Below, in pieces: positions 1 to 64,000 of a stretch of DNA of 64,000 nucleotides. Location of the stretch: positions 1,568,001-1,632,000 of the forward strand of contig CM000151.3 of assembly GCA_000004695.1 (NCBI GenBank), in the 5' to 3' direction. The notes beneath the pieces were generated by a model, which did no database searches, was not told the origin of the DNA, and saw only the letters and a program-made list of their open reading frames with translations. The translations under genes and the position numbers were made by a program. This DNA comes from Dictyostelium discoideum. Its lineage: Eukaryota. Numbering within the stretch: position 1 is the stretch's first letter; every line of letters begins with the position of its first letter.

Positions 1-172
1 ATCTGTACTCTTTGTATACCCAGCAGGACAATTACAATTGTAACTACCTTGAGTATTTGCGCAGGTAGCTGGTGAAACACATTTGTGAGTTCCAGTTGTG
101 CATTCATCAATATCAGTTGAACATACTGGGAAATTTGTATATCCATTTTGACATACACTTTGACCCTAAAGT

Positions 173-235
<63 letters not shown>

Positions 236-649
236 TTAATTAGAATTAAAAATTTTTATTTTCCCAACTTAAGTTTTTTTTTTTTTTTTTTTTTTGTTTT
301 GTAAAATAAAAAAATACTTACATAGTCCCAAACTGAAACTACTCCAACTTTGGCTCCGGGACTGCTTTCACATGATGCTCTACCAGCTTGTGAAACAGAT
401 GGAGAAGAATTTACTTCGAAAACTGTATTTGGATATAATGGGACATCACATTTAAATGATACAAAATATCTATTTGTATTATCCAAAGTATCATTTTGGT
501 TTGACCATGGTGAAGTTGTAGCTCCATCACCACAGGACCCACCAACTGAACGAAAAACAGACATATCCGTAATAACTCTAGCCATTTGGCAATCCTTTTT
601 ATTAATATTATTATTTTTATTATTATTATTATTTTTATTATTATTATTA

Positions 650-742
<93 letters not shown>

Positions 743-983
743 TACATATTTTTGAAAAATTAGTAAATTATTTAAAAAAAATAAATTTCATTATCATTAA
801 AAATAAACATACAACTGAATTTACTTGATTATTTTTTATATTATGATAGTTCCAAGCTTTTAATGTGGCCCCAGCTGGGCAATTTGGTGCTGCTGTATAA
901 CCAAGATAAACATTGTTTACACCAGAAGATGTTATACACTAAATTCAAGGATAATAAATTTAATAATAAGTATACAACCATTT

Positions 984-1017
<34 letters not shown>

Positions 1018-1430
1018 CAAAAAAAAAAATACAAAAAAAAATACAAAAAAAAAAAAAAAAATCAATTTATTATTATTTTTTAATGGTACTTACATAAGAA
1101 GAACTAATTAAGGTTGAGCCTGAGTGACAATTATTGCTACCCTTTATTATCGAATATTACATAGTTTAAATTATTATTTTTGATTTTTAATATTTAAATA
1201 TTAATGATTTGGAGAAAAAAAAAAAAGAAAAGAAAAAAAAATAAAAAAAAAATAAAAAATAGTTGATGTTAGTGGGGGTTAAAAAATTCCGAGTGATCGA
1301 TTTAAATCACACACTTACAGGATTCCATGTGTATCCACTTGGACAAATTTGTCCAAATGAAAAAGAAGTTAAACTATTTAAAAAAATAAAAACTAATAAT
1401 AAATTAGAAATCAAATTTAATTTCATTTTT
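1..1430 (-). CDS. Secreted cysteine-rich protein with calcium-binding EGF-like domain. The 3' part of the gene continues beyond the window start. Proposed exons (minus strand): 1323..1430, 1094..1141, 825..938, 322..594, <1..165
   Basis: Met plus signal peptide MKLNLISNLLLVFIFLNSLTSFS starts at 1430. GTAAGT/GTAAAT donors (reverse complement 'acttac' at 1088 and 316, 'atttac' at 819) and AG acceptors keep phase 0 across all junctions. The last visible exon encodes ...CSTDIDECTTGTHKCVSPATCANTQGSYNCNCPAGY, which carries the D-x-D-E-C cbEGF signature. Introns consist of (AAT)n, (ATT)n and poly-A. Confidence 0.55.
606..735. repeat. (ATT)n microsatellite of about 130 bp, intronic in the gene at 1..1430
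   Basis: Uninterrupted tta/att triplet run seen in the sequence. The III.../YYY... ORFs over this run in the ORF track are translation artefacts. Confidence 0.9.
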
Positions 1431-1865
1431 TAATTATTATTTTTTATATGAAAAATTGAAAATAAAGGGAATAAAGGGATTAAAAAAAAAAAATGATATT
1501 GTTGCTGGGAAAAATTATCATTGCGCGGAGTTTGTGTGAGAAAAACGTTCGAAAAAATGAAAAATAAATAAAAATCATTGAAAAGGAAGATATCAGTGGT
1601 TTTTTGAAATGAAAGCAGTTGGAATGAATCCATTTAATAAAAATATATGCTTGTCGGGTTTTTCTATGACAGATGATCATAGATAGAGTAGATATTTTGG
1701 ATTTCAAAAAATATCACACACTTTTTTTTTTTGATTTTTATAATTTTATTTTTTTCATTTTTTTTTTGATTTTTTTTTTTACCAACCGTCAACCAGCACC
1801 AATTTTATTTAATTTCGTCAAAAAAACAGTTCAAAAATTAATACGATTTTTGACTATAAATAATA

Positions 1866-2030
1866 CCAGGGTCTTAAATGAAATAAACAAATTTAACATT
1901 ATGATTCTAAATTTGTAAAATTTTTTTATAAAAAAAAAAAAAAATTTTTTTGTTTTTATTATTTTTTTTTTTTTAAAAATTTTACAAATTTAGAATCATA
2001 TTGTTAAATTTGTTTATTTCATTTTAATTT
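1866..2030. repeat. Large inverted repeat with about 49-bp arms (one mismatch) around a spacer of about 60 bp that is itself an A15/T-run palindrome
   Basis: Left arm 'taaatgaaataaacaaatttaacattatgattctaaatttgtaaaattt' (1866-1916). Right arm 'aaattttacaaatttagaatcatattgttaaatttgtttatttcatttta' (about 1978-2028) is its reverse complement. A partial third copy lies at about 2090-2125. Confidence 0.8.
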
Positions 2031-2335
2031 AATAATTTCATATTTTATATCTTTTTTTTTAAAAAAATATAAAATAATAAAGATAAAAAATTCTAAATTT
2101 GTTTATTTTATTTTAATTTTTAATTTTATATTTTATATCTTTGTTTTTTTTTTTTTTTTTAAAAAAAAAAAATATTTAAGGATTTAGGTTTGGTATAATA
2201 AAAATTATTAACAACTCGAAAAAAATAAGATTACATAGATTTATAATCTCCCCACTCTTAATTAATATATAATTTCAATTTTCTAATCATACAACTTTCA
2301 TTCTAAATATGAATAATTCCAACACGGGGCACATA

Positions 2336-2382
<47 letters not shown>

Positions 2383-2389
2383 CAAAAAA

Positions 2390-2594
2390 ATTTAAATTCA
2401 TTTAATAGATTTTCTGTTATTACTTTTTAAATTATCTTAAAAATTATTTTATAATATAAAACTTTTTATATCAAAAAAAAAAAAAAAAAAAAAATTTATT
2501 TCTTTTAATTTCAATTATAAGATAATTAAAAATTCATTTAATAGATTCTGTGTTATTATCCTTTTAAATAATCTTAAAAAATATTTTATAACAC

Positions 2595-2632
<38 letters not shown>

Positions 2633-2680
2633 AATTTCTTTTAATTTCAATTATAAAATAATTAAAAATTCAAATAATAA
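2390..2680. repeat. Tandem duplication of a unit of about 135 bp (two copies)
   Basis: 'ttcatttaatagatt(t)tctgttatta..tttaaat(t/a)atcttaaaaa(a)tattttataa' and 'tttcttttaatttcaattataa(g/a)ataattaaaaattca' each occur twice in the same order, about 135 bp apart. Confidence 0.75.
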
Positions 2681-2827
2681 TTATTTCATTAAAAAAAATA
2701 AAAAAAATAAAAACAAAGAAAGAGTATTTAAGGAATGTAATTTCTTTTTTTTTTTTTTCATTTCAAAAATAAAACAATTAAAACAACAATTAAACTCAAA
2801 CAAATAATATCAAACAAATAAATAAAA

Positions 2828-3463
2828 ATGACACACACTAAATTAAAAGGTAATATATTAAAAATATTATTTTTGAAATTATTATTATTTTAATTAACTT
2901 TTATTTTATTATATTTTAATTTATTTTTTATTATTTTAGAAGGAGACGTTTCACCAAACTTTAATGCACCAGACCAAAATGGAATTCGTTTAACCTTGGA
3001 TGATAGTAAATTCCAGAATAAAACTATAATAATTTTCTTTTATCCAAAGAATGAAAGTAAATCTGGTGCAAATATGGCACGTGAATTTAGAGATAACTAT
3101 CAAATTCTAAAAACATTACAATGTGAAGTAATTGGAGTTAATTATGATGATCACCAAAAAAACCAACAATTTGCCCAATTTAATGATATTCCATTTTCAA
3201 TGTTATCTGATACTGATGGAGCAATTGCAAGAAGATTTGGAGTTCACAAAGATTTGTTAATTTTTCCTTCAAAAACAACATTTGTTATTAACAAAGAACA
3301 TAGAATTGATACTATTTATTCGAATCCAATTAAAGTTGAATCACATCTAAAACAAGCATTAAAAGCTGTTGAAAAAATGAAAAATTCACCACAAAATTCT
3401 ACCAATCATACTGTAGCTTCTAATACAACAACAAACCCTGCTGTTAGTAATCCAATTTCATAA
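2828..3463 (+). CDS. PrxQ/BCP-family peroxiredoxin-like (thioredoxin-fold) protein lacking both catalytic cysteines. Exons 2828..2849 and 2940..3463
   Basis: ATG at 2828. The first exon MTHTKLK ends in phase 1 at the donor gtaata. The acceptor ttttag lies at 2934-2939. The product ...LKEGDVSPNFNAPDQNGIRLTLDDSKFQNKTIIIFFYPKNESKSGANMAREFRDNYQ...MLSDTDGAIARRFGV aligns with E. coli BCP '[26 protein letters not shown]...LLSDEDHQVCEQFGV', but TPGC becomes SKSG and the resolving Cys becomes Arg. The C-terminal tail is S/T/N-rich. Confidence 0.7.
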
Positions 3464-3509
3464 TTTTTAATAATAAAAATTGTTTCCTCCGTTTCTAAAT
3501 TAAAAAATA

Positions 3510-3554
<45 letters not shown>

Positions 3555-4221
3555 AACAAAAAAAAAAATTCTTCAAAATAAATATTTTTATTTTTATTAT
3601 TATTTATTTTGATTGCAGTAACAATGTAATAATATTTATTCTTTACAAAAAAAAAAAAAAAAAATAAAAAAAAAATTAAAAAAAAAGTTGAAAAAAAAAA
3701 AAAAAAAAAAGGATTTGGTTTTTTTTTAGGGATCTAAGTAAACTGGGCGTTCGTGTGTGCAATATATAATTTTAATTTGGAATTCTTTTTTAATTTTTAT
3801 TTTTTTTATTAAAAATTTTAATTAATCTAAATGTATACATTCTTTTTTTTTTTTTTTGTTATTATTTTTTTATTTTTTTTTTTTTTTTTTTTTTTTAATT
3901 TTTTTTTGTTTTTTTTTTTTAATTTAAATAATTAATTAATTTTTAAAACATATCTCAAATAAAAAATAAAAAAAAAAATAAAAATAAAAAAAAAAAAAAA
4001 AGCGCAAACGTCGTCAAAAAATTTAAAAAAAAAAAAAAAAAAAAATCTAGCTTGTTAACAATTAAAAATCAAAAAATCAAAAGAAAAAAAGAGAATAATA
4101 AAAATAATAAAATAAATTTAAAATTTTAATAATAATAAAAATAATAATAATAATATTAAAAAAAAAATCAAAAAAAAAAAAAAAAAAGAGATTACCTGTT
4201 GTTTATTTTCCATTCCCACAA

Positions 4222-4265
<44 letters not shown>

Positions 4266-4925
4266 ATTTTTTTTTTTTTTCAATTTTCAAAACAAAAAAT
4301 AATTTTTTATTTTATTTTTTATTTTTTTTTTTTATTTTTTTTTTTTATTTTTTATTTTTTTTTTCTCACAAAACATTCACACAAGCCCAAATTTATAATC
4401 CAATCAACATTGACCAATAACAATCCAACAAATTTTTTTTTTTACACTGTGTGAATTATTATATTAAAAACAAAAAAATAAAATAATTTTAAAAAAAAAA
4501 AGATTTCAAATAAAAATAAAAAAAAAAAACTCTCATAATTATGTGTAGAGTTGAATAAAACAATAAAATATTTAAATAATATCTTGAATAAAAAAAAAAA
4601 AAAAAAATAAAAAAAAAAAAAAAATAAGCAACCTCAAGCTGTCAATCAATAAAAATAAAAATAATAATAATATCACTACAAATTGTACTACTAGATTAAA
4701 ATAAAAATTTAATATTTTTTAAGTTTTTACATCAATTTATTTATTTATTCGGTTCAAATATATACAAAAGTTTTATTAGTAGTATATATATTTTAAAATA
4801 TCTTAAAAAACATCCCTCATCACAAATCTCAAAAAAAAACTCAAAAAAAAAAAAAAACACAAAACCACACACACAATAATTGATCTTTTCTTTTTATATA
4901 AATAAATTAAATAATTCATATTGAA

Positions 4926-11568
<6,643 letters not shown>

Positions 11569-11692
11569 TCTTTAAAAATTTTTAGTAATTTGTGGATAAA
11601 ACTAAAATTTTATCCATAAATTACTATTTGTAAATTTCAAAACCAAAAAAAAAAAAAAAAAAAAAAAACTTCTTTCATTATTATTATTATTT

Positions 11693-11726
<34 letters not shown>

Positions 11727-11847
11727 GATATATTTTTATTTTTTATTTTTAATTTTTAATTGTTGATAATAAATACTACTATTTTATAAAAACATTTCTA
11801 TGGCCAAAAAAACCATAACAATGTAATTATGAAATAGTACTAAATAT

Positions 11848-12576
11848 TTAAAGAGGTCGAGCATGACCAACCCTAGCGTGGATATAAAAATCTAAAGCTA
11901 AAAATTCCATAAAAATTTGAATTAGCTGAGGAATGGCAGAATTGACAATAATTTGGCCAAAGGGACCCGTTTCAAGAAAATCTAAATAATCAACGACATA
12001 CTTAAAACAAGGGTCAAGAGAGTTTAAGATTACACATGATTTTGGTGGTCCAAATTTTATTTTGGGGAATGGTTCTAGAAAGAGATTTGGTTGATTTAGT
12101 GTTTCTGGTAATTTTCCAATACCCTTAGTAGCTTCTCTAAGAGTTCCCGATAAACGTATGATATTGCACTCGTGTTCTTCGATTACTGGGTCAATTTGTG
12201 GTTCATTGACTAGACCTCCAAGAATTAATTCTAAATGTAGATTTTCTTGAGATGGTGGAGGTGGCGGTGGTAGTGGTGGTGGTGGTGGTGGTGGTGGTGG
12301 TGGTGGTGGTGGTGGTGGTGGTGGTGGTGGTGGTGGTGGTGGTGGTGGTGGTGGTGGTGGTGGTGGTGGTGGTGGTGGTGGCGGTGGTGGTGGTGCCGGT
12401 GGTAGTGGTGGAGGGAGCTCTATTACCATTTTTTCATTAAAATTATATTTCAAGAATAATGGACATTGTTTTGCTATGATCTTAAATAATTCGGTTTTAT
12501 TTATTAAAGATCTATTTTTGCCATTTTCCATTGCTTTGCAGTTTGAATATTCATTAGATTTGTTGTGTAAATCCAT
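11848..12576 (-). CDS. Proline-rich protein, paralogue A, with an unrecognised conserved C-terminal domain
   Basis: 242-aa ORF. The poly-Pro tract is encoded by a near-perfect (GGT)n on the plus strand at 12262-12400. The C-terminal domain VIEEHECNIIRLSGTLREATKGIGKLPETLNQPNLFLEPFPKIKFGPPKS...ARVGH is shared with the ORF at 14590..15300. A 5'-UTR intron is possible (reverse complement 'cttacat' at about 12830) but was not resolved. Confidence 0.6.
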   Translation of the reverse strand: MDLHNKSNEYSNCKAMENGKNRSLINKTELFKIIAKQCPLFLKYNFNEKMVIELPPPLPPAPPPPPPPPPPPPPPPPPPPPPPPPPPPPPPPPPPPPPPPPLPPPPPPSQENLHLELILGGLVNEPQIDPVIEEHECNIIRLSGTLREATKGIGKLPETLNQPNLFLEPFPKIKFGPPKSCVILNSLDPCFKYVVDYLDFLETGPFGQIIVNSAIPQLIQIFMEFLALDFYIHARVGHARPL

Positions 12577-13204
12577 TTTTTAATTGTACAAAAAAAAAAA
12601 ATTCTACAGGAAAGGAATAAACTATTAAAAAAGATAATATTATTATTTTGTACTAATTTTTTCTTTTTTTTTTTTTTTTAAACAGCATTTTTTCCTTTTC
12701 ACAAAATTAAACGAAAAAAAGACATGAAAAATAAAACAAAAAAAATTAAAATAGAAAGTGGAAAAAGGTGATCACCTTTTTCCAAAAAAAAATAATAAAT
12801 AATTAAAAAAGACATAAACAAGACTTACATTTTATAAAAAATAATTTTTTGATGAAATTAACTATTGAAAAAACAATACCACAACGAAGGGAAAACTATA
12901 AAAAAAAAAAAAAAAAAAAAAAATTAAAAAAATTAAAAAAATTAAATAAAATTAAATGAAATTTCATTAAAAATTGTTAAATTACCTACCAACTTCAAAT
13001 GATCGATTATTTGAAATATTATATTATTATATTATATTATTTTTAGTTAAAAAAAAAGATTAAAAAATGAAAAAATAACTAATTTATTAAAAAGGATTAA
13101 AAAAAAAAAAAAAAAAAAAATTTAAATCTTCTAAAAAGGAATTTGATTAAAAAAAAAAAATTAAAAAAAAAAATTTGATTAATTAAGGAAAAAAAAAAAA
13201 AAAA

Positions 13205-13241
<37 letters not shown>

Positions 13242-13361
13242 AAATATATATATACATACATAAATAAATTAAAAAATCTAAAAAAAAAAACTTATATTAA
13301 TCAAAATAAAGAGAAATGAACAAAAAAAAAAAAAAAAAATAAAAAAAAAATAAAAATTTAT

Positions 13362-13393
<32 letters not shown>

Positions 13394-14196
13394 CAAAAAA
13401 AAATTCTATTCTGAAGTATTCATTTTGTTTCATATTCTTTCATTGGACCAAACAATTCACCTAAATAAATTAAATAAAATTAAAAAAAAAAAAAAAAAAA
13501 AATTAATTTATTTTATTTTTTATTTATTTTATTTTGTTTTTTATTTATTGTGTAGGGAAATTATTAATATGATTTTATTTTTTAGCGTTTTATGGGGTGT
13601 GCATTTAAACGCAATGGTAAAAATATTAATTTTAATTTAAAATTTTTTTTTTTTTTTTTTTAGGGGGCCTTTCCCACATTGTTTTTTTTCGATCAAAAAA
13701 ATAAAAAAAAAAAAAAAAGAAAATTGAGAAATTTTAAAAAAAAAAAATCACCCCAAAATATCGGCACCCCTTTTCGTGTAAAAACCGCGCCGGTGAATTT
13801 TTCCAAAAAAAAAAAAGAAAAAAAAAATTAATTTGGGCAAACCCGCAATTTTTTTTAAAAAAAAATTAATAATTAAATTAGCCAAATCCAAAAAAATAAA
13901 TAAGGAGATTATAGATTAAATTTATTTACTTTTTTTTTTTAAAACTAAATGGTAAATTTTTTTTTTTCATTTGATATTTTAGTGATGACTTTTGTCTTGA
14001 CTTTTCTAGTGTAATTTTTTTTTTTTTTTTTTATTTTCAAGATTTACTTATTAATTTTTTTATTTTTTTTTATTTTTTTCAAGATTTATTGGAAAACCCT
14101 ATCACTCCTTTTATTTTTTTTTTTTAATTTTCACTCCTCTTCATTTTTCTGATAAAAATTGAACCTTTTTTTTTTATTAAATCGGATCACTCTTTG

Positions 14197-14266
14197 TAAT
14201 TTCTCTTTTAACAACATCAATCACTTAAAAAGATATTAATAATTTTTTCTTAAAAATAAATCTTAA
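14197..14266 (+). pseudogene. Duplicated fragment of the kinase gene 3' end (last ~23 codons plus stop) marking the duplication breakpoint
   Basis: 'gtaatttctcttttaacaacatcaatcacttaaaaagatattaataattttttcttaaaaataaatcttaatc' matches 11501-11575 with a few substitutions and a 1-nt indel. Confidence 0.6.
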
Positions 14267-14589
14267 TCTTCAAAAATTTTTAGTAGTTTGTGGATAAAAC
14301 AAAAATTACTACTTTCAAAACCAAAAAAAAAAAAAAAAAAAAAAAAAGAAATTTCTTTCATTATTATAATTATTTATTTTATTTTTTTAAAGATATATTA
14401 TTATTATTATTATTGTTATTATTATTACCAACAATTGACGGTTTATTTTTATATTTTTTATTTTTTTTATTTTTATTTTTAATTTTTAATGGTTGATAAT
14501 AAAATACTACTATTTTATAAAAACATTTCTATGGCCAAAAAAACCATAACAATGTAATTATGAAATAGTACTAAATATTTTAAGGGAGG

Positions 14590-15300
14590 TCAAATATGGC
14601 CAACTCTAGCGAGAAAATAAATGTTTAAAGCTAAAAATTCTTCCAAAATTAGACATAACTCAGAGATGGCAGAATCGATAGTAATTTGGTCAATGAATTG
14701 ATCATTCATTTCAAAAAATTCTAAATACCTATTGAAAGAAATAACACAATGTTGGAGAGAGTTTAAGACTGATTTTGATTTTAGTGGTCCAAATTTTATT
14801 TTGGTGAATGGTTCTAGAAAGTGTTCTGGTTGATTTAGTGGGGCTGGTAATTTTCCAATATTATTAATCACTTCTCTTAAATTACTCGATATACGTTTGA
14901 TATTGCACTCGTGTTCTTCGATTACCTGGTCATTTCGTGGTTCATATGGTTCTCCAAGAGGTAATTCTAAATTTGGATTTTCTTGAGATGAAGGGGGCGG
15001 TGGTGGAGGTGGTGGTGGTGGAGCAGAAAGAGAAGGAGGAGTTTCTTGAAATGGCGACAGTGGTGTTAGTGGTAGTGGTACTGGTGGTGGTTGTACTGGT
15101 TGTTGTGGTGGTTTAGGATTTTCTTGAAGTGGTGCGGGTGGTAGAGTCATTAATGATACATGTATCAAAAACTTTGAAAAAATTGGATATTTTTTTGCTA
15201 GGGTCCTATAGATTTCAGTTTTATTTAATAAAGATCTAGTTTGGCCATTTTCGATAGCTTCAAAAATTGGACTTTCACTTGGTTCGTGGTGGAAATTCAT
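14590..15300 (-). CDS. Proline-rich protein, paralogue B
   Basis: 236-aa ORF. It shares the N-terminal (ENGxxRSLxNKTE...AK) and C-terminal (VIEEHECNIKRIS...IGKLP..LNQP..FLEPF.KIKFGP.KS...ARVGH) blocks with paralogue A. Its Pro-rich middle is degenerate rather than a pure repeat. Confidence 0.6.
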   Translation of the reverse strand: MNFHHEPSESPIFEAIENGQTRSLLNKTEIYRTLAKKYPIFSKFLIHVSLMTLPPAPLQENPKPPQQPVQPPPVPLPLTPLSPFQETPPSLSAPPPPPPPPPPSSQENPNLELPLGEPYEPRNDQVIEEHECNIKRISSNLREVINNIGKLPAPLNQPEHFLEPFTKIKFGPLKSKSVLNSLQHCVISFNRYLEFFEMNDQFIDQITIDSAISELCLILEEFLALNIYFLARVGHI

Positions 15301-15479
15301 TTTTAGTTGGGTGAAAAAAAAAAAAATAAAAAATAAAAAAAAAAAAAAAAAAAATTCTAAATGAAAGAATATTAATAATTTTGCGTATGTGTGTATAAAA
15401 AAACAATAAAATCCTTTTCACAAAAAATAAATATGAAAAATAAAACAAAAAAAATTAAAATAGAAAGTGGAAAAAGGTA

Positions 15480-15522
<43 letters not shown>

Positions 15523-15605
15523 AAACAAGATTGCTTACATTTTATAAAAAAAATTATTTGATGAAATTTACTATTAAAACCATAATCCCACAATGAAGGG
15601 AAAAC

Positions 15606-15646
<41 letters not shown>

Positions 15647-15954
15647 ATAAATTGAATTAAATTAAATTAAAAATAAATAAAATTAAATAAAATTAAAAAT
15701 TCTTAAATTACCAACCGACAAATGATCGATTATATGAAAAATTATTTTTAATTAAAAAAAAAAATAAAATGAAAAAAAAAAAAAAAATTGTCTAAAAAGG
15801 GATTTGTTTAAAAAAAAAAAAAAAAACTAATTTTGACAAAAAAAAAAAAAAAAAAAATTTACTAAAAATTTACTAGGTTAAATAGTAATTTGGTTAAAAA
15901 AAAAAAACCTAAAAAAAAAAAAAAAATATTTTGTGATTAAAAAGGAAAAAAAAA

Positions 15955-16004
<50 letters not shown>

Positions 16005-17057
16005 ATTGAATTCTATATACACAAATAAATTAATTATCTAAACCTACCTAAATAAAAAAATAAAATGTGAAATGGCCAAAAAAAAAAAAAAAAAAAAAAA
16101 AATCATTAATATAAAAAAAACAAAAAAAAATTAATAACAAAAATAAAAAAAAAAAAATTAAAAAAAAAAAAAAAAAAAAACAATAAAATTTCAAATTAAA
16201 TTATTGAACAAAAATAACTTATTTTATAAATATTTTTTTATATTGGGACAAACAATTCACTAAAAAAAATAAAAAAAACAATTAAAAAAAAAAAAAAAAT
16301 AAAATCTCAATTTTTTTTAATTATTTTTTATTTTTAATTTTTTTTTATTTATATGTTTTTATTTAAATAATAAAATTCTTTATTGGCTAGTGAAAATAAA
16401 TATTAAAAATACAATGATATAATATTTTTAGTCTTTATATATAGGGGGCGAATCCCACACAGATTCAATCGGTTCAAAAAAAAAAAAAAAATAAAAAAAA
16501 AAAAATAAAAAAAATTAATTTTAAAAAAAAAAAAATCACCCCCAAAATATCGAAACCCCTTTTTCCACGAACCACGCCAGCACCTGTTTTTTTTTAAAAT
16601 TTTTTAAATTCCATTACGATTTTTTTTTTTTAAATAAAATTAATTTTGAAAATAATAAAAAATAAATTAGCCCAATCCATAAAAATTAATAAAGAAATTA
16701 TAGATTAAATAAATTTATTTGGTTTTATATTTTTTCAAATTAATAACAAACCTAAAAAACTATGATGTGGTAATTTTTTTTTTTTTTTTCTTTGTCGATG
16801 ACTTTTGGCTTTAGTGTAATAAAGAAATAATTTATTATTTTAAAAATACTAAAAATAAAATTAGATTTATTTTTAAAAGTAATAAATAAAATAAAAAAGA
16901 ATTTATAAATTTTTTTTTTCAAGATTTTTTGAAAACCCCATCACTCATTTTTAATTTTTTTTTTTATTTTTTTTTAAATTTTCCCTCCTTTTTTTTTTCT
17001 TATAAAAATTGAACTTTTTTTTTTTATTAAATTTTTATTTTTTATTTTTTTGTTTTT

Positions 17058-17097
<40 letters not shown>

Positions 17098-17132
17098 TAT
17101 TTTATTATTTTATTTTTTTAATTTTGTTAAAT

Positions 17133-19851
<2,719 letters not shown>

Positions 19852-19873
19852 TAAAAAATCAAAGATAAAGACA

Positions 19874-19910
<37 letters not shown>

Positions 19911-20041
19911 AATTTAATTATTTGTTTATTTATACAACAAAACTCCTTTATTAATTTTTTGTCGAATTGTTTAATAAAATAAATAAAGGTTAAACCTAAT
20001 GTCAATAACATGTTTTATAATATTCATTAACTTTGATTTTT

Positions 20042-21130
20042 TCACTTGTTTTTACTTGACAAAAACCTTTTTAACATTTGTTCTCTTAGCAGTAATTCTT
20101 TTTCTTTTAATTCCTTATCAGTATCTTTCTCTTCTTCTTTTTCCTTTCCATCATTTTTCTCTTTTATTACCCATACTTTTTGGTCATGATAAAGTTGATT
20201 GGGATTTACCACTAAACTTGGGATATGAACAGGTTTTGTTGAGAGATCATTATGATTATAAATATTCTCTTTATACTGCCATGGCATTAAATACATATCA
20301 TCTTTACTTGTACTATTAAATTGGTTGTTTTCTTCTTTATCTTTTTGTTGTATTATTCGTTGTCGTTTATATTTATTAGTTAAAATTAATTTAAATTTAT
20401 CTAACCAATTTGAGAGATCAATAATTTTTGAGTCAATCTTTTCAATTGTTATTTCATTTTCACTCTTTAATTTTTCTTCAAATTCAATTCTTTCTAATAA
20501 TTCTTGTTCGTATAAGATTTTTTCATTTTCATAATCAATTTCTAATTGTTTGATTTCATCCAATTCTTGTTGAACTTTTTGTCTTTTTAATTGTTTTTTC
20601 AATTGTTTTCTTTCTTGTTTTCTTTCTTGTTTTTCTTTTTCTTTAAATTGTTGTTCTTTTAATTTCTCATTTTCAATTTCAATCATTTTCAATCTCATTT
20701 CTTCCTCGATTGCAATTAATTGATTCTTTACTTTTAATTTCATATCTTGTTCAATCTTTTCTTTTCTTTGTCTTTCAATCTCTTCATTCTTTATTTTTTT
20801 ATCATTTTCAATGATTATCTTTTCTTTTCTTTCTTTTTCTCTTTTTAATAAAAGTTCCTTTTCAAATTTCCTTTTTCTAATATTTTCAAATGAAAAATAA
20901 TTATTTTCATCAATTAAAATTTCATAATCTATTATTGAAATTATATTATTATTATTATTATTTGATAAGCTTTCACTATAAATTAATTTTTTATTTATCA
21001 TTTCATAAAAACATAATTTACAATCATTAATATTTTGAAATTGTAAAATTAGATTTATTGAAATTAAATCATCTTTTAAAATTTCAAAATTTCTATTTAT
21101 TAAAAAAAAAATATAAATTTAAAGTTAATT

Positions 21131-21189
<59 letters not shown>

Positions 21190-21329
21190 AAAAGAATATT
21201 ATACATACTTTATATCACCAAAATAGCTGAAAATAGATTTAATGTAATCTCCATTATTAAATATTAATTTTGGTAAATTATTAATTATTACTGTATCATT
21301 TATTTTATTAGAATTTAAATTTAAATTTA

Positions 21330-21417
<88 letters not shown>

Positions 21418-21780
21418 TTTAACAATTAATTTAAATTTTAAATTATTTCCATTGAATTGAATAGTTTTATTATTTAATATATTAATTGTTATATCATTGT
21501 TTATTGATTTAATATCAATCTTGAATTTATATATATAATCTTCACTTTGTTTATTGTTTGTTTTAGGTTTTAATAAAGTTATATTTGCAGGTGGTAGTGG
21601 TAGTTGATCTTCAATGTTATTCTTTAAAATTGATAAAATTTTCTCTTTAACATCAAACGATGTTGGTATATTGTTTATATTTGAGTTTATTTCACCATCG
21701 TTCAGCTTAAATGAAACTTCTAAACTTTTAATGGATAATAGTATTAAATTTTTATTTATTTGTATTTCATTATAATTCAT
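20042..21780 (-). CDS. RRM-like motif plus long K/E/R-rich coiled-coil protein. Exons (minus strand) 21209..21780 and 20042..21092
   Basis: The 193-aa and 319-aa minus-strand ORFs are in phase once an intron is removed. The donor is GTATGT (reverse complement 'acatac' at 21203-21208), the intron body is (TAAA)n, and the acceptor is 'aaatag' (reverse complement 'ctattt' at 21093-21098). Splicing joins ...TVIINNLPKLIFNNGDYIKSIFSYFGDI to KNFEILKDDL.... The N-terminus carries a poly-N encoded by (ATT)n at 21305-21415. Confidence 0.6.
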
Positions 21781-22420
21781 TTGTAAAAATAAAAAAAAAA
21801 TTAAAAAAAATCTGAAAAAAAAAAAGTGAAAAAAATAAAAAAAAAATAAAAAAAATAAAAAAAAACAAAAGAAATTTCTTTAAATGGTTTTTTAAAAAGG
21901 AAATGTCGTTTTGGGTTTTAAAAAAAAATATTTGGAATTAAAAAAAAAAAGATTTTGAAAAATGAAAAAAAAAAATAATTAAAAAATAAATAAATTTTAT
22001 TTATACAAAATTGAGGGATCATGATTAATGTTTTTTTTATCTGAACAATTTTAAATAAAAAAAAAAAACAAAGGAATTTTATTTTGACTTTGTTAAAAGG
22101 TAATTTTTTTATTTTTAATATTATTTTCCAAAATACAGGGGTAATTTAATTTAATTTTTTTTAATTATTTTTTTTTTTTTTCTTTTTTCAGAATTTTAAA
22201 TAAAAGGGGTAAAGGAAAATTCATTGTTTTTTTTTTTTTTTTTCTTTTAATTTTATTTACGAATATTAATATATATATATGGTTTTTCTATTTTTAAAAT
22301 TACTTCAATAATACTTTCCAATTTTTAAATATCAAAAAAAATAAAAAATAAAAAAAATAAAAAAATAAAAAAAATAAAAAAATAAAAATAAAAAAAATTA
22401 AATAATTTAATAATAAAAAA

Positions 22421-22512
22421 ATGAATAATAATTTAAAAAAATTATTAAGTAAAATGGAAATTTATAATAATTTTAAAATTGAAGAGAAAGATCAAGAAAT
22501 TAAAATTAAAAA

Positions 22513-22543
<31 letters not shown>

Positions 22544-25500
22544 AAAAATAATAATGATGATGAATGGTTTTGGAATGTAATTCATAATAAATTTTTATTT
22601 AATAAAATAATTCAACATTTAAAAAATAATGATGGTAATGATGATGATTATGATGATTATGATGAAGATTATAAAGATAATGAAGATGCAGAACCAAAAG
22701 GTGAAAAATCAATTGAAGATATTAATTATTTAAATAATTTTAAAGATATTTCATCATTAGAATTAATAATTGAAAAGAAACAATGGAATATTTTAAAAGA
22801 TAAAATTAAAAATAATCAATTTATTAGAATGGAGAAATCATCATTAAATATTTTATATAGTATTTGTAAAGATAAAGAAATTTTTAAATCATTATATAAT
22901 AATTCATGTTTATCAATGGAAATTGTGGATCCAGTATTTTATTCTGCAAAAAATAATAATTTAATATCATTACAATTATTCATTGAAGAATTTAATTTAC
23001 CAATTTATCCATCAACTTTAGAATTTGCGATTATCAATTCATCATTAAAAACCATACAATTCCTAATAGAATCAATTTTAAATAGAAATTTATCAATTGA
23101 TAGCTCATTTAAAGAGAGATCTTTAATTTGTAGTTTTAAAAATTATAGTAATAATTTGAAATCAGATTCAGTAATTACAGAATATTTATTGGAAAATAAA
23201 GAATTACTATTAGCAAATTCAATTGATATTATTAAAATTCCAATTGAAAAATGTTTAAAATTAAAAAAATTAAAAACTAAACAATTGTTATTTAATTATG
23301 GTTTCATTGATTTTAATCATTCAATACCAATTTTAAAAGAATGGTTAATTACAAACTATAATGTATTGTCAATATTGGATTTATGCTTTTCAATTAATAT
23401 TTTATTAAATTGTGATAAGCAATGTGTTGATCTTAAGAATGCACCACAATTCTCAAAAGTGATAGAATCTATTAGAGAAAGGGTTGAACAAGGTCCAATT
23501 ACAGATGACGAACATTCAAATTTTAATTTACTATTAAAAGGACGTTTAATTCAGTTAATTAGAGTTGACGAATTATTTTTAAAATTTTTAAATGAATTTG
23601 GTTTTGAAAAAGGTGTTCATTCATTAGCTTATTGTCCAATGGTAATGGTTTATCAATATACTTTTCAATCATTTAATATTCATGGATTAACACATTTATC
23701 TCATACACAAACTGATGTTCCTCATCCTCAATCGAATCCACATTTTAAACCAAATATGTCAACTTTAACTGACCCAAAGAGAATATTAAATTTTATTAAA
23801 TTTTATTTCAGTTCACAAAATAAGGTTATTTATAATGGTTGGGAAGAGATATCAAAATTTTGTTTGTTAAATTGTAGTATTGAGATTTTAAATGAAATTA
23901 TCGCAATCGAAGGATACCCAATTAAATCATTTCTAATTCCAGATATACAATTTAAACAATTCTCAAAATATCAATGGTTTATTGAGAGTATTGTTGTACC
24001 ATTTGGTTTGAAGTTACATAAAATGGCAATGTACAATTCTTATTTTCAAACTAATCAAGTTTCAAAAGATTATTATTATAGAGAAATTGATGAAAAGGTA
24101 TTAATATCAATTGAAAAATGTAATGAAATTGATTTCATTGATTATTACAGAAACTATTTCCAATTGGGTAATGATAACGTTTCAAATATTAAATATAAGA
24201 AATTAATTGGTGGTAATGGATTCTTTACAATTATCAACTCAATTGAGTGTGCACGTTATTGTTGTGAAAAATTTAAAACTATTCCAAAAGATTTAATTTA
24301 TTATAATTTAATTGTAAAAACAATTTTAACATCAAATATAAATAAAATGAAATCTATAGACACCTATGATAATTGTTCATTAAATTATTTTAAAGGTTAT
24401 TTCAATTTAAATTGTGGTTCAATTGGTACTGAAAATATTATAAAATTATTCAATTATTTAAATTCATCAGGATTTAAATCATTTTCAAAAATATGTGGTC
24501 TATATTACTTATTATATAGTTTAATAAAATCATATAGTATATCATATGATAATAGTAATAATAATAATCGTCATCATGATAATAATAACAATAATTCATT
24601 TGATATAGTTTATAAGATTTTTTCAAATTTATCAATTAATCAATTTCCAAAATGTTTTATGGATTTATTTATAACATTATGTTTTTCAAAATATCAAAGA
24701 GATTTAGAATTGGCTAAATTAATAATTGAAAAATTGGATTTTGATAATGTTTTAACAGTTTATCAATTTACAGATTTAAAATTCAAATTTCATAAATATT
24801 TAATAGAACAAAGTTATAGTGTTGATGATAGAAGAGAAGATGAACAATATGATATCATTTTATCAATAATTCAAATACTATTTGAAAAGGTTTCAGATGA
24901 AAATCAAAAGAATTTTCATGCACTTTATCAACATTTATATAATATTGCATTATCTTGTAAAGTGACATCATTGGATAAAATCAAAGTTTTACATAATCTT
25001 TATAATTCAAAATCAATACCTTTAAAAATCGGATTCTATCATTCATTCTTTTATTTAGATATCAAAAATACAAAATTAGGTAGATATTATTTATTCATTA
25101 GGGTTGATGGTTTAGAGAATGATACATTCGAGCATGGTATGGGATATAATGGTGATATCATTCCTTATTTTTCATTAGATGTTGAATTATGTTTTGATTA
25201 CATTTGTAATAATTCATATAAGGATATATTCTATTTGTTAAGAACTGTAATTATGGTCCAACCATTACCAGGATATAATGGCAGTGATTATTTAAATGGT
25301 ACTAAAAAATGTACAATCAATTTAATTAGTACACGTGGTAAAGTAAATCCTTCAAATGAATATTCATATGATGATAAATCATTTTGTGATCAAAAACAAG
25401 AAGAGATTCTATACAGTTTAAATCAAGATATCGAATATTTATCAACATTTTCTCAATATAATTTAGTAATTAGATTATTAAAAGACTCTATGGAAGCTAG

Positions 25501-26059
25501 TGAAATCGATTCAGAAACTTTAAAAGACCGTACTAAATCGTTCTTAATTTGTGGTATCGATTGTAAATCGTTAAGGAAAATTATTAATCTTGGTATTAAA
25601 GGTTTGGATTTTGAATTATTGGAACAATCATTCTATGAATTACGTTTAGACTTAATCGAATGTATTATGAATAATTATAGTGACTCAATTTTAAAATCTG
25701 GTAAAAGATTAAAAAATGATAAACATTTCCTTTTTCAATCAAATCATTTAGATATCATTGGATTCATATTTGAAAATTATATTCAATTAATGCCAGAATT
25801 TGATTTAACTTGGTTTGAAATATCATTTGAAAATGGTTTAATAGAAATGTGTTTATTAATTTTAATGTTTTATCCACAACAACAAATCATTATAACAAAT
25901 GACCTTTTAGAAAAAACAATTCAAAACAAAAATATTAATATTGTTAAATATTTTTATAATAATTATCCATCATTTAAATATTTAAAATTAAATATTCAAT
26001 CACTAATTAAAAAATATTATTTTTTAGATTATAAATATTTTGATTGGATTTTAAATTAA
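22421..26059 (+). CDS. Large hypothetical protein (1212 aa), intronless, with an N/D-rich N-terminus and no domain I can recognise
   Basis: Single uninterrupted ORF. The codon usage is AT-rich and typical of the host. Confidence 0.7.
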
Positions 26060-26213
26060 AATAAAATCAAAAAAAAATAATAAATTAATAAATAAATAAA
26101 TAAATAAAAATTATTAATCTATTAAATATATATATATATATATATATATGTTTTATTATTATTTTTTTTTTTTTTTTTTTTATATATATATTATGTTATT
26201 GAAATAATAATAT

Positions 26214-27207
26214 TTAAAGATGTTTACCACCAGTAACTGGGAAAATATCACCAGTACAATAGGTTGAATCACATGATGCTAAAAAGACATACATTGGTGC
26301 TACTTCAGAAGGTTGACCAGCACGACCCATTGGAGTATTTTTACCAAAAGTTGAAAGTTTGTCTTGTGGATAGCCACCAGAGATTTCAATTGGGGTCCAG
26401 ACTGGTCCTGGTGCAACAGAGTTTACTCTAATACCTCTGTGTGCAACTTGTTTGGATAAACTTTGAGTGAATGATACAATTGCACCCTTTGAAGTTGCAT
26501 AATCCAAAAGGAATGGTGAACCACTGAATGCCTCAATTGATGTGGTTGTAGTGATTGTTGAGCCCTTTGAAAGATGTGGTAAAGCAGCCTTTACAATATG
26601 GAACATTGAGAATACATTTACTTGGAAAGTTTCCATTAATTGCTCTGTGGTGATTTCAGTTATACAATTCTTGGCACATTGTTTACCAGCTACCAAAACC
26701 AATGTATCCAATCCTCCTAATCTATTCTTGGTTTCTTCAACTAAATCTTTACAGAATTTTTCACATGTCAAATCACCTTGAATCATTTCAAATTTGCCAC
26801 CACATGTAGTTGTACCACCACCACTGCCACCACCTGATGTGTTTTTAATCTCTTTCTCTAATAAACATTTGAGAGAATCAGCATCTTTCTTTTCACTTGG
26901 TAAATAAGAGATACAAACATCAGCACCTTCACGGAACATTGCAATGGTAACTGCTCTACCAATACCACTATCACCCCCAGTGACTAATACTCTTCTACCT
27001 CTTAAACGATTATTACCTTTATAGGTTTCTTCACCACCTAAAAATAATATTAAATTTAAATTTAAATTTTAGTTAATAAATAAATAAAAAAAAAAATAAA
27101 AAATTATTATTATAATTACACATACAATCTGGTACTGGATTCATTTCACTTTGAACCCCTGGTACATCTTGTTGTTGTTTTTGGAATGTTCCTTCCTTTG
27201 TTTCCAT
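26214..27207 (-). CDS. Short-chain dehydrogenase/reductase (classical SDR, YhdF/YghA-like). Exons (minus strand) 27126..27207 and 26214..27037
   Basis: Exon 1 METKEGTFQKQQQDVPGVQSEMNPVPD ends in phase 1 at the donor gtatgt (reverse complement 'acatac' at 27120-27125). The acceptor is ttttag (reverse complement 'ctaaaa' at 27038-27043). Exon 2 continues C-GEETYKGNNRLRGRRVLVTGGDSGIGRA (the TGxxxGxG Rossmann motif) through NVFSMFH and the catalytic YATSKGA (YxxxK). Confidence 0.75.
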
Positions 27208-27657
27208 TTTTTTTTTTTTTTTTTTTTTTCTTTTTAAATAATAAAATATATTTGAATGGCTTTCTTTTAATTATTATTTACAAAAAAAGAAAAAAAAAAG
27301 AAAAGAAAAGAAACTTTTTTTTTCTTTTTATACAAAAAAGAAATTACATAACCAGATTAAAAAAAAAAAAAAATAATAAAAATAAAAAAATTTTATTTCC
27401 ATTTGTGTTAATAATAATTATTTATGATTTTTTAATTTTAAATTTCTGAATTTGATCATATCTATAGTTAACCCCTTCTGACCTTTTTTAGATTTTCTTT
27501 TATTTTTTTTTATTTATTTTTTATTTCATTTTAATTATTATTATTATTATTATTATAATTTTTTTTTTTGATCTTTGTTTTTATTGAAATTCCAAATGTA
27601 AAAAATAAAATAAAATGAAATTGATTGTGTATGAGAATAAATGAAATAATTTAATTT

Positions 27658-27693
<36 letters not shown>

Positions 27694-27723
27694 CTCGAAA
27701 CTTAATTTTTTTTTTGTTTTTTT

Positions 27724-27761
<38 letters not shown>

Positions 27762-27784
27762 AACAATAACCTAAAGATAATAAA

Positions 27785-27889
27785 ATGTCAGATAAAAGAG
27801 ATGATGAACATCAAATATTTACCCCAATCGCAAGAGGTATAATTGAAACCATTGATAATAGTAAAGAATTAAAAAAAGTAAGTTGGATG

Positions 27890-27930
<41 letters not shown>

Positions 27931-28308
27931 ACAAATGATTAACAATAATAATAATAAAAAAAAAAAAAAAAATACAAATATTTAATATTTTAGGAAACAT
28001 GTATTTTAGTAGATAAATCAATTAAAAACGTATCAAAGTTATTAGTAAATGAATATGAAAGTCCAATTTATAGAAATTCATTTGATGATTTTAAAACCTA
28101 TATTAACAAATCCAATCCATACCTCGTTGTCGCAGGTTCAACTTTAATTCCATATTTAATTACCAAACCAAAATTTTTAAAATTAAGACCAATCTCTTTT
28201 GGTTTAGTTGGTCTTTCAACAAGTTTATATTATTGTTTCCCAAATGAAGTTTCAATGGCTGCTAAAAAATCTGTAGACTATTATAACGAATTCAAAGAAA
28301 ATTTTTAA
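27785..28308 (+). CDS. Small membrane protein of about 135 aa, function unknown. Exons 27785..27877 and 27994..28308
   Basis: MSDKRDDEHQIFTPIARGIIETIDNSKELKK followed by the donor gtaagt at 27878. The intron is poly-A. The acceptor tttag ends at 27993. The second exon ETCILVDKS...LRPISFGLVGLSTSLYYCFPNEVSMAAKKSVDYYNEFKENF contains one predicted transmembrane segment. Confidence 0.6.
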
Positions 28309-28578
28309 TTTTTAATTTTATATAAAAATAATAATAATAATTTGGAATTCATCATCACCACCACCACATATACAAATATTAATTAATATTTGTGTGGGTG
28401 ATGATTGAAAAAAGAAAAAAAAAAAAAAAAAAAAAAAAAGAATCAAATAAAAAAAAATAAAAAACAATGTAATAAATATTTATAACCAAATTACCATATT
28501 TATCTTTATTTTATTTTATTTATTTTATTTTAATTTTTTTAATTTAATAAGAATTGTGAATGAAATTAAAATATTTTC

Positions 28579-29666
28579 TCAGTCAGTGAAACCTTTCACA
28601 ACAACTTTACCCATATTTTTATTTGCTTCCAAATATTCATGAGCCTCTTTTATTTCAGAAACATTGAAAACTTTATCAACAATTGGTTTTAATTCACCAG
28701 ATTCAAATAGGGTTAAATATCTCTTTGAAAATTGAGCAACTAAATCAGCTTTATAATCATTATCACGATTTCTTAATGTTGATCCTTTAATTGTTAATCT
28801 TTTACCTAAAATTGGTGTAATATCAGCTGCTGTATCTTTAATATGTGATCCTGATAAAAATCCCTAAAAAAATTAAAAAATATTAGTAAGTGATTTATTG
28901 ATTAATTAGTTAATTGGTTGATTAAAAGTAAGTAACTACCTACTTGAATAATCATAACGCCATCCATTGAAAGTGATTTTAAATTTTGGTTCCAATATTT
29001 AGCACCAACATAATCAAATACATTGTTTACACCTTTTTTGGAGGTGACATCATTGATTACGTCTAAAAAGTTTTCATTGGTTTTATAATTGACCGAATGG
29101 GTTGCACCTAATTTTTCAATAAACTTTGCTTTTTCATCAGAACCAACAGTGCCAATGATTTTTGTTGCACCATCAACTTTACAAAGTTGGATCAATGCTG
29201 TACCAACACCACTTGCAGCAGCATGGATTAAAACGCTATTACCCGATTTGAAATTTGCTAATGGGTGTAATGCTTGGAATGCAGTTAACCAGGCTTCTGG
29301 AATCGCCGATGCCGATTCAAAAGTTAAGTGAGATGGCATGTGGAATGCTTGATTCGATGCGATTGTGCAGAACTCGCCATATGCTCCACCACCGACGAGC
29401 CCAAATACTTTATCACCGATTTTGAATCTTTTATCCTGTTTATCAGCCTCCACAACCACGCCTGACATTTCCAATCCTAAAATATCACTATCACCTGGTG
29501 GTGGTGGGTATCTACCCATTCTTTGTAAAATATCTGCTCTATTTAATGCAAAACTTTTAACATGAACTAAAATTTCATTATTCTTTGGTGTTGGTTTTGG
29601 TGCTGTTCCAATAATTAAATTTTCAATACCTCCAAATTGTTTAACTAAAATTGATCTCATTGACAT
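28579..29666 (-). CDS. MDR-family NADPH:quinone oxidoreductase (PIG3/TP53I3 or zeta-crystallin-like). Exons (minus strand) 28944..29666 and 28579..28863
   Basis: Motifs LNRADILQRMGRYPPPPG, ILGLE, AIPEAWLTAFQALH, VLIHAAASGVGTALIQL, and after splicing (donor gtaggt, acceptor ttttag) ...VMIIQ-GFLSGSHIKD...STLRNRDNDYK...EIKEAHEYLEANKNMGKVVV. These match the PIG3 family almost block for block. Confidence 0.8.
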
Positions 29667-29919
29667 TTTCTTTTTTTTTTTTTTATTATTATTAAATTAT
29701 TATTAAATTATTATTAATGTGTTTTGTTTTTTTTTTTTTTTTTTTATATGAAAAGAAAAAATTAAAAAAAAATAATGGAAAAATAAATAAAAAAAAAAAA
29801 AAACAATAAACACCACCACAATGATGTTACATTTTTTTTTTTTATTTTTTTTATTTTTTTTTTATTTTTTTTTATTTTTTTATTTTTTTTTTTAATTTTT
29901 GTTTTTTAAATAAAAAAAA

Positions 29920-29990
29920 AAAAAAAAAGCTTCTGAAGGCATTTCTATTTTTAAACAAAAATTAAAAAAGCCTTCAGAAGCTTTTTTTTT
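29920..29990. repeat. Perfect hairpin. Arms of about 21 bp ('aaaaaaaagcttctgaaggc' / 'gccttcagaagcttttttttt') with a 28-nt loop
   Basis: Seen directly in the sequence. It is a GC-containing island in a poly-A/T desert. It sits between the 3' end of the deaminase gene (30330) and the start of the quinone oxidoreductase gene (29666). Confidence 0.85.
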
Positions 29991-30091
29991 TATTGATTAT
30001 GAAATCAAAAAGCAAAAAAAAAAAAAAAAAAAAGTTAAATAATAATTATCACATTGATTTTGATTGATGCTCTAAAACTAAAATTAAATCC

Positions 30092-30122
<31 letters not shown>

Positions 30123-30329
30123 AAAAATAAAAATAAAAATAAAAATAGATATTTTCACCCTGGGCTCATATTTATTTTTTATTTGTTATTTTAATTTTTT
30201 ATTTTTTTTTTTTTTGAACCTAAAACACCATCTTTATTTTTATTTTTTTTTTTTTATATTTTTTTTTTTTTTATATACATAATGAAATAAATAAATAAAT
30301 AAATTTACAACGAAATTTTAATTTTGTGA

Positions 30330-31367
30330 TTAAAAATCAGAACTATCTGAAAAAATTCCATTTACTGGGCAATCTCTAGTCCATCCAGCTTGACAAAATG
30401 GTGTGGTTGAAAAAACGCTACCAGTACCACATACAGATGGAATTAATAAATCAGTTTGTGATTCTAAAACTCCACCTATTAAAACTGCATTATGATTAAT
30501 ACCATAACCTAATCTGAAAATTCTATCAGCATCCATTGGTAATTGAGTGAAACAACGCTCACAATACATATTTGAAATAAATGATCCAAAAATAACTTTT
30601 TCAAATTTAGTCCATAATAAAGCTGCTGAACACCTAAAAAAATAAAAAATATATTAATAACACTATAATTTAAAATTAAAATTAGTTATAATTATCATTG
30701 TTGAATAACTTACATTGGACATGGTTCACCTGTTGTGTACATGTAATAATCTTCCCATGTTTCTTGTTGGTATAATTGAGTACAATTAAGAATTGCTCTG
30801 ATTTCACCATGGAGGCTATAATAAAATAAAAAAATGAATTAATACAATTGATTTTTTTTTTTTTTTTTTTAAAAAATATATTTACATTCTTGAACCTTCT
30901 CCAGTATTAGCAGCTGTACACATTAAAGTTCCATTTTTATGTACAATTGCTGCACCAAATTTAGAATTATGTTCAATAGCTTTATCAAGTGCACTATTAA
31001 ATTTTTTTTTTTTTTTTTTTTTTTAAAGATATAAGTATGTTTTTTTTACAAAGAAAAAATATAATAATTTAACATACATTCTCATATATTTTTCATGGAA
31101 TTGCTTTTCAATTGATGATAAATCATTAGCATAAATAATACCATTCTAAAAATAATTTTTAAATTAACAATTATTAGTTATTTTTTTTTTTAAAACTTTT
31201 TTTTATTATTTTTTTACACATACATAAGCATTTTCAGGATCTACAGGTGGGTTATCGTAATATGGGGATTCTGGGCATTCTTCAACTTCACTACTTGTAC
31301 TTTGACTAATAGTTTCAAAAGTAAACAAAGTAATTATTAAAATAATAACAATAAATATCTTATTCAT
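30330..31367 (-). CDS. Secreted cytidine/guanine-deaminase-fold (CDA superfamily, GuaD/TadA-like) zinc deaminase of 241 aa. Exons (minus strand) 31224..31367, 31078..31145, 30886..30993, 30714..30815, 30330..30633
   Basis: Signal peptide MNKIFIVIILIITLFTFETISQS. The spliced product ...KFGAAIVHKNGTLMCTAANTGEGSRI-LHGEIRAILNC...YTTGEPCPM-CSAALLWTKFEKVIFGS carries the H-x-E...PCxxC zinc-binding signature. All four introns have GTATGT/GTAAAT/GTAAGT donors and AG acceptors. The summed exon length is 726 nt, a multiple of 3. Confidence 0.65.
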
Positions 31368-32481
31368 TTTTTTTTTTAATTATTTATTTAATTTTATTTT
31401 ATTTTATTTTATATTGATTTGATTAACTATTATAATATTAAATTTATTTATTTTTATTATATATGTATATCTTAATTATTAGATTTTGTTTGATGGTAAT
31501 TAATGAAATTTTATAAAAAAAAAAATACTATTTATATTATTTTTTTAATAATTTAAAATTTTTTTAAAAAAAAAAAAAAACGATAAAATTATTTAAAATA
31601 AAACTATTTTATAATAATCTATTATTATTTTTTTAAATGGGCTAATTTAAGGTTTTGTTTGAGCATTACAATGATATCATTATAGCTTCTTTTATTTGAT
31701 TGGTTGTTTTAGGTATATCGTTTAATTTAAACCTTAAATCGCATTTTGTTTTAAAGACTACGTGGTTTTTTGATCCTATTTATGGCGGTTTTTATTTTAG
31801 CGTTGCATGTTCCAATTAAAAAAACTTTGAAAATCAAAATGTAAAAAATTAAAAAAAAATAAAATTAAAAATAACCAATCAAAATTTCAAAGGGTTTTTT
31901 TTTTAGCGTTTTTTATTTTTAAATTTGATTTTATAATAATCTCTCCAAATTATGATAAAAACGAAAAAAAAAAAAAATAAAAAAAAAAACTTTTTGAAAA
32001 TAAAAAAAAAATATAAAAAAAACAATGCAAAGATAATAACAAAAAAAAAAATATTAAAAAAAAAAATATTAAAAAAAAAAAAATATTAAAAAAAAAATTT
32101 TTTTTTATTATCTATTTTATCTATTATTAATGAAAATAATTAAAAAAAAAATAAATTATTTTTATTTTTCAATTTTGTAAAAAAAAAAAAAAAATTGTTT
32201 TCATACCATCAGAATCTATAATCTTAAACAATTCAGTTTATTCTAAAAAAAGAAAAAATAATTTATTTTTTATTTTTTATTTTTTATTTATATTAAAAAA
32301 AAAAAAACGGTTTAGACACCCCAGTCAATTGATGGCAAACCAAAATTCTAAAAATGTTCACTTTCTATCCAATCAACCATTTTAAAATAAAAAAATCTTT
32401 GAATTTTTCGTTTTTTGTAAAAATTGACATCTAATCTGAAGTAAAGGCCAATGGAATTCATTCAAACGATAAAACCTTTTG

Positions 32482-32516
<35 letters not shown>

Positions 32517-32591
32517 AAATTTGCCATATTTTTTTGCAAATTAACATTATGATGTTTTAAAAAAAAAAATGAAGAATCCTTTCTGTTTTTT

Positions 32592-32622
<31 letters not shown>

Positions 32623-32727
32623 TTTGCTAAAAATAATCAAGTAAGGTCCTAGGGGTTTAATAATTTTTTCATATTTTTATTTATATATTTTTTTTGTATT
32701 AAAAAAAAAATAAAAAAAAAAAATAAA

Positions 32728-32873
32728 ATGAAAATTCTATTATATATTGCAATAATTTTATCTTTTTTTAGTTTAATTACTATTTCAAGTGAATGTAAAA
32801 TAGCTGTACTTTTATCAGGATGTAAGTAATGGAAAAAAAAAAAGAATAAAAATAGTAAATAATTTCAAAATTT

Positions 32874-32932
<59 letters not shown>

Positions 32933-35439
32933 AAATACAAATAATTTTAAAAAGCCCCAAATGATCTTGGATATAATTATTTAATGAATGAAGCAAGAGT
33001 TAAAGCCGAGAGTGAATTAAAATTAGATTTTTCAATATATTACGAAAATTTAGAAGAGTCAATGGAGGAAGCTGAAAAAGCATTTCAAGATGCACTTCAT
33101 AAAGGTGCAAATTTAATAGTTGTTGGATCATTTGTTCATGTTGGGTTGGGTTTAAAATATGCTGCACTTACAAAAGATCAAGATATTTATTGGATTATCC
33201 GTGGTAACAAAAGACCAAATCCAGATCTTCCTCATGTTGTAATTTTAAATTTTAATTCTTTTGAATTACACTATTTACTTGGTTATTTCTCAGGATTAAT
33301 GACTAAAACCGGTATAGTTGGTTTTGTTGCACCAGGTCCAGATGTTAATACAATTTCAACTGATAATAGGTAATTATTTTTAATTTTTTTAATTTTTTTT
33401 TAATTTTTTTTCTAATCCTTTTTTTCCAAGCTTTTATTTAGGGGCAAAGTATGCACGTCCAAATATTACCTTTTTGAATGTTTATGTTCAATCCTGGTAT
33501 AATCCAAACGGTAAATTTTTTTTTAATTTTTTTTTATTTTTTTTTATTTTTTATTTTTTATTTTTTTTGGTCCAAAACTTTTTTAAACTATAAAAAATTT
33601 TTTGTTGGTTCAATTGGTTAAAAAAAAAAGAATGTAGAGTCAATTTATTAATATATTTATAAATATTTAAATATAGTTTCATATAGTGCAGCAAAAATGT
33701 TAATTAAAAATGGAGCAGATTTAATTGGTATGTCACAAGATGATATGTCATGTCAAAAAGCAATGATGGATAGTGGATTAATTGGAATTGGTGCAACTGG
33801 ATATCCAACACATCTTTTATTTGGTGGAAATGTTGGTGTTTCTTATATTACCAATTGGACCAACCTTTATGTGAAGTATGCTCAACATGTTTTAAATGAT
33901 GATTGGCCAGATTATAGTTCTTACTTTACCAATTTATCAAGAGAAGATTCAATTTTCATTGATGATTATAGTTATAAAGTACCAATTGATATTCAAAATT
34001 TGGTTAATGATGAAATCCAAAGGTTAAAGAATACATCATATATTCCATACCGTTCAGATCCTTATTTGGCTCAATTGGGTATTCCATTCGATAGTAAAGG
34101 TCTATTGGTTGAAGATCAATTTAGAGCAAATAAAAAGCTATTAAAAGGTGATAGTATTTCAAAAGTTATTGATTTTGGTCAATATTCAATACCGATTGAA
34201 TTTATTGATTATCCAAATTCATTAAAATATGGTGTAACAATTGTATCTGGTGTTTGTATTTTTATATGTTTAGTTTGTATGACATTGGTAGTTGTATTTA
34301 AAAAGGCAAGAGTTATTAAATCGTCAAGTCCAGCATTTTTATTATTAATTTTATTGGGATGTTGTATTATATTTGCTGCATGTATATTATTTGCACAATC
34401 ACCAACCAATCAAACATGTTCAGCTAGAATTTGGTTATTAAGTTTAGGTTATACATTGTTTTTGGGTAATTTGTTAGTAAAGAATTGGAGAATTTGGTTA
34501 TTATTTGATAATCCAAAATTAAAGAAACGTGCAATTACCAATTGGAAATTATATCCATGGGTATTTGCTATATTGGCAATCGATGTAATGATATTGGCTA
34601 TTTGGCAAGGTTTGGGTAATATCAATGCTGAGTCTAGAATTGGCTATGATTCATTAACTCAATATCAATATAAAAATGTTTGTTCAAGTGATGATCAAGG
34701 TTCAATTGCTTTATATCTTTTATTGGTATTTCATGGTTTGGTTTTATTGGTTGCATGTTTTATTTCTTTTAAAATTAAAGTTGTAGATATTGAAGAATTT
34801 AATGAATCAAAACCAATTACAACCAGTGTTTACATTATAACATTTTGTTTATTCATTGTTATACCATTAATGGTTTCACCACAATCATTAACTAGTCAAA
34901 CTACAATCATTTGTGTTTGTGCTATCGTTACAACTTTAATTAGTATGTTGTTATTATTTGGTAGTAAATTCTATAAAATGGCAACTCAAGGCTTAGCAAT
35001 TAATGAAACTTTTGCAACTAGTACAAAATCATCAAGTAAATCTTCAAAATCAAGTTATGGTAAAGATAATCCAAATCCAAATGCTATCAATTTCGGTGAA
35101 GATGATACATCTGATGAAACTTCTGAAGAAAAGCATAAATCTCCAAAACAAAAATCTGTAAATTTTAGTAATAAATCAAATTCTCATTTAGCAGTTTTTA
35201 CAAGTGATGAAGAAACAAGTAAAACAAGTAAATTAAGCATTGATTTTGAAAATTCAAGTAAAGATATTAGTATTGATCAATTACAACAACAAAAACAACA
35301 ACCAATTAACACAAATGGGGATTTAGAAAATAAATCAAATGATAAAATAGATGATGATAATGATAATTCAAGTGTTTTATCTAAAAGAATATCAAATCAA
35401 CAAAATGGTGAAACAGAAATTGATTCCAATAATGTTTAA
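32728..35439 (+). CDS. Family-3 (GABA-B/metabotropic-glutamate-like, Grl-type) GPCR. Signal peptide, BMP/PnrA-type periplasmic-binding-like extracellular domain, 7TM, S/N-rich tail. Exons 32728..32821, 32955..33369, 33431..33510, 33677..35439
   Basis: MKILLYIAIILSFFSLITISSECKIAVLLSG followed by gtaagt. The binding domain reads ...NEARVKAESELKL...IVGFVAPGPDVNTIS...GAKYARPNITFLNVYVQSWYNPN. Seven hydrophobic helices follow (VTIVSGVCIFICLV..., AFLLLILLGCCIIFAAC..., IWLLSLGYTLFLG..., etc.). The total exon length of 2352 nt is divisible by 3. The first acceptor (aaaaag) and the third (ccaag) are the weakest calls. Confidence 0.6.
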
Positions 35440-35899
35440 ATATTTTATTGTAATAAAAAACAATAATAATAAAAAAATAAAAAAATAAAAATATTAAAAC
35501 TTTGTAGATTATTTATAAAAATTATAAATAGAAAAAATAATAGTAAATAAAAGAAAAAGATATATTTTTATTTTAAATGTTGTTATTAAACATTTTTTGT
35601 GAACAATTGATGGACCAGATTGAGTTAATTTCCGAATACCAGGAGTTAACACCAATTTAGTAATTATACCACTTGGTTTTACAATCTCTAATATTTGAAG
35701 ATAAAAAAATTCAAATGACTACTTCAACCGATATTCGTTCATGATTTCCAATTAAAAATAATATTAAAAAATCAAAAAATAATAATAATAAAAACAAAGA
35801 AAAGAGATAAATTTAAAAAATATATCAATTTTTTTTTTTTTTATTATAAATTTATTTTTAAATGTTTTTTAAGAGTTTTTGTGAAAAATTGATGGACCA

Positions 35900-36950
35900 T
35901 ATTCATCATATTCTTGTCTTGTGACATACAGTTGTAGGAAAGTTGAGAGTGAAGCTAAATAGATCCATCAATCCATACAGAATTTTTACGTTCTGGTGGT
36001 GAAACGATGTTAATGTTCGTGTTAGAAGGTGTTAAAGCAGTTAATTCTTTATTCAAACGATCAGCAAAACCTGGTAGCATGGTTGTACCACCTGACAATA
36101 AAATGCAACCATACAAATCATTTTGAATATCAACATCACACCTCTTGATTGAATTATAAGTTGATTGGTGAATACCAGCTGATCCCATACCTAATAATGA
36201 TGGTTTGAAGAGGGCTTCTGGACAATGGAAACGTTCATTTCCATCGTAATGACTTGACCATCTGGTAATTCGTATGATGTTGAGTTGGCAGCAGTTTTCA
36301 CTTCAGTTTCAAAATCTAAAGCAACGTAGGCGATTTCTCTTTGATATCTCTGACAATTTCTCTTTCGGGCAGTTGTGGAGAATGAGTTACCACGTTCGCT
36401 CAACATTTTCATCATGTAGTCAGTGAGATCATTACCAGCTAAATCTAAATGTAAAATGGAATTTGTCATAGCTTTACCTTCATAAATTGGTACAGTGTGG
36501 GAAACACCACCACCTGAATCAATAACGATACCAGTGGTACGACCAGAAGCGTATAATGATAAGATGGCTTGAATGGAAACATACATGGCTGGAATGCCAT
36601 AACATTCAAACATATATTGAGCCATTTTCTCTGTGTTGACTTTTGGATTAAATGGAGGTTCAGTTAAGAAAACTGGGTGTTGATCTGAAGAGACACAAAG
36701 TTGATCGTTGAAAGCATGATTCCAAAATTTTTTCCATATTTTCCCAGTTAATAATAATAACTTTTTCAATTGGATATTCGAGTCGTTCCAGATCTCTCTT
36801 TGATTGAGCATCATTACCTACATATGAATCAACTTGACCTATTTTCGGTTTGGAAAAACCAACAACTGATGGGAAAGCATGTGGTGATTCATCTCCAGAA
36901 AAACCGACTTTAATAATAGAAGAACCATTATCAATAACTATGGTTAACAC
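35900..36950 (-). pseudogene. Actin pseudogene, divergent and with frameshifts
   Basis: Three minus-strand ORFs in different frames (36660..36950, 36191..36814, 35955..36188) each translate to actin-like sequence (VIDNGSSIIKVGF..., ...[24 protein letters not shown]..., ...[22 protein letters not shown]...). The 3' end keeps a degraded copy of the actin stop-codon region. Confidence 0.75.
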
Positions 36951-37367
36951 AACAACACTTGTTTTTCAATCATTTTTATTTATTGTATTGTAATAAAATG
37001 ATATAAAAAAAACTAATTCTTGGCAAATTTTTGTATTTAACAATAAAATAAATTTTATTTATTTTTATTTTTTATTGTAAAGTTGTTTAATGAATAACTT
37101 TAGATACCGATTATTTTCGAATTCTATTAATCGTTTTAAGCAAATTAAACACAAAAAAAAAAATTTTTGTAGTTGGATTTGCAAAAAAAAAAAAAAAATC
37201 GAAAAAGGTTTTGAAAATTAATATTGTGCGGATTAGCCAAATCTAACATTTTTTAATTTTTTTTTTTTAAATTTTTCAAATCAAACACTTTTTTTTTTTT
37301 TTTTTTTTTTTTTTTTATTTGTTTTTTTTTTTTTTATTATTTTTTTTTTTTTATTATTTTTCTTTTT

Positions 37368-37934
37368 TCACCTTTTTCTTTGGTATTGATTTCTTTTTTT
37401 TTCAGACCAGAAGTTTAGGCTTTGGCGATAAAATCCAATGAACAGTTCTTTGTTTTTAATTAGAGAATTATCGATGGTGTCAATAATCTCATCAAGGAAG
37501 GACCCATGGGAATTACGTTCTCGGTAGAAATGGTTCTTGATATAGCCAAAGAAACGCTCAATGGGATTCAACTCTGGAGAATAGGAAGGAAGAAATATCA
37601 ATTGAACCGAATATTGATTAAACAATTCAAATAGTGCATTTAAAGCTTCGATACCACCGTGAATTGGAGCATTGTCCATTACCAATAATGAACCAGGCTT
37701 GCAAAATCCACTTTCCAAAAGTTCTCTAACATATTGAAAGAAGTCTTCAGTATTATTGGTTTTATCACGGATTTTATACAAACAATCATCCAAACTGATG
37801 GTGAAAAACCCATTGTAGGTCTCAGAAATGCTGGTGCTATTGGTAACATAAACCGGCTCTCCAATCGGTCCAACAGCTTTAGATCTCCTTAATTCTAATA
37901 AAAAACCTTATTAGTTTTAATTATTTATTTTGTA

Positions 37935-37996
<62 letters not shown>

Positions 37997-38724
37997 TAAT
38001 TACCTTATAATGTTAATAGTGGAATTCAGAATGGATGGAAAGAAAGACAATTATTTAATTAAAAATATTTTTTAAAAAAAAAAAAAAAAAAATTAGTATA
38101 AATATTTATATTCAATCTAAAATAATAAAATATAATACCTCTAGAAGAAAATGAGCATTCATCTAAAAAATAAATTTTTTTCCAATCAGTATTGTAAATT
38201 ATTGTATTAAAATAAAATAATTTTAATAAATTTTCAATTTTGTATTTATTTTCCTAAAAAAAAAAAAAAAAAATTAACAAATAGTTAGTTATTTAATATA
38301 TTAAAACTTTTTTACTTACTTGTTTATAGGTTGGAGAGTGGTAATTCCATTTCAATTCTTTGAATATTGAACATATCCTCGATTTGTTGACCTTTTTATA
38401 AAAAATACTATTTTGATCTGAGTTAATTTCTTGGGCGATCTCCCTCATTGTGAGATTAGGTCGGACATTAACCATTGCTACCACAGTTGCCACCAAGAGT
38501 TCATACTGTTCTGTAGTAAATGTACTTGGAGATCTGGAGCCGCCATGGGATTGTCTAATTCTATTATCTTTGATATCTCTACGGTAATAATTGAGTTGAT
38601 TTCTGGTCAAACCATTTTCACGAGCAGCTCTACTTATATTACCGATTCTAACCCCATATTCTAATGCATTGTATATTCTCTCAGTATGCTCAATTAAGTG
38701 AGTTAAACTTCTTTTAGGTTTCAT
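37368..38724 (-). mobile_element. Tc1/mariner-superfamily DNA transposon transposase gene (possibly the Dictyostelium DDT family) with one intron. Exons (minus strand) 38316..38724 and 37368..37894
   Basis: The N-terminal exon is a paired/Tc1-type HTH (…GNISRAARENGLTRNQLNYYRR…). The C-terminal exon carries the DDE_3 signatures VMDNAPIHGG and LPSYSPELNPIERFFGY. The donor is 'gtaaaa' and the acceptor 'tttattag'; this pairing was chosen by phase. The first catalytic D is not evident (SISET), so the copy may be inactive. No TIRs were identified. Confidence 0.55.
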
Positions 38725-38728
38725 TATA

Positions 38729-38990
38729 TTGTTATTACTATTATTACTACTATATTGCTATTGCTATCACTATTGTTACTATTATTACTACTATATTGCT
38801 ATTACTATTATTACTATTACTACTATATTTCTATTGCTATTACTGTTATTACTATTATTACAATTATTACAATTATTACAATTATTACTACTATATTTCT
38901 ATTGCTATTACTATTACCATTACTACTATATAGCTATTGCTATTAATATTTCTATTTCTATTTCTATTACAATTATAAATATAATTAATT
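38729..38990. repeat. Complex (TTA/CTA/TTG)-rich minisatellite directly upstream of the transposase start
   Basis: 'attactattattactactatattgctattgctat...' units are repeated irregularly. The LLLL/YYYY ORFs over this region in the ORF track are artefacts. Confidence 0.8.
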
Positions 38991-39204
38991 ATATTATTAT
39001 TTTGGTTTTATTAATTATGTTTTTTTAATTGTTTTTATTATTATAAACTGCAAGTGGTTTTTTTATTTAAAATAAAAAAATGATCATTTTAACCAAAAAT
39101 GTAGATGTGATGGTTTATTATTATAAAAACTATGGCCAATTGTATTTCATTTTATTTATAGTTGGTTAAAATAATGAGTGAATTTTTTTTTTTTAACTGT
39201 GAAA

Positions 39205-39295
39205 CATTTCCCCCACTTTTTTTTAAATTAAAAAAAGAAAAATAGTTGGAGATATTTTCCCCCACTTTTTTTTAAATTAAAAAAAGAAAAATAAA
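39205..39295. repeat. Tandem direct repeat of about 46 bp, two copies ('atttcccccacttttttttaaattaaaaaaagaaaaata')
   Basis: Seen in the sequence. The units start at 39209 and 39254. Confidence 0.8.
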
Positions 39296-39841
39296 ATAAA
39301 ATAAAAATAAAATCTTTTATCAAAACAAAGATAACTTTTTTAATTTTTTTTTTATTTTAAAAATAATAATAATAATAATAATAATATTAATAATAATAAT
39401 AATAATAATAAAAATAAATAAATAAATAAAATTCAATTTATTTTATTTCCAAAAAAATTTTAGTATAAAATATTTTTATTGTATAGTTTTAAATTTTTAA
39501 AATAAAAAAAAAAATATTCATAATAATTAACTTAGAAAGTTTTTTAATATTTTATAGCGAGTTTAAACCCTTTTTTTATTTTTTTTTTTTTTTTTTTTTT
39601 TTTTGTTTGACTTAAGTGAGTTTTTTTAATTTTTTTTTTTATGATTAATTTGCTCAAAACGCACTATATCTAACTCGCAAACAAAATAAAAATAATTTCA
39701 AAAGTTAATTAAAAAAATCAAAAAAAAAAAAAAAACAATTAAACAAAACTAAAGAAAACAAGATTTGTTTTGAAATATAAATAATTTTTTTTTTTTTTTT
39801 TTAAAAATACAACAATATTTTTTTTTTCTTTATTTATAAAT

Positions 39842-40981
<1,140 letters not shown>

Positions 40982-42102
40982 TTAATTGTATTTATTATTA
41001 TATTAGAATGATTAAAAAAAAAAAAAAAAATTAGTTTTTAAACTTTTTTTTTTTTTAATAATTTTTATAAAAAAAAAAATAAAAAATAAAAAATTGGGTT
41101 TTGGAAGATTTTTTTTTGGGGTTGGGTTTTGTTTTTTTTTTTTTGAAATTGGCTTTGTATTTTTTTTTTTTTTTTCATGAAAACCTTTTTAAAAATAATT
41201 AATAGTTTTGTTAAATTTCTTTTTTTTTTTTTTGGTTGAATTAAATTAGCAACAATATCATAATCATCGTCACAATCACAACCAAAAATACATTATACTA
41301 CTTTTCTTGGTTGCCACAGATACAATAATAAACAGTATTATTCACAAATCACTATCGATTACATAATAATAATCAAAATAATCATGAATCTTCTTCACAC
41401 AAAGATATGGGCCAACCAAAATCAACAGCAAAATCTACCGCAACAATAACATGTATTGATAGCTTTGTTTAAAGATGAGAATATGTTAAGCACATTATGG
41501 TTAGTTTGGAGAATGATCGTTGAAGAGTTATACAATTTAATAAAGAGAAATTTATTATCACCAAATCATTAAAAGAGGGTACTATTGGAAAATGCCATCA
41601 CTATTGTATTTGAAAATCATGAAACTATTGCTTTAATTGGTAAAGAATGTTGTTCCACTAGGAATACTTTTATCTATTCCAATTTCAATACTTTTGTTTC
41701 ACATCAACTGTACTAGATATAGATATTCAACAGAAACAACTACTTCAACAAATTCAACAAGTTTACTATTTTTTAACTCAGTTGACAGAAATAGTATTGG
41801 AGTGGTATAAGTAGGAAAATTGTAGAATAGTAATAGTAGAGGTTATGGCACAAGTAGAAAAAATAGTAGAGAAATTGGTTAGAATCCACTACCGTCTACT
41901 GCCATGGAACCAATACAAACAACTCAATAATCAAATTTCTATTTTAAAAATGAAGTTTCAGATATTTTGCTAAATGATAAATATCAAAAATGAAAGTTTA
42001 GAGAGTAATATAGTAGTCTCAAGTAGAAAACCATGCATTCCCTAAATTAGAGGTAAAAAGAAATGCATATTGGTGGTTAAAAAAAATTTTTTTCATCAAA
42101 AA

Positions 42103-42172
42103 GCCCGTGTCGTATAGTGGTTATTATATCTGTCTTGTACTATGTGCACAAAGCGATAACAGAGGGTCCTCA
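42103..42172 (+). tRNA. 5' portion of a tRNA gene (anticodon TGT, Thr-type reading) including an 18-nt intron, truncated within the T stem by a retroelement insertion
   Basis: Acceptor GCCCGTG. T8. D stem GTAT/TTAT with the canonical D loop AGTGGTTA. Anticodon stem TCTGT/ACAGA. Loop c-t-TGT-a with the intron 'ctatgtgcacaaagcgat' after position 37. Variable loop GGGTC. Then CTCA-, the start of the T stem. Confidence 0.55.
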
Positions 42173-42338
42173 AACCGCACCGCGATCAAGAGGATACAAG
42201 ATACACGTGAAAAGTAATTCATCCTTTTCTATCCTTAATCTCGGTCAATTTTAACCAATCTTTCAAAAAAAATCACCAATCCACCACGATCTACAGATCT
42301 AATTTACCAAATCGCCGATTCAAAGGAATCCCATCGAG

Positions 42339-43592
42339 ATGAATTCCTACGCAGACGCGGCTAAAATGGCCAACCCCTCCACCCATATGGACGAGGCATC
42401 AGAGAACTTCATTAAGGAATTCTCCACAAAAACAGCAGAGATAAAGGAGACCTACCCCAAATTATCAATAGGCCTCAAAGACATCTCCAAATACTGCGAG
42501 ACCATATTGAACATGACTGCTCTCTCAACCTACGAGAAAAACAACGGATTCTACCCAATTACACTCGAATTCCCCAAAATGGATCTCATGGGGTTAGAAG
42601 AAATGAGAAAAACACTCTCAAACTACGATATCCCAATCGACAAGATATACATAGGCAAAGGAACTAGAAAAACGATCCACCTGATGATTAAAAACGAACA
42701 ATCTCTCCTAAATATCATTAGAGATAGAAGCAAATTGGGAACCTTCATCACCTCCAGTAGAGACTACCACGTCCTCACAGGAAGAGTAAGAATTCCAAGA
42801 GAAAAGGCAGGAATAGTGGATGCCCTCATCAAAACTGCCTTTGCAGAAGAAATACCCTATGCAATATACCATACTATATACTCCACCGACCACCTCCTAG
42901 TATTCGGTCTAATAGAATGCAAAATAGGCGATCAAATGAAATCTGGCCAACACAATACAGAAATCGCCAACTTTACCATCAGAACGGCCACCAAAACCTA
43001 CTCCTCACAAAAGAAAAATAAGAAAGTAGAGTCAAACAACACGGAAGAACCATTAGAAGATGAGATGACAGATGATCCTCCCAACATCCAAAACAGGATA
43101 GCAATCAAATCCTCTCAACCAAAACCACAACAACAAACAAACAACCCAGCAAACAATAAGTCTGATAAACAATCAACCCAAGAGAAAAAAGCCCAATCAA
43201 AAAAGTCCTCTCAACCTCTTCCCCCCAAAAACCAAGCAGAATCTCAATCTGTCAAACCCACCACAACCACTACCACAACATCCAACGCCATCCAAAAAGA
43301 CAATGCCAACAAAACGAGCACTAACATCCATTCATCCTCGGAAAACAGAGAGAAGACACCAAACATCCCTCCATCACATAAACGCAAGAACGAGGAAATC
43401 CACTCAAACAACGAGGTCACCCAACTCTCACCAACAATAAACAGAAGCAACCCTTACATCCCATCCACCCCTAAGACACCTGTCAATAAAGAAAGGAAAG
43501 GAATCATTGAGAGCTTCATAGAGAGTATCTACCCTTCACCATCCAAACCGCAGCTAAACGACTCCCAAGAGGAGATCGATATCATCTCATAA
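42339..43592 (+). CDS. Retrotransposon ORF1 (417 aa), basic with a P/T/Q/N-rich C-terminal half
   Basis: First long ORF of the element. It ends in a TAA that overlaps the ORF2 ATG. Confidence 0.8.
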   Translation: MNSYADAAKMANPSTHMDEASENFIKEFSTKTAEIKETYPKLSIGLKDISKYCETILNMTALSTYEKNNGFYPITLEFPKMDLMGLEEMRKTLSNYDIPIDKIYIGKGTRKTIHLMIKNEQSLLNIIRDRSKLGTFITSSRDYHVLTGRVRIPREKAGIVDALIKTAFAEEIPYAIYHTIYSTDHLLVFGLIECKIGDQMKSGQHNTEIANFTIRTATKTYSSQKKNKKVESNNTEEPLEDEMTDDPPNIQNRIAIKSSQPKPQQQTNNPANNKSDKQSTQEKKAQSKKSSQPLPPKNQAESQSVKPTTTTTTTSNAIQKDNANKTSTNIHSSSENREKTPNIPPSHKRKNEEIHSNNEVTQLSPTINRSNPYIPSTPKTPVNKERKGIIESFIESIYPSPSKPQLNDSQEEIDIIS

Positions 43593-46500
43593 TGGTAGTA
43601 ATCAAAATCAACCAATGGAATGTCAGAGGTTGGGGCACTGACACCTCCTTCAAAAACAAAACAGACTTTATCAAATCCCAATCCCCCCCAAACTCATTGG
43701 CACTAACCATAGTCAATGAACTCAACGCCGACGCAACACAAGCACACCAGCTATTTCCTGGCTCCATCATTAGCGCAACCAACAGAGGCAACGGAATAGG
43801 AATACTAAACCACAACAACCAAAACATAAAACTCTCACCAATATTCATAATAGAAGGTAGACTAATAATATCAGACATTCTAATAAAAGATACCACAACG
43901 AGAATCTTGGCCATATACGCCCCGGCCCAACCTGATAAAAGAAAAACACTAGCTTCAACACTAAACAAACACTTCAACAACCAATACCACAACCTAACGT
44001 CTAACCCTAAAAAAAACATCGACATCATAGCAGGCGACTTCAATTGTTTAGACTTCAATGACAATCACACATCAAATGATGACCAAGGCAACTTGACAAC
44101 ACAATCCCCAGATGAGATGGCCACAGTAATCGAAGCCATCAGAATTTCAAATAACCTAATGGATATGGACCAACTAAATAAAAGACCCACCTTCTCAAGA
44201 ACGATACACAACACAAACAATAACCTCACAAGAATCTTGGAAAGGAGACTAGACAGAATATACCTTAACAATAGCATAATCAACTACAGCCAATTATACT
44301 TAAGGAACCTAATCCCCCCAAAAATTAATGACATACCTCTATCAGATCACAACTTCCTATCAACCACCTTCACTCTACCCAACATACAGATGAACAAGCG
44401 CAGATGGAGATTAAAAAAATCCTCAATCCTCTCAAGCATAATGCTTAAGAAAATAGACTTCCTACTTAACGATTATTCAAGGGAGCTGTCATCCAACCAT
44501 AACTCTATTTCCTTCTCTCAACTCAACAGCTTACTAAACAAAATAAAACAACTATACACAGAATTTCAAAAACAAAATGACTACAACAATAAGGCAAACA
44601 TCAAAAATCTAATCTCCCTACTAGAGACAGAATTTAAAGACCAAGCCTTCGCAACCCTTTCAGCAATAAATGAATCTAAAAAAAGAGAAGAACAACTTAA
44701 ACAAGAATTGAACAACTATTGCGAAGAAACCTCACTCAAGTACATCTCCGCGAGAATCAAGAAAAGACACAATGATTTCACCATCAACGCAGTAAAAGAT
44801 GCACAAGGTAGAACAATCAACAAACAGGAATTGATCGAAGAAGAATACGTAAAATATTACTCAAATCTTTATGACTACAAAGAAGATGACCCACCATCTC
44901 ATTATGAAATGTTGGAAAATTGGACAGTGACCAGGGACTCAACATGGGACAACCTTGAAAATGAATTCACATCACAAGAGATCCTAGAAGTAATAAAACA
45001 ATTGAACCCACACAAATCTCCAGGCCCAGATGGAATTCCAAACTTATTCTACATAACACACAAAGAAAAACTAGCTCCAATACTGGCCTCAGCATTCAAC
45101 GACACTCTAAGAAATCCTCATCTAATTAGCAAAAATTACAAAGAAGGCCTCATTATCACGATACCTAAAAAGGGAGACCCCGAACTAATCAAAAACAGAA
45201 GACCAATTACACTGGCTAACTGTATATATAAAATCCACTCAAAACTAATAAACAATAGAATAATCCCAATACTAACGAAAGTGATCAACCACAATCAAAA
45301 AGGTTTCGTACCAGGCAGATTCATTATAGATAATATCATATCAATGAACGAATTAATCAACTATTGTAATGATAAAAGAATTAACGGAATAATTACACTA
45401 TATGATTTCGAAAAAGCTTTTGACTCGATCTCACACGGTTCAATACTCAGATCACTACAACACATCAACATTCCAACCAATATAATCAACCTGATAATGA
45501 ATCTACTCACCAAATCTGAAGCAAGAATTGAAATTAATGGTAGAACTACTATACCCTTTGAGATCAAAAGAGGAGTTAAACAAGGAGATCCACTATCACC
45601 CACCCTGTTCGTCCTTGTAATAGAGGCTTTAGCTAGAAAAATTTTACAAGATGACCGAATTACTGGCCTTCCTCTAAACAACAGCAACCACAGAGAGAAA
45701 TTCCAAAGCTTTGCAGACGACTCGGCTTCAATGGTCCCAGACTCTCAACAACTTGAATTAGTACTACAACACTTCAATTCATTTTGCAAAGCCACTTCCT
45801 CAAAACTAAACATCGACAAATCTTCATCAATTCTTATAGGCAACCCAGACAATACCAACCAAAGAATTCCAATATCTACAAATCCAGAAAGATACTTGGG
45901 ATACTTCTTCACAGGCAAAGGGATAACAAGAAAAATGCCAGAAATATTAAACACAATAAGATCATCCTTAGTACTATGGAAAACCACTGACTCAACAATC
46001 AAAACCAAAACCAACATCCTCAAAGCATTCGCACTCTCTAAATTAACCTACTATTCATATGTAGAGAACTTTAAGGAAGAGGAATTAAACCAAATCAATA
46101 AATTAGTCGAATGGTTTTTATCGGCACCAAACAACAAAAATGCTAGTGGATTTCAAGTTATTAATTTAATGAGAACCAAAAGAGCAAGATACCCACTAAA
46201 AGTAGGGGGCTGGAACATTTGGAATATAGAATTGAGACAACTGGCGCAGAAACTTTGGATCATAAACCAGTTCATCCTAGCACTAGAAACCAAACAAACA
46301 AACTCATCTCATCACAAAAGCTGGGAATATCAGATCCAAAAAAACAAATTCACATCCAGATACCTAAAAGAAAACTTAGACGAATGGAACAAAATAAGAA
46401 TAAAAAAAGCAATCTTCAACAATAATCTCACATCCATAAAAAACGAAAATGGACAACCACTTTCACTGGCAGAATGGTATACCACAATTCAAGACCAAAA

Positions 46501-47296
46501 TCCAACCATCCCTAAAACGGAATTCCAATCATCTCTAAACTTAAGAGGCTACAGCTATAATCAACTCTTCAACAACATACTGAAGATAAAAGACCCTAAA
46601 ACAAGAGACACAATGTTTAGATTCCATGCCAGATGCCTTCCAATAAACTACCTTCACAACAAACAATGCCCACTCTGCAAAGAAGATATGAGCAAAGACC
46701 CATACGGTCACCTGTTCTTCTCATGCAAGAAAACAAAACAATTCATAAAAATAAATAAACTCAAAAATTTCATCTATATTACCACAGGCAAAGGTAAAAA
46801 CTGGCACCATACAAGAATTAGGCAAAATAACAATTTCATTAATAGAATAACTCCAAAATTATCACCGACAGCCAAAAAAGATCAAGAAGTGAATGCAGAT
46901 TACGCCAACCACAGATTCCACAAAGAATACTTTGAATGGAACTATAAAGCAATAGACTATGATCTAACTAGATCATTCGCATATAGAAACCTAATGGCCC
47001 TTATCCTCCACAACATTTGGATTTGGATTTGCAATCAAATATACAGTGAAGATCCTTTAACAGATGAATCACTATCATACAGCTCCCTTCTAAAGAAATG
47101 GCACAAATTGGCCACTCTAGAATACATCAAAAAAGCAAAAGATCTGAAAAACTTATCAGCAAAAGACCATAATAACTTCAAAGATCCTAAGATCCTTCTC
47201 ACTTCAACGATCAAGTTAAGAAAAACAACAGCTAATTACTATTGTATTCCAGAATCATCTCTCCCAAATATTATATCTTTTGATCAATTCATATGA
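43592..47296 (+). CDS. Retrotransposon ORF2 (1234 aa): apurinic-endonuclease-like N-terminus, reverse transcriptase, C-terminal Cys-rich domain
   Basis: The N-terminus is MVVIKINQWNVRGWGTD (L1-type EN start). The RT blocks are YRPISL-like 'RRPITLANCIYKI', 'FEKAFDSISHGSIL' and 'SFADDSASMV'. Confidence 0.85.
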   Translation: MVVIKINQWNVRGWGTDTSFKNKTDFIKSQSPPNSLALTIVNELNADATQAHQLFPGSIISATNRGNGIGILNHNNQNIKLSPIFIIEGRLIISDILIKDTTTRILAIYAPAQPDKRKTLASTLNKHFNNQYHNLTSNPKKNIDIIAGDFNCLDFNDNHTSNDDQGNLTTQSPDEMATVIEAIRISNNLMDMDQLNKRPTFSRTIHNTNNNLTRILERRLDRIYLNNSIINYSQLYLRNLIPPKINDIPLSDHNFLSTTFTLPNIQMNKRRWRLKKSSILSSIMLKKIDFLLNDYSRELSSNHNSISFSQLNSLLNKIKQLYTEFQKQNDYNNKANIKNLISLLETEFKDQAFATLSAINESKKREEQLKQELNNYCEETSLKYISARIKKRHNDFTINAVKDAQGRTINKQELIEEEYVKYYSNLYDYKEDDPPSHYEMLENWTVTRDSTWDNLENEFTSQEILEVIKQLNPHKSPGPDGIPNLFYITHKEKLAPILASAFNDTLRNPHLISKNYKEGLIITIPKKGDPELIKNRRPITLANCIYKIHSKLINNRIIPILTKVINHNQKGFVPGRFIIDNIISMNELINYCNDKRINGIITLYDFEKAFDSISHGSILRSLQHINIPTNIINLIMNLLTKSEARIEINGRTTIPFEIKRGVKQGDPLSPTLFVLVIEALARKILQDDRITGLPLNNSNHREKFQSFADDSASMVPDSQQLELVLQHFNSFCKATSSKLNIDKSSSILIGNPDNTNQRIPISTNPERYLGYFFTGKGITRKMPEILNTIRSSLVLWKTTDSTIKTKTNILKAFALSKLTYYSYVENFKEEELNQINKLVEWFLSAPNNKNASGFQVINLMRTKRARYPLKVGGWNIWNIELRQLAQKLWIINQFILALETKQTNSSHHKSWEYQIQKNKFTSRYLKENLDEWNKIRIKKAIFNNNLTSIKNENGQPLSLAEWYTTIQDQNPTIPKTEFQSSLNLRGYSYNQLFNNILKIKDPKTRDTMFRFHARCLPINYLHNKQCPLCKEDMSKDPYGHLFFSCKKTKQFIKINKLKNFIYITTGKGKNWHHTRIRQNNNFINRITPKLSPTAKKDQEVNADYANHRFHKEYFEWNYKAIDYDLTRSFAYRNLMALILHNIWIWICNQIYSEDPLTDESLSYSSLLKKWHKLATLEYIKKAKDLKNLSAKDHNNFKDPKILLTSTIKLRKTTANYYCIPESSLPNIISFDQFI

Positions 47297-47393
47297 TTAA
47301 AATAACCCTTCAGCTTAAATGATAAGCCTTTAAATAAATATTAAATAAAACTCGTATTAACACAGATGGACATATATCAATCTTGTTAATCCA

Positions 47394-47432
<39 letters not shown>

Positions 47433-47437
<5 letters not shown>

Positions 47438-47465
47438 GTCCTCAGTTCGATTCTGAGCTCGGGCA
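47433..47465 (+). tRNA. 3' portion of the same tRNA: target-site duplication copy, T arm, acceptor 3' strand and discriminator A, followed by a T6 Pol III terminator
   Basis: agagggtc-CTCAG-TTCGATT-CTGAG-CTCGGGC-A then tttttt. Joined with 42103-42172 (minus one target-site duplication copy) it gives 91 nt, which is a 73-nt tRNA plus the 18-nt intron. Confidence 0.6.
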
Positions 47466-47494
47466 TTTTTTCCTCCTAGACAGGATGGATCAAT

Positions 47495-47505
47495 GGTTCG
47501 AATCT
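47495..47505 (+). promoter_or_regulatory. Extra B box (exB) downstream of the tRNA gene
   Basis: 'ggttcgaatct' is a 10/11 match to the B-box consensus GGTTCGANTCC. It lies about 30 nt 3' of the tRNA terminator. Established knowledge: many D. discoideum tRNA genes carry a downstream exB box. Confidence 0.5.
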
Positions 47506-47666
47506 GCAAAAATTAATAATAAAACTTATTTTTTTTTATATTAGGTTTTTAAACTGGTTGTGTAGGTTGTGAGTTTTTATTTTTATTTTTTTATATATTT
47601 TTTTTTTAGCAAATTAAATTGTTTTTTTGGATAGATTCAAACTAAAAAAAATTTTATTTTTTTATT

Positions 47667-48272
47667 TTAATTATTACAGTAATAGATTTCTGGTGTATTT
47701 TGGCTACACTCTGGGAATTCTAGAGCATGAGAGAATATAGCGTTTGTGCAGGAATCGGTACTAAAATAATAATTCTCATCATATGAAGTCTCATTACAAC
47801 TTGTAGTTTTAATAGAGCCAACATCAGTATAGGTGCATATATTTAAACCCAAGGAAGCTACTTGAATAATATCATCCTTCCAAGCAGGGTTAGAATCAGG
47901 GCATTGGCCATTTGTTAAATATTCAACTAGTGAATTAGTTCCAAGATCATAATCTTCTGTACAACTATAAATAACATTATTTGATGTTCCAAAATCATTG
48001 GTACATTTATTTGCTTCAAGATTTATAGATTCAGATCCACCTTGACAATTTGATCCATAATATTGGGTTCTTGTTATATTATTATTTGCAGCATCACATG
48101 TATACATAAGGCTTGTTCCTTCATTACATAAATTGGTTGTTCTATAATGAACAAGGGTCATTCCATTTTTACAAGAATAATCATTTATTTGATAGTATTC
48201 AACTTTAAGATATCCTGAATAAATACTTTTAAATAATAATGATAAAAATATAAATTGAAATAAAATTTTCAT
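47667..48272 (-). CDS. Secreted cysteine-rich protein (201 aa), function unknown
   Basis: Signal peptide MKILFQFIFLSLLFKSIYS. It has 14 Cys and is rich in N/T/S/Y. The ORF is complete. Confidence 0.6.
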   Translation of the reverse strand: MKILFQFIFLSLLFKSIYSGYLKVEYYQINDYSCKNGMTLVHYRTTNLCNEGTSLMYTCDAANNNITRTQYYGSNCQGGSESINLEANKCTNDFGTSNNVIYSCTEDYDLGTNSLVEYLTNGQCPDSNPAWKDDIIQVASLGLNICTYTDVGSIKTTSCNETSYDENYYFSTDSCTNAIFSHALEFPECSQNTPEIYYCNN

Positions 48273-48615
48273 TTTTTTAATATTTATTAATGACGAGATA
48301 AAAGTAAAACAATTTAAATTTTTTTTTTTTTTTTTTTTTATTTTTAAAAAAAAAGATATTTATTTTTTGTTTGTAAAAAAAAAAAGATATTTATTTTATT
48401 TTTTTTAAAAAAAAAAAAATTAAAAATAAAAAAAAAACATTTGACATCATAAATATCTTCCTATTTATTTAAGTTTTAAAGATATTTTTTTTATCGAAAT
48501 CTAAAATTTTTAAAATAAAAAGAATAAAACTAAAGTCAAAAATTAAAATGATATATTTTTATTTTTATTTTTATTTTTATTTTTAATTTGATTTTATTAC
48601 AATTTATATTTTATT

Positions 48616-48877
48616 TTATTTAAAACTTCTAAGTTTAAAACGTTGTTTTACAGAGAATGATTTTTTCATTGTAAATAATCTAATGGAATATCTATGTTTT
48701 CTATAAATTAAAATAGCACCTAATGTGAGAAGTGAAACACAAACAACTGGTACAACAACAGCAACTGGAATTACCCAATTTTTTTTTGTTTCTGAATTAC
48801 CACAAGATGATTCAAAGTTTGGAGATACTATTATTTTAAAATTAATTAATTAATAATTTTTTTTTAAAAAAATTAGA

Positions 48878-48949
<72 letters not shown>

Positions 48950-51900
48950 TTAAAAAAATTATTATACAAACCTAAAACAGAGAAATCTGGATCAATAAAA
49001 CATTCATTTGAACAATGTGGTAAATTTAAACCAACAACAATTGTAGAAGATGAAGATAAATCTTTAACAATTTCACTAGACATAAAAGTTGATCTTCCAT
49101 CAGATACAACTTTATTAATGAATCTACCACTTAAAATTTTTGAATTCTTTGAAATTGAAATGTAATTTAATGTTAAATTTGGATCAATATTTGAGGTATC
49201 AGATTCAGATTCATGTTGATTACAAGAGTTATCTTCTTCACTATCAAGATTTGATGTTTCACCTGCAGATGATAAAAATCTTAATTGTAATGTATTTAGG
49301 GCACTTTCATATTGATAATTTTTAATTGAAACTGAAATTTTTAAACCACCTTGATCAATTTCTAAATTCATACCTGCAAATGTATATTTTTTAGATGAAT
49401 TAACAATTTCTTCAATTATTAAGGTTATATTTGAAAATTGATCAATTTGTTGTGAAAATTGATAAATATATTTGGTGGATGGATCAATGGTAATATCCCA
49501 TTTCTTTTTTAAATCATTGGTTTTAACAACCTCACCATTATAATCTAATTCAACAATTGAAATTATTGAAATTTCATAATTTACATCTTGATTACTAATT
49601 GATGCTGCCCCAGTTTCCACATTGACTTCTGTTTTTGATACTGGAATTTCTTGATTCTTTGTTTCTCCTCCAATTGTGGTTGAAGTTGTTGATGAAGATG
49701 ATGTTGTAGGTGGTTTAAGTGATGAACAATCAAAACCAGAATAATCAGAACTACAAGTACAAACACCAATTGATGTATCACATTTACCATGATTTGAACA
49801 ATCTTTTGGACATTTAAATACTGTACTAATATATTGGAATTTATTTTTACCAATAAAACTACTACCATTTTGTGTTATGTTTACATCTTTTGTACCTGAG
49901 CCTGCTGGTAATTCACAAATAATTGTATTTTCAGTTTCTATTGGATCAACACATTCAACTCCTCCAATTGTTACTGTTAAATTAATATGTTGATTACTAA
50001 ACCAACCATAAATTGTAACTTGACCACCACTTGTTGTACATGGATCAATTGAACTTAAATAATGAATTGGTGTTGTACAATTATCAGATTTCCAATTGGG
50101 AGTACATTTACATTTACCAATGTCATAATTACAAACACCATTATTTAAACAATTTACTGAACATAAAATACCACTACAATCTGAATAGGTCGTACCATCA
50201 TTACATGAACAAATACCAGTTTGATTATTACATGAACCTAAACCACTACATTCGATATTATTTTTTGATGGACAAGTAATTAAATTTAATTCACAACTTT
50301 CACCTTGATGAGATGAATCACAATTACATTTTCCTATGGTAGTATCACAAATACCATGACCATTACAGTCTGACTGACATCTAATACCACTACAATCAGC
50401 GCCAACTCTACCAATATCGCAGGTACAACTACCAGTTTGATTATTACATGTGCCCCATCCACTACAAATTGCTTTGTTTGAAGTTGGACATGAAACTAAA
50501 TCCATTTCACAACCAGCTCCTTGGTGAGAAGAATCACAATTACATTGACCTACAGTGGTATCACAATAGCCATGTCCACTGCAATCTGATACTGGACATG
50601 AAATACCACTACAATCACTACCTACTCTATTAGCATCACAAGTACAAATACCAGTTTGATAGTTACATGTACCCCACCCACTACAAGTTGCTTTGTTTGA
50701 AGTTGGACATAAAATTAAATCCATTTCACAACCAGCTCCTTGATGAGAAGAATCACAATTACATTGACCTATAGTGGTATCACAATAGCCATGTCCACTG
50801 CAATCCGATACTGGACATGCAATACCACTACAATCACTACCTACTCTATTAGCATCACAAGTACAAATACCAGTTTGATTATTACATGTACCCCATCCAC
50901 TACAAACTGACCTATTTGGCGTTGGACATGAAACAAAATTCATTTCACAATTAGCTCCCTGATGAGATGGATCACAACTACATTGACCTACAGTGGTATC
51001 ACAATTACCATTTCCATTACAGTTTGGTACTGGACATGAAATACCACTACAATCACTACCTACTCTATTAGCATCACAAGTACAAATACCAGTTTGATTA
51101 TTACATGTGCCCCATCCACTACAAATTGCTTTATTTGAAGTTGGACATGAAACTAAATCCATTTCACAACCAGCTCCTTGATGAGAAGAATCACAATTAC
51201 ATTTACCAATACTAGTATCACAATAACCATGATCACTACAATCTGATATTGGACATGCAGTTTCACTACAATCATTACCTGTTCTACCAGTACCACATGC
51301 ACATACACCTGTCTTTTTATCACATATACCAAATCCACTACAAATAAGACTAGAATCATTAGATGGACAAATTAATGAAACGACTATAGATGAACAATCA
51401 ATACCTCCATATCCTTCATAACAATCACAAGATCCAGTTCTTGAAATACATAATCCATGATTACTGCAACCGTTTAGACATTGAAAAATTTTAATTTGAG
51501 TACCATTTTGTAAATTAGGATCATAATCAACTGTTAGATGTACACCCAATGTTTGCCAACCAGCCAAGTTCCTAACGGTTAAATATGTTTTCATATTTAA
51601 ACCCAAAACCAAAGAATCATCGACAGCAGTAGTAGTTGTAGTTCCAAGTTGATTGGTAGTTGCAAGTGAATTATCAGCTATAATTATTTCGCTATTACTA
51701 TTTGTCATTTCAATTGCATTACTAATGACACATTCAATTCTATAAAATGTTGAAGAGATAATATTACAATAATAATTTGAAATATTAATGGAAATTAAAG
51801 TTTTATCATATGTGAAATCAGAACCATCAAAAATAACTGTATAATTTGGATAAACTGTTACCATTGAAACAGTTGGATTGTTTTGAATTACTCTTGCGAA

Positions 51901-52270
51901 TAATGTTACTCCTGGATTTTGGAAAAAAATGGAAAACAATTGATTGGTTGAATAAGTATAACTGGCACTAAATCTTGTTGATGGAATTTCCACTTCCCAT
52001 TGTAAATTTGGTATTGTTACTATATTGCTACCATTAAAACCTAAATTTCTACCTTCCATATAAATTTTACCAGTTCCCATTCTCAATGATGGTTCAATTG
52101 CACCACAATAACTATTTGCTGAATCTTTATTTGTAAAATAATTTCCTAAAAAATTATTTTCTAAATTATTTTTCATAAAACAAATAAAACAATTTGGGAT
52201 TAAACTTTTTTATTTTTATTTTTTTAATAATAAAAAATGGATTAATAATTTTTAATTAAAAAAAAAACAA

Positions 52271-52351
<81 letters not shown>

Positions 52352-53603
52352 TACATACCCAGTAAAACCATTATTTGAAAAATTAGTATTACTAATTGAA
52401 CAATATGATTGTGGAATTGTACCAACTATATTATTATTTGATATATCTAAATTTTTTGTAAAATTTAAATTATGAATTTCTGGTAAAAAACCTCCAATTA
52501 AATTATCTGATAAATTAATGTTCACAACCTTTGATAATACTGAAAAAGCAGATTCAATATTTGTAAAATTTGAACCAGAAAGTTTAAAATTTGAAACTAA
52601 AGATGATACATTTTTAAATTGGAATGAATTAGTTAAAACGATTGAAAAATCTCTACTTGTTATTATTTCTACATCTGTTAAATCTGGATAATTTTTGAAT
52701 GTCAATCTTTGAGGAGTTTTTTGAATTCCAATTTTTAATTTCAATTTTTTTACTGTCATTATATTATCACCTTCAAATAAATAATATTGATTTGTCATTG
52801 AATTAAAATCTCTAGTTGTTATTTCACTTTTTTTTTTGTTTTTTTATTTTTAAAAAAAATAATAATAATTAATAATCACTAATTTTATAATTATTATTAT
52901 TATTATTATTGAAAAAAAGAATAATTTTAAATAAACTTACATTTCCTCAATACCTGTATAATTTCTAAATCTATCAAATGAATTTTCATCAAATTGATTT
53001 TGTAAATCTAATTTAAATTTTTTGATGTTGGTAAATCCTGAAAAATCTGGAAGATTTTTTGAAAATAATTCTCTAATTATCATAATATTAGTTTTTAAAT
53101 AAAATAAAATAAATAATAATCTTAAGATTATTATGATGATGCAAAATACTTACAAAGATCTTGGATATGAAGTACCACCCCCATTACTTCTGGAATATGT
53201 AACTTGTTGAAGACCCCCTATATTTGAATTATCAACAAGTTTTCTTTATACCAAATGAATTATTAGTGATTTATTGATAAAATAAATTATTAAATGAAAA
53301 AAAAAAAAAACTTACAAGTTTACAATATTTGTTAAACCTTCTAAATATTGTACATAGTTCAATGTTGTATTAAAACCAATAAAAACTGATGGTAAATGTA
53401 CTTGAGTTGATATTGATCCAAAAATTGGTCTTGGATTTATTATTTTAACTGATGTTACACCTTGATAATCTTGATTATAATTGTTAGTATTCATAAAATT
53501 TGTAGCATTACTAAAAAAGCTATTGTCAATCATAAAATCATACAAAGTTCTTTTTTATTATATTTAAAAATATATATATATTTATAAAAAAAAAAAAGTG
53601 TAA

Positions 53604-53638
<35 letters not shown>

Positions 53639-53951
53639 CTTACATTGAAGTTAAATTAAAAAAACCAACAAACTCATTGGGCATTGGATTTATATCATCA
53701 ATATTACTGTGTAAAATTATTTCTGTAATATAACTTCCAAAACATTTAAAACTAATTCCATCACACAAAATATTTTCTTTACCAACGAATTCCTTATCGC
53801 TATAAATGGGTTGAATGGTATTATTTCCATGATTATTTAGAATCCCCACTGCTAAATTATATTCAGTTCTTATGATTGCATTATTAATTCCAATTAATAA
53901 TGTTATTATTAATACCAATATTAAAAATAAATTATTAATATAATATTTCAT
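48616..53951 (-). CDS. Large type-I membrane receptor-like protein of about 1558 aa: signal peptide, leucine-rich repeats, eight tandem tenascin-type EGF repeats, IPT/TIG domain, EGF, S/T-rich stalk, transmembrane segment, short tail. Exons (minus strand) 53644..53951, 53316..53549, 53154..53243, 52941..53072, 52359..52826, 48972..52204, 48616..48827
   Basis: Signal peptide MKYYINNLFLILVLIITLLIGINNA. LRR exons (…NLVDNSNIGGL…, …NINLSDNLIGGFLPEIHNLNFTKNLDISNNNIVGTIP…). Donors are GTAAGT/GTATGT/GTTTGT (reverse complement 'acttac' at 53310, 53148, 52935, 'acatac' at 52353, 'acaaac' at 48966). Introns are (AAT)n/(ATT)n or poly-A. The summed exon length of 4677 nt is a multiple of 3. The EGF repeat is CP.S.C.GHGYCDT..G.C.CD..HQGAGCEM.L.SCPT.N...CSGWGTCN.QTG.C.CD..R.G.DCSG. 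IPT: ...PCTTSGGQVTIYGWFSNQHINLTVTIGGVECV.... The last exon reads ...NWVIPVAVVVPVVCVSLLTLGAILIYRKHRY.... Confidence 0.65.
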
Positions 53952-53973
53952 CTTTTATATTTATTGTATTTTT

Positions 53974-54013
<40 letters not shown>

Positions 54014-54395
54014 AATAAAAAACAAAAACAAAAAAAAAAAAAAATAAAAATAACAATCATCTCAGAATTCTAAAAAAAATGGCAATCGGTAAACGGTTTT
54101 TATTTTATTTTTATTTTTTTTTTATTTTTTTTTAAATTTTAGATATTTTTTGTACAATGTTTTTTTTTTTTTGATCTAGATTGTGTTGGTCAATTTTTCA
54201 TTTTTTTTTTTCTTTTATTTTCATTTTTTAATTTTTTTATTTGAGAAATAGATAATATACATTTTGATATTTTAAATAAAAAAAAAAAAAAAGAAAAAAA
54301 TAAAAAAATAAAAAATAAAAAAATAAAAAATAAAAAATAAAAAATAAATGAAATTTCCAATAAATTATTAAAATATATTTAAATTATTATATTGT

Positions 54396-56930
54396 TTATT
54401 TTTTTAAATTTTCATCACTATTTTCTTCTTTTGGTTGTTGTGGTTCAATTGAATCGACTTCTTTTTGTTGAGATTCAGTTGATAACTCGGCCTCTTTTAT
54501 TTTTTCATTTTCAGTTTCGCCAGTTAATTCAGCCCAAGTAGTTTGTTCACCATATGGACGTGGACCAAGTATAGTTCTGAGATCATCACGTTGAATCACT
54601 TCTTTCTCTAATAAAATTGTAGCCAATTTAATGAGTAATTCTTTCTTTTCATGTAAGAGTTGAGTAGTTTTTGAGTAGGCGTCATTGACCATTCTTCTAA
54701 TTTCTTCATCAATCATACGAGCAGTTGCTTGACTGTATGGTTTAACTACGGTGATATCATCACCTTCCTTTCTGAATGAAGCAACACCAACCTTTTCACT
54801 CATACCATAGTTGACAACACTAGCACTTGCCATTTTGGTGACTTTATCTAAATCATCCATAGCACCTGTTGAAATACGATCGAAAATGATTGATTCAGCG
54901 ATACGACCACCCAATGAGACACAAATACGATCGAATAATTGTTCACGAGTGTAGAGGTATTGATCTTTTGGTTGATATTGTGCGAAACCCAATGTACCAG
55001 AACCACGTGGTACAATTGAAACCTTGAGAAGTGGATCAGTATGTTCAAGGAACCAACCAACAACAGCATGACCAGCTTCATGATGAGCTACGATAGTACG
55101 TTCCTCTGGTGACAATACACGATTCTCTCTCTTTAAACCAACCAATACTCTCTCGATTGCCTCTTCAAAGTGATCGAAATTGGCAGAGGTTGCATCTTTT
55201 CTTGCGGCAACCAATGCACCTTCATTACAAACGTTTGCTATATCGGCACCACTGAAACCTGGTGTAAGGGTTGCCAACTTCTTGGCGATCTCTTCCATTT
55301 CACCATCGAGTTTGATATTCTTTAAATGTACCATGAAAATGTCTTTTCTACCCTTGATATCAGGCTTACCAACATAGATTTGACGATCGAATCTACCTGG
55401 ACGAAGTAATGCTGGATCCAATACATCACTACGATTGGTACCGGCGAATACGACCACACCAGAGGTTGAAGAGAAACCATCCATTTCAACCAACAATTGA
55501 TTCAATGTATTCTCTCTCTCATCATTATGGAAACCACCACGTGATCTTGCTCTACCAACCGCATCGATTTCATCGATAAACACAATACAAGGTGTATTGG
55601 CACGTGCTTCCTTAAAGAGATCTCTAACACGAGATGGACCTACACCAACAAACATCTCGATGAAATCTGAACCACTAATTGTGTAAAAGTTGACACCAGC
55701 TTCACCAGCGGTTGCTTTTGCTAACAATGTTTTACCAGTACCTGGTGGACCTGATAAAATGGCACCCTTTGGTATACGTGCACCCAATTTCTTATAACGA
55801 CTTGGATCCTTCAAGAAGGAGACAAATTCCATAATCTCCTCCTTTGCTTCATCCATACCAGCGACATCCTTAAAAGTGGTGGTTGATGTTGCTTTCACAG
55901 CTTTACTCTTACTCTTAAACAATGATGAGGCACCTTTGGTCAATGATGAATTAATACCACGTGAAAAGTAAATCAATAAACCAATCATTAAAAGTGTTGG
56001 ACTAATTGCAACCAATTCTCTTAGGATCTTATTGGTATGATTGAATGTTGCAAACACTTGTTTGTTCAATGGAATTCCTAATGCATCTTGATCCTCTTGT
56101 AATTTTCTTTGGAAATCCTCTGGACTGATAATGGTGATAGTGTGAACTTTCAACGAACCAATACCACTTCCACCCACCTCTGGTTGTACCTTTTCAACAA
56201 CTTCCGCAGTTGTATTGGTTAATAAAATTGAGTGAATCTCTGCATTTGGTAAAATCTTATTTCTAAATGTTTGATAATCAATCTCATCATTCTGTGGTTT
56301 AATAAATGTAAAAATTAAAATATTTGCTGCAACTATCGCAAGTATTGCTGCTGCTCTTGGTGTAAAAAAACTTGAAATTGGTGAATCTGGTTGATTACCT
56401 TTTTTTTTATCTTCTTTATCTTTATTTTCTTCTTCATTTTCTTTTTCTTCTTTATTTTCTTTTTCTTCTTCTTTTTCTTCTTTTTCTTTTTCATCTTTTT
56501 CTTTTTCATCTTTTACTTTTTCATTTTCATTTTCTTTTTTATTTTCTACATCATTTTTATTTTTATCTTGTTTTACAGTGGTTTCTTTTTCATTTTCAAA
56601 CTTTTTTTCATTATCTTCATCTTTTGGTGATTTTGGTGGTGGTGATGATGATGAAAATCTTTTAAAATTTGATTGAATTTCTGATATAAATAATTTATTA
56701 TTTTCAATTTTATTATTATTAAAACTAGAGTAAATATTACATTTTAATATATTTCTATTACTATTATTATTATTATCTATTATTGATTGTGGTATTTTAT
56801 TATTTTCATTGTTATTTATTAAAGATCTATTTAAATATGATATTAATCTTGACTTTTTTGTTGTAGCATTATTTGAGGCAGTTGAAAATAAAATTTTGGT
56901 AGTTTTGAGGATATTACTACTGCTTGACAT
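54396..56930 (-). CDS. Mitochondrial m-AAA-type ATP-dependent zinc metalloprotease (FtsH/AFG3-like), 844 aa, intronless, with a K/E-rich N-terminal extension
   Basis: Walker [14 protein letters not shown]. FtsH second region of homology. Zinc site HEAGHAV. Block [87 protein letters not shown] closely matches AFG3L2-type m-AAA proteases. Confidence 0.85.
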
Positions 56931-57154
56931 TTTTATAATTGTCCTTTTATATATTAATTAATGTATTATATGTATATATATATATATTTTTTTTTTTTTT
57001 GTGTGTATTGATATTATGTAATTTTGTTTATTTTATTTGTGAATATGTATTTTATTATTTGTTATGTGTTTTTTGATAAATTAATCAAAAACAATGCGCA
57101 AATGGGAAATTAGAATGAAAATGATTAAAAAAAAAAAAAATTAAAAAATTAAAA

Positions 57155-57185
<31 letters not shown>

Positions 57186-58167
57186 AATTAAAAAAAAAAA
57201 AAAAACAATTCAATTTCCATGTAAAGAGTATGTGTTAATTCTTCATTCGTTTTTATTTTCCAAATACAATTTTTTTTTTTATTTATTTAACCACAATCAA
57301 CTTTGGTTTTTTTTAGATTTTTAATTTTTTAAATTTAATAAATAATCTTTTTTTATTTATATTTTTTTTTTTTTTTTTTTTTTTATCCCAAAAAATAATA
57401 CACTAAGATGAAATGAAAAAAAAATTTCAACAGAGAAAAAAAAAAAAAAAAAAAAAATTTTTTTATAATATAGTACAAATAAGAATAATCAATAAACAAA
57501 AAATATAAACCCCAAAAAAAACAATGAGTTAATTGAAAAATACATATAATAAAGTTAATTAAACTTTAATTTGATTTTCGCCATTTTGCTTAAAAAAAGA
57601 AATTAAATTATCAACACTAATATTATTTATAAATATATTTTTTGCCATTAAGTGTTGGTGATGCATCTTTTGCTCAAAATATGAGAGGTGGTGTGTCTGT
57701 ATTTGGTAAAGAAACAATATTTACTGTGTTTCGAGAGTTTGTGCTACTTTTCTCTCCCCTTTAATTTTTAATGATTGATATTAATGAACCAAAAGCAAAT
57801 TTTCATCAATAGACCTTTTTATTTTTTTTTTTTTTTTTTTTTTTAATACAACATTTGGGTAATTTATTTATTTATTTATTTTTTTTTTTTTTTTTTTTTT
57901 TGCCCATAATCAAAAAAATCTTAATCTTTTTTGGAAAGCATTCAGAAATAAAATTAAAAATAAAAAAAAAAAAAAATTAAAAATAAATAAAAAATAAATA
58001 AAAAAAGATTTTTTTTAGATTCTATTGATGAATTTGCTTATGGGGTTTTGATGTGCTATCGAAATTGTGAAAATTAAAAAAAAAAATTATTTAATAATTT
58101 TTTTTTTTTTTTTTTTGTCATTCACAATTTATTTTTCTTCTTTAAAAATCTCTTTTTTTTTTTTATT

Positions 58168-60966
58168 ATGTCTTCAATTAAAATCAAAAGTATAACAATC
58201 AATCACTCAAACTATTTAATTAGAGTGACAAGGTAAGTTGTTTTTTTTTTTTATTTTTTTTTTTTTTATTTTTTTATTTTAGCATAAGAATATATTTACC
58301 AATAAACCTTTTTTTTTTCTTTCTTTTTTCTTTCTGTTTTTTTTTTTTTTTTTTTATCAATTTTTTTATTTTTTTTATTTATTTTCAAAAAAAAAAGACA
58401 AATTTCATTTGAACCTAGTAATGGAGAGTATGTATTTTATTTACCAGATGAAATAAATAGTAAAGAGGCAATTGATGTTGAAGATCCAGTTTGTAATGGA
58501 TCAACATTATTGTATCCTCGTAAACCATCATTCCCAGCAGATTTGGAACGTTTCAAGAATCAAAGATTCAAAATTCAAACAATTGATGGTTGTCAAATCA
58601 TTGGTAAATTAATTGGTACACATGAATCGTCAAAGACAAGTACCCAAAATGTGGTAACAATTGATGTTGAAACTTTTCATTCACCAAAGAATTCATTAAC
58701 AGTTCCAAAAGGTTTAATATCATTAAACCAATCTCAAGTGTTAACTTATTTCCTTCTAGAAGAATCATCACCATCATCATCAACTGGATTTCAAGTTGGA
58801 AATGCCAATAGATATACAAAGATCGTTATCAACAATACAAGCATTGCAAGAGATATCTTAGTAAGTTATTGTGTCATTGGTAATTCAGATTCACTTGGTT
58901 ATTTTGTTCATTCAGTTAAAGGTATTCAAAGTAAACCATTATACACTAAACCAAATTTAGAATCCAACATTCCAATTAAAATTACAACTGAATATATTTG
59001 GAAACCAATTTGGGATATTACAATTGATAGAGAATCAAATTTAGTTGGTGATGGTCATAACAACAATAACAACAACAACAACAACATAACTGATGATGGT
59101 AGTTTTTATGGTGGGTCAGGTGTAACATTTAATATTATAACAAAAGATGAAAAATATGTTTACACAGTTGAAAATTTTGTTTGTTATAAAAATTATGAAA
59201 ATAAAATTCAACTCAATTCATTCGAAACTACATGTAATCGTGCAGTATTTGTTCATTTAGCTGGTCCAATTCAAATTGCATTATACTTTGAAAATAATTC
59301 AAAATCATTACTATCAAAATCAACTATTAAATTTGTTGATGATTATACTGAATCACCAAATTTAGATTTATCAAAACCAACAACATTCCAACAAAATACA
59401 AGAGATTTTGGTAATAATATCAAAAAACCAGTTGGATTGTTCTTTTCAAATGATAAGAAAACAGAATTTGAATTTTTAAATCCAGTTGAACCAAAATCAA
59501 TTGGTATCATTGTATTTAAAGTTCCAAATGAAAGTATTAAAGTTTACAAGGATATTGCTCATCAACCATTATGGGGAACTAAATCAAAGGAATATAGAAT
59601 CAATGAAATTAAATTATCACTTATCTTTACATTAATGGATGCTCAAGTTTTAAGTAAAATTAAATATCAATTTGTAAATGCAACTCAACTTAAAACAAAA
59701 TATATTGTTGATTGTAATTCAATCACTATTAATAAAACTAATAATAATAACAATGCTTTTGGTGGTGCTACTGCTGCCAATGGTCGTGGTGGTGGTGATG
59801 ATGATGATGATTCCGGATTACCAAGAAATGAAGATGTCAGTATCGATACTTCAAATTGTGAAAAGATTGGTGAAACTTTATACCTTTTTGACTCTTTACC
59901 ACTTTCAATTAATCAATTTGAAATGACCTATAGAAATAAGAAACAATTAATGACTCATTCTAGATTACCACAAGTTGTTTTAACCTATTTAAAAGAAAAA
60001 GGTATTGATGTTAGTTATAGTCCAAATAAATTTGATACTTATGATCTCTCAAGTTTGGATTCAATCACTCAAGATACTCTCATTAAATTAATGGGTACTT
60101 TATCATTGGAAGAGAAAACAAGTAATTATTTCAATAAAGCATTCTCAACAAGTCCAATTGCAAGCATTTTATTCGATGCTTATGATTTCAATCAAACTGC
60201 AAGTAAAGGTTCATTTAATAATAATCCATCTTTCGGTTTATTTGGTTCACAACCACCTCAACAACAACAACAACAACAACAACAGCAACAAGGAGTAGGA
60301 GGTTTGTTTAGTAATGCACCTCAAGCTCATGGTTTTAGTTCTGGAGGTCTTTTTGGTTCAACTGCACCACCACAAACCAGTTCTTTCGGATTTGGAGGAT
60401 TCAGTAGTGCTCCAGTTTCAGCAACACCATCAGCAGCACCATCATTATTTGGTAGATTAGTTAGTGCTCCAGTTTCAGCAACACCATCAGCAGTACCAAC
60501 TGCCACTTCACAATTCGGTGGAACAACAAGTTTTAATAAAATTGAAACTCCAACTGGTACCCCTACCTCTTTTTCATTTGGTGCTTCCACAACACCAAGT
60601 TCCTCAGGATTTGGGGGATTCGGTAGTGCTCCAGTCTCAACAACACCATCATTTGGTGCTATCCCTTCTTCCCCAGTTGAAAAAACAACAGCAACAACAA
60701 CAACAACAGCAACTCCTCATTCAAATACAGAATCATCACTATTTGGAAGCACACAAGCCAATATCACTTCATTGTTTGGTGGCTCGTCTACTCCACAACC
60801 ATCCACATTCTCATTTTCAACACCACAATCAAAATTTGAAAATAATGATACCACTGATTATACTCCAACACCAACTGATAATATTACTCTTACTTCAATT
60901 TCAGCAATGCCACAATTCTCAAATAAATCTGTTGAAGAAATCAAACATGAACAAACAAAAAAATAA
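58168..60966 (+). CDS. FG/GLFG-repeat protein, a candidate FG-nucleoporin: structured N-terminal domain of about 600 aa with C-terminal FG repeats. Exons 58168..58232 and 58398..60966
   Basis: MSSIKIKSITINHSNYLIRVT followed by R(ag) and the donor gtaagt at 58233. The acceptor is aaaaag at 58392-58397. The total of 2634 nt is a multiple of 3. The C-terminal third carries SFGLFG, GGLFSNAP, GGLFGSTAP, SFGFGGF, SLFGSTQ and SLFGGSS motifs in a T/S/P-rich context. Confidence 0.6.
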
Positions 60967-61713
60967 ATTTGTAAATCCAATAAATAAATAAAGATAAGAT
61001 TATAGAATATAACATTTTATATATATGTTTTTTTTTTTTCAATATTATTTTATTTTATTTTATTTTATTTTATTTTATTTTATTTTATAAAAATTTTATA
61101 TTATTTTTAAATTATTTCTTTGGTTTTAAAATTTAAATTTGTTTTTTTATCATAAATCAAAAAAAAATGAAATTCTCTTAGTATTTGAGTTATTCAATTT
61201 CATTTGAATAATCAAAATTCAAAAAATAAAAAATATCAATAAAAACTATATAATTTAATTTTATTTTTTTTTAAAAAAAAAAAAAAAATCATTAGAAAAA
61301 TAATCTTTTTATTTATTTCCATATTTTTTATAAAAATAAATTTAATATTGGGTTGAATTATATCATCAAGTTCTATTGAATCTTGTGTTCTTGATGGTAC
61401 TGTATTTGCCCAACAAGATAAAACAAATTTAAATTTGTGAAAAAATTAGTTGTTTCACTATACATAGATTCACAAAAAGTAAATAATATCTTTTTACTTT
61501 TTTTTTTTTTTTTTTTGAACAAAAGGGAAATTATTTTTATTACAATATTAACTATCATCACCATATTAATAAACCTTTTTTTTTTTTTTTTTTTTTTTCT
61601 CTTTCCACTTTTTTTTTTTTTCTTTTTAAATTTAAATTTAGGAAAATACAGAAACTTTTAATTTTCAAATTAATGAAATTAAAGATGAAAATGGTTAAAT
61701 AAAAACATTAGTT

Positions 61714-62922
61714 ATGCCAATTTCAATTTCATTTAAAAAATCAGAAATATTTATAAATTATCCATTGGTTTATTTGCAAAATGTAGCATATCAACCAAAA
61801 GAAACAGTAATTTATAAAACAGATTATCTTGTAACTAGTGGTTGTAAAGATACACCAAGTGATCATACATGTCCAGGTGCAACAGAAATCAATGGTAAAT
61901 TAATAAGAGATAGTCAAGGATTTTGTTGTAGTTGTTAAATGTCTGATTATATTGATGCTGATCAAAATTCAAGAGCAAATTTAGGTTGTTCACTATTAGG
62001 TTCCCAATCATCATCAGCACACTGTTTATCATTTAGTCCAATGAAATATGATGTTTATAATATTGCCAAAACTCAAGTTGAATATAAAATCACAGCAACA
62101 TTAACCTATAGTTATAATCAAAATCCAATCACTCAAGATATAATTTTATCAAATTCAAATCCAATGGGAATGGATTCATTCAGCCAAGCTATGATTAGAA
62201 TTGTTGGCGATTTTCAATCGTCAACTCAAATTAATCAATTCACTGATAAGAAAGTTGTGTTTCCATATAATCAACCAAATTCAATAAATACTGCTATGTT
62301 GTTAGACCAGAATTTCTTTGATTTGTCAGGGTTAACATGTAATAAAATTGGGGTTTCCTATAGTGCCTTTCAAAATCAACCAAATAAATGTGCAGCTTTA
62401 TTTGGGTCTTGCCTTCAAAATCAAATCGCTGATTATTATAATGCTGATGTCACATTAATTTCAAATGGAAAGAAAGGAAACTATATTGCATCTCAATTTG
62501 GTACAAAAGTTGCAGGTGACCAAAATTCAAGATCATTGAAAATTAGATTCGATGAATCTCATAGAACAATGTTAACAATTACATTGAAAGCTGATTCACT
62601 TCAATATAGAGTTGATATATCACCAGGTAAAATTATAAGTTATCAAATCGATCGATTTGAGTCAATGTCAAAAAATGGTATATTAAGAGTAAAAGTTCAA
62701 AATATTGGTACAATTAATTCAGATTATACATTGGCAATAGTTAATTGTTCAGGTGATATTAATCCTATAGATAGTAAAGATGTAACCATAAAATCAAAGG
62801 AAATTTATAGTTTTGAATTTCAAATTTTTACAACTTCAAAATTAGATTCATCTTATCAATGTTTTGGTGATTTATATAATGAAGTTGCTCAAGTTATCCA
62901 TAGTTGCCCATGCCAAAATTAA
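61714..62922 (+). CDS. Cysteine-containing extracellular-type protein whose single reading frame is interrupted by one in-frame TAA at 61936..61938. It may be a pseudogene, a sequencing error or two separate products. It is probably missing upstream exon(s). There is a possible HAP2/GCS1-like motif (low confidence).
   Basis: ORFs 61714..61938 and 61939..62922 share a frame ('...INGKLIRDSQGFCCSC*MSDYIDADQNSRANLGCSLLGSQSSSAHCLSFSPMKYDVYNI...'). There is no signal peptide at 61714, so upstream exons are expected. Confidence 0.35.
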
Positions 62923-63090
62923 TATGGCTGCTGAAATTAATATGGTAATTTTGGCATGGGACTTATGTCTGCTAGAATTACCACATTAATTTCAGCAGCC
63001 ATATTAATTTTGGCATGCACAGACCAACTATTTTAGGCTGAAATTAATATGGCTGCCGAAATTAATATGGTAATTTTGGGCATAGAAAAA
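62900..63090. repeat. Cluster of nested inverted and direct repeats ('tatggctgctgaaattaatatgg' / 'ccacattaatttcagcagccata', three copies of 'taattttggcatg', two copies of 'ggctgc(t/c)gaaattaatatgg') overlapping the stop codon of the preceding gene
   Basis: Seen in the sequence. It is not A/T homopolymeric, unlike normal intergenic DNA in this genome. Confidence 0.8.
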
Positions 63091-63463
63091 TAAAAAAAAA
63101 ACTCAAAGTCATTTAATTAATAATAATCATCTCAAATATAAAAGAATTAAAAATAATAAAAAAAAACTCATGGGATTAATTACAGTAACAATACTGATGA
63201 CAAGAATAATTATAAAATAAAAAAAAAAAAAAAATCTTTTTTTATCTTTTTATTTTTATTTCTTATTTATTTTCATGTGTTCAAAAAAAGTGGTGGTTTA
63301 AAACAATTTATTTAATTTTAAACTGTATGATTGTTTAAACAATTTCGAAATAAGTTTCTTTAAAGAAATTCTGTATTTCTTTTTTTTATTTTATTTTATT
63401 TCATTTCATTCTATTTTTTTATTTTTATTTTTTTATTTTTTTTTTTTTTTTTGTATATTTAAG

Positions 63464-63640
<177 letters not shown>

Positions 63641-63791
63641 AAGGGATATCTTTTACTTTTTTTTTATATATAATTGTTCGAAACTTTAAAAAATAAAATA
63701 AAAAAAAAAAAATTAAAAAAAAAAATATAAAAAAAAAATTAAAAAAATTAAAAAGTATTTTTTTTTTTTATTTTTTTATTTTTCCACCCGA

Positions 63792-64000
63792 AGATGTCGC
63801 TTTTTTGGAATTTAAAGATGTTGAATTCAATCAAAGTGATGAATTTGGTGTATTATTTAACGAAGTTACTATTGATAAAAATGATTTGAAGTACAAAGTA
63901 AATGTTGAATTTAGAGAGGCGGAGACAAGTAAAAATAAATTGCAAAGGGATATCGAAATAACCAAAAGAAAATCAACAGATGACCTAGTTGAAAAAGCAA
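63792..64000 (+). CDS. Partial coding exon of an unidentified gene continuing past the window end
   Basis: Open frame PEDVAFLEFKDVEFNQSDEFGVLFNEVTIDKNDLKYKVNVEFREAETSKNKLQRDIEITKRKSTDDLVEKA... runs to the window edge. It has no in-frame ATG at its start, so the start codon is probably in an upstream exon or the first codons are out of view. Confidence 0.35.

Follow-up and report, generated by a model that had tools for sequence, protein, structure and literature searches.

A tRNA-Thr(UGU) gene split by a retrotransposon

The window is the whole 64-kb stretch of AX4 chromosome 2 that was analysed. It contains the two parts of a tRNA-Thr(UGU) gene on either side of a full-length element, which is probably TRE3-A. 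The features of the locus are as follows.

42103..42172, + strand: 5' part of tRNA-Thr(UGU), nucleotides 1-52 plus intron (ARAGORN after in-silico excision; identical gene at the empty site aligned with Rfam)
42110-42120, + strand: A box, TCGTATAGTGG
42136-42138, + strand: anticodon TGT
42140..42157, + strand: tRNA intron, 18 nt, CTATGTGCACAAAGCGAT, at the canonical 37/38 position (ARAGORN)
42161..42172, + strand: left copy of the duplication, AGAGGGTCCTCA, 12 bp, tRNA nucleotides 41-52
42173..47432, + strand: TRE3 non-LTR retrotransposon, full-length, probably TRE3-A, 5260 bp (5226 bp minus poly(A))
42173..42338, + strand: 5' UTR of the element, first bases AACCGCACCGCGATCAAGAGG, with the same 5' end as in six other full-length copies
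42339..43592, + strand: ORF1, 417 aa, no Pfam family
43592..47296, + strand: ORF2, 1234 aa, read in the -1 frame against ORF1; the ORF1 stop and ORF2 start codons overlap in TAATG
47297..47398, + strand: 3' UTR of the element
47399..47432, + strand: poly(A) tail, 34 nt
47433..47444, + strand: right copy of the duplication, AGAGGGTCCTCA, 12 bp
47444-47454, + strand: internal B box, AGTTCGATTCT
47445..47465, + strand: 3' part of tRNA-Thr(UGU), nucleotides 53-73
47466..47471, + strand: T6 run, serving the tRNA gene as Pol III terminator
47495..47505, + strand: external B box (exB), GGTTCGAATCT, 29 bp beyond the tRNA 3' end

The role given to the T6 run is the established one of such runs in Pol III termination. 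The initial annotation had placed a TRE-type element inside a tRNA gene body, and all of its coordinates hold. These include the left flank as the intron-containing 5' part of the tRNA, and the right flank as the tRNA remainder, T-run and exB. The element separates tRNA nucleotide 52 from nucleotide 53, which places it 21 bp inside the gene as counted from its 3' end. Because the B box occupies 47444-47454, this junction falls at its first base.

When the element and one copy of the repeat are removed, the 91-nt gene that had been predicted is restored. ARAGORN (-i) calls it as tRNA-Thr(TGT) with 73 nt and an 18-nt intron, and the identical uninterrupted gene at locus L002 scores 47.6 bits against the Rfam tRNA family RF00005 (gathering score 29). 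The reconstructed gene fits a Dictyostelium tRNA gene with a type 2 Pol III promoter, as it has the full set of A box, B box, T-run terminator and the Dictyostelium-specific exB (for the exB concept, see PMC5911963). Its acceptor stem contains one U6-U67 mismatch. The split tRNA is detected neither by ARAGORN nor by Rfam, the latter applied to the whole window at the gathering threshold and to the 5' half alone (42000-42400) at E<=10. The insertion puts 5.27 kb between the A box and the B box, in line with the earlier figure of 5.3 kb, and interrupts the tRNA coding sequence. For these two reasons, the AX4 copy of the gene is presumably silenced.

The 12-mer AGAGGGTCCTCA has two occurrences in the 64 kb, both at the junctions, and zero are expected (100 shuffles). 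The repeat is exactly 12 bp long, since the match between its two copies breaks off at the very next base on either side. It occurs once in each of three empty-site loci in other genomes, within the uninterrupted tRNA gene, and is absent from every other element copy examined. This rules out the duplication as part of the element consensus and identifies the 12-mer as target DNA. A tRNA-like leader carried by the element is likewise rejected. Six other full-length copies begin with AACCG(T/C)ACCGC... directly after unrelated flanking DNA and lack such a leader, which makes the left 70 nt flank rather than element.

These junctions bear on whether a repeat copy was wrongly placed into the tRNA gene when AX4 was assembled. 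The Sanger-era assembly of AX4 had difficulty with complex repeats, and the insertion is missing from a closely related assembly. However, an exact 12-bp tRNA duplication at both junctions, a complete element with its poly(A) and both halves of the gene require real junction reads, and mis-joins generate no target-site duplications. An assembly artefact is barely credible.

Both ORFs of the element are intact, and ORF1 is likewise 417 aa in the D. citrinum copies. The reverse transcriptase occupies aa 524-771 of ORF2 (RVT_1, 117 bits; Pfam). The N-terminus of ORF2 is endonuclease-like (Exo_endo_phos, 19.3 bits, profile positions 3-225/225) and its C-terminus is Cys-rich. Because the Exo_endo_phos match is below the Pfam cut-off and the zf-RVT match is weak, the putative endonuclease and zinc-finger domains beside the reverse transcriptase are weakly supported. 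The annotated gene DDB_G0272290 is a 1059-aa product that starts at 44117 within ORF2 and matches XP_645264.1 exactly.

The element lacks LTRs and has a 3' oligo(A) and a target-site duplication, as TRE3 requires. Over its full length it is 98.7% identical to the copies at L001 and L007 and 94.7% identical to the D. citrinum copies. Its ORF2 belongs to the most abundant ORF2 cluster (79 members). Published consensus lengths are 5229 bp for TRE3-A, 5279 bp for TRE3-B and 4734 bp for TRE3-C (PMC5006619, Table 1). The subfamily is probably TRE3-A, an assignment made by length (5226 vs 5229 bp) and abundance rather than by alignment to reference TRE3-A. No further element copies are present in the 64-kb window, where the only matches are to poly(A) or A-runs.

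The uninterrupted locus in other genomes

The empty site, which the initial annotation had suggested looking for, is present in the near-isogenic D. discoideum assembly GCA_054883475.1, in a diverged D. discoideum strain (flanks ~90% identical) and in D. citrinum. In GCA_054883475.1, the empty site is identical to the excised AX4 interval at 1424/1424 bases. Homopolymer lengths and 3 substitutions are the sole differences between the two assemblies across 16.6 kb. In a fourth strain (L011), an inversion moves the tRNA site away from the compared locus, which is uninformative on the empty site.

The tRNA exons are identical at 73/73 positions in both the diverged D. discoideum strain and D. citrinum, and the intron and flanks have changed. 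The intron carries 1 change at L010 and is 17 nt long in D. citrinum. The exB is conserved in the three other genomes and is kept at L010 and at the D. citrinum locus L012 even though the neighbouring flank has diverged. Identical exons, a variable intron and a retained exB indicate that the tRNA-Thr(UGU) gene is under purifying selection.

The empty site is the ancestral state and the insertion is derived, because the gene is uninterrupted in both the diverged strain and D. citrinum. This polarity stands against an insertion ancestral to both near-isogenic strains that was precisely lost in GCA_054883475.1 through recombination between the 12-bp repeats. Flanking direct repeats could in principle mediate such a deletion. 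Yet non-LTR elements have no excision mechanism, and 12-bp repeats 5.3 kb apart are a poor recombination substrate. A precise loss is extremely unlikely.

The insertion is probably recent. It may have arisen de novo in the NC4/AX laboratory lineage, given that an assembly near-identical to AX4 over 16.6 kb lacks it. This narrower reading is tentative and on balance somewhat doubtful.

Position of the insertion relative to other TRE3 copies

Seven of the other element copies lie at loci where a tRNA gene is present in the examined DNA. In each, the element is downstream of the tRNA gene and on the same strand. Six are 49, 81, 88, 104, 120 and 143 bp past the gene. The seventh, a D. citrinum copy, is 313 bp past the gene and has a nearer B box 147 bp away. 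If the B box or exB is taken as the reference point, the distance is 41-154 bp for all eight other copies, each downstream of it and in tRNA orientation. The other copies have poly(A) tails and duplications of ~9-16 bp. From this behaviour the element is TRE3; a TRE5 identity is rejected by the orientation and by the position of the other copies.

These positions can be compared with published figures. For TRE3, insertion is described at 40-150 bp downstream and in the orientation of the tRNA gene (PMC5911963), and 60/67 TRE3-A copies are found on the 3' side of a tRNA gene at a distance of 14-228 bp (PMC5006619). Reviews state that TRE3 is "always" ~100 bp downstream of tRNA genes, and the association of TRE elements with tRNA genes is described as exclusive. 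The present copy has the canonical orientation, for which the chance expectation is 50%, but not the canonical distance. The earlier description of a gene-body insertion as atypical is thus borne out, as the copy falls outside both published windows. In the searchable literature, no mention was found of an intragenic TRE insertion or of DDB_G0272290.

Canonical targeting to another Pol III landmark upstream, with the tRNA-Thr gene as a bystander, would account for the unusual distance. No other tRNA gene is detected in the 64-kb window (ARAGORN with introns allowed; Rfam at the gathering threshold), and in the 1.4-kb empty intergenic interval Rfam (E<=1) gives no further hit to a tRNA or Pol III RNA. 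A second Pol III gene that would give a canonical distance was not found in these searches. The sole extra B-box-like motif is GGTTAGAATCC at 41877-41887, which is on the + strand upstream of the element and has one mismatch. It is 285 bp from the 5' junction vs 41-154 bp for all eight other copies. The 313-bp D. citrinum copy might be taken as a precedent for such a distance, but its nearer B box removes it from comparison. The mismatch in GGTTAGAATCC is C56A, which replaces the conserved C56. Replacement of C56 in the B box impairs TFIIIC binding. Canonical targeting to this motif or to another upstream landmark is highly improbable.

An untargeted insertion that hit the tRNA gene by chance would be consistent with a site outside every published TRE3 window, and the match in orientation would then be a 1-in-2 coincidence. 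The D. discoideum genome is ~34 Mb. The target is small against this length, as ~418 tRNA genes (PMC5633606) of ~80 bp make up ~0.1% of it. All other copies examined adjoin a tRNA gene, in agreement with the exclusive association in the literature. The nearest published TRE3-A position is 14 bp past the tRNA gene, and a chance hit would also have to come as close to it as 35-47 bp. Such a coincidence is very unlikely.

Integration within the gene body and comparison with known systems

The preferred reading is that a TRE3 element, probably TRE3-A, integrated by target-primed reverse transcription (TPRT) into the body of a functional, conserved tRNA-Thr(UGU) gene, having been recruited to the gene itself with a mis-placed cut. 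We assign it a probability of roughly 0.88. Recruitment to the tRNA-Thr gene combined with a mis-placed cut is the most likely account of what is a single event.

The Pol III machinery would recruit the pre-integration complex to the tRNA-Thr gene, presumably through TFIIIC on the B box or exB. The element endonuclease would nick the bottom strand between tRNA positions 40 and 41, and the 3' end released in this way would act as the primer from which cDNA is made, starting at the poly(A) tail. A second cut, 12 bp further and in the top strand, would separate positions 52 and 53 where the B box begins, and repair would then duplicate the 12 bp. Such a site, 21-33 bp inside the gene 3' end vs 14-228 bp beyond it, would represent an extreme within a wide range of insertion positions.

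TRE elements are the standard example of survival in a compact haploid genome through "safe" fixed distances outside tRNA genes. The AX4 reference genome itself carries an exception, a full-length TRE3 with intact ORFs that has presumably killed its own landmark. This is an exception to the published TRE3 rule and neither a new element nor a new mechanism. The matched empty allele in a near-isogenic strain provides a clean before/after pair for TRE3 target choice and is an indication that TRE3-A moved recently. The locus also calls for caution in surveys that seek intact tRNA genes near elements. Because the split tRNA is invisible to ARAGORN and Rfam, the present copy could be among the 7/67 TRE3-A copies without a tRNA-gene distance in the published survey.

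If the insertion arose de novo in the laboratory lineage, it would be direct evidence of current TRE3-A mobility. The raw, pre-selection integration spectrum of TRE3-A would then reach into tRNA gene bodies. The "safe window" ~100 bp downstream would, in that case, stem partly from selection or TFIIIC occupancy and not from a precise molecular ruler.

Several known systems resemble this insertion in part. Yeast Ty3 and the dictyostelid DGLT-A and NLTR-A are retroelements placed by the Pol III complex within a few bp of tRNA genes. Ty3 and DGLT-A differ in being LTR elements with an integrase, and NLTR-A is a distant non-LTR lineage. All three insert upstream of the gene, and none is reported inside the coding region. 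Dada DNA transposons of fish and other animals, as far as PMC8869645 describes them, do insert inside tRNA or snRNA gene bodies and rely on a multicopy target. For these DNA transposons, targeting of a specific intragenic sequence is the normal strategy, whereas the present insertion is one exceptional case in a retrotransposon that normally uses sites outside the gene.

TRE5-A (DRE) of D. discoideum is a related tRNA-gene-targeted non-LTR element with the same ORF2 architecture, and its targeting depends on TFIIIB and TFIIIC (PMC5911963). It differs in its insertion site, 40-54 bp upstream of the tRNA, in its orientation, which is opposite to that of the gene, in its modular A/B/C UTR and in its 5647-bp consensus (PMC5911963, PMC5006619). 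TRE5 is an ill-fitting comparison here because position, orientation, UTR structure and length are all mismatched.

The closest system is canonical TRE3-A (formerly Tdd-3). It shares with the present element the two ORFs, the -1 frame of ORF2, the endonuclease-reverse transcriptase-zinc-finger layout and the poly(A). The two also agree in tRNA orientation, in a duplication of variable length (9-16 bp) and in overall length, which for the present element is no more than 3 bp from the 5229-bp consensus. In canonical copies, the distance from the tRNA 3' end is 14-228 bp, typically 40-150 bp, and the element follows the B box or exB (PMC5911963, PMC5006619). The present copy, in contrast, is intragenic and directly precedes the internal B box, and its target is destroyed.

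The split tRNA-Thr gene and its insert

The initial annotation describes a retrotransposon inside a tRNA gene, and its arrangement of tRNA halves, insert, poly(A) run and external B box (exB) is seen in the window sequence. A 12-mer, AGAGGGTCCTCA, is present on both sides of the insert as proposed.

Features of the split tRNA-Thr gene (read from the window sequence, except the intron, which is from ARAGORN on the joined halves)
42103-42172, plus strand: tRNA nucleotides 1-52 and intron
42140-42157, plus strand: tRNA intron, 18 nt
42161-42172 and 47433-47444, plus strand: 12-mer AGAGGGTCCTCA, one copy on either side of the insert
42173-47432, plus strand: insert, 5260 bp, with a 34-nt poly(A) run at its end
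47445-47465, plus strand: tRNA nucleotides 53-73
47466-47471, plus strand: T6 run after the tRNA 3' part
47495-47505, plus strand: external B box GGTTCGAATCT

The 12-mer occurs only at these two positions in 64 kb and in 0 of 100 shuffles. The duplication is exactly 12 bp long, as the two copies are bordered by different bases. When the tRNA halves are joined with a single repeat copy, the predicted 91-nt gene is restored. With introns allowed, ARAGORN identifies the joined gene as tRNA-Thr(TGT), with 73 nt and an 18-nt intron in the canonical 37/38 position. The acceptor stem contains one mismatch, U6-U67. The split gene is not detected by ARAGORN, nor by Rfam in the whole window or in the 5' half at E<=10. 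The element breaks the coding sequence and puts 5.27 kb between the A box and the B box; from this architecture, it follows that the split copy would be unable to yield a tRNA.

The insert contains two intact ORFs, ORF1 (417 aa) and, in the -1 frame relative to it, ORF2 (1234 aa); the two share a TAATG stop/start overlap. The reverse-transcriptase domain of ORF2 is a strong match. Its endonuclease match is weak yet spans the full profile, and the match to a zinc-binding domain is also weak. All ORF2 homologues are from Dictyostelium. The element family is already known, and this copy has an AX4 gene identifier: the 1059-aa product from 44117 is exactly DDB_G0272290 (XP_645264.1) on AX4 chromosome 2. 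The adjacent 201-aa protein is exactly DDB_G0272198 (XP_645265.1), also on AX4 chromosome 2. These two identities place the window in the D. discoideum AX4 reference.

No other tRNA gene is found in the 64-kb window by ARAGORN or Rfam. Both strands of a near-palindromic hairpin at 62921-63007 match the microRNA precursor family mir-7131 in Rfam, at 93.8 and 93.1 bits against a gathering score of 74. The hairpin starts in the last bases of ORF 61939-62922, which is DDB_G0272452, a HAP2/GCS1-domain protein.

The empty site in other genomes

The empty site implied by the initial annotation is present in a near-isogenic D. discoideum assembly (GCA_054883475.1, locus L002), in a diverged D. discoideum strain (L010) and in D. 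citrinum (L012). L002 was found via the flanking 201-aa gene. Its interval from the actin gene to the 201-aa gene is 1424 bp and matches the window, with the element and one repeat copy removed, at 1424/1424 positions. The uninterrupted tRNA scores 47.6 bits against the Rfam tRNA model (gathering score 29), and no further RNA family match occurs in this interval in Rfam. Over the full 16.6 kb, L002 differs from AX4 in homopolymer lengths and in three substitutions (window 53681, 53687 and 53793). These are the sole substitutions and fall within 113 bp; either errors in the reference or a small conversion tract could account for them. The two near-isogenic strains differ structurally over 16.6 kb in the element alone.

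In L010 and L012, an uninterrupted tRNA-Thr gene is at the syntenic position, so the empty state is ancestral. The flanks are approximately 90% identical in L010 and unalignable in L012. In both, 73/73 exon nucleotides are identical and the exB box is kept. The intron varies, with one substitution in L010 and a length of 17 nt in L012. Invariant exons, a variable intron and a kept exB together indicate a working gene under purifying selection. The insertion may have arisen de novo in the laboratory lineage; if so, it would reveal the integration spectrum of an active TRE3-A before selection.

In a fourth strain (GCA_054859385.1, locus L011), the actin-gene segment is inverted (4320-6246 versus window 39747-41684). 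It is not inverted in AX4, the other D. discoideum assemblies or D. citrinum. This inversion places the tRNA site beyond the fetched DNA, and the empty-site comparison rests on L002, L010 and L012.

Features of the actin region
39842-40972, minus strand: actin gene
35876-36830: second actin-like stretch, approximately 84% identical
38293-38724, minus strand: short ORF between the actin copies

Another assembly annotates the region matching 35876-40972 as a single gene, with hits of its product to both DDE_3 transposase and actin; this suggests a DNA-transposon remnant between the actin copies.

Other copies and the choice of site

Other copies of the element were taken from D. discoideum and D. 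citrinum assemblies. Six full-length copies share the 5' start AACCG(T/C)ACCGC..., directly after unrelated DNA, so the tRNA half to the left of the insert is flank and not element, as first annotated. Where a tRNA gene is in reach, the copies are all downstream of it on the same strand, at 49, 81, 88, 104, 120 and 143 bp. In one further case the distance is 313 bp, but there is a closer B box 147 bp upstream of the copy. Relative to whichever B box or exB is nearest, the range is 41-154 bp.

At a D. citrinum locus (L006, GCA_054859145.1), the stretch at 826-920 between a tRNA-Lys gene and a TRE3 copy begins with AACCGTACC, the first 9 nt of the TRE3 5' end. An A-box-like TGGTGGAGTGG and a B box GGTTCGAGTCT follow, with the TRE3 copy 147 bp past this B box. 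The stretch is not called a tRNA by ARAGORN or Rfam. Two loci in GCA_054883475.1 contain head-to-tail TRE3 arrays. L001 (1-6308) has two copies 50 bp apart, and L008 (2676-7418) has three consecutive 5'-truncated copies, the first 88 bp downstream of tRNA-Arg(ACG). Both fit the published remark that TREs form tandems and not insertions into each other.

Random integration that happened to hit a tRNA gene is improbable, because only approximately 0.1% of the genome consists of tRNA genes, and all other copies examined adjoin one. No alternative Pol III landmark explains the site either, as Rfam shows no other tRNA or Pol III RNA in the intergenic interval. The sole other B-box-like motif, GGTTAGAATCC (41877-41887, plus strand), is isolated with no surrounding tRNA, 285 bp ahead of the 5' end of TRE3, and has A in place of the conserved C56. 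The best reading is that the Pol III machinery would have recruited TRE3 to this same tRNA-Thr gene, with the cut then made at the far end of a loose distribution of positions.

Target-primed reverse transcription is the proposed route of TRE3 into the tRNA-Thr gene, given its hallmarks: a poly(A) tail, a short duplication of variable length and an intact 5' end. From the geometry, the first nick would separate tRNA positions 40 and 41 on the bottom strand, and the cDNA would be primed at the poly(A) tail. The second nick would separate positions 52 and 53 on the top strand, at the first B-box base.

Comparison with published TRE3 insertions

[quoted passage not shown] The placement of the other copies is congruent with this behaviour and opposite to that of TRE5, which bears out the annotation as a TRE-type element and identifies it as TRE3. 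Dd_TRE3-A has a 5229-bp consensus and 67 copies, 13 of them full length, with 60/67 copies 14-228 bp 3' of a tRNA gene (PMC5006619 Table 1). Without the poly(A) tail, the window element measures 5226 bp, and it falls in the largest ORF2 cluster (79 members); on these grounds, it is likely TRE3-A.

The insertion obeys the TRE3 orientation rule and violates the distance rule. Its junctions are 21-33 bp inside the tRNA gene 3' end, placing them 35-47 bp upstream of the nearest published TRE3-A position, and the site is thus atypical, as first noted. No mention of an intragenic TRE insertion was found in the searchable literature, and surveys seeking intact tRNA genes beside each element could not have recognised a split copy. 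Reviews place TRE3 "always" approximately 100 bp downstream and describe this behaviour as "exclusive". The unusual feature is the insertion site, and the element itself is of a known family; the insertion is most suitably classed as an atypical case of an established type.
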